DNA of 64,000 nt, taken from assembly GCA_951406725.2 (NCBI GenBank), contig OX597819.1, positions 122,946,001-123,010,000 of the forward strand, written 5' to 3'. Both the position numbers and the translations under genes were made by a program. This document shows, piece after piece, positions 1-64,000 of the stretch. The notes under the pieces were generated by a model that was given only the letters and a program-made list of their open reading frames with translations, had not been told where the DNA came from and searched no databases. The stretch's first letter is position 1. Every line of letters begins with the position of its first letter. The stretch is from Octopus vulgaris (Eukaryota).

Positions 1-391
1 TCAGCATCTTAGTGTCTTGCCTCTTTAACAGGTAATTAACATCATAATATAAAGCCTATCCCTACCCAGCATCTTTTTTATAGACAGTTACTGCTATCAA
101 ATTGACTCTTCTTAATGTCTTATTTCCTTTCTCTTGGGGAAAAGGGATAAATATGATAATATTTATGACCTTACCTAGCTATGAGCTGTCAACACACTTT
201 TATTCTTTATCGAAAGAGACAGTTTTCTAGTCTCAGATTTAATAGATGATAAAGAGATAAATAAATTAGAGATGAATTACAACCCTTACGACCCCCACTA
301 TGCTCCATGCGATTCTAAGAAAGTGCAGTCTCTTCTTAGAAACTTTGCAACAATAGCGACAAAATGAATTTCTTCCATCATTCTTATTCAG

Positions 392-620
392 TTTTACTCT
401 TTTACTCTTTTACTTCTTTCAGTCATTTGACTGTGGCCATGCTGGAGCACCACCTTTAGTCGAGCAAATCGACCCCATCACTTATTCTTTGTAAACCTAG
501 TACTTATTCTATCAGTATCTTTTGCTGAACCGCTAAGTTACGAGGACGTAAACACACCAGCAGTGGTTGTAAAGCGATGTTGGGGGGACAAACACAGACA
601 TACAAACATACATACATGCA
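392..620 (-). mobile_element. SINE family A, 5'-truncated copy
   Basis: Matches the 3' half of the full copies and ends in a (GAGTAAAA)n tail on the minus strand. Confidence 0.85.
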
Positions 621-635
621 TATATATACTTTTCT

Positions 636-1038
636 TTTTTACTTGTTTCAGGCATTTGACTGCGGCCATGCTGGAGCACCGCCTTTAGTCGAGCAAATCG
701 ACCCCGGGACTTATTCATTGTAAGCCCAGTACTTATTCTATCGGTCTCTTTTGCCGAACCGCTAAGTGACGGGGACGTAAACACACCAGCATCGGTTGCC
801 AAGCAATGCTAGGGGGACAAACACAGACACACAAACGCACACACACATACATATATATATGTATACATATATACGACAGGCTTCTTTCAGTTTCCGTCTA
901 CCAAATCCACTCACAAGGCATTGGTCGGCCCGGGGCTATAGCAAAAGACACTTGCCCAAGATGCCACGCAGTGGGACTGAGCCCGGAACCATGTAGTTTG
1001 TTAGCAAGCTACTTACCACACAGCCACTCATACTCCTA
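636..1038 (-). mobile_element. SINE family A (tRNA-derived, CORE-like, internal microsatellite), full length
   Basis: Minus-strand head with A box TGGCTGTGTGG and B-box-like GGCTCAGTCCC, CORE-like CTTGGGCAAGTG, internal (TA/TG)n and the shared 3' tail. Confidence 0.9.
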
Positions 1039-1099
1039 TAAAATATTTAAGAAAAATCATATCAATGTATCCTACTTGTTAAAATATTCTTTATTTTAT

Positions 1100-1183
1100 G
1101 CAGCTGATGATAGCATTGCATTTAAATTCATGCAATGATTGCATAGTTCACCTAAAAGAAGCCGGTTGATACGGTCGTACTGT
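1100..1183 (+). ncRNA. Degenerate type I hammerhead ribozyme
   Basis: GCAG-CTGATGA...GATAC-GGTC-GTA-CTGT. Stem I is intact but GAAAC is mutated to GATAC. It is followed by TTGCTTATTTTGAT, also seen near 46330 and 60096. Confidence 0.6.
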
Positions 1184-1214
1184 ATTACTACTTGATATCA
1201 TGTTGCTTATTTTG

Positions 1215-1287
<73 letters not shown>

Positions 1288-4099
1288 CGTTTTTGTGTGT
1301 GTGTATGTTTGTGTGTGTGTGTGTATATAAGTATGTATGTACATATATACATATATATGCACATATATATATAGATATATAGATATATATATGTATATAT
1401 ATATGTATGTATATATATATATATAATGTTTCATGCAGGAAAACTGTACACGAGACCTTTGTGGTGGTGGTGGTGGTGGTAGGGTGGGAAGCAAGCTTCT
1501 TACCACACACCCACGAGAAAATACATCAAACATAATTGCTGAAAATTCATAGGGGGTACATTTTTCATTTCGTTTCATTCGGCACTCCTTTTGATGAGTA
1601 GATCCCTTTTTAACATGCACTGGTGTGCAGAAAACGCCTGCGTGATGTATTCGCTACTGATTCCAAAAAGAAAAAGAATAACAACAAGAAAAAACAAGAC
1701 GAACACTTCGAAGATGTTATTGCTTAACTCATTATAATACAATTCTAATTCTAAGAAAATGGTAAAGTGATGGGTTTGGAGAATATCAAATCAATTGAGT
1801 ACGAAAATAATGAAGAATCGAAAATGACACTTCAAAGGCGACAATCTGTCTCATTTGTTTTCAATGATTCGCCAACTAAGATGTAAGGGAAACAGATATA
1901 AAAAACGAAAAGCACAAGTCATCAAATAGAAGGAAAATGTATGTAGAAAAGAGGTACCCGTAGCATTTCGGTAAACAGAGTAGATAATATACGGAATAAT
2001 AGAATTGCTTCTTTAAAATGAAGTAAAACAGTAAAGATAGTCACTAAAAACGGGAACCAAAATATTCTTGCTGTGCTGTTTCCAGCAAAATTACATTGAG
2101 CAGAAAGAAACCAATATGGGAGAGATAATAAGCAAAAGCGAAAAGAAAAAAAGGTTTTAGAATAGAATGCTTGATTAGAAGAGCTGCCAAATACATTGCA
2201 ATTGCAGATTGTGCAGTTAGCATCAGAAAACTTTAGGCAATCAAATCTTTTGATAGTCAGTTTTTGCCAAATAAATATTGTAAATGATATGATAGCATAG
2301 GCGTTTTGTGGTTGTAATTGTTCCTGTCAATGCAGTTATCGAAGTTGTTGCTGCAATGATCATTGCTGTTGTTGTAGCTGTTGCTGTTATTTTTGTTCTT
2401 TATATTATTGTTGGTGATAATATAAAGATAAGAGACGAACGAATAGACTTATGATCAAGTGCCTTCCAATTGAGACTATCCAGTATTTTATTTCAGATAT
2501 ATTGTGTAAAAGTTTCATTATCCAATGTACTCTCCCTTTTATAAAACGCTAGACAATTATCCGGTGGGATTTAGCTGTTATTTCTAGGAGGTAGATCGAC
2601 CGCATGTAAGATCCATTATTGACTTGGAAATAGGTGTCCTTAGTATGACTTTACTGCATCCGGTGGTGGGAGCACTGGTTCGAAAATTTCCAAGGTCTTG
2701 AGGCGTGTGAAATGTTCTCGGGCCCACTGTAATCAGGACTCCAACAATAGATTATTTAGTATGTCACGGAATTGATTCTGGAAGAAAGTCATTCACAGAC
2801 ACCTCAACGGACCCAGGGTTGATGAGGCCCTTCAGGTTTTTAGTTGCTCATTTAAGAGAAGTTACACCCATATGGATACTGATATTTACTTGATATGGAT
2901 ACTGATATGGATCTTGATATTTTCTGTGCCCATGGTAGTTGTTCCACTCATACCAGTACAAATTGAAAGGCGAGACAATGGACCTGCGTTAGCAAAATTC
3001 ATCACCCCTGCTTCTATCTGAGATAGTTTATCGAGCGTTTAAGAAAGACTAAGGGAGTAAAACACTGCAAGATATCCAGCGGGAGTGACCCTAAGTCAAT
3101 ACCTGGTACTAACTGTGGCTCCATAGATGCTGCGAACGTATCCACTTGCTTTTCTTTTGTGGTGTATCTACGAGTAGTGAGGCAGCAAATGTATTTAAGG
3201 TTAGGCATTTGCTTTCGGTAAACGACCAAGCAGAGAAGAGACGGTAAAGTTATTGAGTCTTAGATACAGGCGACCAACAAGAAAAAAAACAGCCAATCAA
3301 ACAACCTTATGGAACCTGAGTTATAAATAAAGATGTATTACCAATCAGACAGTGTAGATCTGTCATGTGCAACCTTCGGCCCGCGGGAGTATCTGAATGT
3401 CACATCTAAAGAAAAATTACCTTGAAGGTTTTAGTAGTATGGCTAACCAGATGAATAACTGTGTCTCATACGGCCTGTTTCACAAAATATGTTTAGATTG
3501 CATTATAATATTGCTAACGAAATCAAGTCTGCCCCTTTGAAAAACTATGAAATGCACTACCATGACAGTGAAACGACAAATGTTTCTGATATTGGTACAA
3601 GGTGATACATTTAAAGACGATATTTTTTTGCTGAATAAAGCCACATTATTTCACTTATTTTATTGATGGAGTAATGAGGGATACCACAAATGTCATACCA
3701 CAAATGTCATATAAAGCTGCGTCGGCTGCGGGGTCATTCCGAAAAGCTCTATCTGCGACGATTTCATCTCAATCGAAGGAGAGGGGCTTTCTCCGTCCGT
3801 TCAAAGTCTCCCTTGACCTCAAGTGGCCTGAACTCTTTACATGAACACCACCCTGTACATAACTCCATGTCCTCCTACATGGCCTCGCTTTTTGCTTTTT
3901 GAGCCCAAAAATTAACTAATTAACTAACTAACTAAAGCATTTTGCCGGTGCATTTTCAGTGCTGCTATCCATTGCTTTTTATTTATGGAAATAATAATGG
4001 TGATGTTGAAGTTTTGCTGTTTTGAGAAAGAAGAAACCTATGGCATTTATGGATCTGTCACTGAACTTGATAGCGTAAATGAACTGAAATAATAACAAC

Positions 4100-4850
4100 C
4101 AAGAATAGATAGAAGATTGCGAACACTGTGTTGCAGAAGTCAACTGTTATATATTTATACTAGGAATTCTCAATTCTATACAAGATACACAAAACAACAA
4201 AAACAGTAACAAAAAAAATAGATTTGGTAGTGAATTACACACGTGGTTCCATTCTCATAGCCACATATGGAGTTTGAAACCCAACGCAATATCACACACG
4301 ATTAAGTGGAAAATAATAGAAAAATCCACACTTTATGTTAATGGATCAAATAAATGTAAGCTAAGGTTAGCTGAGAAAGCTCAGATCCTTTGCAGATCTA
4401 AAATCTCTAACTCACTACTGAAACCTCGGTCTGAAATTTTCAGCGGCTGTAAACATATGTCTAAGTTTCTTTTGAAGAACTGGAAAATTCTGCCTATACC
4501 AGATTAATTTGTCGCTATTTTTCCCAGCCTTATAATTTAAGATAAAGGGAGATAAATCTTTGAATACCTTCACTTATTTCTGATTTCTTTTTTCGATTCT
4601 CTGTTTTTATACCTTCCACGTTTTCTATATGCTTACTTCTTGACATTTCCCGTTTCTTCTCTCATTCAACTTTTAGTTTCTTATGCTATGTTGTTTGTGT
4701 CTGAAGATTGTGCTATGTTACACATGTTATAATTCATTATTTGGCATTTTCTCAGCGCAAGAAACTATTTGTAGCACATGAAAACGTATTGTGTTTATCA
4801 AATAATATTTATCTCTCACCACATGGAGAACTTTCGGGGAACAGTAGATT
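4100..4850 (+). mobile_element. Penelope-like element 3' remnant (GIY-YIG C-terminus plus pLTR-like 3' region)
   Basis: ORF 4274-4507 reads IKWKIIEKS..Y.NGSNKCKL.LAEK..IL...LL..RSEIFSGCKH.SKFLL, typical of the Penelope C-terminus. A hammerhead motif lies downstream. Boundaries are approximate. Confidence 0.8.
4696..4778 (+). ncRNA. Type I hammerhead ribozyme, complete core
   Basis: Stem I TGTGT/GCACA, core CTGAAGA (4701-4707), stem II TTGTGCT/AGCGCAA, GAAAC (4761-4765), short stem III AC-TATTT-GT and a GUA triplet. Predicted cleavage after 4773. Confidence 0.85.
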
Positions 4851-4856
4851 ATATAT

Positions 4857-4887
<31 letters not shown>

Positions 4888-6429
4888 CATGTATATAATG
4901 ACTGTTTGTATAAATGAGTATACACTCTGTATCTAAAATCGTTCATACTTAATCAGTTGTATGGCTGCAATTAGAAAAGCTACTTGATTAGCTTAGCTGA
5001 ATCTCACATGAATCATACTACATATGATATATATCATTATGTTTAGCACCTCCTAAGCACGTGTTTTTCTTGTGTGCGAGATGGGAATCAGAAATCATTG
5101 TAATAAAGAAGTATCTTTCTCTTTGACGCATACAAATTGTATCAATCCCCTTCGTAGCTGCTAGCTATACTTTTATAGTTTATAGAGTTTACGATCGTTA
5201 TTAATAACTCACTCTATATCAGCATTGCAAACATCTGCAGACTACACATATATACATATATGCGTACACACACACACACACACAATGTATGTATTGATAT
5301 AGGCATATATGTATGGACTGTATATAACCATGTGTTGATTAACGAATTCCAGGTGTCACGTAAGGTAAGAGAATACTTGAATGCTTTGGTGATATGAATT
5401 CGAACCCTGCCATGAATCTCTCCGAATATTGATGGCATCGTAGATTATATGAGTTAAACCAAAATTATATGGTAAAAGTGAAACAATATCGATATTATTA
5501 TATAATACTGGTCAACAAATTTGAAACATGTTTCAAACACGTTTCTTAACGATTCTCGGAATAGTCGCCATATACACTTGTTTCATTTACTTAGTGTAGG
5601 ATGATTGAAAGTTATTGAAGCGGAATCTTTATTTACCGCCCGGTATTTGTTGGTGCTTTTACTTAAATCAAAACACGAATCTCCTTGTCCGTTCTGAACT
5701 CAATTACTAAACCAATTATCTTGTATATTTCATTCCGGGGATTTTCACAAACTCAAGTGCAATTTCAAGAACGGTAATTATGAGATGTTTGTCGGAAACT
5801 CAAATACCCTAGCTTTCAGTTTATTTGGTTATCTTTGCATGAAGCATAATATGAATATTTAAAACCAAATTTGTTATTTTACATCTGAAGCAGTGTAGCA
5901 TTACGATGTATTACAGTATTGAAGAAACTCAACTCAGTAGTATTATTTATCGTTTCTAGATTGTAGTTTTCTCTTATTAGCTTCGTTTATTGTCTTCTTA
6001 ATTAAATAACAACGCCTTGTTGAAGTTAATGCCGTCCTATAGATCCCATTTATCTCGGACCTCAAAAGCATCTAACTCTTATTTAACGTAACGTATACCA
6101 CATATATTCCTTGCGTAACGTATACCACATATATTCCTACATACTTGAATTTTAGTAATCATATAACCATAGTTTTACAGTCATCACAGCTATAAAAGCA
6201 CTGGCATGAACATTAACTCACACCGCAAAATGTCCCTAGCTATCAGAGCTATATAACGAACATTATCAAGGACGAACAAAACACCCCCCGTCCAATGGGC
6301 GGTGCCGAGTTGTCAAACATTTAAACCAAATTTTCCCAAAACAACTTGTCCAACCGTCCCATAGGCCTCCCCTTTGAGAAACACTGATTTAACCTAAATT
6401 TGAGACACCAGCAAAGGAAGAGATAAAGA

Positions 6430-6828
6430 TAGTTTTTTCTTTTCTAAAGAAAAACGATTTTATTCACACAAATATGCAACCGAAGAGTTTAAAGTATCAG
6501 TAATGATAAGGCTGTTGACTGGGAGAACACAATCGTGGTTTAAACAGTAAGCTTGGCAGGAAAGAAACGTGCCTTTAAGCAGTACAAAAACAACAAAAAA
6601 TGGAAGGTGCACTTATGTACAGGTTGACGGAAGAAAAGCAGGAGAAAAACGGCTTTATCGATCGCATTCTTACATGGAATCGATTTTTGTAATTTTTCCA
6701 AGATTTATACACGCCCCGATACCGTCGGTATCTACATATCAAATTTGAGCGCAATCGGATGGAGGATGCCCGAGATCCTAGAAGACACACACATACACAC
6801 ACACAGAACGGAGTTTATATAAGAGATT
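6430..6828 (-). mobile_element. Probable non-autonomous Helitron-like element, 5' part
   Basis: Minus strand begins ATCTCTTATATAAA, then (TG)n and CCGATTGCGCTCAAATTTG, resembling Helitron-derived non-autonomous 5' ends. The 3' end was not located. Confidence 0.45.
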
Positions 6829-6908
6829 AACTAAGCAGAGCCGGTCGTGCTTTGAATTAAGGAAGTGAAAGTTTCAATTCTTATATATCTATACTAAACT
6901 GTTCCTCA

Positions 6909-7132
6909 TTTACTCTTTTACTCTTTTACTTGTTTCAGTCATTTGACTGCGGCCATGCTGGAGCACCGCCTTTAGTCGAACAAATCGACCCCGGGACTCA
7001 TTCTTTGTAAGCCCAGTACTTATTCTATCGGACTCTTTTTGCCGAACCGCTAAGTGACGGGGACGTAAACACACCAGCATCGGTTGTCAAGCAATGCTAG
7101 GGGGACAAACACAGACACACAAACACACACAT

Positions 7133-7195
<63 letters not shown>

Positions 7196-7363
7196 TATAC
7201 GACAGGCTTCTTTCAGTTTCCGTCTACCAAATCCACTCACAAGGCATTGGTCGGCCCGGGGCTATAGCAGAAGACACTTGCCCAAGGTGCCACGCAGTGG
7301 GACTGAACCCGGAACCATGAGGTTGGTTAGCAAATTACTTACCACACAGCCACTCCTGCGCCT
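6909..7363 (-). mobile_element. SINE family A, full length
   Basis: Near-identical to the copies at 51374-51840 and 60224-60647. Confidence 0.92.
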
Positions 7364-7513
7364 CCTGTGCATTTGTTTAATTATTCAACAAAGTGAAATA
7401 AGCTCATTGAGCAGTGATAGTCAAGGGAAAGCAAATTAGATAAAACGGTCTTAATTTGAAGAATAAAACAATTTAATTTCAAAAACTATGTTTAGTAATG
7501 TTTCTTTAAATGC

Positions 7514-7660
7514 TCTCGGTGTCGGGGGTTGACCTGCTTTCTCTTCTGCGGGTCTTACGAATAGCAAATGACCATCTTGCGATGGTCATTCTCCCATCTT
7601 GCGAGCTCTGGGACGAAGACCGTTTGCTCAGCAGCAACAGCAACAGCAACAGCTGCAACA
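7514..7660 (+). mobile_element. 5'-truncated retroposon matching SINE C tail type 2
   Basis: CTCTCGGTGTCGGGGGTTGACCTGCTTTCTCTTCTGCGGGTCTTACGAATAGCAAA is shared with 31533-31915. Ends in an (AACAGC)n tail. Confidence 0.8.
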
Positions 7661-8423
7661 ACAATAACTAAAATAACACCAGTGTTAACAACAACAAAAT
7701 CTTTAAAGTTTATTATTAGAGGTTCTCAATTCAGTAAGAGACGTCTATGTATCGGTGCCACAATAGACTGGAGTTAAGAACCTGAGATGTAACTAACGAA
7801 CGAAGATGTCATTGTACGCTCGCTCGCTCGAGCTGCCTAACTTGCAGTTAAATTCTATTCTGCTATTTCAGAAAAAGGACAAAATCGATAATGTAGTCCT
7901 AGATACACTATACTTGATAAAGAAAAAGAAATCAGACATAATAGACATGATTAAAATTCTATTGACCGTAGATGGGGTCGCAAAACGCAACAATATAAAA
8001 AGAGAGAATTTAGCAAGATGAATGAGAAATGTATCAGAACTGAACGATTTACTTATCTAATGAATTTTTGCATTGGTCTCAGGCTACTCATTTATAGAGA
8101 GGGAAGATGGCCTGGATAATTGAATCTAACTGCAATGAAATATTGGTACGTATTCTACCGAGCACGGAGGGAGAAAATGCCAAATCAATCGAACAGGATT
8201 TGGACACAATCTAAAGGATTAAATATATAATTAGATATTCCTGCTCCTGAATGGTTGCATTCTTTGAATATTGAAAGATAATGAAAATACAGTTGCTTTT
8301 ACCATTTTATCCGCCTTACTTTTCTGTTAAAGAGTAGCTTATCCTTCGTCTGGCCATTTCATAAATTAAGATCTACGTATGTCTCCTCAAAGAGCAATAC
8401 AGTTTAACAAAAAAATGCAGAGA

Positions 8424-8466
<43 letters not shown>

Positions 8467-8725
8467 ACACATATAGACACATGCAGGCGCGGGCACACAC
8501 ATGTACAAGCACACAGAAAACGTCGCGCTGCAAATATGCGTGTAGCCATAAGATGCTTTCACAAGAACAGCGACCTATTACACTTGTTTCTTCTTTCATT
8601 GATTGTAGGCTTTCAACTGCGGCCATGCACCCTGGGTGTAAAAGGACTTAACCAGACCAAAAGGAAATATCAGAAGGTAATATTTCATACGTAACTTCTT
8701 CGCTTCGATTCCGATATATGCACGG

Positions 8726-8812
<87 letters not shown>

Positions 8813-8839
8813 CATACATACATATATATATAGACATAC

Positions 8840-8888
<49 letters not shown>

Positions 8889-8929
8889 CATACATATATA
8901 TATATATACACATATATACATATATATAA

Positions 8930-9006
<77 letters not shown>

Positions 9007-9245
9007 CATATATATAAGCACACACACATATATATGTATATGCATATATACAAATATACATATACATATATGTATATCTATCTATCTATCTATATATATA
9101 TATATGTATATATATATATAAATATATATATGCATATACATATATCCGTATTAATAAAGGGTAAAATTAATTAATTAATAATTTTACCAAGTAGGTCGGT
9201 ATGTTAAAAGAACAATTATCGGTAAACTTGTACATAAAATTTCAC

Positions 9246-9438
9246 AATTATGAGTATAATTATAATTAGGTTTCAGCAAAAAATTTTCTTCACCACATAC
9301 CGAAATTTAGAAATAGCAGTTAAAACTAACTATTTCACTACCGTAAGAAATAGTTAGTCTTAACAGGTATTTATAAATTTCGGTATGTGGTGAAGCAAAT
9401 TTTTTTGCTGAAACCTAATTATAATTATACTCATAATT
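9246..9438. repeat. Long inverted repeat (about 91-bp arms, 10-nt loop)
   Basis: 9246-9336 is the near-exact reverse complement of 9347-9438. Confidence 0.9.
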
Positions 9439-11945
9439 ATATAATTTCTCTCCCAGGAATGACAAGATGTGAACGAGGACAGGCGAGGTCCCTCCTGAAC
9501 CTCATCAACACCCTGTACATGGAGCAAGTAATACTCCAACCAACCAGAGCAGGTAACACACTGGATCTCTGCTTCACAAATAATATGGATCTCATCCATA
9601 ATGTGAAAGTGACACCGACACTACTCTCGGATCACAACACGGTAGAGCTGACCATGTACGGGCCAAAAGAGAGCACGGACATGCAGCCTACAAGAAACCC
9701 TCATAATCTTTCCAGCTTGAACTTCCATAAGGCAAACTGGAAACAAATTGAGAAAGAGATCCTCAAACAAAACTGGCCTGAATGTCTCTCCTCGCCGGAC
9801 ATCGACATGACACTTCAACAATTCATGTCTGTAATGCAAGCCATATGCTACAAATGTGTCCCAGAGAGAAAGGCCACTGTACACAAGAACAAAATCCCTA
9901 GAGAGAGGAAAAAAAAAAAAATTTTAATGAGACGGCGTACAAAAATTTCAAATCGCCTAAACAAACAAATTGAAAGCAGTGAAAAGTCCCGCCTGAAAAT
10001 AAAACTGTTAGAAATTGAAAATTGTCTGCAACTCTCCAATGAGAAGGAGAGAGCAGACAAAGAAGCCTGGGCTATAGACAACATAAAAACTAACCCCAGA
10101 GCTTTCTACAGGTATGCCAAAGAAACAGCTACGGTGCACTGTAGGATAGGGCCACTCCTTGAAAAGGATGGCACACTCACAGGAAAACCAATGAGGGTAA
10201 GTGAAATACTGAATGAACAATTCAAGAGTGATTTCACCCCACCCCTTGGGCATTTCCAAATCAGCAATCCAACTGACTTCTTTACCACTGCAGATATAGA
10301 ATCAGAGGCGGCGACGATAAATTACATCGATATAAAGGAAGACGATGTAATAAAGGCTATAGATGAAATGAAAACAGACTCAGCTATTGGCCCCGATGGA
10401 TTCCCGGCAATCCTCCTAAAAGTATGTAAGAGAGTCCTAGCAAGACCACTGCAGTTCCTCTTTCAGAGCTTCCTTGCAGCTGGCAAACTTCCAAGAAAAC
10501 TGAAGGAAGGTAAAATATGCCCTATTCATAAAGGAGGTAGCAGAGCGGAGGCCAAGAACTACAGACCTATCTCTCTGACCTCACACATCAGCAAGGTCAT
10601 GGAACGAATAGTTAGAAGGAAACTAATCACCTTCCTTGAAGAAAATGACTTGCTGCCTGACACCCAACATGGTTTCCGACCAGGAAGAAGCTGCTTAACT
10701 CAGCTCCTGCAGCACTATGACTGGGTGCTGAAACAACTGCTCAACCACTCAAATGTGGAAGTCATATATCTCGACTTCGCAAAGGCCTTCGATAAAGTCG
10801 ATCATGGAATGATATGTCACAAACTGCGTGATCTTGGCATAATTGGAAAACTAGGAGAATGGCTTCATGACTTTCTAAAGAATAGAAGTCAGGTGGTAGC
10901 AGCCAATGGGGCCACTTCCATTAGCACGCAAATTGTGAGCGGTGTTCCACAGGGCACTGTTTTGGGACCACTACTGTTCATAATGACCCTCTCAGACATG
11001 CCCTCAGCCACGCGGAGAGCCACGATCACAAGTTATGCAGATGATACAAAAGTTTCACAGGCAATACAGAACCCTGAAGACACTAAGCACCTGCAATGTG
11101 AGCTGGACGAAATATACAAGTGGGCTGAAAAGAATAGCATGCAGTTCAATGCTGAAAAGTTTCAAGCTTTATACTATCAGCATGCAAAACTGAATGCAAT
11201 ACCCAATGAATACACTGGACCCGGAGGGATTGCAATCCCAGAGGCACAATCAGTGCGTGACCTGGGTATTCACATGAGTGATGACGCGACCTTTCATGTA
11301 CATGTTGCTAAACTGACAATGAAATGCAGACGGCTGGCTGGATGGATTCTTAGAACCTTTAGAACAAGAGAACAAGAAACCATGATGGTCCTCTGGAAGA
11401 CACTTGTCCTAAGCCACTTTGACTATTGCTCTCAGCTATGGTCACCATCCAGTGTCAAGTTGATCACAGAACTTGAGGCGATCCAACGAAGCTACACGAA
11501 GAAGATAGCCTCTGTGCAGCATACGAGCTACTGGGAGAGACTCAAGAGATTAAAGCTCTATTCCCTGGAGCGTAGGCGAGAAAGATATGCCATAATATAT
11601 ATCTGGAAGATCCTGGAAGGTCTTGTCCCAGACTTTGGCATCGAGAGTCACACAAACGCCAGAACCGGACGCCACTGCGTAGTACCAAGGACTCCAAATT
11701 TGCCATCAAGGTGTAGGACAAGATATTGTGATAGCCTGGGCTTCAGAGGCCCACGGCTCTTCAATGTCCTCCCGAAGAACCTGAGGGACCTGCATGGTGT
11801 AGATGCGGATGTCTTTAAAGTAGGACTGGATCTCTTCCTGTCAGGTGTCCCGGATGAACCAACTTCACGGCAGGAGGTGCAGATGAGGGCAGCTGCATCG
11901 AACTCTCTCATGCATCAGATGGCGTTTGCTAAAAAGCATCCGTGA
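9387..11945 (+). CDS. LINE ORF2 fragment: C-terminus of APE endonuclease plus reverse transcriptase
   Basis: APE end motifs PTRAGNTLDL and SDHN. RT motifs NYRPISLTS, QHGFRPGRSC, YLDFAKAFD, GVPQGTVLGP and YADD. The first ~20 codons derive from the flanking palindrome, so this is not a native start. Confidence 0.9.
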   Translation: MVKQIFLLKPNYNYTHNYIISLPGMTRCERGQARSLLNLINTLYMEQVILQPTRAGNTLDLCFTNNMDLIHNVKVTPTLLSDHNTVELTMYGPKESTDMQPTRNPHNLSSLNFHKANWKQIEKEILKQNWPECLSSPDIDMTLQQFMSVMQAICYKCVPERKATVHKNKIPRERKKKKILMRRRTKISNRLNKQIESSEKSRLKIKLLEIENCLQLSNEKERADKEAWAIDNIKTNPRAFYRYAKETATVHCRIGPLLEKDGTLTGKPMRVSEILNEQFKSDFTPPLGHFQISNPTDFFTTADIESEAATINYIDIKEDDVIKAIDEMKTDSAIGPDGFPAILLKVCKRVLARPLQFLFQSFLAAGKLPRKLKEGKICPIHKGGSRAEAKNYRPISLTSHISKVMERIVRRKLITFLEENDLLPDTQHGFRPGRSCLTQLLQHYDWVLKQLLNHSNVEVIYLDFAKAFDKVDHGMICHKLRDLGIIGKLGEWLHDFLKNRSQVVAANGATSISTQIVSGVPQGTVLGPLLFIMTLSDMPSATRRATITSYADDTKVSQAIQNPEDTKHLQCELDEIYKWAEKNSMQFNAEKFQALYYQHAKLNAIPNEYTGPGGIAIPEAQSVRDLGIHMSDDATFHVHVAKLTMKCRRLAGWILRTFRTREQETMMVLWKTLVLSHFDYCSQLWSPSSVKLITELEAIQRSYTKKIASVQHTSYWERLKRLKLYSLERRRERYAIIYIWKILEGLVPDFGIESHTNARTGRHCVVPRTPNLPSRCRTRYCDSLGFRGPRLFNVLPKNLRDLHGVDADVFKVGLDLFLSGVPDEPTSRQEVQMRAAASNSLMHQMAFAKKHP

Positions 11946-12041
11946 GGTAAACCCGTGTGGCAAACCAAATGGCGGTGCCCCAGCATGGCCACAGCTCATT
12001 AGCTGAAACTGGAAAATCAAAATCAAAATCAAAATAAAAAT

Positions 12042-12045
<4 letters not shown>
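9445..12045 (+). mobile_element. CR1-group LINE, 5'-truncated, young
   Basis: Uninterrupted ORF2 fragment, a short 3' UTR with two hairpins and an (AAAATC)n tail at 12013-12045. Confidence 0.93.
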
Positions 12046-12117
<72 letters not shown>

Positions 12118-12308
12118 AATATATGATTATATATATACATATCTATATATGTATATATATATATACATTTTGATTTGAAAACCCCACTAGAATGGGAGAA
12201 AACGCTAATGATCTAAGTGATATGATATATATGTAAAAAATGTAATATATAAAGAAATATCTGTAAATATAAACCATCCGATCATCTGATTACCTCATTT
12301 CTTCTAAT

Positions 12309-12346
<38 letters not shown>

Positions 12347-12632
12347 CATGCACACACATATATATTCATATGTACACCCACAAACACACGTACATATATA
12401 GGCATGAATGTATGTATGTATGTTATTGTATTTTTCATTTCCGTGGAGTCAGTTGCCTTGGTACTCTGATTTTATGCCTGCAGTCTCACAACGTTTTTGG
12501 GCAGTTCACTTGTAACTTGACAGAAAACCACTTGCACCGAATGGTGGAAAAAAATTAGCGATGAATTGAGTCGATCAACATAAAAAATTAAACGGATGCA
12601 TGTGTGTATATATATATATATATTTTTATATA

Positions 12633-13042
12633 TTCTTTTATTCTTTACTTGTTTCAGTCATTTGACAGCGGCCATGCTGGAGCACCACCTTTAGTAGAAC
12701 AAATCGACTCCAGGACTCTGCATGACTTGTTCTTTGTAGGGACTTATTCAATCGGTCTCTTTTTGTCGGACCGCCGTTTTGTGGGGGCGTAAACACACAA
12801 ACCACGGTTGTCAAGCGATGGTGGGGAGAAAAACATAAACACACAAACATACATACTAACATACGCACACACACTCAGGACAGGCTTCTTTCCGTTTCCG
12901 TCTACCAAATCCACTCACAAGGCTTTGGTCTGTCGGAGGCTATAGTAGAAGACACTTGCCCAAGGGTCCACGCAAGTGGGAGTGAACCCGGAACCATGTG
13001 TTTGGGAAGCAAGCTTCTTACCATACAGCTACGCCTGCACCT
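12633..13042 (-). mobile_element. SINE family A
   Basis: Diverged full-length copy. Confidence 0.88.
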
Positions 13043-13050
13043 ATATATAA

Positions 13051-13146
<96 letters not shown>

Positions 13147-13329
13147 CGTGTATGTATGTATGTATATATATATATATATATGTATATTAGAGTCCAGTGA
13201 CATCCATAAGTATATACATTGGTAATCCGGGGGTAGTGCTGGTATGTTGATGAGGAGAGGTGCAGAAAGTTCAAGTTGAGGTAGGTGTAAATCCGAAGCG
13301 TAGGAGGTTAAAACTGGTGCGACCACGTG

Positions 13330-13640
13330 AGCGTATAATATATCGTTGAAATTTACTGCAAAACAAAAGATAAAGACAGGTGTGAAAACAACAAGCAAGT
13401 ATAGGAGTTTGACGATCGGGAAGGTGAGAAAGTCTTTTAACTTAGAGGTCAGTCGTGATTGATCGCTAACTCAAACAGTTTTTGTTATTCTCTCTCCGTT
13501 TATTTCCTCATATACCTTTCTGTTGAAGAGCGTAGGCGCAAAACGTAAAATACTTTCTCACCTTCAAACTAATACACCTGCTTGTCGTTTATACGAGCGT
13601 CAAACTAATACACCTTTTTGTCGTTTATACACTTTCAAAT
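13330..13640. mobile_element. Penelope pLTR-like fragment with inverted partial copy and degenerate minimal hammerhead
   Basis: 13381-13440 is an imperfect reverse complement of 13544-13593. TTT-CTGTTGA-AGAGCGTAGGCGC-AAAAC-GTA-AAA lies at 13517-13550. Confidence 0.55.
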
Positions 13641-13662
13641 ATATATATATATGAGAATATTA

Positions 13663-13722
<60 letters not shown>

Positions 13723-13757
13723 TAAATTAGTTTGGATTTATTCCCTAATATTTTATC

Positions 13758-13806
<49 letters not shown>

Positions 13807-14239
13807 GGAATTACAACCGTGTTTCGTGGTCTGCTACCACAACAGCTCCTTTATAGGATCCAGTTAGCTCAAGACATCATCAGGAGGAACCACGTTCGGT
13901 TTCGGCCCCTACCTCTCTACCGTTTAGACGTGGCGGGGCCCCACTTTCGGAGGTGTCTTCAGCTCTGGTGTTGGGTGCATGTCTTCTTTCTTCTTCTTTC
14001 TTATGTTCCCTGGCCTCTTCGATGTATCGGCAGCTAGTGTGAAGGCTGACTAATGAAGGCGCGAAGTTTTAGCCCCCGTTTTTTCTAAACGACCGTCACC
14101 TGTCAGTCAGCTTGTCTCACCTAATGATGTTATTTCCCGTCGGCGTGTTTATGACTTTGAAGCCATTTTCGGTCTTCCCGCTTCAGCCATATATAGAGAA
14201 TATTACGTATATATATATATATATATATATAAGTAATAT

Positions 14240-14270
<31 letters not shown>

Positions 14271-14272
14271 AA

Positions 14273-14319
<47 letters not shown>

Positions 14320-14391
14320 TTACTCTTAATAATTTACAATAATATCAGAGGCTAGTAGAAGTAAAAGAACCATAAAGGCAAAATTATCAGT

Positions 14392-14598
14392 TAATAATGA
14401 AGGGTACTAGTAAAAGCACCAGCATGCTAAAGACAGCAGTCAAAACGACTCAAAACCACAGTTACCACAAGTACTTACAATTTTACAGACCGTTCTGTCG
14501 TTTCGCCCTCGTGTATAAGTGATAACGGTGGTTTTGAACCGTTTGACTGCTACCTGTAGCATGCTGGTGCTATAAGTAGTAGTACACACCATTATCAA
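14392..14598. repeat. Imperfect palindrome with a hammerhead remnant in the spacer
   Basis: Arms include GCACCAGCATGCTA / TAGCATGCTGGTGC. Minus strand 14483-14518 reads TTATA-CACGA-GGGC-GAAAC-GACAGAACG-GTC-TGTAA. Confidence 0.7.
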
Positions 14599-15300
14599 TA
14601 TATATATATGTTGCTATGTGAGTGAAAAAGCACCATAGTAATTTGGTTATGAATAAATATGCAAATATGAATACGGTAATCATATCGACATGATTAATGA
14701 AAGTATAAATAGGTTTCTTGCGAATGAAATAATATTAAGTTAAATTATAAGAATATAACAAATCGCATACTTCAGAAGGAAGTGTCTAGATAAAAATGGT
14801 AGACTATTTCTGAGGAGATTTAACAATGATGAATAGTCAAAAGCGAGGAGTTCACCCCTCGGTTCTGACTATCGAAAATCTAGTGGTGTGTTCGACTGAA
14901 GGAAGTGTCTGCTTTTTGTTTATAATTTTATGAAAGAAACCAACTACGAACTGCATATCCACGTTCGAATTTGGCAGAAGGCATAACAATGGATGTATAT
15001 TATTTGGATTTTCACTGTTCTGCGTGCACACCAGGAATTAATTTGACAAAGTTCAGCATGTATCAACAAATGGTTTATCCTCAGATATCCACAAACGAGC
15101 AGGTAATCTATGTAGATTCATTGATCTGAGGTAAGCTGTCATCGAGGAGTCGAGGAGTCAGACAATACAATCGAAACACCGCAGTGTTTCCCCTCCCCTT
15201 ACATCAATGAATTATGCGTGTTATGAACATACAGCTTCTAAAGCAGGGAGATGTCCTCCGATGACGAAAAACGACATTGATCAGCCTATTGATGTTCTAT

Positions 15301-15683
15301 TGGAGGCGCAATAGCCCAGTAGTTAGAGCAGCGGACTCGCGGTCATAGGATTGCGGTTTCGATTCCCAGACCGGGCGTTGTGAGTGTTTATTGAGCGAAA
15401 ACACATAAAGCTCCACGAGGCTCCGGCAGGGGATGGTGGTGATCCCTGCTGTACTCTTTCACCACAACTTTCTCTCACTCTTACTTCTTGTTTCTGTTGT
15501 GCCTGCATTTCAAAGGGCCGGCCTTGTCACATCCTGTGTCACGCTGAATATCCCCGAGAACTACGTTAAGGGTACACGTGTCTGTGGAGTGCTCAGCCAC
15601 TTACACGTTAATTTCACGAGCAGTCTGTTCCGTTGATTCGGATCAACCGGAACCCTCGTCGTCGTAACCGACGGAGTGCTTCC
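15301..15683 (+). mobile_element. SINE family C, tail type 1
   Basis: tRNA-like head GGAGGCGCAATAGCCCAG...GGTTTCGATTCCC. Tail ends CTCGTCGTCGTAACCGACGGAGTGC. Confidence 0.88.
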
Positions 15684-16285
15684 TGCCTGATGTTCGACTT
15701 TTCCAGAATGTCTTGAGAATGAACCAATACATTATTTTCTTATTCTTTTTATTTTGTTCTCTCAGTTTTCTGAACATTTTTATCAACGTACCCAGCCTTT
15801 ACCTTTTGACCACGTTCATGTTGAGGTAACCGGAAATTTTTTGTAATTTTTATGTAACAGAGCGAAAGACTGTGAGAAACAACTTGAAGTTCTTTTAGTA
15901 TATTTTCTGAACTCATCTTCACTTTTCAACCTCATTAGACTTTTACGCTACATAATTTTTAAAGAGATTACCGTTCTTAAAACAGCAACAGATTATGTTT
16001 TCTAGTATTTTCTTCGTATTTAGTGAGATTATTTTCGATTTGGTATACCTTAATGATCCAATTTTCTGTAAGTTTGACACGTTCGGATAAAGATTTCTTC
16101 TCTTCGTTCTGAAGACAAGAATAATTTTTGAGAACTTACTTCTTCGATGGAAACATGCCAACAGGAATGGATAAACATAGTAATGCAAAAATTTCTTCCA
16201 GATTTTGTTATTGTAGTACTTTGCTCGTGTTTACAGAACTTTCAATGTTTTATTAACTAAATTATATTTTTAAAATATTATATAT

Positions 16286-16811
16286 AGGCGCACGAGTGGC
16301 TGTGTGGTAAGTAGCTTGCTAACCAGCCACATGGTTCCGGGTTCAGTCCCACTGCGTGGCATCTTGGGCAAGTGTCTTCTGCTATAGCCCCGGGCCGACC
16401 AATGCCTTGTGAGTGGATTTGGTAGACGGAAACTGAAAAAAGCCTGTCGTATATATGTATATATATATAAATGTGTGTGTATATGTTTGTGTGTCTGTGT
16501 TTGTCCCCCTAGCATTGCTTGACAACCGATGATGGTATGTTTACGTCACCGTCACTTAGCGGTTCGGCAAAAAGAGACGGATAGAATAAGTACTGGGCTT
16601 ACAAAGAATAAGTCCTGGGGTCTATTTGCTCGACTAAAGGCGGTACTCCAGTATGGCCGCAGATCAAATGATTATGAAACAATTAGAGTAAAAGAGTAAA
16701 GAGATTTAGTATAGTATAACTGAAAGAAGCCCGTCGTACATATTTATATATGATATGATGTGTGTGAGTGGATTTGTGTATACCGTACATATATATATAT
16801 ATGTGTGTGTG

Positions 16812-16842
<31 letters not shown>

Positions 16843-17067
16843 GTGTGTATACGTTTGGGTGTCTGTGCTTGTCCCCCCTAACATAGCTTGACAACCGATG
16901 CTGATGTGTTTACGTCCCCGTAACTTAGCGGTTCGGCAAAAGATACTGATAGAATAAGTACTAGGCTTACAAAGAATAAGTCCTGGGGTGGATTTGCTCG
17001 ACTAAAGGCGGTGCTCCAACATGGCAACAGTTAAACACCTGAAACAAGTAAAAGAGTAAAAGAGTAA
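16286..17067 (+). mobile_element. SINE family A: full copy (16286-16703) followed by a 5'-truncated copy (16716-17067)
   Basis: A box TGGCTGTGTGG, B box GGTTCAGTCCC and two GAGTAAAA tails. Confidence 0.9.
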
Positions 17068-17717
17068 TGAATTTTAAAAATTAGATATTATTCTTGAACA
17101 ATGAAAATTCTATCAAAATATCAAAAAGTTGAGATTGGTTCAGCAAGTTTGATTTAAGCAAAAGCGATGAAATAATGAATTAATTATTACATAATATTAA
17201 TTCATGCATATTTTATTCCTAATGTCGTCTTTTCAAAAACAGGCACTTATACATACATACATACGTACATATGTAAATGAATGTGGTTTTCGTGATGTTT
17301 AAGCATCTATAAGATGTATGCATACATAGATACACATACACGTACATACATGCGTAATACATACATGTATACGTACATACATACGTACATACATACGTAC
17401 ATGCATACGTACATACATATACATACATATGTACGTACAAACATACGTACATACACACGTAAGTATGTATTATATACAAATATGTGTGTGTATCTGCGTG
17501 TGTATCTGCGTGTGTATCCGAGGGTGTGTGTTTACGTGTGTATATATGTGTGTCTGCGTATGTACCGTGTGTATTATTGTTATTTTGTTTTTGTTATTTC
17601 GCTGAAATTAAAGATACAAAATTCCTTAACGTTCCATCTGCCACTAAAAAGATCTGAGGGCATTCGTTCTACAATGTATAACACCACACTATGTCCTTCC
17701 TCTGTTATTTTCCTATT

Positions 17718-18040
17718 GTGTGGAGGCGCAATGGCCCAGTGGTTAGGGCAGCGGATTCGCGGTCATAGGATCGCGGTTTCGATTCCCAGACCGGGCGTTG
17801 TGAGTGTTTATTGAGCGAAAACACCTAAAACTTCCTGTTTCTATCGTACCTGTATTTCAATGGGCCAGCCTTGTCACTCTCTGTGTCACGCTGAATATCC
17901 CCGAGAACTACGTTAAGGGTGCACGTGTCTGTGGAGTGCTCAGCCACTTACACGTTAATTTCACGAGCAGGCTGTTCCGTTGATTCGGATCAACTGGAAC
18001 CCTCATCGTCGGAACCGACGGAGTGCTTCCATCCCATCCC
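17718..18040 (+). mobile_element. SINE family C, tail type 1, internally deleted
   Basis: Flanked by the 11-bp TSD ATTTTCCTATT (17707-17717 and 18041-18051). Confidence 0.9.
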
Positions 18041-18345
18041 ATTTTCCTATTACTGACGAAATAAATGTAATTTCGTCCAATTCTGAACTTCCAGTCATTA
18101 TAAAATTATACAGTGAATTATATGTAAATTTGAACCGTTGACGTACCGTTGATGTTCTAGTGATATGATGAGATAGCTTTCTTTCTTTGCATTAATTTCC
18201 AAATACGTAATTGTAATGTGTAATGCTGAGCAGACATATTAATTCAAAGTTCTACGTATCATTTCTAGCAGACTGAAATTAATTTTACAAGAAGTAAGTT
18301 ACGAAACAGCGCTAATCATATAGAAGTTGTGTTTAGATAAATCTA

Positions 18346-21300
18346 CCGTATTTCCCGGCGTCGAAGGCGCTTCTTCCTTGAGGACACGCCCTAATTTTGA
18401 CAAGCAAAACACTGGAAAAAAAAAATAACAAACATAAAATACGATCCTGACACTTCGAGTCTTGTTACCTTTAGAGATGCAATCAAAAAAATATCAACGT
18501 ACGCCACTTAAAATGTCCCTAGCATTTATTTTGGCTGTTTGTCTAATACTTATTTGTGCTTATCCCTTACGTTAACTAAACTTGACTGCCTCCCGTTGTG
18601 ACCCCACACTCGAGTCTGTAAAACTGAGAAAAGACTGCATTCACCTACCTTAGCAATTTGTTTTGTGGGACCGTTAGTACATGGTAGGGTATGTTTATGC
18701 CTACCGTTATGTACCCACTGTAATACTGAAATTATACTACGACAGTGTTGTATGCAGATGGGGTGGATAGGAAGATGCACCCCATACCCCCCAAAACTTC
18801 TCAAATGTGACTGTTTTGTTTAAATATTTATGATAGAAAGCATATTTTTGTACCAGAGCAAGCAACTATTGTAAGGTTCAGTATAGAAATTGATTTTGCA
18901 GTATCTCTGAACATATTACCCTGTCATTTCATTGATCAGTTGCAAAGAATCGAACCTCAGATTTCTGGATCCACTCCTGCACTATCATGCTCCAGTTCGA
19001 CTATTCACTGTTCGGCTCAGCAGTCATTTTTATCCTCATGTGCTTCATCAGGAGGGTTCTTGGCCAATAAAGTCTCAGTTCAAGCAAGTGGATGGGGTTA
19101 CCACTGTCGCAGTATTTTAAGATTTTGGTAGAAATAGATGAGAATTATACAGTACTTTTTGGTCCCAGACAAAGAAAAAAACTAAACTCCACAATAAGAA
19201 AATTACTGTGAGAAATACGGAATAACATTTTATTGTACAGTTACACTTTGTAAAAATATCACATGAACATGACATCCTAAATAGAACAAAATGAAAATAA
19301 AATAAAAATTACAGTAAAATCTACATAATAAGAAAACATTTCAATCATAAAATACTGGAAATGTGTTGCTTATTGCTACCATTTATAGAAGTAAGACACA
19401 AACATGAAATTCCAAATAGAACAAAATAAATACAGAACCGAAATTAAAAGCTGCAGTTGAAATATTACAAATAAGAAAACATATTTAATTTTCAAATCTT
19501 GAAAATATTTTACGTAATTACCATTTGTAAAAATTGCACACAGACATGGAAAAACAAGCGCTACAATTAAATTACGATGGAAAAAGATTAAAAAGTGTGC
19601 AAATGTTAAATGTACGAATATAAAGAAAATATTTCACTCTTCAAATGCTGAAAACTGACTGCAGTCATTCATATTCCCACAACCAGAAAAATCACCACGG
19701 TTGTCAATACTGTCCGAAGTGTCACTATCATCAAACAGAATGTCACCTTCTGTGCCATCTAATGCCACATCTTATAAAATATTTTGCTATTACTTCAATT
19801 TTCACAGCATTCCATGATCTCAGAACTCACTCGCAAACCTGAGCAATTGTTGACCTTTTCAAACGACCCGTTGGTATTAGGTCATGGTCCGTTGGCTCTC
19901 ATCCACTGATTCCACTCTTCTTTCTTAAATGCCTTAAAAGGTCTGTTGATTGATACGTCCAGTGGTTGTAGTTGGGTAGTTAAACCACCAAGGATCACTG
20001 CCATTTACGTTTTCAATTTCTGCACCCTTTCTTCAATAGCCTTTGTTTTGTGGGCACAAAACTGGTAGTTTTTAAGGAGGCCACCGGAACGCCTCGTACA
20101 GACCGTATCTAGCCATAACTTCACTCCCTCTTCATTCATCCACTCCTCTTGGGAAACGTGAATATAAATTCCACGTTGAATTTTATCGTTTGGTTAAGTT
20201 TTCCTCTTGAAAATAAGCAGCGGTGGCAGTATTGTTCCATCACCACAACATAATAATACTGCAGTATAAAGGGTTTTCTCATGCCCAGATGTCTTTACAA
20301 TTACGGTTGTGGAACCACTAACACCTACTGTTCTATTTGATACCACATCAAACATTAGTGGCAACTCATCCGTGTTTCTGATCTGACCCAGATCGTAGTC
20401 AATCTTTTTTCTTGCACTGACTATGAACCTGTGAAATTCGATTGTTTTGTTCTCATAATCTTCAGGCATTTTTGTGCTATTCTTGTGTTCATTCTCATTG
20501 CTAGTCTGTGCCTCTTCATAAATCTGTAACACCAGCTTGATGTACCACGAAAATCATCCATATCTCGTGCTGCTGTCCTCACTTTTGATTCATTAATAAT
20601 CCTTTTTATTGATACTGCCAAACCCGACCTACACTCCGCAGCTATCCACTCCTTCATCTGTTGCTGTAGTTCCGGCCACTTAGCTGCTGTCTTGATGCAG
20701 GCTTCAACAGGTTCTCTTGTTTCTTCCAGTGGCAGATCATTTTCTCAGTTGGCGGTGCTCCAAAATGCCTCTCCGCAGCCATGTTATCATACTGTTTGGC
20801 GTATTCAATCACTTGTAGCTTGTAGCCGATTGTGTAAGAGTATCTTCTGCTTGAGGTTGCCATAATAACGGTTGCGCTAAAAATTCAAATTCTTCTGAAG
20901 TTTCTGATCACTTCTAAGGTCAGCAGATCCCGGTTTGAACTGGTTAAGACCATGGCTTTCAGAGATCAAGAAGGAAGCTTATGTTGCTCTCTGAACACAA
21001 CACGTTTCATAACAGATAGTAAGTGATTACGACACTATTGTTATTAATATTTGCTTGCAAACCCTTTTGACATACCGTAGTTTTACTTCTTTCGTCACTT
21101 AATAATGTTCTCTTAAAGTCAGGTTGTATGAAGAACTTGACAAAACCGGCAATTTAGATACACATGTATATCACTCGTCAGCTACCTCGTCTAACACACA
21201 CTGCCCATATGTGACTGAATTTTTGTGATAACGCATATTTAAAAAAAGATTATGGCCTTTTTTTTATTTACAACTTTAACAAAGAATAATTTATGAACTT

Positions 21301-21469
21301 CAATAAGCGATCATATACAAGAGTTCAGATTACTGGCTAGCATAGATAATTTTCCTCTGTGGTTAGTATACGCCTATGAATAATGCAGAATTCGGCCTCC
21401 AGGAAACATGGTAGATTTCTGAGACTGATTTTAGGAAAAATGTAGCGTCTTCGACGCCAAAGAGTGCGA
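18346..21469 (-). mobile_element. pogo-family DNA transposon, full length, decayed
   Basis: Imperfect 25-bp TIRs (CCGTATTTCCCGGCGTCGAAGGCGC versus reverse complement TCGCACTCTTTGGCGTCGAAGACGC), each flanked by TA, with a transposase remnant inside. Confidence 0.85.
19634..20863 (-). pseudogene. pogo/POGK-like transposase (Brinker DBD, CENP-B-type HTH, DDE), frameshifted
   Basis: RRYSYTIGYKLQVIEYAK..AAERHFG, WCYRFMKRHRL, NTDELPLMFD, LPPLLIFKRK, GGLTTQLQPLDVSINRPFK and an acidic tail, spread over several frames. Confidence 0.9.
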
Positions 21470-21603
21470 TATCTCCCACTCTCACATATGATGAATTTGA
21501 ATGTATGATTTATATATATATATATACATATATACATACATACATATAAAAATACACACACACGCACGCACATACACTCATATATAAACCCACATGTGAA
21601 TAG

Positions 21604-21759
21604 TTGGCGACTTTCTTCCTCCTCCCTTTATATTGGACGTTCCCCTGTTTCCGAAGAAGACCATCTGCTCGAAACATTAAAACATCTTTCTTTCGTTCCC
21701 TAGGCGTCCATGTACCACTTCCTCGCGTTTTTTTTGTGTTTGTTCTTCTTTTTGGATTT

Positions 21760-21760
<1 letters not shown>
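21604..21760 (+). mobile_element. Penelope pLTR-like fragment with degenerate minimal hammerhead
   Basis: GTTT-CCGAAGA-AGACCATCTGCTC-GAAAC-ATT-AAAAC at 21647-21683. Homologous to 33062-33277. Confidence 0.6.
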
Positions 21761-21843
<83 letters not shown>

Positions 21844-22006
21844 AATAGTAAGGAAAATTTATTGTTTATGTACTTTATTGATTTTTAGAATAAGGTTTTT
21901 ATAGTATACGTTTTGTATAGGGTATGAATAAAGTCTTTCACTATAGAATTGCTTAATAGAGGTTTTTCTCTTAATTATATACATACATGCATACATATAT
22001 ACATAC

Positions 22007-22072
<66 letters not shown>

Positions 22073-22075
<3 letters not shown>

Positions 22076-22301
22076 GGCGGCGAGTTGGTATAAATGTTAG
22101 CACGCCGGGCGAAATGCTTAGCCGTATTTCGTCTGTCATTACGTTCTGAGTTCAAATTTCGCTGAGGTCGACTTTGCCTTTCATCCTTTCGGGGTCGATA
22201 AAGTAAGTACCAGTTACGCACTGGAGTCGATGTAATCGACTTAAATCCCTTTGTCTCTCCTTGTTTCCCCCTCTGTGTTTAGCCCCTTGTGTGTAGTAAA
22301 G

Positions 22302-22306
<5 letters not shown>
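22073..22306 (+). mobile_element. SINE family B
   Basis: Head AAGGCGGCGAGTTGG, B-box-like GAGTTCAAATT and body GAGGTCGACTTTGCCTTTCATCCTTTCGGGGTCGATAAA. Confidence 0.88.
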
Positions 22307-22389
<83 letters not shown>

Positions 22390-22399
22390 GTGTGTGTGC

Positions 22400-22998
22400 G
22401 TGTGTGGTTATCTTGTTTCTAGCTACATAATTCTAGTTTCAGTCCCAATGTATGGCATTTTGGGCATCTTCTACTTTGGCGTCGGGCTGACCGAACCCTT
22501 GTGACTGGATTTATTAGACATAAAGTGGAAGAAGCCTGTCGCATATGTAGGTATGTGTGTAGGTGTACATTTGCGTGTGTGTGTGCGTGTGTTTGTGTCT
22601 GTGTTTGTCAACCATCACCACTTGACAACCAGTATTGGTGTGTTTACTTTAATGCAAAGGGATTAAGCAAACTAATTTGGCGTCTGAAAGACAGCAATTC
22701 AACCTTCAAGCTGGAATGGTCCATTTTGTCGGTATCTGTTCCGTTTGATAAGGGCAGAAAAATTTGTAGCGTCAGTAATTCTAAATTTTTTCACATATTA
22801 TACGCCAAAGTACCTTTAATACATTCGCCAAAGTACCTTTAATAAATAGTGGTTCGGCAAAAAGGACCGATAGAATAAGTCCCAGACCTTTTTTTAAAAA
22901 AAGGAAATACTAGGGTCGATTCATTCGACTAAAACTTCTTCAAGGCGGTGCCCCAGCATGGCAGTAGTCTAATAACTGAATAGATAAAAGATAAAACG
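22400..22998 (+). mobile_element. Old SINE family A copy interrupted by a Penelope fragment
   Basis: SINE homology stops at GTGTTTAC (about 22647) and resumes at TAGTGGTTCGGCAAAA (about 22847). Confidence 0.75.
22648..22810 (+). pseudogene. Penelope GIY-YIG C-terminal fragment
   Basis: LSKLIWRLKDSNSTFKLEWSIL....PFDKGRKIC follows the pattern seen at 4274-4507 and 33960-34410. Confidence 0.7.
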
Positions 22999-24217
22999 TA
23001 AAAGACAGCCATATATACGCACCGTTACAGCCAATTCTTCTGAGACACAAATCATCTAAAGAATTGTAATATCCTGATAAGATAGATGGTCGTGTAAATG
23101 AATCCTGGTGACGAAGACCACAAAGTTGAAAATTAAAAACAAAAATTATGTCTGGCACTACTGCGGAAACGAATCGAAACGGTTGAAACAAATCGGTTTT
23201 TGACATGAATCATCTAAATTGACAAATTTCAGACGTATGCACTCATATAAGCCGTTCTTTGCTTTTTTCTACCTTGTAAATGCTTATTTTCATGTACTTT
23301 TAAATTTAGATTAAAATAGAATATTAATTGATTTCTAAATGGTCGTTATAGAATGATAAATGGATACCAACTAGATTGATTGATTGTTTGTAATGAGCTC
23401 GAATCGAAATGGAAGCTTTTCTTTAACTGTTGGATTGCACTTTTACTAGTGTACACACACAAAAATATAACACAAGAAATAAAACTCGATTTAAACTCAT
23501 CACAATACATTTACAAAACATTCACAATTTTGTTTTTGTTTTGGCAACCCCTACCATACTCACATGTTTATCTACTTCTTTATTTTCCTTGTTTTCCTTT
23601 CCGTATTTTGTCTTTTTTTCTACTTTGTCATGAAGTAAATAGAGTTAGTTAAACAAAGATGAAATATGAACATTTCCTTGGAGGACTCGGTCCATTTAAA
23701 ATGTCAGATTAGCTGTACAGCCTAATGAAACGTTTCTCAATAAATATCAGATAGATCTGCCTGAGGCTAGTTACAGCGTTGGAAGTTATTTTTATATTAA
23801 GTGGTCAGAATGGATGGGAACTTATTGTAACTGCCCATAGATTGGCTTTTGAGTCAAAGGTAGAATATGAACCATGGATATTTCATCCCGAGTTCAACTT
23901 CGCATGTAGGCCGTAGGCCCGTGTTGTTTCGTTTATGCAGTCTCGATCAATCGTCAGTCGAGAATCTCTTTCATTGGTTTTATTGTCTGACATGACACAG
24001 CTCATTGTTTTACTAAGATCAGTCAGAATCCCGAATAACAGAAAATCCTACTGCATGGGGTGCACAAATGTGCCTTAAATAGGTCTGGTTTATTTCAATG
24101 AATACAATACAGGATATCATACCGCAATTTCAAGATATCCTGATATCGTGAACCCATGTCATTTTGAGCGATCTATGCATATAAAAAATAAACAAGCCTG
24201 AATACACGAAGCGCATA

Positions 24218-24365
<148 letters not shown>

Positions 24366-24431
24366 CACTATTATTATAATTGTTGTTGCTGTTATTGTTG
24401 CCGTGGTTATTGTTGTTGTTATTATTAATCA

Positions 24432-25185
24432 TGAAGGCGTCGAGTGGGCAAAATCGTTGCTGCACCAAAGAAACATGCTCTCAGCGGCATTTCGTCCGTT
24501 TTTACGTCGTTAGTTCAAATTCCGCCGAGGTTGACTTTGTCTTTCATTCTTTTTGGAATCGATAAAATAAGCACCAGCTGATTACCGGGGTCGGTGAAAT
24601 CGACATACCCCCTCCCCACAAAACTGCAGGCCTTGCGTCTATAGTACAATGGATTATCATTATTCTAGTAATATTAAGGTGGCAAACTGGCAGAAACGTT
24701 AGCATGCCGGGCGAAATGCTTATGGTATTTTGTCTGCCGCTACGTTCTGAGTTCAAATTCCGACGAGGTTGACTTTGCCCTTCATCCTTTCGGAGTCGAC
24801 AAATTAAGTACTAGTTACGCACTGGGGAAGATGTAATCGACTTAATACCTATGTCTGTCCTTGTTTGTCCCCTCTGTGTTTAGCCCCTTGTGGGTAATAA
24901 GGAAATAGGTATTTTGTCTGTTTTTTCTTTCTGAGTTCAAATTCCGCCGAGATTGACTTTGCCTTTCATCCTTCTAGAATCGAGAAAATAAGTACTAATT
25001 CAATACTAGGGGCTATATAATCGATTTAGTCCAGGGTTTGTGCGAGTTCAAATTCTGCCGTGATCCATTTTGCCTTTCATCTTTTCGGAGTCGAAGAAAT
25101 AAGTACCTGTCGAGCACTGGGTCGACGCAATCGACTGTACCCCGCCTCCAAAACTTCTGGTCTTCTGCGTTAATGTAGAAAGCAA
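24432..25185 (+). mobile_element. SINE family B tandem array (four full or partial units)
   Basis: GTTCAAATTC...TTTGCCTTTCATC-like block recurs near 24513, 24751, 24935 and 25046. Confidence 0.85.
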
Positions 25186-26597
25186 GATTACTGCCAGCAC
25201 AGAAGAACCATTTTTTGAAGATGTTCATAGGGTTTGGCACACAATTTTGATAAGATATGAGGGTATCAAATACAAATTATATTTCGTGAGCGTAATTGGA
25301 TTCTAATAAACGATTATTGTCAGCGATTATGGTCCCACCTGTTTTAAGATTTCTTATCTTGCTCCATCTTAATGCATACCCTGCACAACACCAGAGAAAC
25401 ATTTTGTTTAACACTAGTTAATATCTCTGATAAAATCAGATAGATATTTTACTAAAGGCGTAACGCTTATTAGGACCCGGTATTCTTTGATATGTAAAAT
25501 CACATTTTTTAATGCTGTTGTCCGCTCTTTAAGACAATATGGTGTGACGGAGGAAATTTGATGAAATTTCAAGCAGCTATAGCGACAGATTAGCATAATG
25601 CAATTTCAAGTCTGATAGCAAGAATCATATCTTTTATGCACTAGGAGTATTGAAAATATAACAGATTATCCCACTCTGTGGAACCTTTCATGGTCCACCA
25701 TTTTCAGAATGGAGATAGCATCAGCATCTTAAATATTTTGAGACATTTCGCCTGACCAATCATCATCAATAGTCAATTAATACTTGGACATTACTATCAC
25801 AAATTCTAGGATATATACGAGGGCCAGTTACTCATTTTTCAAAGAGTATAATTGACAGAAATCACAACATTCTGATACCATTTCCGGGAATCGAAAACCC
25901 TTACGGCCATGAGTCCAATATCGTAACAACCAAGTGGCCATGCGCTTTTTCAACACTGATTTAACTACAGCAGAGAGTTAAGTGTCACTGTCTTAGGTTT
26001 CTCTTCTTTCTCGCTTTCAGCCAGGGAATTTAGGTGGCAATCACATGTCATGGTCTGACTGATGATTTTAATGATTTAGAAAAGGAAAAGGCAACGAAAG
26101 TTTCCGTGGGAAAATGAACAACAATTACGATTTAAGATATTGTTTCATACTCCTGTCTCTATAAATTAGATTAAGAAGACATCTCAGTGTTACCAAAACG
26201 AGAAATTCAATGCTAATCATTAGAGGAATTCCAAAGAAGAAAACCATTCATGTGTTTAGCACGAAAGAAGTTGTCATCAAAGCTAACACTTCTTTGAGTA
26301 GCATTAGCAGAGATGTACATCATGTCACTAGACATCTCACGCAATAAGATAATTTGAAGCTCATGGGAGGCGTGGTGTACGTAAAAGGAAATTTACGTTA
26401 AGACTCATTGACAAGTCAAGTTACGATTTCTTAGTTACAAATACTCCATGGACAAGCTCTGAAGGAGATCAGACTTGTTGGCTTTGATATACTTCATTGT
26501 TAGTGGTTGTGAAAGATTGACGGATTGGTGTCGTACGGTGAGAGATGGCGGAGGAGATATGAAATAAGGGAAGAAAAACATTAAACAAAATGAAAAG

Positions 26598-26600
<3 letters not shown>

Positions 26601-26671
<71 letters not shown>

Positions 26672-26736
26672 TATATACATATATATATATATGCATTTAT
26701 ATATATATATATATATATATATACATACATATATAT

Positions 26737-26787
<51 letters not shown>

Positions 26788-26839
26788 GTATATATACATA
26801 TATACATATATATGTATGTATATATATACAATATATACG

Positions 26840-26911
<72 letters not shown>

Positions 26912-27002
26912 ATATATACACATATATACATATATATGTATATATATATACAATATATACGTATATATATATATATATATGTATGTACATATATGTATAT
27001 GC

Positions 27003-27050
<48 letters not shown>
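26601..27050. repeat. Compound (TA)n/(TG)n microsatellite
   Basis: Direct reading. One of dozens of such tracts in the window. Confidence 0.95.
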
Positions 27051-27055
<5 letters not shown>

Positions 27056-27392
27056 CGGCTGTGTGTATGTATGTATAAATATCCAAGTAAGGACAATCTT
27101 TTCGTGCATTGGTACGGAACTTTATTTTTAGGAGAATACTCGATCGAATCGATCTTCGGTATGACTAATGATGCAATCATTTTTTTTTTTAATCATCACC
27201 AGTTTCTAACTCATGACTGTTCCATACTATTTTCGGCGTCTCTTCCAACTCAAGGAAAAAAAATCCTAATGATAATGTAATGAGACCTAATAAAACATTT
27301 ACTATGCTCTAGTTTCCATCGCCTTGTACAACACTAAAATGCTTTTTTTCCTGAACGTAAGAAACGCATAAATATTAAGAGTCACATATTCG

Positions 27393-27423
<31 letters not shown>

Positions 27424-27670
27424 GTAGCGTTCTTAGAATTCCAGATTGGCACGTGTGTAATGTACCATGCGTGTGTGTATATGTATGTTTGTGCACGTGT
27501 TTACGTATATACATACACGTATGTGTGTGTATGTAAACACATGCACACATACATATATACACGCATGGTTGTATAGATACTTATACACATACCAATCTGT
27601 AATACGTAACTGATTTCTTATACATACATATATATACATATTTATATATATATATGTGTGTATATGTATA

Positions 27671-27721
<51 letters not shown>

Positions 27722-27743
27722 TTATATATATATATATGTATGC

Positions 27744-27776
<33 letters not shown>

Positions 27777-28250
27777 CGCATATATATGCATATATGTGTA
27801 TTACATACATACATACATGTCTATGCATCTATACACACACACACAAGCACAAACCCACATGTGTAATTATACCTTTCTATATGTGTCTGTTTGCGTGTGT
27901 TCGTTTGCGCATGCGTGATTGTCCATTTCTGTGTGAAACTAGTAATAGACATACATGCATACATACATACATATACATATATATATATAGTCAGTATATG
28001 GCGAAAAAAGAAAAAGAGATAAACAGAACAATGAGGATGGGTTGACGATGGAAAGTGCAAGATTGTTGAGGAGAAAGAATTCCTAAAGATGATGTTTGTG
28101 ATGCTGCCCTGCTCTAAAAGAGACTGGAATGAGGAAACGGAAAATGAGAGACGAGGAAAGACCCGAAAATGGTTAAAAGGAATAAGCAAAAGGAAAATAT
28201 TAATTCAACGCTCATCTGCATAGTGGCCGTCTAGCAATACACCCAGTATC

Positions 28251-30741
28251 ACATACATACATACATACATACATACATACATACATACATACATACATAC
28301 ATACATACATACATACGTACATACATACGTACGTACATACATACATACATACATACATACATACATACATACATGCATACGTACATACATACATACATAC
28401 ATACATACGTACATACATACGTACGTACATACATACATACATACATACATACATACATACATACATACATACGTACATACATACGTACGTACATACGTAC
28501 ATACATACATACATACATACATACATACATACATACATACATACATACGTACATACATACGTACGTACATACATACATACATACATACATACATACATAC
28601 GTACATACATACGTACGTACATACATACATACATACATACATACATACATACATACATACATACATACATACGTACATACATACATACATACATACATAC
28701 ATACGTACATACATACGTACGTACATACATACATACATACATTCATACATACATACATACATACATACATACATACATACATACATACATACATACATAC
28801 ATACATACATACATACATACATACGTACATACATACATACGTACGTACATACATACATACATACATACATACATACATACATACATACATACATACATAC
28901 ATACATACATACGTACGTACATACATACATACATACATACATACATACATACATACATACATGCATACGTACATACATACGTACGTACATACATACATAC
29001 ATACATACATACATACATACATACATACATACATACATACATACATACATACATACATACATACATACATACATACGTACATACATACATACATACATAC
29101 ATACATACATGCATACGTACATACATACATACATACATACATACATACATACATACATACATACATACATACATACATACATACATACATACATACATAC
29201 ATACGTACGTGCATACATACATACATACATACATACATACATGCATACGTACATACATACATACGTACGTACATACAAACATACATACATACATACATAC
29301 GTACATACGTACGTACGTACATACATACATACATACATACATACATCCATCCATCCATACATACATACATACATACATACATACGTATGTACGTACGTAC
29401 GTACGTACATACATACATACATACATACATACACATATACATACATACGTACATACGTACATACATACATACATACATACATTCATACATACATAGATAC
29501 ATACATACATACATACATACATACACATATACATACATACGTACATACATACATACATACATACATGCATACATACATACATACATACATACGTACGTAC
29601 ATACATACATACATACATACATACATACATACATACATACATACATACATACATACATTCATTCATACATACATACATACATACATACATACATACATAC
29701 ATACATACATACATACATACATACATACATACATACATACATACATACATACATACATACATACATACATACATACATTCATTCATACATACATACATAC
29801 ATACATACATACATACATACATACGTACATACATACATACATTCATACATACATACATACATACATACATACATACATACATACGTACATACATACATAC
29901 ATACATACATACATACATACATACATACATACGTACATACATACATACGTACGTACATACATACATACATACATACATACATACATACATACATACATAC
30001 ATACATACATACGTACATACATACATATATACATACATACATACATGCATACGTACATACATACGTACGTACATACATACATACATACATACATACATAC
30101 ATACATACATACATACATACATACATACATACATACATACATACATACATACATACATACATACATACATACATACATACATACATACATACATACATGC
30201 ATACGTACATACATACATACGTACGTACATACATACATACATACATACATACATACATACATTCATACATACATACATACATACATACATACATACATAC
30301 ATACGTACGTACATACATACATACATACATACATACATGCATACGTACATACATACATACGTACGTACATACATACATACATACATACATACATACATAC
30401 ATACATACGTACATACGTACGTACGTACATACATACATACATACATACATACATCCATCCATACATACATACATACATACATACATACATACATACATAC
30501 ATACGTACGTACGTACGTACGTACGTACGTACATACATACATACATACATACACATATACATACATACGTACATACGTACATACATACATACATACATAC
30601 ATTCATACATACATAGATACATACATACATACATACATACATACATACACATATACATACATACGTACATACATACATACATACATACATACATACATAC
30701 ATACATACATACATACATACGTACGTACATACATACATACA

Positions 30742-30775
<34 letters not shown>

Positions 30776-30781
30776 CGTACA

Positions 30782-30815
<34 letters not shown>

Positions 30816-30941
30816 CGTACATACATACATACATACATACATACATACACATATACATACATACATACATACATACATACATACATACGTACGTACATAC
30901 ATACATACATACATACATACATACATACATACATACATACA

Positions 30942-30977
<36 letters not shown>

Positions 30978-30978
30978 T
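28251..30978. repeat. 2.7-kb (CATA)n array with variant units and higher-order structure
   Basis: CATA with interspersed CGTA, CATT, CATG and CATC variants. Confidence 0.97.
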
Positions 30979-31399
30979 ACCACGGTTTTCTTTCTGTTTC
31001 TGTCAGCCAAATCCACTCACAAGGCTTTGGTCGGACCGCCGATATTTGCACCTTAGCACTTATTCTATTGTTTTTTTTGCCGAACCGCTAAGTTACGGGG
31101 ACGGAAACACACCAGCATCTGTTGACAAGCAATGGGGGTGCACAAACACAAGCACACAAGTACATACATACATACATACATACATACATACATACATACA
31201 TACAGTTTCTGTCAGCCAAATCCACTCACATGGCTTTGGTCGGACCGCCGATATTTGCACATTAGCACTACCTTGAGGTACCCATGCAATATAAATTAAC
31301 GTTTGATTATTTTTTAAGTGTCTTTAGAAATTAATCCATATTATGATATATTCTATGCTTTTACTCATACAAATTTGTGACAGTTATACAAATTGTACA

Positions 31400-32430
31400 A
31401 CGCCCATTCACTGCAAACTGACGATATTTGCACGTTAGCACTGGGCTGCATTTTCACCTACAAATGCAACTGTCACTACTCTTAACTACGACTTACTCAG
31501 TAAGCTGCCTTTTCAAGAATGTTGTTGCAGCTGTTGCTGTTGAGCGAAGCGGTCTTCGTCCCAGACCTTGCAAGATCGTGCCTCTGTAGTGGGAGAAGTC
31601 CGAAACGTGGTCCTTTGCTATTCGTAAGACCCGCAGAAGAGAAAGCAGGTCAACCCCCGACACCGAGAGTATCGACGGCGGATGGATGAATGCACATCCA
31701 GGCTCAGTGGTTGCGTAGGAAGTCGGGGACAAGAAACAGGAAGAAAGAGTGAGAGAAGGTTTGAGCGAAAGAGTACAACAAGGGTCTCCACCACCCCCTG
31801 CCGGAGCCTCGTGGAGCTTTAGGTGTTTTCGCTCAATAAACACACACAAGACCCGGCCTGGGAAGCGAAACCGCGAGTCCGCTGCCCTAACCATTGGGCC
31901 ATTGCGCCTCCACTGTGTTGCAGCTCATTTGACACCGTTATCGTCCTCAATCTGATTACATACTTTCCAACAGAATTTTTCAACTCTCAAAATCCTCCAG
32001 GACACCCTCCCCATGAACTTCACTTAAAAATCGATTGCCCTGTCATCCTCCTACGCAACCTAAACACACCCACACTATGCAATGGAACTCGCCTTGTGTT
32101 CAAACAAATGATGAACCATGTCACTGAAGTCTAAATTATCACGTTCACGGCAAAAACGACACCGTTTTTATTCTGGAAATTCCGCTAACCACAACAGACT
32201 GCCCCTACCGAATGCAAAGACTTCAGTTCCCTCTCAAACTCAGCTTCACCATGATAAGTTTCAAACACAAGGTCAGTCGCTAAAAATTGTCCGATTAGAC
32301 CTTAGAACGTCGTGCCTTTCACATGAACAGTTCTACATCGGTTGTTTCAGAGTTGGCCATTCAGACACCTTATTCCTCTATACACCTGAAGGAAGAACTA
32401 AAATGTCGTCTGCAAAGAAGCCCTACTGCC
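31400..32430 (+). pseudogene. Helitron PIF1-like helicase C-terminal remnant, split by a SINE
   Basis: SPTNATVTTLN..LLSKLP, FPTEFFNS..PPGHPPHELHLK..CPVILLRNLN...LCNGTRL, RLQFPLKLSF, QGQSLK.V.LDL...C.SHEQFY. Confidence 0.88.
31533..31915 (-). mobile_element. SINE family C, tail type 2
   Basis: Same head/body as 15301. Apparent 10-bp TSD TGTTGCAGCT (31523-31532 and 31916-31925). Confidence 0.88.
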
Positions 32431-33061
32431 CTACAGTAGTTATTCCTCTACTGCAATCTTCACATCTACGTCAAACTGTAGCCGTTGTAATCAGACTTCC
32501 TACAAGCATTTCAATAATATTTTGCTTCATTTCCGTGATTGCTATTAACTATACATTACATTCAATAGCCCTTCTTACATCACGTACGCTCTTCGCTTAT
32601 AAGCGTGCTCTGACATTTATTTTTGTACGTGCCATTATTCTATTTGTGTGTTTGCCATAAATGTTTGCTTTTGTTTATAATACATTACATTCATTGAAAA
32701 AAATTTCAATGTGGTTCTCTCAGGCATAACAAGTAAAATAATTACATGCTACAGATAAGATATATAAGACACTTCAGAAAAGATATTTGAGATCCCTAAT
32801 GCCTACAGCAATCGCGATCTTATTTCATAGACTTTCATTTATTACTGTCAAATTTGTGTTCAAAATACTTTATTTATTATTTAGGTTGCTTAATACCATA
32901 TAATAAACTGCTAAGGAAATTGTTAAGTATACATTTCCATAATCAACTTGAAACCACTCCTAACTGCGGGCTAATTCCACTTACACTGTCCAAAGGAGTG
33001 CGCCATTATAATAAATTACACCGTCCAAAGAACGGGTGCGTTTGCCAGTATATATATATAT

Positions 33062-33379
<318 letters not shown>

Positions 33380-33791
33380 CATCGGTAATCATGATGCATC
33401 CTCAAAATACTGAGTCTGTATAGATCAAGAATTATTTTTAAAGATGTTTAATATACAAGTACTTGTTTATGTTATTCAAATACATACCGCTAGTTCCAAA
33501 TTCGTTTTCTTGAAGTCCAAGTCTAGCCATTGAAGATAAGGTCAGACAACCGTCGAGTAGATGAAGGCTCTTGAGCCAGTAATACGTGTCTACGAATGTC
33601 CTCTTGTCTACAAACTATAAGCGTGTCCCTTTCCTTACTGGCATGTCTGTTTTGGGAAAAAAGTTTACCTTGGGATTAAATCTCCCCTTCTCAAGTGGAA
33701 CTGGTCTTTATCGCCATTTTGGTAATTATACCGCATCCTTCTGAGCTGAAGGCAATTTTAATAAATCTAGAATTCTTGTTGTAAGGTATTC

Positions 33792-33865
<74 letters not shown>

Positions 33866-33869
33866 ATAT

Positions 33870-33956
<87 letters not shown>

Positions 33957-33959
33957 TAA

Positions 33960-34410
33960 ACTCCATGTCTGTGTGCTGATACTTTTTCTAGAATTTCCCA
34001 TTGAAGTCATTCACTTTCAGTTCCCAGACATGCTTTGCAAGACTAGTCGCTGACTTGTTCTCGGAGAATCGAAAAGAATTTTGGTGTGAATAGAATCAAG
34101 TCTTGAACGAATTCTCTGAAGCACCTGTATATGTTTTATATTCTTGCGAGCCACCTACTTGCATTTTGGCTCTATAAACAATACCTTTTTCAAGACATTT
34201 TCTTTCCGACGGACAGCAAGTCTCGTCTTTGCAGTTGCAATTCCTCGGATTAGATTTGGCATTGTAGTTGTCTGTAATAATTTTCATGTTATGTTGGCTA
34301 AGGATAGAGGCGAAGTTTTTGCAACAAGGATAGCTAACCTTCAGTGTTTTCCAATTAAATATTCTATAGAATTTATGGCTAGATTAAAAATGCTTAGAAG
34401 CTAATCTTAA
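33960..34410 (-). pseudogene. Penelope-like element GIY-YIG endonuclease remnant
   Basis: FNWKTLKVSYPCCKN..SILSQHN, CNCKDETCCP..KCLEKGIVYRA..KTYTGASENSFKT*FYSHQNSFR...ATSLAKHVWELK. Confidence 0.88.
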
Positions 34411-34420
34411 GAATTCCTTG

Positions 34421-34488
<68 letters not shown>

Positions 34489-34912
34489 CTGATACAAATA
34501 TACCATAGACGTCACTAAAGTGAGTAAGATTTTTAGTTAGCACTAGCATTGCTAGACATGAGGGTGAAAACAACTCTTAGCCACGAGAAAGTACTCACTT
34601 TATGGCTTACAAGGGATGCAAGTCCCCACAGCATCTGGTGTAGCCAGATCACCTATAATTTCGCATTTGATTGATGCGAAATCTTATTTACTCCATTCCT
34701 TAACTCTTGTATTCTTATTCGCACACTCGGCAACCTTGGTCACCTACCGTGAAATATAAAAAGAACTTTTTTTTCACTTTATCGTACTTCGATACGAAAA
34801 GAAAATCCACAATCCTCGGTCTCAGTAATCCACTATTTTCACTGAAAGATGTTTTATATTTACTACTTATTGCTTGAAGCTAACTTTCTTCCTACACTTC
34901 GATCCTCGGATC

Positions 34913-35000
<88 letters not shown>

Positions 35001-36643
35001 TACGGATATGAATAATAATACTAAACCTGATTTCTACGATTTATGCACTTATGGACATAGACGATTTCACCCTCATTCATTCAGCACTTAGCTTCACTCT
35101 TATAGGTTAAAATTGTTGAAAATATTACATATTAAGAAATATATCGCGGAAATTAAAGAAAATTCAAAGGAAAAATTTCCCTTATTTTGAACTGATTCAA
35201 GTAAAAACCTTACCTAAAAATATCATTATGAAATCATTTTTTTTTTTAATTATCATGAAAGGAAAAATATCATTGATAGACTTCGGGGGTTGTTTCCGGA
35301 GAATTAAAATTTTCTATATAAATATTTAGAAAGTAATATTGATGCCTAAAATAACGTCCTCCCGCCTTAATAATAGTAATAATATTAGTTTCAAATTTGG
35401 CACTATGTCAGCAAGTTCAGGGGAGCGATAAAGTTGATTACATCGACCCTAGTGATAAGCTGGTACGTATTTTTTCGATCCAGACAGTGTTAAAGGCAAA
35501 TTCGCCCTCCGTGGGTCAATAAATCGTATAGTGTGAGCGTCTATGTACTCGTTCCTTATTATAGGAATAACAGCTTGATTTCTCCCAAATGATACTGTCG
35601 AAAGGTGGTGCTCCAGCATGGCTGCAGTCAAATGACTGAAACAAGTAAAAGAGTAAAAGAGAAGTGACGTATATGCAGTTATTCGACTTCCTAGAAAAAC
35701 CAGCAATATCTCTTTCAAACTGCAATCTGTCATGATGGCTTAGAATATTGGACAAGACCATGGGTTTCAAAGGAAAAGGGGTAATTCGATTGCACCGACT
35801 CCAGTCCTTGTTGCGTATTTTATTTTGTCGATAACGAAAGTATAAAAACCTAATTTGACAGCGCCGAAATTTGAACACAGAGTATAAAGCTGTATGAAAT
35901 GCCGTTAAGCAAACACACGAGTCTACCGTAAGTATCTTACCAAATTTCACTCACAAGCTGGTGACCAAATCGAGGCAACAACTGGACACCCTCCCAAGGT
36001 ACCACGTGGTGAGATCGAAAATATACATAACATGGTTGCAAGGCGAACTTCTTAACCACGTAGCCATGCTTGGTGGGCAACCACGCAGTTTTACTGGTCA
36101 CTTGCGCTGCTTGAAATAAACTTATCTCCGTTAAATCACAACCTGCTTTCTAAAAAAGCCGAAGAATTCACTGCTGGTATGTAAATGTAGCCCAGTGTAT
36201 ACAGAGCACGAAAATAAAGTCCCGTGTACTCGTGTGTTAGAACTTCTTTTGATTTTACGTGTTTCCATAGCTTAGCTGGGGTTAAACGGACACAATGAAT
36301 AGCAACATGATACTCAACGACAAGTTGTGATTAGGTAAAAATTTTACATAGAAAATGTCTTATAAAACGGGAACTAATTACGGTTACAACTCTTTTGATC
36401 ATAGAGTTATCCAAGGTCTACTTGGGGATAAACAACACCACTTCCATTACCGGCAAAGCCAGAGACAACGACAACAACAACAACATGGTAGAGTGCATTG
36501 GATGATGTACTCTTGCATATATTAAATTAGGGAACAAGAGAGGATGTTCGCGTCTGGAAAACATTTGATCATAGAATTATTTCCTTCGGAATGGCTTAGT
36601 ACAAAGCAATAAAAACAACAAAAACAACAACAACAACTACTAC

Positions 36644-36677
<34 letters not shown>

Positions 36678-36823
36678 TTTACGTTTTTAAAGAAGTTCTC
36701 ACAAGAAAGTACGCCACGACTGGCGCAATCAATTATGTTGTTTGTGAAACAATTGGACTTGTGCCTGGTCGCAAAATCAATATTATTTCGCTCTTGTAGA
36801 AAACCAAACTAAAAGCTAGATTG

Positions 36824-36904
<81 letters not shown>

Positions 36905-36983
36905 TATATGTATATATATATATGTATGTATGTATATATGTATACATATACACACAGACAAACACACACGGACACATACACGA

Positions 36984-37014
<31 letters not shown>

Positions 37015-37484
37015 AGAAATGTCAGTTTAAAATTGGAATCAAAAGAAATATTTATTATGGGGAGATATAGGAGATCAGAAAATTGTAATTAAAAAAAAAT
37101 GGAAAAAATCTTATACCTTTTAATTATAGTGTTCCTACTTTTTATCGATAATTTTCTTGGCAAATTTTCACAGGATTCTAATAACATTTTATATGAAATG
37201 TCGTTATGCACACACATACACACAAATACATACACACACACACACACACACACGCATGTAATGTTTACGAAGAAATTTGTAGAGATATAAATCATTTGTG
37301 TCCATCATTACTATCATAGTGTTAATATCGTAGTAAACAAATTTGCTGTAGTGATTTCATATATCGTTTCCATTTTTAATAATGAACATGTTTCCAATTG
37401 CATCAAGATGTGTATTTGCTTTCTCGCGATCATCAGGAGAGGAACCAAATCAAACATTAACCGTGTTAATGTAATGTATATTTA

Positions 37485-38070
37485 TAAGGCAACGAGCTGG
37501 TAGAATCGTTAACACGCCGAGTGTAATGCTTAGCGGCATTTTGTCCGTTTCTATACAAGGGTCACTTAACAGCATGAACAAGCACCAAAACTTAAAAGGC
37601 CTTTTCAGATTTAGAGGAACTCAAATTTCAGGAATTTTAGAGCTAAAAGGGTCCAATAAATCAAAAGGCGCTCGATAATTATTAAAATTTCTATTAGATT
37701 AAAATATTTTAACAAAAATAAAATTACAAATAATCTATTTGATTGCTGCAATTCTAATTTCCAATTTTTAACTCCAAGCAATAGTTAAACAGATCGCTAG
37801 GCCATGGTCCATATTGGCCTATATAGAAATCCGGATCTGTCGCTACCTCTGAGATAAATACTTCGGAATACTCATAAAGAAATATTGCTTAGATCGCTAA
37901 CTGTCCTTCATCATCAGTAAATTCTAAATCCAAATTCCCACCGTGGTTTACTTTGCCTTTCATCATTTTGAGTTCAATTAAACAAGTACCAGGTGAGTAT
38001 TCGGATCGATATAATCCACCAGCCCGCTACCCGAAATTGCTGGCTTTGTGCCTCAATTTGAAACCAATAT
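37485..38070 (+). mobile_element. SINE family B copy interrupted by a 365-bp insertion
   Basis: Head at 37485-37551. The body resumes at about 37920. Confidence 0.75.
37554..37919. repeat. Unclassified dispersed repeat, copy 1
   Basis: Highly similar to 44150-44497. Confidence 0.85.
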
Positions 38071-38142
38071 AACATATACCTATATTCCTTTACAAAAAAA
38101 TACAGGTATCTAGAGCTAATTACCAAAATAAAGGCTCAGGAA

Positions 38143-38548
38143 GAGCTCAGAAATGGCTGTGTGGTAATTAGCTTGCTTACCAACAACATGGTTCCGGGTT
38201 CAGTACCACTGCGTGGCACCTTAGGCAAGTGTCTTTTAATATAGCCTCGGATTTACCAAAGCCTTGTGAGTGGATTTGGTAATCGGAAACTGAAAGAAGC
38301 CCGTCGTATATATGTATATGTATATATATGTATGTGTGTTTGTGTGTCTGTGTTTGTCCTCCCAACATCGCTTGACAACCGATGCTGGTGTGTTTACATC
38401 CCCGAAACTTAGCGGTTCTGCAAAAGAGACTGATAGAGTAATTAATAGGCTTACAAAGAATAAGTCCTGGGGTCGATTTGCTCGACGAAAGGTGGTGCTC
38501 CAGCATGGCTGCAGTCAAATGACTGAAACAAGTAAAAGAGTAAAAGAG
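38143..38548 (+). mobile_element. SINE family A
   Basis: Full-length copy with GAGTAAAA tail. Confidence 0.9.
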
Positions 38549-38936
38549 AAACCTATATATAAATACGGCTACGCATTTCCCCCGGCGTGCTAACGTTTCT
38601 GCCAGCTCGCCGCCTGCAGTTGCAGTATAATAAATATTATCAAATGCATATACCAATGTATAACCTATGTATATTTTCCGGTGGCTGCAACGGCGTAGCT
38701 GTGTGTATAACTCTCAAGCTGCCGAGAGACGGTTGAATCGTCAGGTTCTTGCGGTTCCAATCATAAAATGATACGTTGAATTTCTGCACTCTATCCTTAA
38801 GCAAGACACTTAATTTCATGTCGTTCCAATCACATAAGCTTCAAATGAGCAAACTTGCGACGGACTAGGGTCCTGCTTGCGAGAAATACTGTTATCACGA
38901 TCACTTATACTCCATGGAAACTAAAATTCTTAGGGT

Positions 38937-38977
38937 TGATGATGATATTGATGATGATGATGATGATGATGATGATA

Positions 38978-39033
<56 letters not shown>
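38937..39033. repeat. (GAT)n microsatellite
   Basis: Direct reading. Confidence 0.97.
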
Positions 39034-39601
39034 ATGTTTATAGTACAGCTCCCATTTTTCCGGTGACATGAAATATATGACAGGCGTCTCATTTCAGACA
39101 GAGACCCATTTCACTTCACTTGTATTCACATCAATATTGTAAATTTCGTATCCACTTTACCTAAAATCGATATTGATAATCATCCGTTGATGGATTGTGT
39201 TCAATCAAAACAAACAAGCAGAAAATATAACTATTTCATACAGGAAGACAAAGTAATGTTTAATACTTTCCTCTTCTCGCGTATGAGCTAAAAAAACAAA
39301 TGAGATTTTACTCAACCTAGGCTTACACTGAAATTCATGCGTACATAAAAAGTACAAATGCACATAATGTTCTTTCGCATCTAAACACCCAGAAGCGCGC
39401 CCACTCGCATAAACATACGCGCATCTACGCGCAAATATATGCGGAAGCACAGACACACAGGTATACATACATATTATGTACGTAATGTATATATAATTAT
39501 ATACTAATATAATGCTTACGTTAGATATTTGTGGAAAACACTTGCATCTAAACAAACACACGTAAACATATAAACACAGATAAGTAAATGGAGAGTCATG
39601 T

Positions 39602-39659
<58 letters not shown>

Positions 39660-39662
39660 ATG

Positions 39663-39693
<31 letters not shown>

Positions 39694-39923
39694 GTATGTA
39701 TGTATGTATCTATCTATCTATCTATTAATATATATATATATATATATATATTAATAGATAGATACATACATATATATATATATATTAATATATATCTATA
39801 CATTATATATATAAGCAAAGGCATGCTTATTTGTGTATGTGTGTATGTGCATGTGTATATATATATATATGCATATATGCATATATTATACACTGACACA
39901 CACACGCACACTCTCTCACACAT

Positions 39924-39970
<47 letters not shown>

Positions 39971-40306
39971 CGTAGACATATATACACATACACATACACT
40001 GACACTCGCATATGTTAGCAGACAGATACGTAGATGTGTACACGAGCGTATTTGTTTGGGTGACTACATATATATTACATAAATAAATGCATGTTTATGT
40101 GTATACATATGCATAAATTTTAAGTATGTATGAATCCATCTGCTCTTATATTCAATAGAAAGTTCGAAAGAGCTGAAAAGTTTTTTAAAACTAAGTCAAC
40201 CATTATCTTTTTGTCAAACAGTAATGGATATTTTTCAATCTTTTATAATAAAGTAGAATGTTTTAAGAATATCGACTAATCCACAGCTCGTATTAGGAGG
40301 ATTTCG

Positions 40307-40399
40307 TTGATTATTATTATTATTTTTATTATCATTATTATTATCATTATTATTATTATTATCATTATTATTATTATTATCATTATTATTATTATTATC

Positions 40400-40461
<62 letters not shown>

Positions 40462-40548
40462 CATCATCATCATCATCATCATCATCATTATTATTGTTTC
40501 CTTGTTTTGGTTTTTTCTTATTGTTATTATCATTTTCTTGTTTTTATT

Positions 40549-40579
<31 letters not shown>

Positions 40580-40607
40580 TTACTATGGTTATTTTTATTA
40601 TTATTAC

Positions 40608-40676
<69 letters not shown>

Positions 40677-40717
40677 TATCATTATTATTATTATTATTAT
40701 TATTATTTTTATTATTT
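40307..40717. repeat. (ATT)n/(ATC)n microsatellite
   Basis: Direct reading. Source of the poly-I, poly-L and poly-Y ORFs. Confidence 0.97.
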
Positions 40718-41113
40718 TAGTTTCTTCCGTTTGCAGGTCAGACTTAATAACCAATTTTGATTAAAACTTGCAGCAGACTCAAGTGAAATATATTTTTTTT
40801 CAATATGATTTTTTTTAAAGCTTTTAATTTTTTTTTTTTACTGATTTCTGGAAGTAACGAGTAAGTACAGCACGAAACGTATATCTGGGTATGAGAAATG
40901 AAAGGAAGGAAAAGGAATGAATGACTTGTTACAGATTTCTCAACAAATAATTGGGAGTGAAGTTTAGAAATTAATAGTCTATGTGGTTATTATCGATAAG
41001 GAAAATTTTCCTAGAAAAAAAAAAACGAAATCAATACTTACATACAGGCACATTCACATGTAAGGATGCAGTGCGATTCCATCTCTCTTTCGCCCCCTCT
41101 CTTACGCGTATAT

Positions 41114-41189
<76 letters not shown>

Positions 41190-41519
41190 GTATATATATA
41201 TATGCATATATATATATATATTACTCATGTAAAATATATACACATATGTATATATATGTATATATATATATATACATATGTATATATATATATATACATA
41301 TATATATGTATATGTGTATATATATATATTTATATAATATATCTGTTTACATATATATGTATTATATATATATACATATATATTATATATATTTATAAAT
41401 GAATTTACGCATATATATATATATATGTATGTATGTATATTACACGTTTACAAGAGTGTGACATATGTTTAAAGACACACATGTATATATATTATTTATT
41501 TACTTATATATATACATAC

Positions 41520-41552
<33 letters not shown>

Positions 41553-41555
41553 GAG

Positions 41556-41620
<65 letters not shown>

Positions 41621-42094
41621 TAGATATATACATATATAAATATACATATACATGTATGCTTGCTTGTATTTTGATATATTTCATCTTGTACTAAATTGAC
41701 ACTCCCTGCTTGAAGGACAGCCAGTAAAAATCAATACCATTTATTTAGTTGTAAGCGATACAAAACGAATAAAAACAGAAAAGCAAATGAGAAAATATAC
41801 AAACTACAAAAGCCACATTTAAATATAAATAGAAATATAAAAATAAATTTTCGTATGATCTCTCTAAAATGATAAGATATGGAAAGATGCTTCTTCCCCT
41901 CTAACCGTACATATTATAGGAATATATTCTAATTATATCTTTATAAAACTTCAACTCGGAATATTTCTTCAAGCAATATGGATTCTTCTAAGAGTGGTTA
42001 GGGATTTGTGGCACAATTAAGATCTCTGCTGATTGAGATCTTACAGAAAATTTCGTTCCCGTCTTGTAGATATAAATATTATTATATCTGAAGT

Positions 42095-42353
42095 CTTTTA
42101 TCTCTTATCATGCTTTCGATTCGGTCATTGGACTGAAGCCTTGCTGGGACACCACCATGATGGGCCGTTTTAGTGGAACGCACTGAACCTCTACTTATAT
42201 TCTCATTAAGCCAGGGGCTTATTATATCGGTCTCTTTTGCCGAACGGCTAATATGTGGTACTGATGCAAACCAACACCACTTGTCAATCATTGCTGGATG
42301 GGCAAGCACAAGCACAGTCGCATGCACGCAAACATATATGTATATACATATGC

Positions 42354-42425
<72 letters not shown>

Positions 42426-42740
42426 TGGAGTGGATCAATAGGTGATTCATCAACATTTAGACATTATGTTATGTTAATTTATTTATTTATTTACCAAAAA
42501 AAAACAATTACAAAAATATACATACATGCAGACCGAAGTAATTAGTAGATGAAAGTAGATGGGTGTTTCTCTAGGCTTCGTCAGGTTAAGTTATAAATAT
42601 AAATATACACACCACATATATCAGCCCTGTTGCCAAACCGCTAGGTTACGGGGACATAAACACACCAGCATCGGTTGTCAAGCGATGATGATGGTGGGGA
42701 CAAGCACAGACACACACACACATACACATACATACATAGA

Positions 42741-42785
<45 letters not shown>

Positions 42786-42943
42786 GACAGACTTCTTTCA
42801 GTTTTCACCTGCCGAATCCATTCACAAGGCATTGGTCGGCCCGAGGCTATAGCAGAAGACACTTGCCCAAAGTGTCACTCAGTGGGACTGAACCCGGTAC
42901 CATGTGGTTGATAAGCAAGCTACTTACCATACACCCATGCCTA
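42095..42943 (-). mobile_element. Two partial SINE family A copies (42095-42330 and 42620-42943)
   Basis: Homology to the family A 3' and 5' halves. Confidence 0.8.
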
Positions 42944-43474
42944 CTACTATTTTGTCCTCGAGCCTGGTTATTCTGTTTCCATGAGGTCTGAATATCCGAA
43001 ATCTCAAAACACTTGCTGAAAGGAATCCTGGGTCAAGGTAAGGAATTTTTGAAGTGCAGTTTATGTTGATCACATTCACCACGGTGATTGACTAGTCCTT
43101 ATCACCCCCGAATAGATAATAGGCAGAGTTGATACTGGTGGGATTTGAACTCCGAATGAAGTGCCGCTTAGCATTTTGTCCTACGTGTGCATGTTCTTGT
43201 CTAAACACCGCATTTTATATACTCCAGTGTAATGAGAGAATTGAAGACCATAGTTTTCAATGCATTTCAGACAAATGAAGCTGAATATTTGTTATGCTTT
43301 GCTGAAATAGGTTTTGATCGATATCTAGGGCCATATTCAGAACTAGTGGAGTCTCTGCGCCTATAGATTTTGGGACCTTTACGACTTTGCATATGTAATC
43401 CTGAACTGTTTATATATGAACAAGAGGAATATGCATTGTTAAACAAATACAACATTGTATATAATGGAAATGCA

Positions 43475-43517
<43 letters not shown>

Positions 43518-43551
<34 letters not shown>

Positions 43552-43905
43552 CATTATTATTATTATTATTTTGGCTGCCCCGTCGTTATCGAGTATGGCC
43601 ATTGCACGAAGCTGAACTGTTATTGATGATGTGATCGAATGTGACTTTTTAGCCCAGCTAAAGATCTACAATGTCTTGTACAGAATTAGCAACTAAAACC
43701 TTTACCGGTAATAGCCGGCTGTAGTTGTAACTGGGCTTCATGTACCTTTGCATGTCGTTTAAGTCCTCCTGCCGAATTACACTCTCTTCCACACGCCCGA
43801 CAGATATGATTAGTATGGTGTGTTACACCACCACCAGTGGCCAGGTTGTCACTCATCCGTCTCGCTCTATGACTACGAAGATGACTCTTGAGTCCAGCTT
43901 TACTG
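43518..43905 (-). mobile_element. RTE-type LINE 3' end with tandem C2H2 zinc fingers
   Basis: SKAGLKSHLRSH...CRACGRECNSAGGLKRHAKVH...C*FCTRHCRSLAGLKSHIRSH-stop, a short 3' UTR ending TCGATAACGACGGGGCAGCC and an (AAT)n tail. Confidence 0.75.
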
Positions 43906-44149
43906 ATATATACATATATGTAAGTGTGTGTGTGTGTTGATACCAATTTTGTATTTTCCATAAATTTAAAGGCCGCCAGCACTTTGATAGTTTCAAACAA
44001 GCATTTGCTTTGTTAATTTTTATAATGGATTGCTCTTGACTGCCTTTAACTTATATCAGAAGAAAACATTCTCAAAGTAATTTGTAAAAGAGACTTCTTA
44101 AGGACAAATGCAAACCATTATAGGATAATTAAGAGCGACTCATTAAATT

Positions 44150-44497
44150 AAGGGCCACTTAACAGCTTGAAGAAGCACCAAAAGTTAAAAGGCCTCTTCA
44201 GATTGAGAGTAACTCAAATTTCAGGAATTTTAGCGCTAAAAGGTTCCTATAAATCAAAAGGCGCTCGATAATTATTAAAATTTCTGTTAGATGAGAAATA
44301 TTTTAACAAGTATAAAATTTCAAATAATCTATTTGATTGCTGCAATTCTAATTTCCGATTTTTAACTCCAGATCGCTAGGCCATGGTGGATATTGGCCCA
44401 TATATGAATCCCGATCTGTCGCTATCTCTTAGATAAATACTTCGGATTACTCATAAAGAAATATTGCTTAGATCGCTAACTGTTCTTCATCATCAGT
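44150..44497. repeat. Unclassified dispersed repeat, copy 2
   Basis: Highly similar to 37554-37919. Confidence 0.85.
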
Positions 44498-45173
44498 TAA
44501 TTTTTTAGAAACAGGAATACTTTTCGGACATCAGTATCGTTTAGAAAATACTATAGAAATACTGAAGAAAACTGATAGCGAAAGTTGGTACTTTTAGCAC
44601 TATAATGAAAAGAATATTGTGATACTACGACAAAAACGCTATGAAACATCGTCAAACATCTTCCAACTACACAATCAACGAATGGCATTGGAATGCTTTT
44701 ATTATCTTCTTATTGATCTCGTCAGCATTATTGTGAGTTGCAGCCATAATATTTTGATAGAATATAACACCAGCAGCGATAGTGGTGTATTTAAAACGCT
44801 CATCTTTATTCAATTTCACAGATTTTATTGACAGGAATTTTTGATATGATGCTGTCAGGTTATCATATCAGCTGCAACAAAATAATGCAAAAAATTAAAT
44901 TTTTAGACTTTTTGAATAAGAATTTTTGTGCAGATTTCTCGTTTCGCATGTGCGTTTGAATCCAAAATTTCAATGTTGCAACCTAATATATTAATAGAAT
45001 CCCACACACACACATGAACACACACACAGATACACACACACGCACGCACGCACATGCATGCATCTTCCTCCTTGTGAGAGAAAATCTAATAACTGAAAGT
45101 AAAGGAAAAACGTGTAAGCCTACCTTTCCTGCTATGTGTTTGTGTGAATATAAGTATGTGTGTTAGTGTGTAC

Positions 45174-45230
<57 letters not shown>

Positions 45231-45830
45231 ATGTATGTATATGTATATATAATAAATGTATAAATACATACATATATATATATATATATATATGTATGTA
45301 TATATATAATATGCACACACAAATATGACCACATATACACACACATATATGTATGATATAATGGCTTCCTGTGGACAGATAACAGATGTTTCCTGAGAGA
45401 CAAGTGTACATTATTGTATATGATGTTCACATAAGCCTGTAAATATCCCGTGACATGCAACAGTAAGAAAACCACAAACTATTTCAATACCACTTGTTAC
45501 ATGAGGGGACCTTTTTTTAGGGCTTTCCAATTAAGAGAAATTCAGGAATGAGAAGTTTTCTCTTCTTCCATTAGTTTTCCTACGCGTCACGATCTACGTC
45601 CACGGACAAAACATTCTCCACACGGACACACCTACACACACATACTCACTGACTTATGTGGTTTCGACACCTACGTCAGCCTTCGACATTTTCTACCTAA
45701 AGGCTTCTCGAACCAATATTTAGATGCTATCATGTATAGCGCTGCATATATTTCAGAAACCAATTCCAAAAGTGAACTGATAAACGTTCTCTCGAAAGTT
45801 TACAAACACTTACGACGCCATATACATACA

Positions 45831-45929
<99 letters not shown>

Positions 45930-46000
45930 TATAGCCTTGCAACCAAAGCCTTGTGAGTGGATTTGGTAGGCGAACTGAAAGCCTGTCGTATATATGTATG

Positions 46001-46031
<31 letters not shown>

Positions 46032-46238
46032 TTGTGTGTCTGTGTTTCTCCCCTAGCATTGCTTGACAACCGATGCTGGTGTGTTTACGTCCCGTAATTT
46101 AGATGTTCGAAAGAGACCGATAGAATAAGTACAGGCTACAAAGAATAAGTCCCGGGGTCTATTTGCTCGACTAAAGGCGGTGCTAGCATGGCCGCAGTCA
46201 AATGACTGAAACAAGTAAAAGAGTAAAAGAGTAAAGAG

Positions 46239-46240
<2 letters not shown>
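45930..46240 (+). mobile_element. SINE family A, 5'-truncated
   Basis: Family A body and tail. Confidence 0.88.
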
Positions 46241-46282
<42 letters not shown>

Positions 46283-46285
<3 letters not shown>

Positions 46286-46437
46286 GGAGTCGCATGAAAC
46301 GATCGTACTGCCTTACCTGGGTATCCTTGTTGCTTATTTTGATTATAATCACCTTATTTTATTTTAAATTGTATGAATAGTACCATACTAAATTGTGGTG
46401 CCTCAACTTAAGTACTATATTCATCTGAATCTAAAGT

Positions 46438-46440
<3 letters not shown>
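46283..46440 (+). mobile_element. Hammerhead-element 3' fragment between (TA)n tracts
   Basis: GAAAC-GATC-GTA-CTGC at 46296-46311. The downstream sequence is a reverse-complement homologue of 59500-59636. Confidence 0.7.
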
Positions 46441-46515
<75 letters not shown>

Positions 46516-46961
46516 GTATATATAATTAAGAGATAGAACCTCCATAAAGTAATTCAAGTAATACTGAAAGATATTACATAAATTTAAATATATTATTATT
46601 AACGTTGTACTAAAAATTTCTACACATTAAAACGACTTTATTATTAATATCGTGCTAAAAAATTTATATACTACATAATATACATGAAAAATACACATTA
46701 AAAAACGACAACGCGCGTTTTGTGACTATGTATACGAATCTACAATATCAAAATCGGGGATCAAAAAGTAATATTTCTTTGATCCAAAATTATAAGATAA
46801 TTTACAACATGGATGAAGACGTTATAATTAAGGTCTCAAAATTATAAGATAAATTTACAATATGGATGAAGACGTTATAATTACACTATACTTTATAAAT
46901 AATTGATAAGATTTAACAATATTAAAGAAAAGTATGAGCATGACTTATCTTTTTGATGAGC

Positions 46962-46986
<25 letters not shown>

Positions 46987-46992
<6 letters not shown>

Positions 46993-47257
46993 GGACATTA
47001 CTACACGTAAATGCCTTACGCTATAAGGGACTCCTAAAGTCAAATCTACCTTAATAAATATACAGTGTACTGACAGTGAGGGAATGCAACTTGGAAGTCG
47101 TCTCTACAAGCCGCAAATCATATGATTTCATAGTTAGTGTACATAATCCACTTTCTAATCGTCAGTGCAGGCATGTTGCAGTCCCTCACAGTCGACAATT
47201 TTGACTTTAAGAGTCCCTTAAAGCGCGACGCATTTATGTGCAGTAGGACACTTAATA
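46987..47257. repeat. Imperfect palindromic element next to (TA)n
   Basis: TAAGGGACTCCTAAAGTCAAA / TTTGACTTTAAGAGTCCCTTA and GTGAGGGAATGCAAC / GTTGCAGTCCCTCAC arms. Confidence 0.85.
47111..47170 (-). ncRNA. Type I hammerhead ribozyme, complete core
   Basis: CTGCA-CTGACGA-TTAGAAAGTG-GATTATGTA-CACTAACTAT-GAAA-TC-ATAT-GA-TT-TGCGG. Stem I has 5 bp, stem III is palindromic (ATCATATGAT), the triplet is AUU, and the first stem II pair is a U-U mismatch. Confidence 0.75.
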
Positions 47258-47399
47258 TAATAAATGTATTTAAAAGGGAATAAATTAATTATATATTTTG
47301 TGTAAAGTTTTCCCGTAACTGGTTTTTCACGCTACTTGATAAATTCTTATAAAGATTTTTTCCTTATATTTAATTTATACATACACCATACAAACATAC

Positions 47400-47496
<97 letters not shown>

Positions 47497-47553
47497 TAGA
47501 GATAGATAGATAGTCATGTCAAATATATATATAAATATGTCAATATGTATGTA

Positions 47554-48787
47554 TCAGGTCGAAATGCTCGATTTTCATATGCACAGTCTTATCCTGACAA
47601 TTCTTTGTTTTACAACGTTGACGAGTTACATTATCACTTTTCGAAATGCAATTCATTGTGTCTCCTTATATTGGGAGTTTCCTCTTGTAAATCAATTTTT
47701 GTGAACCCATGGATAGATCGAAATCGTGTAGTTTATGAGTGTGAGTTCCGTTGTGGGACCAGTGCATCCCAGACAGTTCGAAACATCATTGTTGTGTTTA
47801 GCAAAGATGTAGCGAATGAACGCACTGTAGGTTGATGGTTTGAGAAATTCCGGTCTGGTGACTTTACTCTTGAAAAATCAACCCCATGGTAGACCTGAGA
47901 CCAAGGTGGATAAAGATGAGCTGGAAACTGTAGTGGGATCTCAAACTACGCGTGAGATAGCAGCAAGGTTTGATGTTTCGATGTCAACTATATTGAACCA
48001 TCTGAAACAAATCGGCAAGGTACTGAAGCTGGACAAATGAGTACCACACGAATTGAACGAGCATCAACTGACACGTCGTCTTGAAACTTACTGTTCTTTG
48101 CTGTCACGGCATAAATGCGAACCCTTTTTGCATCACGTTGCGTGTGATGAAAAATGGATTCTCTTCAACAATATCAAGCGTTCTGCACGGTGGATTGATA
48201 GAGACGAAGTGCCAAAACACAACCCAAAAATCAATATTCACCAGAAAAAGCAAATGGTGTCTATTTAATGGTCCAGCGTTGGTGTCATCTATTACACCTT
48301 CATGACACCTGGCAAGTCAATTACAGCAGATGTATTAACCAACTGGATGAAATGATGAGTGAATTTGCAATTAAACAACCAGGATTGGTCAGTAAAGACA
48401 GACTAATTCTGTTGCAGGACTATGCTCGACCCCATGTTGCATAAAGAATGCTACTCAAGTTACAGGAACTGAACTTGGAATTACTCTGTCATTCATCATA
48501 TTCACCAGACCATGCACCAAATGACTATCACGTTTCCCAGGAATTAGACTACGTTTTACAAGGAGAAAACTTCAAGTTTCATGAAGATGCACAAACAGCC
48601 TTTCATGATTTCATCACCTCTTGCTCTTTAGAATTCTTCGCTGCCGGAATAAATATGCTACCGATAAAATGGCAAAATTGTGTTGATAATTTCTGTGCAT
48701 ACATTGATTAACTGCATCACTTTTTGTTCAGATAAAATAAAATAAACTTTCAGTTCAAAATCGGACATTTCATTCTTAATGAACTCA
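47554..48787 (+). mobile_element. mariner DNA transposon, decayed
   Basis: Right TIR AAATCGGACATTTCATTCTTAATGAACTCA followed by TA. The left TIR is partly deleted. Confidence 0.88.
47709..48711 (+). pseudogene. mariner (DD34D-type) transposase, stops and frameshifts
   Basis: WFEKFRSGD, *VPHEL, CDEKWI, LLQDYARPH, HSSYSPDHAPNDYH, KWQNCV. Confidence 0.93.
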
Positions 48788-48813
48788 TACAAATATATAC
48801 ATATACATATAAA

Positions 48814-49104
48814 TGTGGAGGCGCAATGGCCTAGTGGTTAGGGCAGCGGACTCGCGGTCGCAGGATCGCGGTTTCGATTCCCAGACCGGGCGTTGTGAGT
48901 GTTTATTGAGCGATAACACCTAAAAGCTCCACGAGGCTCCGGCAGGGGGTGGTGATCCCTGCTGTACTCTTTCACCACTCTTTCTTCTCTTGGCCTGCTC
49001 GCTTAGCCAGCGGGGTGGCGTCATTCGAAGACTAAAACAATGCGAACGCATTGTGACCAGCGATGTGTAACAACATCTGATGGTCTGGTCGGTCACGTGA
49101 TCAC
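48814..49104 (+). mobile_element. SINE family C, tail type 3
   Basis: Family C head/body followed by an unrelated tail ending GGTCGGTCACGTGATCAC. Confidence 0.88.
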
Positions 49105-49415
49105 ATATATATGTATACACTAGTTTCAGTTTTTTGCACAAGATTTGTATGTCCGGTGATAAGTCGATGACATCGATCTCATTAATTATTTTATCGATCT
49201 CGAAAGGATGGAAGGTAAAGTCAACCTCTGTGACATTTGAACTCAGAGCATAAAGACGGACTGAATGCCGCAGAACATTTTGCCCGACATGTGAACGATT
49301 CTGCCAGCTTACCTTCTTCTAGGTATGTATATGTTTTAGCACATATAGTTATACAAACATATGCTTACTTGTATAGATACATGTATACATATAAAACCAT
49401 GAATGTTTACATGTA

Positions 49416-49475
<60 letters not shown>

Positions 49476-50094
49476 CATACATACATACATACATACATAC
49501 ATACATACATACATACACATATGTATTTACACACACATGCGTGTGTGTATTTTAATGAAAAATATAAAAAGTAGGACAATTTATAGAATATAGAAAATAT
49601 GTGTGTGCGTAATATATGTGTGCGTGTGAGTGCCTGTGTGTCCGTATGTGTTTGTGTATGTCTCTGGTACTCTTTCTCTGTATACTATAATAATGTATAA
49701 ATGTATAAAGGAAAGAGAACCAGCTGAGACCTTAGGGGAATTGCTAGGGTTTTTTTTTTCTTCTAAGCTTTGTCAATTAGAAATGTTGTTCATGTCTAAT
49801 TTTAAATCAGTCCACTCAAAGAAACCTATAAATAGCGATTTTCCTGGCGTTAATTTTCTTATCTATCTCCTTGACACACTGCAACCAAAATCATATTATC
49901 CTGTGTTTTTTGCAAACAAAATAAAGTAAGATTTGAGTAGGATTACTCAGCTGGTGCAGGCAAGTGGATGGTAGGATTCGAAGGTGACTTCTTTGGTTCG
50001 TTAAAATATCGTTATTTATTTCAATTATAATTCCTAGAATTAACTGATATACATTTACAGCTTAACTCCTCTTTTCTTGCAGAAATTCCGGTTT

Positions 50095-50473
50095 TATCTC
50101 GGGAGGGTCATTGTACCATTATTGAATACAAGCTCTGGTTCTTTTTCACTTCTTTATGAGTTATTTGTCAATTGATTAACTATTCAGCTAGTCAACTAAT
50201 CAATCGTTTGATTAATCGTCCGGTTAATCGATCGTTTATATTTGTCGAAGTTCTTCCGTAGAGAAGGCATGCCATTGATAGAATTGCGAATGGTGACGAA
50301 AGGACTTTGAGAAAGATAGCTGATTAATTGACAGATTAACAGAACGATTAACCAAACCAAGCAATCGATTACTTAGCGGGTTAAATAGTTAACCAATTCG
50401 CAAATAAATAATAAAGAAGTAAAATAGAAACAGTGCGTGCATTTACAGTTCACATAATGACCCTCCCGATATA
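50095..50473. mobile_element. MITE/foldback-like element with long imperfect inverted arms
   Basis: TCGGGAGGGTCATT / AATGACCCTCCCGA termini with TA flanks. The arms pair imperfectly for about 150 bp. Confidence 0.75.
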
Positions 50474-50935
50474 CAACACAGCATGTTTCAGCATATGTCA
50501 TTATATCAAGAATCTTCTAAATCAAATTCAAAAACGAAATATCGTAGAAATTTTGTATAGTAAAAATCTCAAGAATGTGAAGAATTATTATTTTACGTTC
50601 TCGAGTCAAAAAAGTAGCCAAGTAATATTAAGATCTTGACAAATATTGGATTCAAATTATAGCACAGGTTCTGTAATTTGGGGGAAAGCGGGTTATATTG
50701 ATACCGGTACTCAGCTTGTATTTATTTTATTGACCCCAAAATGATGAAAAGCAAAAGCGAAATTTGAACGCTGAACCTAAAGCCTGATGAAATGCCGATA
50801 AGCGTTTTACCCGTCACGCTAACGATTCTGCCAGATTATCAACTAAGGGACAGTGAAAAATACTGAAATCCTTTAGAAAATGGAATTTATTATTCTGGTC
50901 TAAATCTTTGCTTTTTTCAACGAAATAATATATAT

Positions 50936-51167
50936 GTTTCTTTATTACCTACAAGGGGCTAAACACAGAGGGGACAATCAAGGACAGACAAACGGATTAA
51001 GTCGATTATATCGATCCCAGTGCGTAATTGGTACTTAATTTATCGACCCTGAAAGGATGAAAGGCAAAGTCGACCTCGGCGGAATTTGAACCCAGAACGT
51101 AATTGCAGACGAAATACGGCTACGCATTTCGCCCGGCGTGCTAACGTTTCTGCCAGCTCGCCGCCTT
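50936..51167 (-). mobile_element. SINE family B
   Basis: Reverse complement of the 22073-22306 type. Confidence 0.9.
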
Positions 51168-51373
51168 TATTCAACGAAATAGTATATATATGTATCCATT
51201 TGTAACGTAATTACAATCTGCCTATGTTTTGGAATCCATCTGCCACCAGGGAACCGGTTGCATAAATTATTCAAAACGCAATATAGCATTTCGAATGGTA
51301 TCCAATGTTCTTCAATTGGAATCGTTTACGAACGAATGTCATTAAGATAAAGAGTAGTATTTCAAGAATTGAC

Positions 51374-51597
51374 TTTACTCTCTTTTACTCTTTTACTCTT
51401 TTACTTGTTTCAGTCATTTTGACTGCGGCCATGCTGGAGCACCGCCTTTAGTCGAGCAAATCGACCCCGGAACTTATTCTTTGTAAGCCCAGTACTTATT
51501 CTATCGGTCTCTTTTGCCGAACCGCTAAGTGACGGGGACGTAAACACACCAGCATCGGTTGTCAAGCAATGCTAGGGGGACAAACACAGACACACAA

Positions 51598-51674
<77 letters not shown>

Positions 51675-51840
51675 TACGACGGGCTTCTTTCAGTTTCCGT
51701 CTACCAAATCCACTCACAAGGCATTGGTCGGCCCGGGGCTATAGCAGAAGACACTTGCCCAAGATGCCACGCAGTGGGACTGAACCCGGAACCATGTGGT
51801 TGGTTAGCAAGCTACTTACCACACAGCTACTCCTGCGCCT
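51374..51840 (-). mobile_element. SINE family A, full length, young
   Basis: Near-identical to 6909-7363. Confidence 0.92.
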
Positions 51841-52264
51841 ATAAATATTAGCAGATTAAATTTTAACACTTTTTCTTCTATACAGCAAATAAAACATTTA
51901 TAAATATTTAAAACGCGAAGAAACGTTCAGAAACGTCTCAATATATCCTATACCGAAAAACTGAAACGATAATTGATTGTCAAATTTATTCAGCGAAATA
52001 TTGAATATTTTTCTATGCAGACTTCTTAGGATCTCGCTTTGACCGATTTTACTGATCTTTGAACTGGTAGGCTATGTCACTGACAATTAAATCAATATTA
52101 TTGATCTTTGAACAGATACACGGTTTTATTGATCTCTGATATGAGTATTCGAACGTTCGACTTCACCGAAATTTGAACGTCATGATTCGAGCTGGAAAAT
52201 CATAAGTTCGGTTTGGTTATTTTTCGGAAGGCATGTCGTATTTAAATATTCACGTTTGAACATG

Positions 52265-52835
52265 TAACGTGGCTGTCTGCTAAGTCTGCTTCGCAATAAC
52301 ATGTTTGTGGTTTCAATCTCAGGGCGTCGCACCTTGGGCAGGTGTTTTCTCCTATAGCTTCGGGCCGACCAAAGCTGTCTGAGTGGATTTGGTTGACGGT
52401 AACTGAAAGAAGCCCATCGTTTATACATACATACACACATGTGTATGTGCGTGTGTGTGTCTGCGTGTATGTGTGTGTGAGTATGTGTGTGTATGCGTGT
52501 GTTTGTGAGTGTGCGTGTGTATGTATGTGTGTGTGCGTGTGGGTCTACATGTGCACGTGTGTATGATTGTGTGTGTGTGCGTGTGTGCGCGCGCATGTGT
52601 GCGTGTGCATGTGTGTATGCATGTTTCATCACCTCTTGAAAACCGCTAATACTCTTTGTTAACGTCCCCGCAACCTAGCGGTTCAGCAAAAAGACCCGAG
52701 AGAATAAGTTACAGGCTTTAAAAAAAACCCAAAAAGAACCAGGGTCAACTGATTCGACTAAAAAGTCTTCAACGTGATGCCCCAGCATGGCGTTCGTCCA
52801 TTAACAGAAACAAGGAAAAGATAAGCGATAAAATA
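52265..52835 (+). mobile_element. Old SINE family A copy with expanded internal (TG)n
   Basis: Diverged head, CTTGGGCAGGTG core and 3' tail. Confidence 0.8.
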
Positions 52836-52886
52836 AACTGAATTTGTTGTTAATATTGGTTAGTCTAATGCAAGCCCAGATCAAGT

Positions 52887-53197
52887 GTGGGAGCACATGG
52901 CCTAGAGGTTAGAGCAGCGGACTCGCGGCCGAGGGAACGCGGGTTCGTATCTCAGACCGGGCGATGTGTGTGTTTATGAGCGAAAACACCTAAAGTTCCA
53001 CGCCTACTCCGGCAGAAGGTAATGGCGAACTTCTGCTGACTCTTTCGCCACAACTTTCTCTCACTCTTTCCTCCTGTATCTTGTAGCTCACTTGCGACGG
53101 ACTGGCGTCCCGTCCAGGTGGGGAACCTATACGCCAAGAAACCGTGAAACCGGCCCTTATGAGCCAGGCATGGCTGGAGAAGGAACAAACAAACAAA
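52887..53197 (+). mobile_element. SINE family C, tail type 4 (Meta/V-domain-like block)
   Basis: 15-bp TSD AAGCCCA(G/C)ATCAAGT. Contains GCGACGGACTGGCGTCCCGTCCAGG. Confidence 0.88.
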
Positions 53198-53526
53198 AAG
53201 CCCACATCAAGTAGTTCTGGGATTATAAGTTTTACAATTATGCACACCCTGAATAAAACCTAACATTTTCAACCCTGATCTATACTGTCTGATCTCTGTG
53301 CTTTTAAGACAGTGCAATATGATCTGAGGAAGATCGGTTGCTATTTTGATACGACTGAAGTGACTACTTAGGTGGTCTTTGCGTGTAAAGTTGGTTAATA
53401 TTTATTACGCTTCAAACTTGGAGTGTCAAATTTATATTCCAGAAGAAAACCTGTGTTTTCACTCTTCGAGGCCGACATCCGGTTGAAGAATTATTTAGAG
53501 GAAATTAACACGATATGTGACACTTA

Positions 53527-54185
53527 TAAGGCGGCGAGCTGGCAGAAACGTTAGCACGCCGGGCGAAATGCTTAGCGGTATTTCGTCTGTCTTTACGTTC
53601 TGAGTTCAAATTCTGTCGAGGTCGACATTGCCTTTCAACTCTTCGGGATTGATAAATTAAGTATCAGTTTCGGACTGGAGTCGATCTAATCGACTGGCCC
53701 CCTTCCCGTAAAATTGTGGGCCTTGTACCTAGAGTAGAAAGGATTATTTAAAATGCGGCGATCTAGCAGAAATGTTAGCACGCCGGGCGAAAAGCTTAGC
53801 GGTGTTTCGTCTGCCATTACGTTCTGAGTTCAAATTCCGCCGAGGTCGACTTTGCCTTTCATCCTTTCGGAGTCGATAAATTAAGTACCAGTTACGCACT
53901 GGGGTCGATATAATCGACTTAATCCGTTTGTCTGTCCTTATTTGTCCCCTCTGTGTGTAGCCCCTTGTGGGCAGTAAATAAATAAGAAACGTTAGTACAC
54001 CGGGCGAAATGCTTAGCGGTATTTCATGTTTTTACTTTTTAAGTTCAAATTCTACCGAGGTCGACTTTTCTCCTTTCATCCTTTCGGAGTCAATAAATTA
54101 AGAAATAGTTGCATACTGGGGTCACTCTAATCGACTGGCACCCTCCCACCAAATTTCGGGCCTTGTGCCTTGAGTAGAAAAGAAT
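53527..54185 (+). mobile_element. SINE family B head-to-tail trimer
   Basis: Units start near 53527, 53750 and 53985. Confidence 0.9.
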
Positions 54186-55055
54186 ATGTGAGACTTACAT
54201 ATCCAAAGACAAACCTTCGGCAACTGGACAGTGTTGCTAATAATCAACCATTTTAAATAACTTAATCCTCACTAACCCTAACCCTAAGAACTACTATAGT
54301 TACATTTGTTACTGTTATTGCGTGTAATAGATATAAGATGAAACATGAATCTTGAATATCTCACACGGGAGAATTAAATATTTTGCTCAAGTACACGTTC
54401 AAAGATCCACAGGAGCTGGGGTATGAACCATCCTCACTGTCATTGTGAAAATCTGGGTCATATTTTGAAGTATGGACATTTGGGTAATATTTTATATTCT
54501 ACCGTCTACGTTCATCACTGAAATATTACTGTGGTGAAATTTTGCTTTTTGTCTCGCTTGAATTGATAAAATAAACGACTGTAAACCAAGGAGTCATTTC
54601 AATTGGTTGCACGTTCTTCAGCGACAAGTGACCCGGTATCTTCTCAAAATAAATTGATATTGTCAAAGAAAATATTAGGTAAGTAACTTATTTCAGAAAA
54701 CTCAATACTGAAAATGAAATAATGATATGTGACATAAACGTTGGTGGTGTCTATACAAAATATAAAATAAATAATATATTAAGTCTAGTCAAAACACTTT
54801 ACATTCTAAAACGTTTCAGTGTTCCACATTATCAGAATGCTGCATTGTATTTCATGTGACAATGTCACAAAAGCATGAGAGCATAAACTTGCACTGTATG
54901 AGGATAATAAGACGCATGTATTGAAGTGGATGATACTATGTAAGTATGCTGATCAATACACAAGGAACTACAATCATCGCTATGGTGAACATCACAAAAC
55001 CACCAGCAGCATCACGATAAACAAGCTAATATAAAACCTGCTAACTGGTCACTTA

Positions 55056-55329
55056 AAAAAATAATAAATAAACGCACACTTTTAAAGCCTAGCTAGGATC
55101 TAGGGCCCGGTTTCCCGGTTTCCCGCTTTCTATGGCGTACGTATTCGCCAGCTGGACGGGACTCCAGTCCATCGCAGCGTTACTCATTTTTGCCAGCTGA
55201 GTGAACTGCAGCAACGTGAAATGAAGTGTTTTGCTCAAGAACACAACGCGTCGCCCAGTCCAGGAATCGAAACCACAATCTTACGATCATGATGCTGACA
55301 CGCTAAACACTAATCCACGCGCCTCCACA
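55056..55329 (-). mobile_element. tRNA-derived SINE family D (Meta-domain-like)
   Basis: 13-bp TSD AACTGGTCACTTA. Contains CTGCGATGGACTGGAGTCCCGTCCAG. Confidence 0.85.
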
Positions 55330-56376
55330 AACTGGTCACTTAGCCTGCTGGAAAGAAAAACCAAATCTTTCAAAGTTAATGATTTCTGGTATTCAAAGAG
55401 AGGAACAAGTTCGATTATTTTAGTCTGAAATATGCACTACCCATAAAAATTACAGGATGCATGGTCCTGGAACACTTCTTTATCATAGGCCTTTCTAGCG
55501 ATATTGTATTTCGGCCATATAACGGACAATAATGCAAACATTTTCGTTTCAATACAATATCGCCAAGATATCACAATTAAATGATAACAATCTAAAGAAG
55601 AACAACTATTAAACAAAGTGCCATTACTAACTTGCAGATACAACAACTAATTACCAAACACAACAACGTCCACACAGCAACAACTTTATACATACATAAG
55701 AAATTTTAACTCAAGGTGAGCATCTGCTACTGGTTGAAAATTGACAAGAAAAACTTCCACCGTGTTGAAAATAACGGCAAAAATAAAGAAACATAAATAT
55801 TTGTTTAAAAAGAAAAGATAAAGATAAAAAAATATGCTACACAGATCAAATTATCATAAGCCTTCTGCATCTTCTTTATCATCTTCTTTATCTTTAACAC
55901 TTCTTTATCATAGGCCTGCTGCATCTGAGATGGCCTGAGACAAAGCAACAACAGAATCCACAATTGTTTCTAGCGATATTGTATTTAGGCCATATAACGG
56001 ACAATAATGGAAGCCCATTCGTTTCACTACAATATCGCCAAGATATCACAATTGAATGATAACAATCTAAAGAAGAAAAAGTATTAAACAAAGTGTCATT
56101 ACTAACTTGCAGATACAACAACGTCCACGCAACAACAACTCTTGGATCATAAATGTCATAATCTGAATGAGCAACTCTTGAAACGTTGATAAATTTTTCT
56201 GAAATTACGCTCAGGGGGCTGAAATAAACAAATGATACATTATATAATGTACTTAGGAGTTAGGTCTGATGAGGCCACTTTGAGCAGGACTGCGGCCTGT
56301 GGTAGGGTTAACCTTCCAGCTCTTGCGGGAACTCCTTTATAGCTACAAGAAGGAGCTGAAAAACTCTTGGCTTTAA

Positions 56377-56512
56377 CCCTTTCAGCCTTGATCTCCTGAA
56401 CCTCATTTGACCATATAACTGGCTTCTTGATGCACTCCACCTGTAGAGCGGTGCTACGGTATAGAGAAAATTAAGCCATCCACCGGTAAACCGGTGTTAC
56501 GGGCTCAAAGAG
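56377..56512. mobile_element. Probable piggyBac-type MITE
   Basis: TTAA-CCCTTTCAGCC ... GGCTCAAAGAG-TTAA. Confidence 0.55.
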
Positions 56513-56559
56513 TTAATGGTATCTCAAAAGGCCTGATTGGAGGCTCAATCTTCCGAGTT

Positions 56560-56698
56560 CTTTTACAGGGAGTTCTGAAGGACCGCTGCAATAAGTGTAT
56601 GAATTTGAGAGGGAAATATGTTGATTAAAATAATAATTGATTTGTTCTCCCGTATATTCTTTTACTCATGTCGAGGAAATTATTAGTACTCCCACGTA
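56560..56698 (+). mobile_element. mariner 3' end fragment
   Basis: LKDRCNKCMNLRGKYVD-stop followed by a TIR-like end TTATTAGTACTCCCACG-TA. Confidence 0.6.
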
Positions 56699-57442
56699 AG
56701 TAAACTGGAGCAATGTGAAAATGAAGCGTTTAAATGGAGGACAGGACGCATCACCCTGTCTGAAAATAGGAACCAAATTCTTACAAGAATCGAAGGTACA
56801 GTAACAGATGAAATACCTTTAGTCATAGGTCTGCTTAATCAGCGTTGTTATGGGGTTAAATAAGCAAGAGTGTTAATCGCCTGAATTCTATCCATACATG
56901 AGAAAATTTAACTCAAGGTGAGCATCTGCTACGGGTTTGAAAATTTGGAAGAAAAACTTCCACCGTGTTGAAAATAACGGCAAAAATAAAGAAGCATAAA
57001 TATTTGTTTAAAAAAAAGATAAAGATAAAAAAAATATGCTTTACAGATCAAATTAAGATAAAATCGAAAAACCAAACAGTAAACAAACAAAACAAAATTA
57101 ATAAAACGAAGTAAATTTACGCAACCCGTTCAAAATCTATAAATAGATTTACTTGAGACTGACTCGAATTTGCTATAAATACATTAAAAATAAAAGAAAA
57201 ATAGTTGAAAATTAAACCCTAATTTAGTCACTTAATCAATTTTTGCCTTGGTTTTTATTTATATTTTCTCTTTTCCACTTATGTATGTAAGCATTCAATC
57301 GAAAATTAAACTAGCTGCCATTTTCAATGAAATCTTTCAAAATATATATATTGATTAATTTTTCGCAAAGTTTCTTCGCCACTGATTTCATAATAAATAT
57401 GGTAGTTGTGTACAGAAGTCGTGTTGCTATTTACTTTTTGTC

Positions 57443-57473
<31 letters not shown>

Positions 57474-57701
57474 CATACATACATACATACATACATACAT
57501 ACATACATACATACGTACGTACGTACGTACGTACATACATACATACATGCATACATACATTGTATTCACAATGAAACTTGGATCAATAACTTCTTTACAA
57601 TAAGAAAGTCAATAACGGGGGTACCAATGTACGAAAGAACAGTTCATATATATATACAGAGTATATGAATGTAGATACGTATACATGCATACATATATAT
57701 G

Positions 57702-57739
<38 letters not shown>

Positions 57740-57984
57740 TATATATATATATATATATATATTTACATATACATATTTACACACATACATCTGTATTATA
57801 TATTATATATTATATAATATATATTATATTATATATATGTACACATACACACATGCCCTCATATTATTATACACCTCACTCACAGCATTCACATATAAGG
57901 CACACCTATAAATATGCATTTATGTTATATAATTATGTTCTGTACATATACATCCATATATACATACATACATACATACATATA

Positions 57985-58053
<69 letters not shown>

Positions 58054-58535
58054 GTGTATATATACATAAATATAGATATACACACACATACGCACTCATA
58101 TCTCTCTCTCTCTATCCCTTTCTCCCTCTCGCTACTCTCCCTCTCTCTATTCTCTCTCTCTCTCTCTCTCTCTGTATATATATATATATATATATATACA
58201 TATGCGTATGCATTCACTATTAAAGATATATGTGAATGTGCATTGGAATTGATTTACAAAGGAAATATTTACAATGCGTGTGATAGAATTTAAAACACGC
58301 GCGCACGCGCACACATCTATGCTATCTGTTTTACGTTAGTTACATTTATATTATTAGTTTTACATTTAAATAGCTTTTTTTTTTTTTTTTTCAAAAAAAA
58401 AAAGTGAAAAGGATTAATAAAGTTAAATTAAGTATAACTTCTTTTGTTTCTTTCTTCGAAATAAATGAGTTAATCATCTTGTGTCTCGTATTAATTGTTC
58501 ATTGATTGATACAAATATAAAATAAATGTGTGTAA

Positions 58536-58600
<65 letters not shown>

Positions 58601-58621
58601 AATCAATCTATCTATATACAC

Positions 58622-58675
<54 letters not shown>

Positions 58676-59322
58676 GTATGTATGCATGTATGTATGTATG
58701 TATGTATGTATGCATATATGTATGTATATAGATGTGTATATATGTGTAGATACCTATACATAAGTGTGTGTATGTACATGTGTATTTATATACATATACA
58801 TATATCTATCTATCTATATCTATATATTTATATATATATGTATGTATGTATATACATGTATGTATATATATATATATATATATATGTGTGCACTTCTGTA
58901 TGGATGGATATATATGCACGTATATATATGTGTGCGTGTGTATGGGAGCACACATACACTCTCACACGCACACGCACACGCGCAAATGCGCACATGGGCG
59001 ACTTTATTGTTTTGCAGTAATTGGCGTCAGACAGTGGCTACGCTGTCGAACCCATCTTCGAGAATGGTTTTTTTTCTTTATTTCTCATTTGTTTGCTTTC
59101 TTTTAACTAATTAACTTATTTATTTTCGATTACATCGACTGCAGGACTTGTAGTGTGAATGTTATTGACTTTGGTGAAGGTCGCAAGGAATATTCGAGCT
59201 GCCTGCAAAGGCCATATTCAAGGTTCTAAGAAAAACCACAACCATCTTATTCCTTATTCTTGTATCTGTGTGATTTGCATAGACATCCCCACTCCTACAT
59301 ATGTATGTATGTATGCATGTAT

Positions 59323-59388
<66 letters not shown>

Positions 59389-59413
59389 GTCTATCTATCT
59401 ATCTATCTATCTA

Positions 59414-59488
<75 letters not shown>

Positions 59489-59622
59489 TTAAGTTCAGCA
59501 AAATTTAGATTCAGATGAATATGGTACTTAAGTTAGATGCACCAGAATTTTGTATTGTGTTATCCATATAAATTCGTGGGGTGATTATAATCAAAATAAG
59601 CAACAAGAATAACTTCGGTAAT

Positions 59623-59707
59623 GTGGTACGATTGTTTCGCACTACATCATTTTGTTAAATGTTGCAATTATTACAACAGTTTTAAAATGCTGAGCACTCA
59701 TCAGCCA
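59623..59707 (-). ncRNA. Type I hammerhead ribozyme with long stem II, complete core
   Basis: TGG-CTGATGA-GTGCT...AGTGC-GAAAC-AATC-GTA-CCA. Stem II extends through CATTTT/AAAATG and TGTTGTAA/TTGCAACA. Confidence 0.78.
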
Positions 59708-60012
59708 TTAATAGAGGTTTTCCATTAATACATAATTTTCATATCAAGTGATAATATTATAGAGAAGGTAGATATATAGACAAAAATGTGGATTTAAATT
59801 TTAAGAACATTTAAGGTAGTGGAGTTTATCAACTGATATATATATGCAATTTTGGTAAATATATCATCGGTTGTATGAGATATTAGTGCTATTTTCATTT
59901 TTGCGTAATTTAAATTCATAATTTAAATCCACATCTTTGTCTATATATCTACCTTCTCTATAATGTTATCACTTGATATGAAAATTATGTATTAATGGAA
60001 AACCTCTATTAA

Positions 60013-60075
60013 TGGCTCATGAGTGCTCAGCATTTTTAAACTGTTGAAATGATGTAGTGCGAAACGATCGTACCA
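60013..60075 (+). ncRNA. Type I hammerhead copy with a core substitution (CUCAUGA)
   Basis: TGG-CTCATGA-GTGCT...AGTGC-GAAAC-GATC-GTA-CCA. Palindromic stem III ACGATCGT is intact. Confidence 0.7.
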
Positions 60076-60223
60076 AATTACCGAAGTTATTCTGGTTGCT
60101 TATTTTGATTATATATATATATATATATGAGTTTAGTAAAATTTTGATTCAGTTGAATAAGCAACAAAGATATGCAGAGTTGATGCAAGAGGTAATGCAG
60201 AGGTAATATATATATATATATAT

Positions 60224-60442
60224 ACTCTTTTACTCTTTTACTTGTTTCAGTCATTTGACTGCGGCCATGCTGGAGCACCGCCTTTAGTCGAGCAACTCGA
60301 CCCCGGGACTTATTCTTTGTATGCCCAGTACTTATTCTATCGGTCTCTTTTGCCGAACCGCTAAGTGACGGGGACATAATCACACCAGCATCGGTTGTCA
60401 AGCAATGCTAGGGGGACAAACACAGACACACAAACATACACG

Positions 60443-60476
<34 letters not shown>

Positions 60477-60647
60477 CATATATACGACGGCTTCTTTCAG
60501 TTTCCGTCTACCAAATCCACTCACAAGGCTTTGGTCGGCCCGAGGCTATAGTGGAAGACATTTGCCCAAGATGCCACGCAGTGGGACTGAACCCGGAACC
60601 ATGTGGTTGATAAGCCAGCTACTTACCACACAGCCACTCCTGCGCCT
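60224..60647 (-). mobile_element. SINE family A, full length
   Basis: Near-consensus copy. Confidence 0.92.
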
Positions 60648-60667
60648 TCATATATATATATATATAT

Positions 60668-60744
<77 letters not shown>

Positions 60745-60929
60745 CACTGTGATCTGAATAAATTGTCGTCTAAATTACGCAAAAATGAAAATAGCACTGA
60801 TATCTCATTTCAACTGATGATATATTTACCAAAATTACATATATATCTTGAGATACTACAGAGTAAATTTCGTTTAAAAAAGTCCCAACTCTCAACTTAT
60901 CTTTCTTCCTTATCGCATACCTTGTTGTC

Positions 60930-61085
60930 AGCTGGGCATGCTATGTTGTTTTCTTTTGCTCTAAAGCTGTGTTTGCATCCAATAAGTCCTCTCTTCCCTC
61001 TTTTTCTTGGTACTTACAGTCTGTCTCTGTCACTTTTTGGGTGGAGTGACCCATATCTTGTTAGCAGCTTCCTTGTCTTTCTGAG
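60930..61085 (-). pseudogene. R4/Dong-like non-LTR retrotransposon fragment
   Basis: RKTRKLLTRYGSLHPKSDRDRL*VPRKRGKRGL resembles the post-RT motif HP.....RLY.PR..GGRGL of RLE-type elements. Confidence 0.7.
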
Positions 61086-61177
61086 AATTAATAATGCATT
61101 CTCTACAAGAACACCTTTATAATCCTTATTTAAAAATAGAGTGCAAATCATAACTCATTCTCACTCCACACACCTTT

Positions 61178-61490
61178 AATCTTTTACATGATTCTGTCAT
61201 TGGATTGCGGCCATGTTGGAGCACCACCTTGAACGTTTTAGTGGAAAAGATCGACTCCAGTTCTTATGTTTAACGTCATGTATTTATTCTGTCGGTGTCT
61301 ATTGTCGAACTTCTAAGTTATAGTGACATATACAAACTAACACCGGTTGCTATATGTAATGTAGGACGTACGTCCATACGGTTTTCGTCCGCCACATTCA
61401 CTCACAAGGCATTGGTCGGCCCGGGGTTGTAGCAACAAAACTTGCCTAATGGCCCTAGCAGAGAAAATGAACCCGAAATCGTATGGTCGC
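61178..61490 (-). mobile_element. Old SINE family A copy
   Basis: Diverged family A homology. Confidence 0.78.
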
Positions 61491-62307
61491 ACACAATCTT
61501 ATTCCATCAAGTGACCTTATTTCGGTTGTTTTAGACACACTGCTAGGGTTCGGCCGTGCTAACTTCCGGCTTTCTGAAATTTCTCGGAATTCCGAATCCA
61601 ACCCTACATAAAATCCAAGGAAGATGACTCTAGTTCTTCGTTTGTCCATATCAATGATATTCGCATTTTAGTTATTCTTCTACTCCTCAAGTCGCCGGTT
61701 CGTTTACCTCGAATCAGGAAATACAATGTTTGACTGACCCAGAGGTTAAATTCACGCTCACCAGGATTTAAAACATTTAAAAGAGAATTAACCTTTATAA
61801 CCATTACCCCATTGACCTATAGAAAAATGTAGTAATGAAAAGCAGAATAGGAGCATAGTTGATAATTTGTGCAAGGAAAATGGCTAACTTCCAAGTATTG
61901 TGGAACACAACCGAGATAATAAATAAGGAAGAACACTAAGATTTGTCAACTAAATCATCAGAGCATGTGTTTATTTCCGTACTTTGTTAGTCAACCTAGC
62001 AAAGAGATTAAATATATATCGGAACGTATAATGAAAATGAATATCAAACTACGACCAGAAAATATTAAGTGCCTATTTCTTGTTAGTTAATTGTCGTACT
62101 CGATAACGGAAGAGTGAATATAAGCATTAGTGAATGTGGGACTAGCGTTTATTCACGAACCTAAAGTTATGGATCTGGTTTAGACGACATCTCAAGTAAA
62201 AGAAAAACTAACAATGTCATAAGCGACCGAACGAGGACAATTTCACTGAGTGTTGCATGGGTAATGTAAATGCCAGTGTTGGACGGTCAAAAAGTTTTAT
62301 AAAAATG

Positions 62308-62682
62308 ATTTCAAATTTTGGCACAAGGCCAGCAGTTTCGTAAGGGCTGGAGATGCTAAGTGGATTATATCGACTCCAGGTATCGACCTCGGAAGGATGA
62401 AAGTTAAAAGCGACTTCGGCGGAATTTGAACTCAGAACGCTAAGATGAACGAAATACCTATTTCTTTACTACCCACAAGGGGCTAAGCACAGAGAGGACA
62501 AACAAACGTATTAAGTCGATTAGATCGACCCCAGTGCGTAACTGGTACTTATTTAATCGACCCCGAAAGGATGAAGGGCAAAGTCGACCTCGGCGGAATT
62601 TGAACTCAGAACGTAGCGGCAGACGAAATACCGCTAAGCACTTTGTCCGGCGCGTGAATAATTCTGCCAGCTTACCACCTTA
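62308..62682 (-). mobile_element. SINE family B dimer
   Basis: Two consecutive units with CGGCGGAATTTGAACTCAGAACG. Confidence 0.88.
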
Positions 62683-63066
62683 TAATAATATTGTGTAATT
62701 GCGATAACTGTTAATCTCAGGAATACAGAACAACTTTACATACATGACATACATGCATACATATGTAAGTGAGTATGACCGGGCAAATTGCATCACGCTG
62801 TCTTTCTTTTATGCGGCTAATGGCGAGCAGCCATTAGACTCTCTCAACGCAGCGGATGGACCAGTCGGAAATAAGGGCGGCTTCGCCTAACTGGCACAAA
62901 TTTACTGCTGAGTAAACTGGTGCAATACAAAATGAAGTGCTTTACTCAAGGACACAATACATGAGTAGAAACCATGATTTTATGATGCGAATCTCAACAC
63001 CCTAACCACTCTGCGTCTTTATACGCACATGCTGATATGTACGTGTAAACACAATTGCTTATCCGC

Positions 63067-63108
<42 letters not shown>

Positions 63109-63258
63109 GTGAAATAGAAAGATGAATAATCTTGTAGTAGATTAATCAAAAGTTTAACCGATACCTTAGTAGCAAAAATCACAGCAGTAAACAGCACGGT
63201 TGGAGGTACAACCATATGGTGTTGCAACCGTGCGTTGGTGCGGATAATTGAAATTAAA

Positions 63259-63455
63259 ACATTATTGGTGAATTGAAGAAATGGAGCTGAACGCAGATTG
63301 AACAGAAATCGTTTTATTTCATTCTACACGTGTTTCGAAAGGCACAAATTACAAATCGGATTTTGGTAATTTGTGCCTTTCGAAACACGTGTAGAATGAA
63401 ATAAAACGATTTCTGTTCAATCTGCGTTCAGCTCCATTTCTTCAATTCACCAATA

Positions 63456-63459
<4 letters not shown>
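63259..63459. repeat. Perfect 94-bp inverted repeat with 13-nt loop
   Basis: 63259-63352 is the exact reverse complement of 63366-63459. Each arm carries GAAAC-ACGT-GTA. Confidence 0.95.
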
Positions 63460-63501
<42 letters not shown>

Positions 63502-64000
63502 GCGCGCGCGCGTGACTGTGTGTACGTAAGCGTGCGCATGTGATTGTATATATTTATATATGTATGTCTATCACTATATATATAGTAACAGAAAATGGGG
63601 AATTTCGATTAACCCCACGCGGTGATTTGTAATGTATATAAGAAATTAAAAAAGGAAAATACTTTACATAATTTTAATATAATTTTTAATATATCTTGCT
63701 AAATTGTAAAGGATATTTATTTTGATGTGTATCGGGTAGCATGAGCTAAAGAGGGCATATTGTTTTGAGTCAGTTGGTTTATAACTCTCTATTGTGATAA
63801 AAATTTGGTATATACTCAAAATATTCTAAGAAGTTTTATCCTTCTGTTAAAATTTCATTCTTAATAATCTTCTTGATTACCCTAAATTTTAACTTTATAC
63901 AATAAGACAATATTGTTTGAAATGACCTTTAGAAATTACTTGATTTATCTCTTTCTTAAATGGTTCTACCCACCTGATCTTAGCATTTATAAGGGCCTTT

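Follow-up and report, generated by a model that had tools for sequence, protein, structure and literature searches.

The window analysed here is a 64-kb stretch of DNA, and positions ~4259–4849 of it hold the 3' end of an element, in the order endonuclease tail, 3' UTR, hammerhead and terminal hairpin, followed by a (TA)(TG)n microsatellite (Table 1). The hammerhead sits in the 3' UTR near the 3' end of the element, ~70 nt 5' of the microsatellite.

Table 1. Features of the element and its 3' junction (positions within the window).
Feature	Position	Strand	Basis or remark
Last 82 codons plus stop codon of the RT-endonuclease ORF of a Hydra-clade Penelope-like element, 5'-truncated past GIY-YIG	4259..4507	+	homology
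Hydra C-terminal motif set: CxxC (second C to R), E, N (to K), CxH	4355..4456	+	54 relatives
T-rich 3' UTR, stop codon to ribozyme	4508..4695	+	relatives' stop-to-core distance of 76-211 nt
Type I hammerhead ribozyme motif	4696..4778	+	scan, shuffles, relatives' model
Core CUGANGA (C3-A9), intact, here CTGAAGA	4701..4707	+	structural scan
7-bp stem II and its 39-nt loop; core halves 53 nt apart	4708..4760	+	scan
GAA, 9-nt helix III at 4764-4772 (near-palindrome, one U.U mismatch) and site	4761..4773	+	
Short hairpin similar to the 'tail' hairpin that ends Hydra elements	4813..4831	+	~40 nt 3' of the cleavage site
(TA)3 then (TG)n microsatellite, 3' junction, likely insertion site	4850..4887	.	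sequence

The ORF tail lies within a stop-to-stop frame at 4109–4507. An exhaustive protein search found 515 relatives at E<=0.001 (the best 150 of the 515 were listed), the tail scored 99.5 bits against a profile built without its own sequence, and it shares 40% identity with the final part of an RT-bearing ORF in the related locus L001. Protein homology starts at ~4259–4262, where 92 of the 149 tblastn matches of the cluster begin, which corrects the start at 4274 given in an earlier note on this DNA. Upstream of 4259, homology was not significant, whether to the profile (20 of 300 shuffles score as high) or to the best single relative (29 of 500 shuffles). The relatives' alignment runs CNC-x5-C, YIG, and then CxLCxxEK, LNKRSE and CxH; the copy at 4259–4849 has no RT, linker or GIY-YIG motifs and retains the last 82 codons only. 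By the motif definitions in section 11 and the Fig. S7 legend of PMC8557442, the first C, the E and the CxH are intact in the tail, and the second C of CxxC and the N are substituted. The earlier note had described the end of a Penelope GIY-YIG ORF; homology identifies a Penelope-like tail, but the GIY-YIG motifs themselves are absent from the fragment. Pfam recognised nothing in the tail or in 10 relatives, searches of a protein atlas, of word-index homologues and of solved-structure sequences returned nothing useful for the tail, and no Hydra RT match was found anywhere in the 64-kb window. Sequence similarity supports assigning the tail to a Penelope-like element of the Hydra clade, with the hammerhead as part of its 3' UTR. 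Since the copy carries no RT or GIY-YIG motif, this clade assignment is based on the tail.

Twelve related loci (L001–L012) came from a scan of bacterial and archaeal genome contigs, and all are filed under bacterial metagenome-assembled genomes. They are probably animal contigs binned into these assemblies; we took them as animal DNA because (TA)n tracts occur in 7 of the 12 and because the hammerhead of L009 resembles, by eye, that of the published Hydra-2_aMil. The related loci carry an RT (YRDD), with the Hydra RWK and DKT motifs in L005 and L012; Hydra-clade elements have a CxCX5C linker and GIY-YIG motifs and lack CCHH, and the linker and YIG are present in relatives. In L006, Pfam gives a weak match to GIY-YIG (E 3e-4) that falls short of the curated cut-off. 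A hammerhead lies 76–211 nt past the stop codon in 10 of the 12 loci (nine by structural scan and L005 by covariance model; the distances in L005 and L009 are approximate, their frames being shifted). The two remaining loci lack the 3' end: L001 stops 112 nt past the stop codon and L011 is cut within the endonuclease. In an alignment that was fitted to the structure, the relatives' fold covaries, with both-sided changes at 9 of 11 pairs and 94% of cells paired. L006 and L012 have several clustered hammerheads, some of them forming inverted pairs. The association of ORF and hammerhead is not surprising: it is already published, the Hydra table of PMC8557442 giving the same architecture of an ORF followed by a 3'-UTR hammerhead, and it holds in 10 of the 12 relatives.

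A structural scan of both strands of the window found the type I hammerhead at 4696–4778 to be complete, with CUGANGA, GAAA and NUH in type I order. Stem I pairs TGTGT (4696–4700) with GCACA (4774–4778), giving 5 bp that include one G.U; stem II pairs TTGTGCT (4708–4714) with AGCGCAA (4754–4760), giving 7 bp with one G.U and a U-A first pair. GAAA occupies 4761–4764 and GTA 4771–4773, so that cleavage is predicted 3' of A4773. As a monomer, the motif can close its three helices with 5, 7 and 2 bp. C3 lies 193 nt from the end of the stop codon at 4507. The earlier claim of a full type I hammerhead on the same strand, about 190 nt past the ORF stop, with a 5-bp stem I, a 7-bp stem II and GUA at 4771–4773, is borne out by the sequence, the scan and the shuffles. 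An alternative register using GAAA at 4780–4783 has a 9-bp stem II, but its stem I is all wobble pairs and its helix III is broken; we rejected it as the ribozyme and retained it as a competing fold.

With at least 5 bp in stem I and at least 7 bp in stem II, the motif occurred in 0 of 300 shuffles of the window (block-wise dinucleotide, both strands) and in 0 of 20000 shuffles of the 300 nt 3' of the stop codon; relaxing the stems to 3+3 bp gave a hammerhead motif in 1 of 20000 local shuffles. The hammerhead is a real motif, far beyond chance. That it is an accidental arrangement in AT-rich DNA we consider vanishingly improbable, even though several results could be read that way. Rfam reported no hammerhead at gathering score in the whole window or at E<=10 in positions 4000–6200, and the hammerhead fold differs from the minimum-energy fold. 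A covariance model built from 10 relatives placed 4695–4780 as the top match in the 64 kb, but with an E-value of 0.16, which is weak because 41 nt of the loop are skipped. Rfam at gathering score is likewise blind to the hammerheads of the 12 related loci, so that its silence here is uninformative. Besides the shuffles, the position of the motif, where relatives carry theirs, argues against accident.

Comparison with published families clarifies which details of the ribozyme are unusual. File S2 of PMC8557442 yields 25 Hydra families once one duplicate row is merged. The base after CUGANGA is U in 15 of the tabulated families, opposite U in 14 and opposite C in 1; the same position is G-C in 7, G.U in 3 and U-A in none. 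On this sequence comparison, U after the core is the clade norm and the A is one base away from the usual U.U. The U-A first pair of stem II had been singled out as unusual, which applies to the A opposite U (0 of 25) and not to the U itself. GUA is the cleavage site in 11 of the 25 families. Helix III is a 9–10-nt near-palindrome in both the Hydra table and the relatives, and the 2-bp stem III that had been listed as an oddity is this self-complementary Hydra helix III, here 9 nt with one mismatch.

Judged by sequence, loop II is the one unusual feature of this hammerhead and a real outlier, as the earlier note had said of its size. The core halves are separated by 53 nt, compared with 12–24 nt in the motifs of the 12 relatives and at most 26 nt in the 25 Hydra families tabulated in File S2. 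Precedents exist outside Hydra: File S2 lists a 35-nt loop II in PLE-X1_sMoe, and half cores 35–50 nt apart have been noted in Naiads. The structure of loop II is no better than random, since 417 of 1000 shuffles fold as well.

We lean slightly towards the long loop being a family trait, in which case the parent would have had an elongated stem-loop II and the genome would hold a functional variant of the ribozyme. The 7-bp stem closes exactly at GAAA, an outcome of ~1e-3 for random bases, and a second element in the window (59.6–60.1 kb) has spacers of 59 and 38 nt and stem II strands that resemble those of the hammerhead at 4696–4778; the listed loop of PLE-X1_sMoe also favours a family trait. 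These points have to be set against the absence of any spacer above 26 nt among the relatives' motifs and the tabulated Hydra families, the lack of structure in loop II beyond that of shuffles, and the fact that the second long-spacer element has no established Hydra identity. Furthermore, the 5' strand of stem II prefers the cleavage-site strand (-10.3 kcal/mol) over its own partner (-7.4 kcal/mol). A smaller but appreciable probability attaches to an insertion or duplication private to this copy, within an originally short Hydra-type stem II. Loop II is prone to indels in this window, as the near-identical arms at 59.6–60.1 kb differ by a 21-nt indel in the loop; a 6-nt direct repeat lies inside loop II; and a short Hydra-type stem of 4 bp is nested at 4709–4712 with 4721–4724, with U.U at its base. 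A random insert, however, would rarely bring a 7-bp complement to a place beside GAAA (again ~1e-3), and a nested 4-bp match would arise far more easily by chance.

A broader proposal is that the genome harbours Penelope-like families whose hammerheads have an expanded stem-loop II (38–59 nt), are missed by short-spacer descriptors and by Rfam, and remain able to cleave, either as dimers or in the presence of the protein of the element, and that some elements scored as having half cores may carry complete ribozymes of this kind. We regard this as rather unlikely. A literature search for a long-loop Penelope hammerhead or an octopus case found only PMC8557442, with most subscription papers out of reach, and long-loop variants may already have been described in Arkhipova et al. 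2017 or in paper supplements.

The ribozyme had also been thought better preserved than the ORF, a claim that the comparison does not support. Neither stop codons nor frameshifts interrupt the ORF tail. Among the 22 columns that at least 80% of 54 relatives conserve, it differs at 3, two of them being the second Cys of CxxC and the Asn; as many differences are found in 13 of these 54. The ribozyme core is intact, but stems I and II each contain a G.U and helix III a mismatch, and at 10% neutral divergence 12 core bases would stay unchanged with a probability of 28%. With one genomic copy at hand, decay is not separable from the family sequence. It is very improbable that host selection has kept the ribozyme after the death of the element, as a domesticated self-cleaving site in a host transcript. 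The contrast between 12 of 12 invariant core bases intact and two near-invariant protein residues changed would fit such selection, but modest decay would by chance leave a core intact, it was this intactness that drew attention to the motif, the open ORF tail differs at no more conserved columns than 13 of the 54 relatives do, and helix III is mismatched.

In the parent element, the stretch 4259–4849 would have formed a pseudo-LTR, placing the hammerhead twice in each transcript. By analogy with other Penelope-like elements, two self-complementary helix III segments would then pair and the RNA would be cut after GUA, and published work on such elements suggests that the element's protein may aid cleavage. 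Frangieh et al. (PMC11167929) describe an anole Penelope hammerhead whose cleavage required the protein of the element and without which insertion in vitro still took place. In Cervera and de la Pena (PMC4209133), a single minimal motif showed no cleavage and dimers cleaved weakly.

Most likely, the lone copy in the window would cleave weakly or not at all. It encodes no enzyme, there is no partner ribozyme in the window and helix III is mismatched; moreover, a forced helix III self-dimer costs +4.3 kcal/mol here, compared with negative values in 11 of the 12 relatives, and the 5' strand of stem II has the competing preference noted above. Equilibrium folding (P 1e-5 to 1e-9) had pointed to a dead ribozyme, but we dropped this reading because the relatives score alike. 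With flanks of 5 and 20 nt, the copy has a folding penalty of 6.2 and 10.4 kcal/mol, inside the relatives' range (2.9–10.6 and 3.6–11.9 kcal/mol, respectively), so that folding does not demonstrate that the ribozyme is dead.

Hydra elements prefer (TA)n for insertion (PMC8557442, as given in File S1), and here (TA)3 and (TG)n are found at the 3' side only, with no such tract at the 5' side. The tail-hairpin pattern occurs 3' of 5 of the 12 relatives' hammerheads and in 2 of 5000 local shuffles; since the pattern was defined with these sequences in view, the counts do not test it independently. By self-BLAST, 4240–4850 occurs once in the window, and this single copy has neither a partial tandem (pseudo-LTR) nor an inverted truncated copy. 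As far as the available literature describes them, such tandem or inverted copies are typical of full insertions and not required of truncated ones, and frequent 5' truncation with a terminal tail is standard for Penelope-like elements. We found no convincing target-site duplication, the longest flanking repeat being 7 nt and 57 nt outside the 5' end. Reverse transcription may have started from a nicked TA-type microsatellite, close to the 3' tail, and would have stopped inside the endonuclease coding region. With high confidence, we read the locus as a solitary, 5'-truncated and partly decayed copy of ~590 bp (4259–4849) of a Hydra-clade Penelope-like retrotransposon, inserted by this proposed route, with a ribozyme that would have acted through dimers and now probably cleaves poorly.

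Other parts of the window contain further candidate elements, and its repeats suggest an octopus as host. Between (TA)n tracts at 59490–60113 lies a head-to-head inverted repeat, with arms at ~59586–59800 (-) and 59920–60113 (+), both of which end in a hammerhead. On the minus arm the core is intact and the spacer measures 59 nt; on the plus arm a G of the core has become C, the spacer measures 38 nt and helix III is a perfect palindrome of 8 nt. The sequence has the appearance of a PLE insertion accompanied by a truncated copy in inverted orientation. We identified no ORF in it, and comparison of three short motifs with published consensus files left its helix III and 3' end unmatched. A partial copy of the same family lies at 46283–46440 (+), a 3' piece that starts with the GAAA half of its hammerhead; another, at 60846–60730 (-), covers some of the upstream part and lies beside an open frame that we take to resemble the C-terminus of a non-LTR RT. 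By eye, a short element between (TA)n tracts at 33050–33290 (-) has a minimal hammerhead-like motif, with CCGAUGA for CUGAUGA, 3-bp stems and GAAACGU without helix III; a degenerate copy of it lies at ~21646–21758 (+). The earlier note had tied the ribozyme motifs of the window to Penelope, which is confirmed for 4696–4778 but not for the others, as no Penelope ORF was detected beside them.

A second Hydra-clade fragment, of another family, is found at 34419–34000 (-), between (TA)n and (TCTA)n; it covers the linker and GIY-YIG region with internal stops, and is without a 3' end or hammerhead. At 22651–22809 (+), a small degraded Hydra endonuclease fragment lies within other repeats. A relaxed scan found no hammerhead at either fragment. 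Unrelated features include an 863-codon frame at 9354–11945 (+), whose reverse transcriptase and weak endonuclease match mark it as a non-LTR retrotransposon ORF, and two overlapping frames at 20194–20744 (-), presumably resembling a decayed pogo/Tigger-type transposase. Two pairs of direct repeats of 156–175 nt, 91–93% identical and rearranged in order, occupy 55490–57060, and amid them a weak 3+3-bp hammerhead-like match at 56263–56378 is at chance level.

The find is real, well explained and largely known: a fragmentary Hydra-clade member with its expected ribozyme. It extends by one fragment a clade in which hammerheads are already known, including in octopus, and its importance would be modest, conditional on the long loop II being conserved within the family. 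A conserved long loop would broaden the pattern by which Penelope ribozymes are searched for, and would make it possible to ask in a natural system whether loop II stays free or binds the protein of the element.

Two known types of element were considered and rejected for this locus. Non-LTR retrozymes, which are thought to derive from PLE pseudo-LTRs, similarly carry type I hammerheads in short non-coding animal repeats, but they form tandem arrays of 150–450 bp as described in the accessible parts of PMC7229834 and bioRxiv 10.64898/2026.07.22.740005; tandem repeats are required of them, and here we found a single copy with an ORF end and no tandem copy. Naiad PLEs have an N-terminal endonuclease and no canonical hammerhead, whereas here the ORF closes with the endonuclease tail, and a full hammerhead lies 3' of it.

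Among known ribozymes, the minimal hammerheads of metazoan PLEs with a palindromic helix III, in the accessible part of Cervera and de la Pena (2014, PMC4209133), share the type I topology, a short helix I (4–5 bp), a long helix II (7–8 bp in Schistosoma) and a weak, self-complementary helix III suited to dimers. They differ from the motif here in their much shorter loop 2 and in a conserved G10.1-C11.1 pair that is absent here. PLE-X1_sMoe, as listed in File S2, is similar in its long stem II and large loop II; it is a spike-moss element of the Chlamys group without endonuclease, and its protein is unrelated.

The closest resemblance in what is available of Craig et al. (2021, PMC8557442) is to the Hydra clade (Hydra-1_Obim, Penelope-1_HM and Hydra-2_Amil). 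Shared with it are an endonuclease tail with the CxxC, E, N and CxH positions, a type I hammerhead placed in the 3' UTR close to the element's 3' end, a U following CUGANGA, a 9-nt near-palindromic helix III and a microsatellite at the junction. The UTR just past the stop codon resembles that of Hydra-1_Obim by eye, although the different hammerhead sequence and C-terminus place the two in separate families. In contrast to the clade as tabulated, this copy is 5'-truncated, carries substitutions at the second Cys of CxxC and the conserved Asn, closes the base of stem II with U-A where U.U is usual, and separates its core halves by a spacer well beyond the published maximum.

Follow-up and report, generated by a model that had tools for sequence, protein, structure and literature searches.

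A 245-bp fold-back insert with a hammerhead motif in Octopus vulgaris is probably a Penelope-like element end joined to a shorter inverted copy

Results

Main finding and feature map

The window (the whole 64,000-nucleotide stretch of Octopus vulgaris DNA that was analyzed, from contig OX597819.1) contains a fold-back insert of 245 bp, the minus strand of which carries a complete type I hammerhead motif. The insert is best explained as a 5'-truncated end of a Penelope-like element (PLE) with a shorter inverted copy of itself, probably inert, a reading to which we assign a probability of ∼0.6. The remnant would consist of the PLE 3' end (pLTR region, ∼170-200 nt) with its hammerhead, placed head-to-head with the shorter inverted copy. 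The features concerned are as follows, with window positions.

46962..46989, no strand: (AT)14 microsatellite, toward which the 3' end of the ribozyme-sense strand points
46984..46991, plus: TA-rich left flank ending in TATATTA, which mirrors the right flank 47253-47260; putative nick site
46992..46999, plus: left candidate TSD, 8 bp (AGGACATT), 7/8 match with the right copy
47000..47244, minus: proposed insertion, 245 bp, from the boundary scan and GC content; sense strand set by the ribozyme
46999..47044, minus: left outer arm, at the 3' end of the sense strand, 39/46 against 47200-47245
47045..47071, minus: 27-nt spacer, missing from the opposite arm (6 nt there), with a TATA-like run at 47063-47056 of putative promoter role
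47072..47093, minus: left inner arm, 19/22 against 47172-47193, mismatches all transversions
47111..47170, minus: type I hammerhead of PLE type, from the descriptor and by-eye table comparison, predicted cut 47116/47115
47117..47126, no strand: perfect palindrome of stem III, nested in a 14-nt palindrome (47115-47128)
47172..47193, minus: right inner arm, starting at most 2 nt from stem I; native stem I extension or part of the inverted copy
47200..47245, plus: right outer arm, proposed by analogy to be an inverted, 5'-truncated copy of the element 3' end
47245..47252, plus: right candidate TSD, 8 bp (AGGACACT), from the boundary scan

The hammerhead motif

The conserved hammerhead blocks CUGANGA, GAAA, and UH are present unaltered and in order on the minus strand, as CUGACGA at 47165-47159, GAAA at 47129-47126, and U at position 17 (47116), and three helices, of which helix I is open, surround the core. 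Stem I pairs 47170-47166 with 47115-47111 (5 bp, including one G.U). Above a basal U.U, stem II has 3 bp, then a 2x2 loop, then 4 bp closed by a loop of 9 nt, whereas stem III (ATCATATGAT at 47126-47117) has 3 bp and a tetraloop. These findings confirm a sequence-only reading of this DNA, which had proposed a complete minus-strand hammerhead (placed by us at 47170-47111), and the cut that it predicted at 47116/47115 agrees with the location of U17. Its description of stem III as a perfect palindrome also stands, but the full palindrome is longer, spanning the 14 nt mentioned above. As judged by eye, the motif displays the traits of PLE hammerheads, i.e. an extra base after A9, a long helix II, a 4-5-bp helix I, and a palindromic helix III. 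The G10.1-C11.1 pair of the general PLE consensus is not present, its place being taken by U.U.

Among the 31 CTGANGA sites on both strands of the window, this is the only one that matches our hammerhead descriptor. Block-shuffled windows contained a match with a stem I of at least 4 bp in 11/1259 cases and of at least 5 bp in 5/1259, none of the 1259 combined a stem I of at least 5 bp with a palindrome of at least 8 nt, and shuffles of the element itself gave descriptor matches in 4 and 1 of 164080; because the descriptor was composed post hoc, after the motif had been seen, these rates lean low. Rfam hammerhead models, which may not cover PLE variants, gave no match in the whole window at the gathering score or in 46800-47450 at E≤10. 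A plus-strand ribozyme, as in viroid-like RNAs, was not found by the descriptor. When GTDB was scanned for the core pattern, 24 prokaryotic loci were recovered, in none of which stem I reached 4 bp, as compared with 5 bp here. A Bdellovibrionales locus with the core pattern (L022:201-260) has a 3-bp stem I, a 5-bp stem II, and C17, and may be a bacterial hammerhead or a chance occurrence.

The arms and the predicted rod

The sequence-only reading had described imperfect inverted arms around the hammerhead and a transcript folding as a ribozyme-capped rod, both of which our analysis supports. The arms are bipartite, with 39/46 positions matched in the outer pair and 19/22 in the inner pair, the two pairs being separated by unequal spacers of 27 nt (left arm) and 6 nt (right arm). 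As assessed by folding of 46987-47257, the minus-strand RNA forms a rod with a minimum free energy (MFE) of -103.6 kcal/mol (z -8.34), a stability equaled by 0/200 shuffles, and the plus-strand RNA has an MFE of -99.2 kcal/mol (z -8.25), which was likewise equaled by 0/200. The longest unbroken helix of the rod is 21 bp. A closed 253-nt form of the element folds as an unbranched rod of -94.5 to -96.9 kcal/mol. The only perfect palindromes in the 245-bp insert are 6, 6, and 14 nt long.

The 10 mismatches in the 68 arm pairs comprise three G.U on the minus strand, two G.U on the plus strand, and five transversions. An RNA rod under selection is expected to favor G.U on its own strand. The lack of a G.U strand bias, although based on small numbers, together with an arm mismatch of ∼15% (dispersed repeats of the window diverge by 10.5%), suits an inverted duplication made at the DNA level that later decayed. 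All three mismatches of the inner arms are transversions (p ∼0.06, given a transition share of 61% in the window), as would suit a designed RNA helix. Because of this, and because its right half starts at most 2 nt from stem I, we suspect that stem I natively extends into the inner arm, in which case the junction with the inverted copy would lie near 47200.

Boundaries of the insertion

A scan for symmetric boundaries returned, as its longest match, the 8-bp direct repeat (7/8) flanking 47000-47244, which is expected by chance at ∼0.6% over five boundaries. GC content is 41% in 47000-47244, as compared with 23% in each flank. Alternative boundaries also fit, namely TTAA at 46993/47251 (a 4/4 pair) and a 6-bp repeat at 46999/47245. 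Beyond the 8-bp repeats, the flanks are symmetrically TA-rich, with TATATTA on both strands, which explains the outer 7-bp pairing behind the limits of 46987-47257 given in the sequence-only reading. The outermost 13 nt at either end of that interval are probably target DNA and not part of the element. The fold-back described in that reading is therefore retained, but its extent of ∼270 bp is not, 47000-47244 being a better description of the unit. On the left, (AT)14 stops 10 nt before the insert, and the right flank is merely TA-rich; the distance from the cut site to the insert end facing (AT)14 is 116 nt. Two further repeats were observed nearby. GGACAT occurs a third time at 47400-47405, bordering (AT)45, and with this copy 46999-47399 could be a larger insert that has a perfect duplication of 6 bp. 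A tandem duplication of ∼52 bp (1.9 copies, 46785-46883) lies ∼115 nt to the left of the element.

Search for copies and coding capacity

The element occurs once in the 64-kb window, where its arms match only each other and where neither a tandem unit nor a second ribozyme was found. The label "retrozyme-like" used in the sequence-only reading is therefore not upheld within the window, which holds one ribozyme, one copy, and none of the tandem organization that defines retrozymes. No PLE reverse transcriptase (RT) or GIY-YIG domain was detected in 260 of the 269 reading segments, the other nine overlapping a LINE ORF. Because both a PLE ORF and a tandem arrangement are missing from the window, the insert is classified neither with the autonomous or Hydra-clade PLEs nor with the retrozymes.

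A 45-nt match at 22291-22335 was considered as another copy and rejected as a microsatellite. Against collections of phages and plasmids, blastn with the element gave no match at E≤1. Translations of non-coding frames were used as copy proxies: one had no match at E≤10, and a second had four weak matches, which are repeat translations and not copies, but because such proxies are insensitive, blank protein-proxy searches say little. Three of the four weak matches resemble CRISPR arrays.

Comparison with Penelope-like elements

Published ribozymes were compared and counted by eye, from tables extracted as text. In the table for Hydra-clade PLE (25 families after omission of one duplicate inverted row; PMC8557442), U.U at the base of stem II occurs in 14/25 motifs, a U cut site in 10/25, and both in 8/25. 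Stem III comprises 3-4 pairs, with C15.2-G16.2, in every one of the 25, and only one has a perfect 10-nt palindrome. The octopus motif shares with this clade (Craig et al. 2021, PMC8557442) the layout CUGANGA-U...U-GAAA with opposed U.U, U17, and a 3-4-pair stem III. As in Hydra elements, which are stated to prefer (TA)n, the ribozyme lies within ∼120 nt of a (TA)n-facing 3' end; we counted ∼36-116 nt from cut site to 3' end in six novel Hydra consensuses (PMC8557442). The clade occurs in Octopus, one element being known from Octopus bimaculoides, and one family is reported to bear an inverted 5'-truncated copy, as proposed here (PMC8557442). Unlike the tabulated Hydra-clade motifs, ours has U15.2-A16.2 (0/25 there) and an interrupted stem II, and the insert has no ORF. 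Its sequence also differs from that of the ribozyme of O. bimaculoides Hydra-1 (Hydra-1_Obim). When six element probes of 10-12 nt were compared with the consensus file of Craig et al., they gave 0, 0, 0, 0, 1, and 3 matches, and those displayed are chance-like. By eye, minus-strand 47009-47019 and 47053-47063 have exact 11-nt matches downstream of the Hydra-2_Ajap and Hydra-1_Crog ribozymes, which are AT-rich and may be due to chance.

The traits stated for PLE hammerheads in the sources consulted are a long helix II, a 4-5-bp helix I, and a palindromic helix III. In the wider table of metazoan PLE-type motifs (Cervera and de la Pena 2014, PMC4209133), U17 is found in 24/56, including all three mollusc rows, and U.U in 2/56. 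The Drosophila willistoni row combines U.U, an A-U 16.2/15.2 pair, and a perfect palindrome, and the octopus motif resembles this variant in having an extra U after A9 opposite a U, a long helix II, a 5-bp helix I, and a perfectly palindromic helix III with U15.2-A16.2 (PMC4209133). It departs from the metazoan PLE hammerheads of that paper in the absent G10.1-C11.1 and in the enclosing rod, which the accessible text does not describe. Considering that U.U is present in only 2/56 motifs of this table, and also in an axolotl retrozyme, it is not diagnostic of PLE. The possibility that U.U and U17 represent decay was rejected, as both are frequent in natural PLE motifs.

In Adineta vaga, Penelope inserts are reported to have inverted pLTRs of ∼180-220 bp, mostly head-to-head, with 8-10-bp duplications, and solo pLTRs occur (Arkhipova et al. 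2013, PMC3846280). The octopus insert is similar in its proposed head-to-head ends and shorter inverted copy, in the length of its candidate TSD (8-10 bp there), and in a putative pLTR of ∼200 bp containing a TATA-like run. However, A. vaga inserts mostly retain an ORF or cargo between the ends, whereas the present insert measures 245 bp as a whole, and their junctions often have an 18-38-bp palindrome, whereas perfect palindromes here reach 14 nt at most (PMC3846280, as far as accessible). By analogy with these inserts, a head-to-head PLE end with a short inverted copy is an arrangement of an already described type. The term "pLTR-derived" applied in the sequence-only reading is supported, in that the ribozyme architecture, its location close to a (TA)n-facing end, the head-to-head arms, and the 8-bp repeat all agree with published PLE features.

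Predicted folding, cleavage, and dimers

The active hammerhead fold is predicted to lie 3.7 kcal/mol above the MFE, with an ensemble share of ∼6e-4, as bases of the core are recruited into pairing by the 14-nt palindrome. Nearest-neighbor models leave out the tertiary contacts of the hammerhead core. We rejected U17 alone as the cause of the inactive fold, since a C at this position leaves a gap of 3.6 kcal/mol, and an A one of 2.5. For the isolated motif, a double hammerhead (-25.8 kcal/mol) is more stable than two active monomers (-15.6 kcal/mol) or two monomer MFE folds (-23.0 kcal/mol). The suggestion of the sequence-only reading that a palindromic stem III allows dimeric cleavage is thus sound for the isolated motif, but less so for the motif within the rod. 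The double hammerhead needs a swap of stem I between two molecules, but this stem is held within one molecule by a rod of ∼68 bp, and the rod should therefore hinder dimer formation. A single ribozyme gives a single cut, so no circle would arise from this copy.

A minus-strand read-through transcript would then form a rod, cleave slowly if at all, and yield a nicked hairpin and not a circle; it might serve as a substrate for dsRNA enzymes. In the accounts available to us, PLE hammerheads are reported to cleave poorly in vitro, one of nine Xenopus retrozyme dimers was cleaved (10.64898/2026.07.22.740005), and the monomer of an axolotl retrozyme with U.U at stem II cleaves 22% in an hour (PMC7229834).

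Discussion

If the insert is a PLE remnant, its structure can be accounted for by a short series of events. A GIY-YIG endonuclease would have nicked both strands of a TA-rich target in the same context, TATTA/A, 8 nt apart. Reverse transcription would then have copied the 3' end through the uncleaved ribozyme and halted early, after which self-priming or a second priming event would have produced the short inverted copy, the asymmetry of 27 versus 6 nt probably marking the junction. Repair would have left the 8-bp duplication, and the arms would have drifted to ∼15% mismatch. A further interpretation, which we put forward as a minor possibility, is that the fold-back belongs to a family of dispersed copies that share fixed ends, each a rod capped by a ribozyme and bearing a PLE 3' end on both strands, or is the genomic print of a rod-shaped circle of ∼253 nt.

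Other origins have to be weighed against a truncated PLE end with a shorter inverted copy. We regard it as doubtful that the insert is one monomer, circularly permuted, of a non-LTR retrozyme (∼253 nt, rod-shaped) with master tandem copies elsewhere, in which the 6-8-nt direct repeat would be a terminal redundancy and the arms the RNA rod. The resemblance to animal non-LTR retrozymes (Cervera and de la Pena 2020, PMC7229834; Li et al. 2026, 10.64898/2026.07.22.740005) extends to a type I hammerhead, unit size, GC below 50%, high self-pairing, and a proposed pLTR origin. Indeed, 47000-47244 has the size of a monomer (245 bp), a GC content (41%), and a self-pairing within the published range (170-400 nt, <50% GC), its rod begins directly at stem I, which it closes, and the closed 253-nt form is unbranched. 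U.U at stem II is found in axolotl HHR_Amex2 (PMC7229834), and solo monomers are described as common and retrozymes as pLTR-derived (10.64898/2026.07.22.740005). However, non-LTR retrozymes are defined in these sources as units repeated in tandem that carry two or more ribozymes, whereas the window holds one ribozyme, no tandem unit, and near-perfect inverted arms. Moreover, the canonical 6-bp stem I and 4-bp stem II are missing, the G.U strand bias is absent, a 21-bp helix is unbroken, and a spacing of 245 bp between the repeats with symmetric ends at the rod tip would be rare under random permutation. It is distinctly unlikely, in our estimate, that the insert is instead a MITE of a DNA transposon, with long terminal inverted repeats enclosing a captured PLE hammerhead and either an 8-bp duplication of the hAT/P/Mutator kind or a TTAA of the piggyBac/Kolobok kind. 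The size, long inverted ends, symmetric boundaries, 7/8 match of the 8-bp repeat, alternative TTAA pair (4/4), and DNA-like mismatch pattern would all be expected of such an element, and the unequal spacers between outer and inner repeats resemble piggyBac ends. To our knowledge, however, the termini ACTRCAC are unlike those of hAT, P, piggyBac, and Kolobok, and if TTAA is taken as the boundary, agreement over the six terminal bases is only 1/6. A MITE would also require a separate capture event, whereas PLEs generate the arrangement themselves, and no hammerhead-bearing inverted-repeat element is described in the literature searched, as far as accessible.

That the hammerhead is a chance look-alike, formed on an AT-rich palindrome in a decayed inverted-repeat element, would agree with the missing Rfam match, the active fold 3.7 kcal/mol above the MFE (share ∼6e-4), and the post hoc tuning of the descriptor in a setting where many windows were scanned. 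We consider it highly improbable, because only 0.4-0.9% of shuffled windows and 1-4/164080 shuffled elements match, 0/24 prokaryotic loci with the core letters reach a 4-bp stem I (5 bp here), and the odd features of the motif are those of natural PLE motifs in the published tables. The folding energies carry the textbook limitation already stated for nearest-neighbor models. A hairpin RNA retained by the host (an siRNA precursor or editing substrate, the loop of which is opened by the ribozyme) is suggested by the long imperfect duplex with spaced single mismatches and by a TATA-like run near 47293-47287, which on the minus strand is ∼30 nt upstream. This, too, has very little probability in our view, since the surroundings, in which no host exon was detected, are made up of microsatellites and decayed transposons, the pairing lacks strand bias, TATA-like runs are common at 23% GC, and no pol III A or B box was found.

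In the accessible text of PMC4209133, metazoan PLE hammerheads are mostly dispersed single copies from truncated PLEs, and under the best reading the octopus motif is one of many such dispersed animal PLE hammerheads, hence of little importance alone. Its value lies in a compact record of PLE integration, with TATTA/A on both strands, 8 nt apart, from which the nick geometry of a GIY-YIG endonuclease that targets (TA)n can be predicted; according to the sources consulted, the cycle by which PLEs transpose has yet to be worked out. The element also hints at an octopod PLE family distinct from Hydra-1_Obim. Were it a member of a dispersed fixed-end family, it could be remobilized from the transcript of either strand, and if the family or the circle is real, cephalopods would harbor a MITE-like or viroid-like PLE parasite. 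Copies sharing fixed ends, or a ∼253-nt circle, would mean that pLTRs, retrozymes, and fold-back elements are connected through a single small RNA. In the literature searched, which was mostly open-access, we found no description of a cephalopod MITE-like or viroid-like PLE parasite, nor of an octopod retrozyme or a lone hammerhead in a short fold-back element.

Other features of the window

The window is rich in repeats, with 109 tandem-repeat rows, many dispersed repeats, and pieces of decayed DNA transposons. A LINE-type ORF on the plus strand (9387-11945; open stretch 9354-11942) encodes a partial endonuclease and an RT (852 aa from 9387). The best named relative of its protein is from the octopod Argonauta hians (56% identity), and another relative is 88% identical. 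A decayed mariner transposase (47506-48700, plus; HTH_48 and Transposase_1) starts just to the right of (AT)45, and a frame-broken transposase remnant at 20424-20884 on the minus strand matches HTH_Tnp_Tc5 and BrkDBD. A fragment of a Pif1 helicase 2B domain at 31823-32131 (plus) is, we assume, Helitron-derived. For the C2H2 zinc-finger segment at 43689-44012 (minus), a host gene was considered, but the segment is probably the C terminus of an RTE-type LINE. The (ACAT)n array at 28251-30980 (2.7 kb, 682 copies) gives rise to many spurious long ORFs. A dispersed SINE-like family of ∼450 bp, with copies ∼79-95% identical, is found at 608-1047, 6905-7363, 16261-16713, and 38140-38565, with further copies at 45928-46255, 51380-51848, and 60206-60660. 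The SINE-like repeats of the window have an octopod-like appearance. A second dispersed family has a tRNA-like head near 15301, 17719, and 48814, and an unclassified AT-rich 368-bp duplicate (88% identical) occupies 37557-37923 and 44150-44502.
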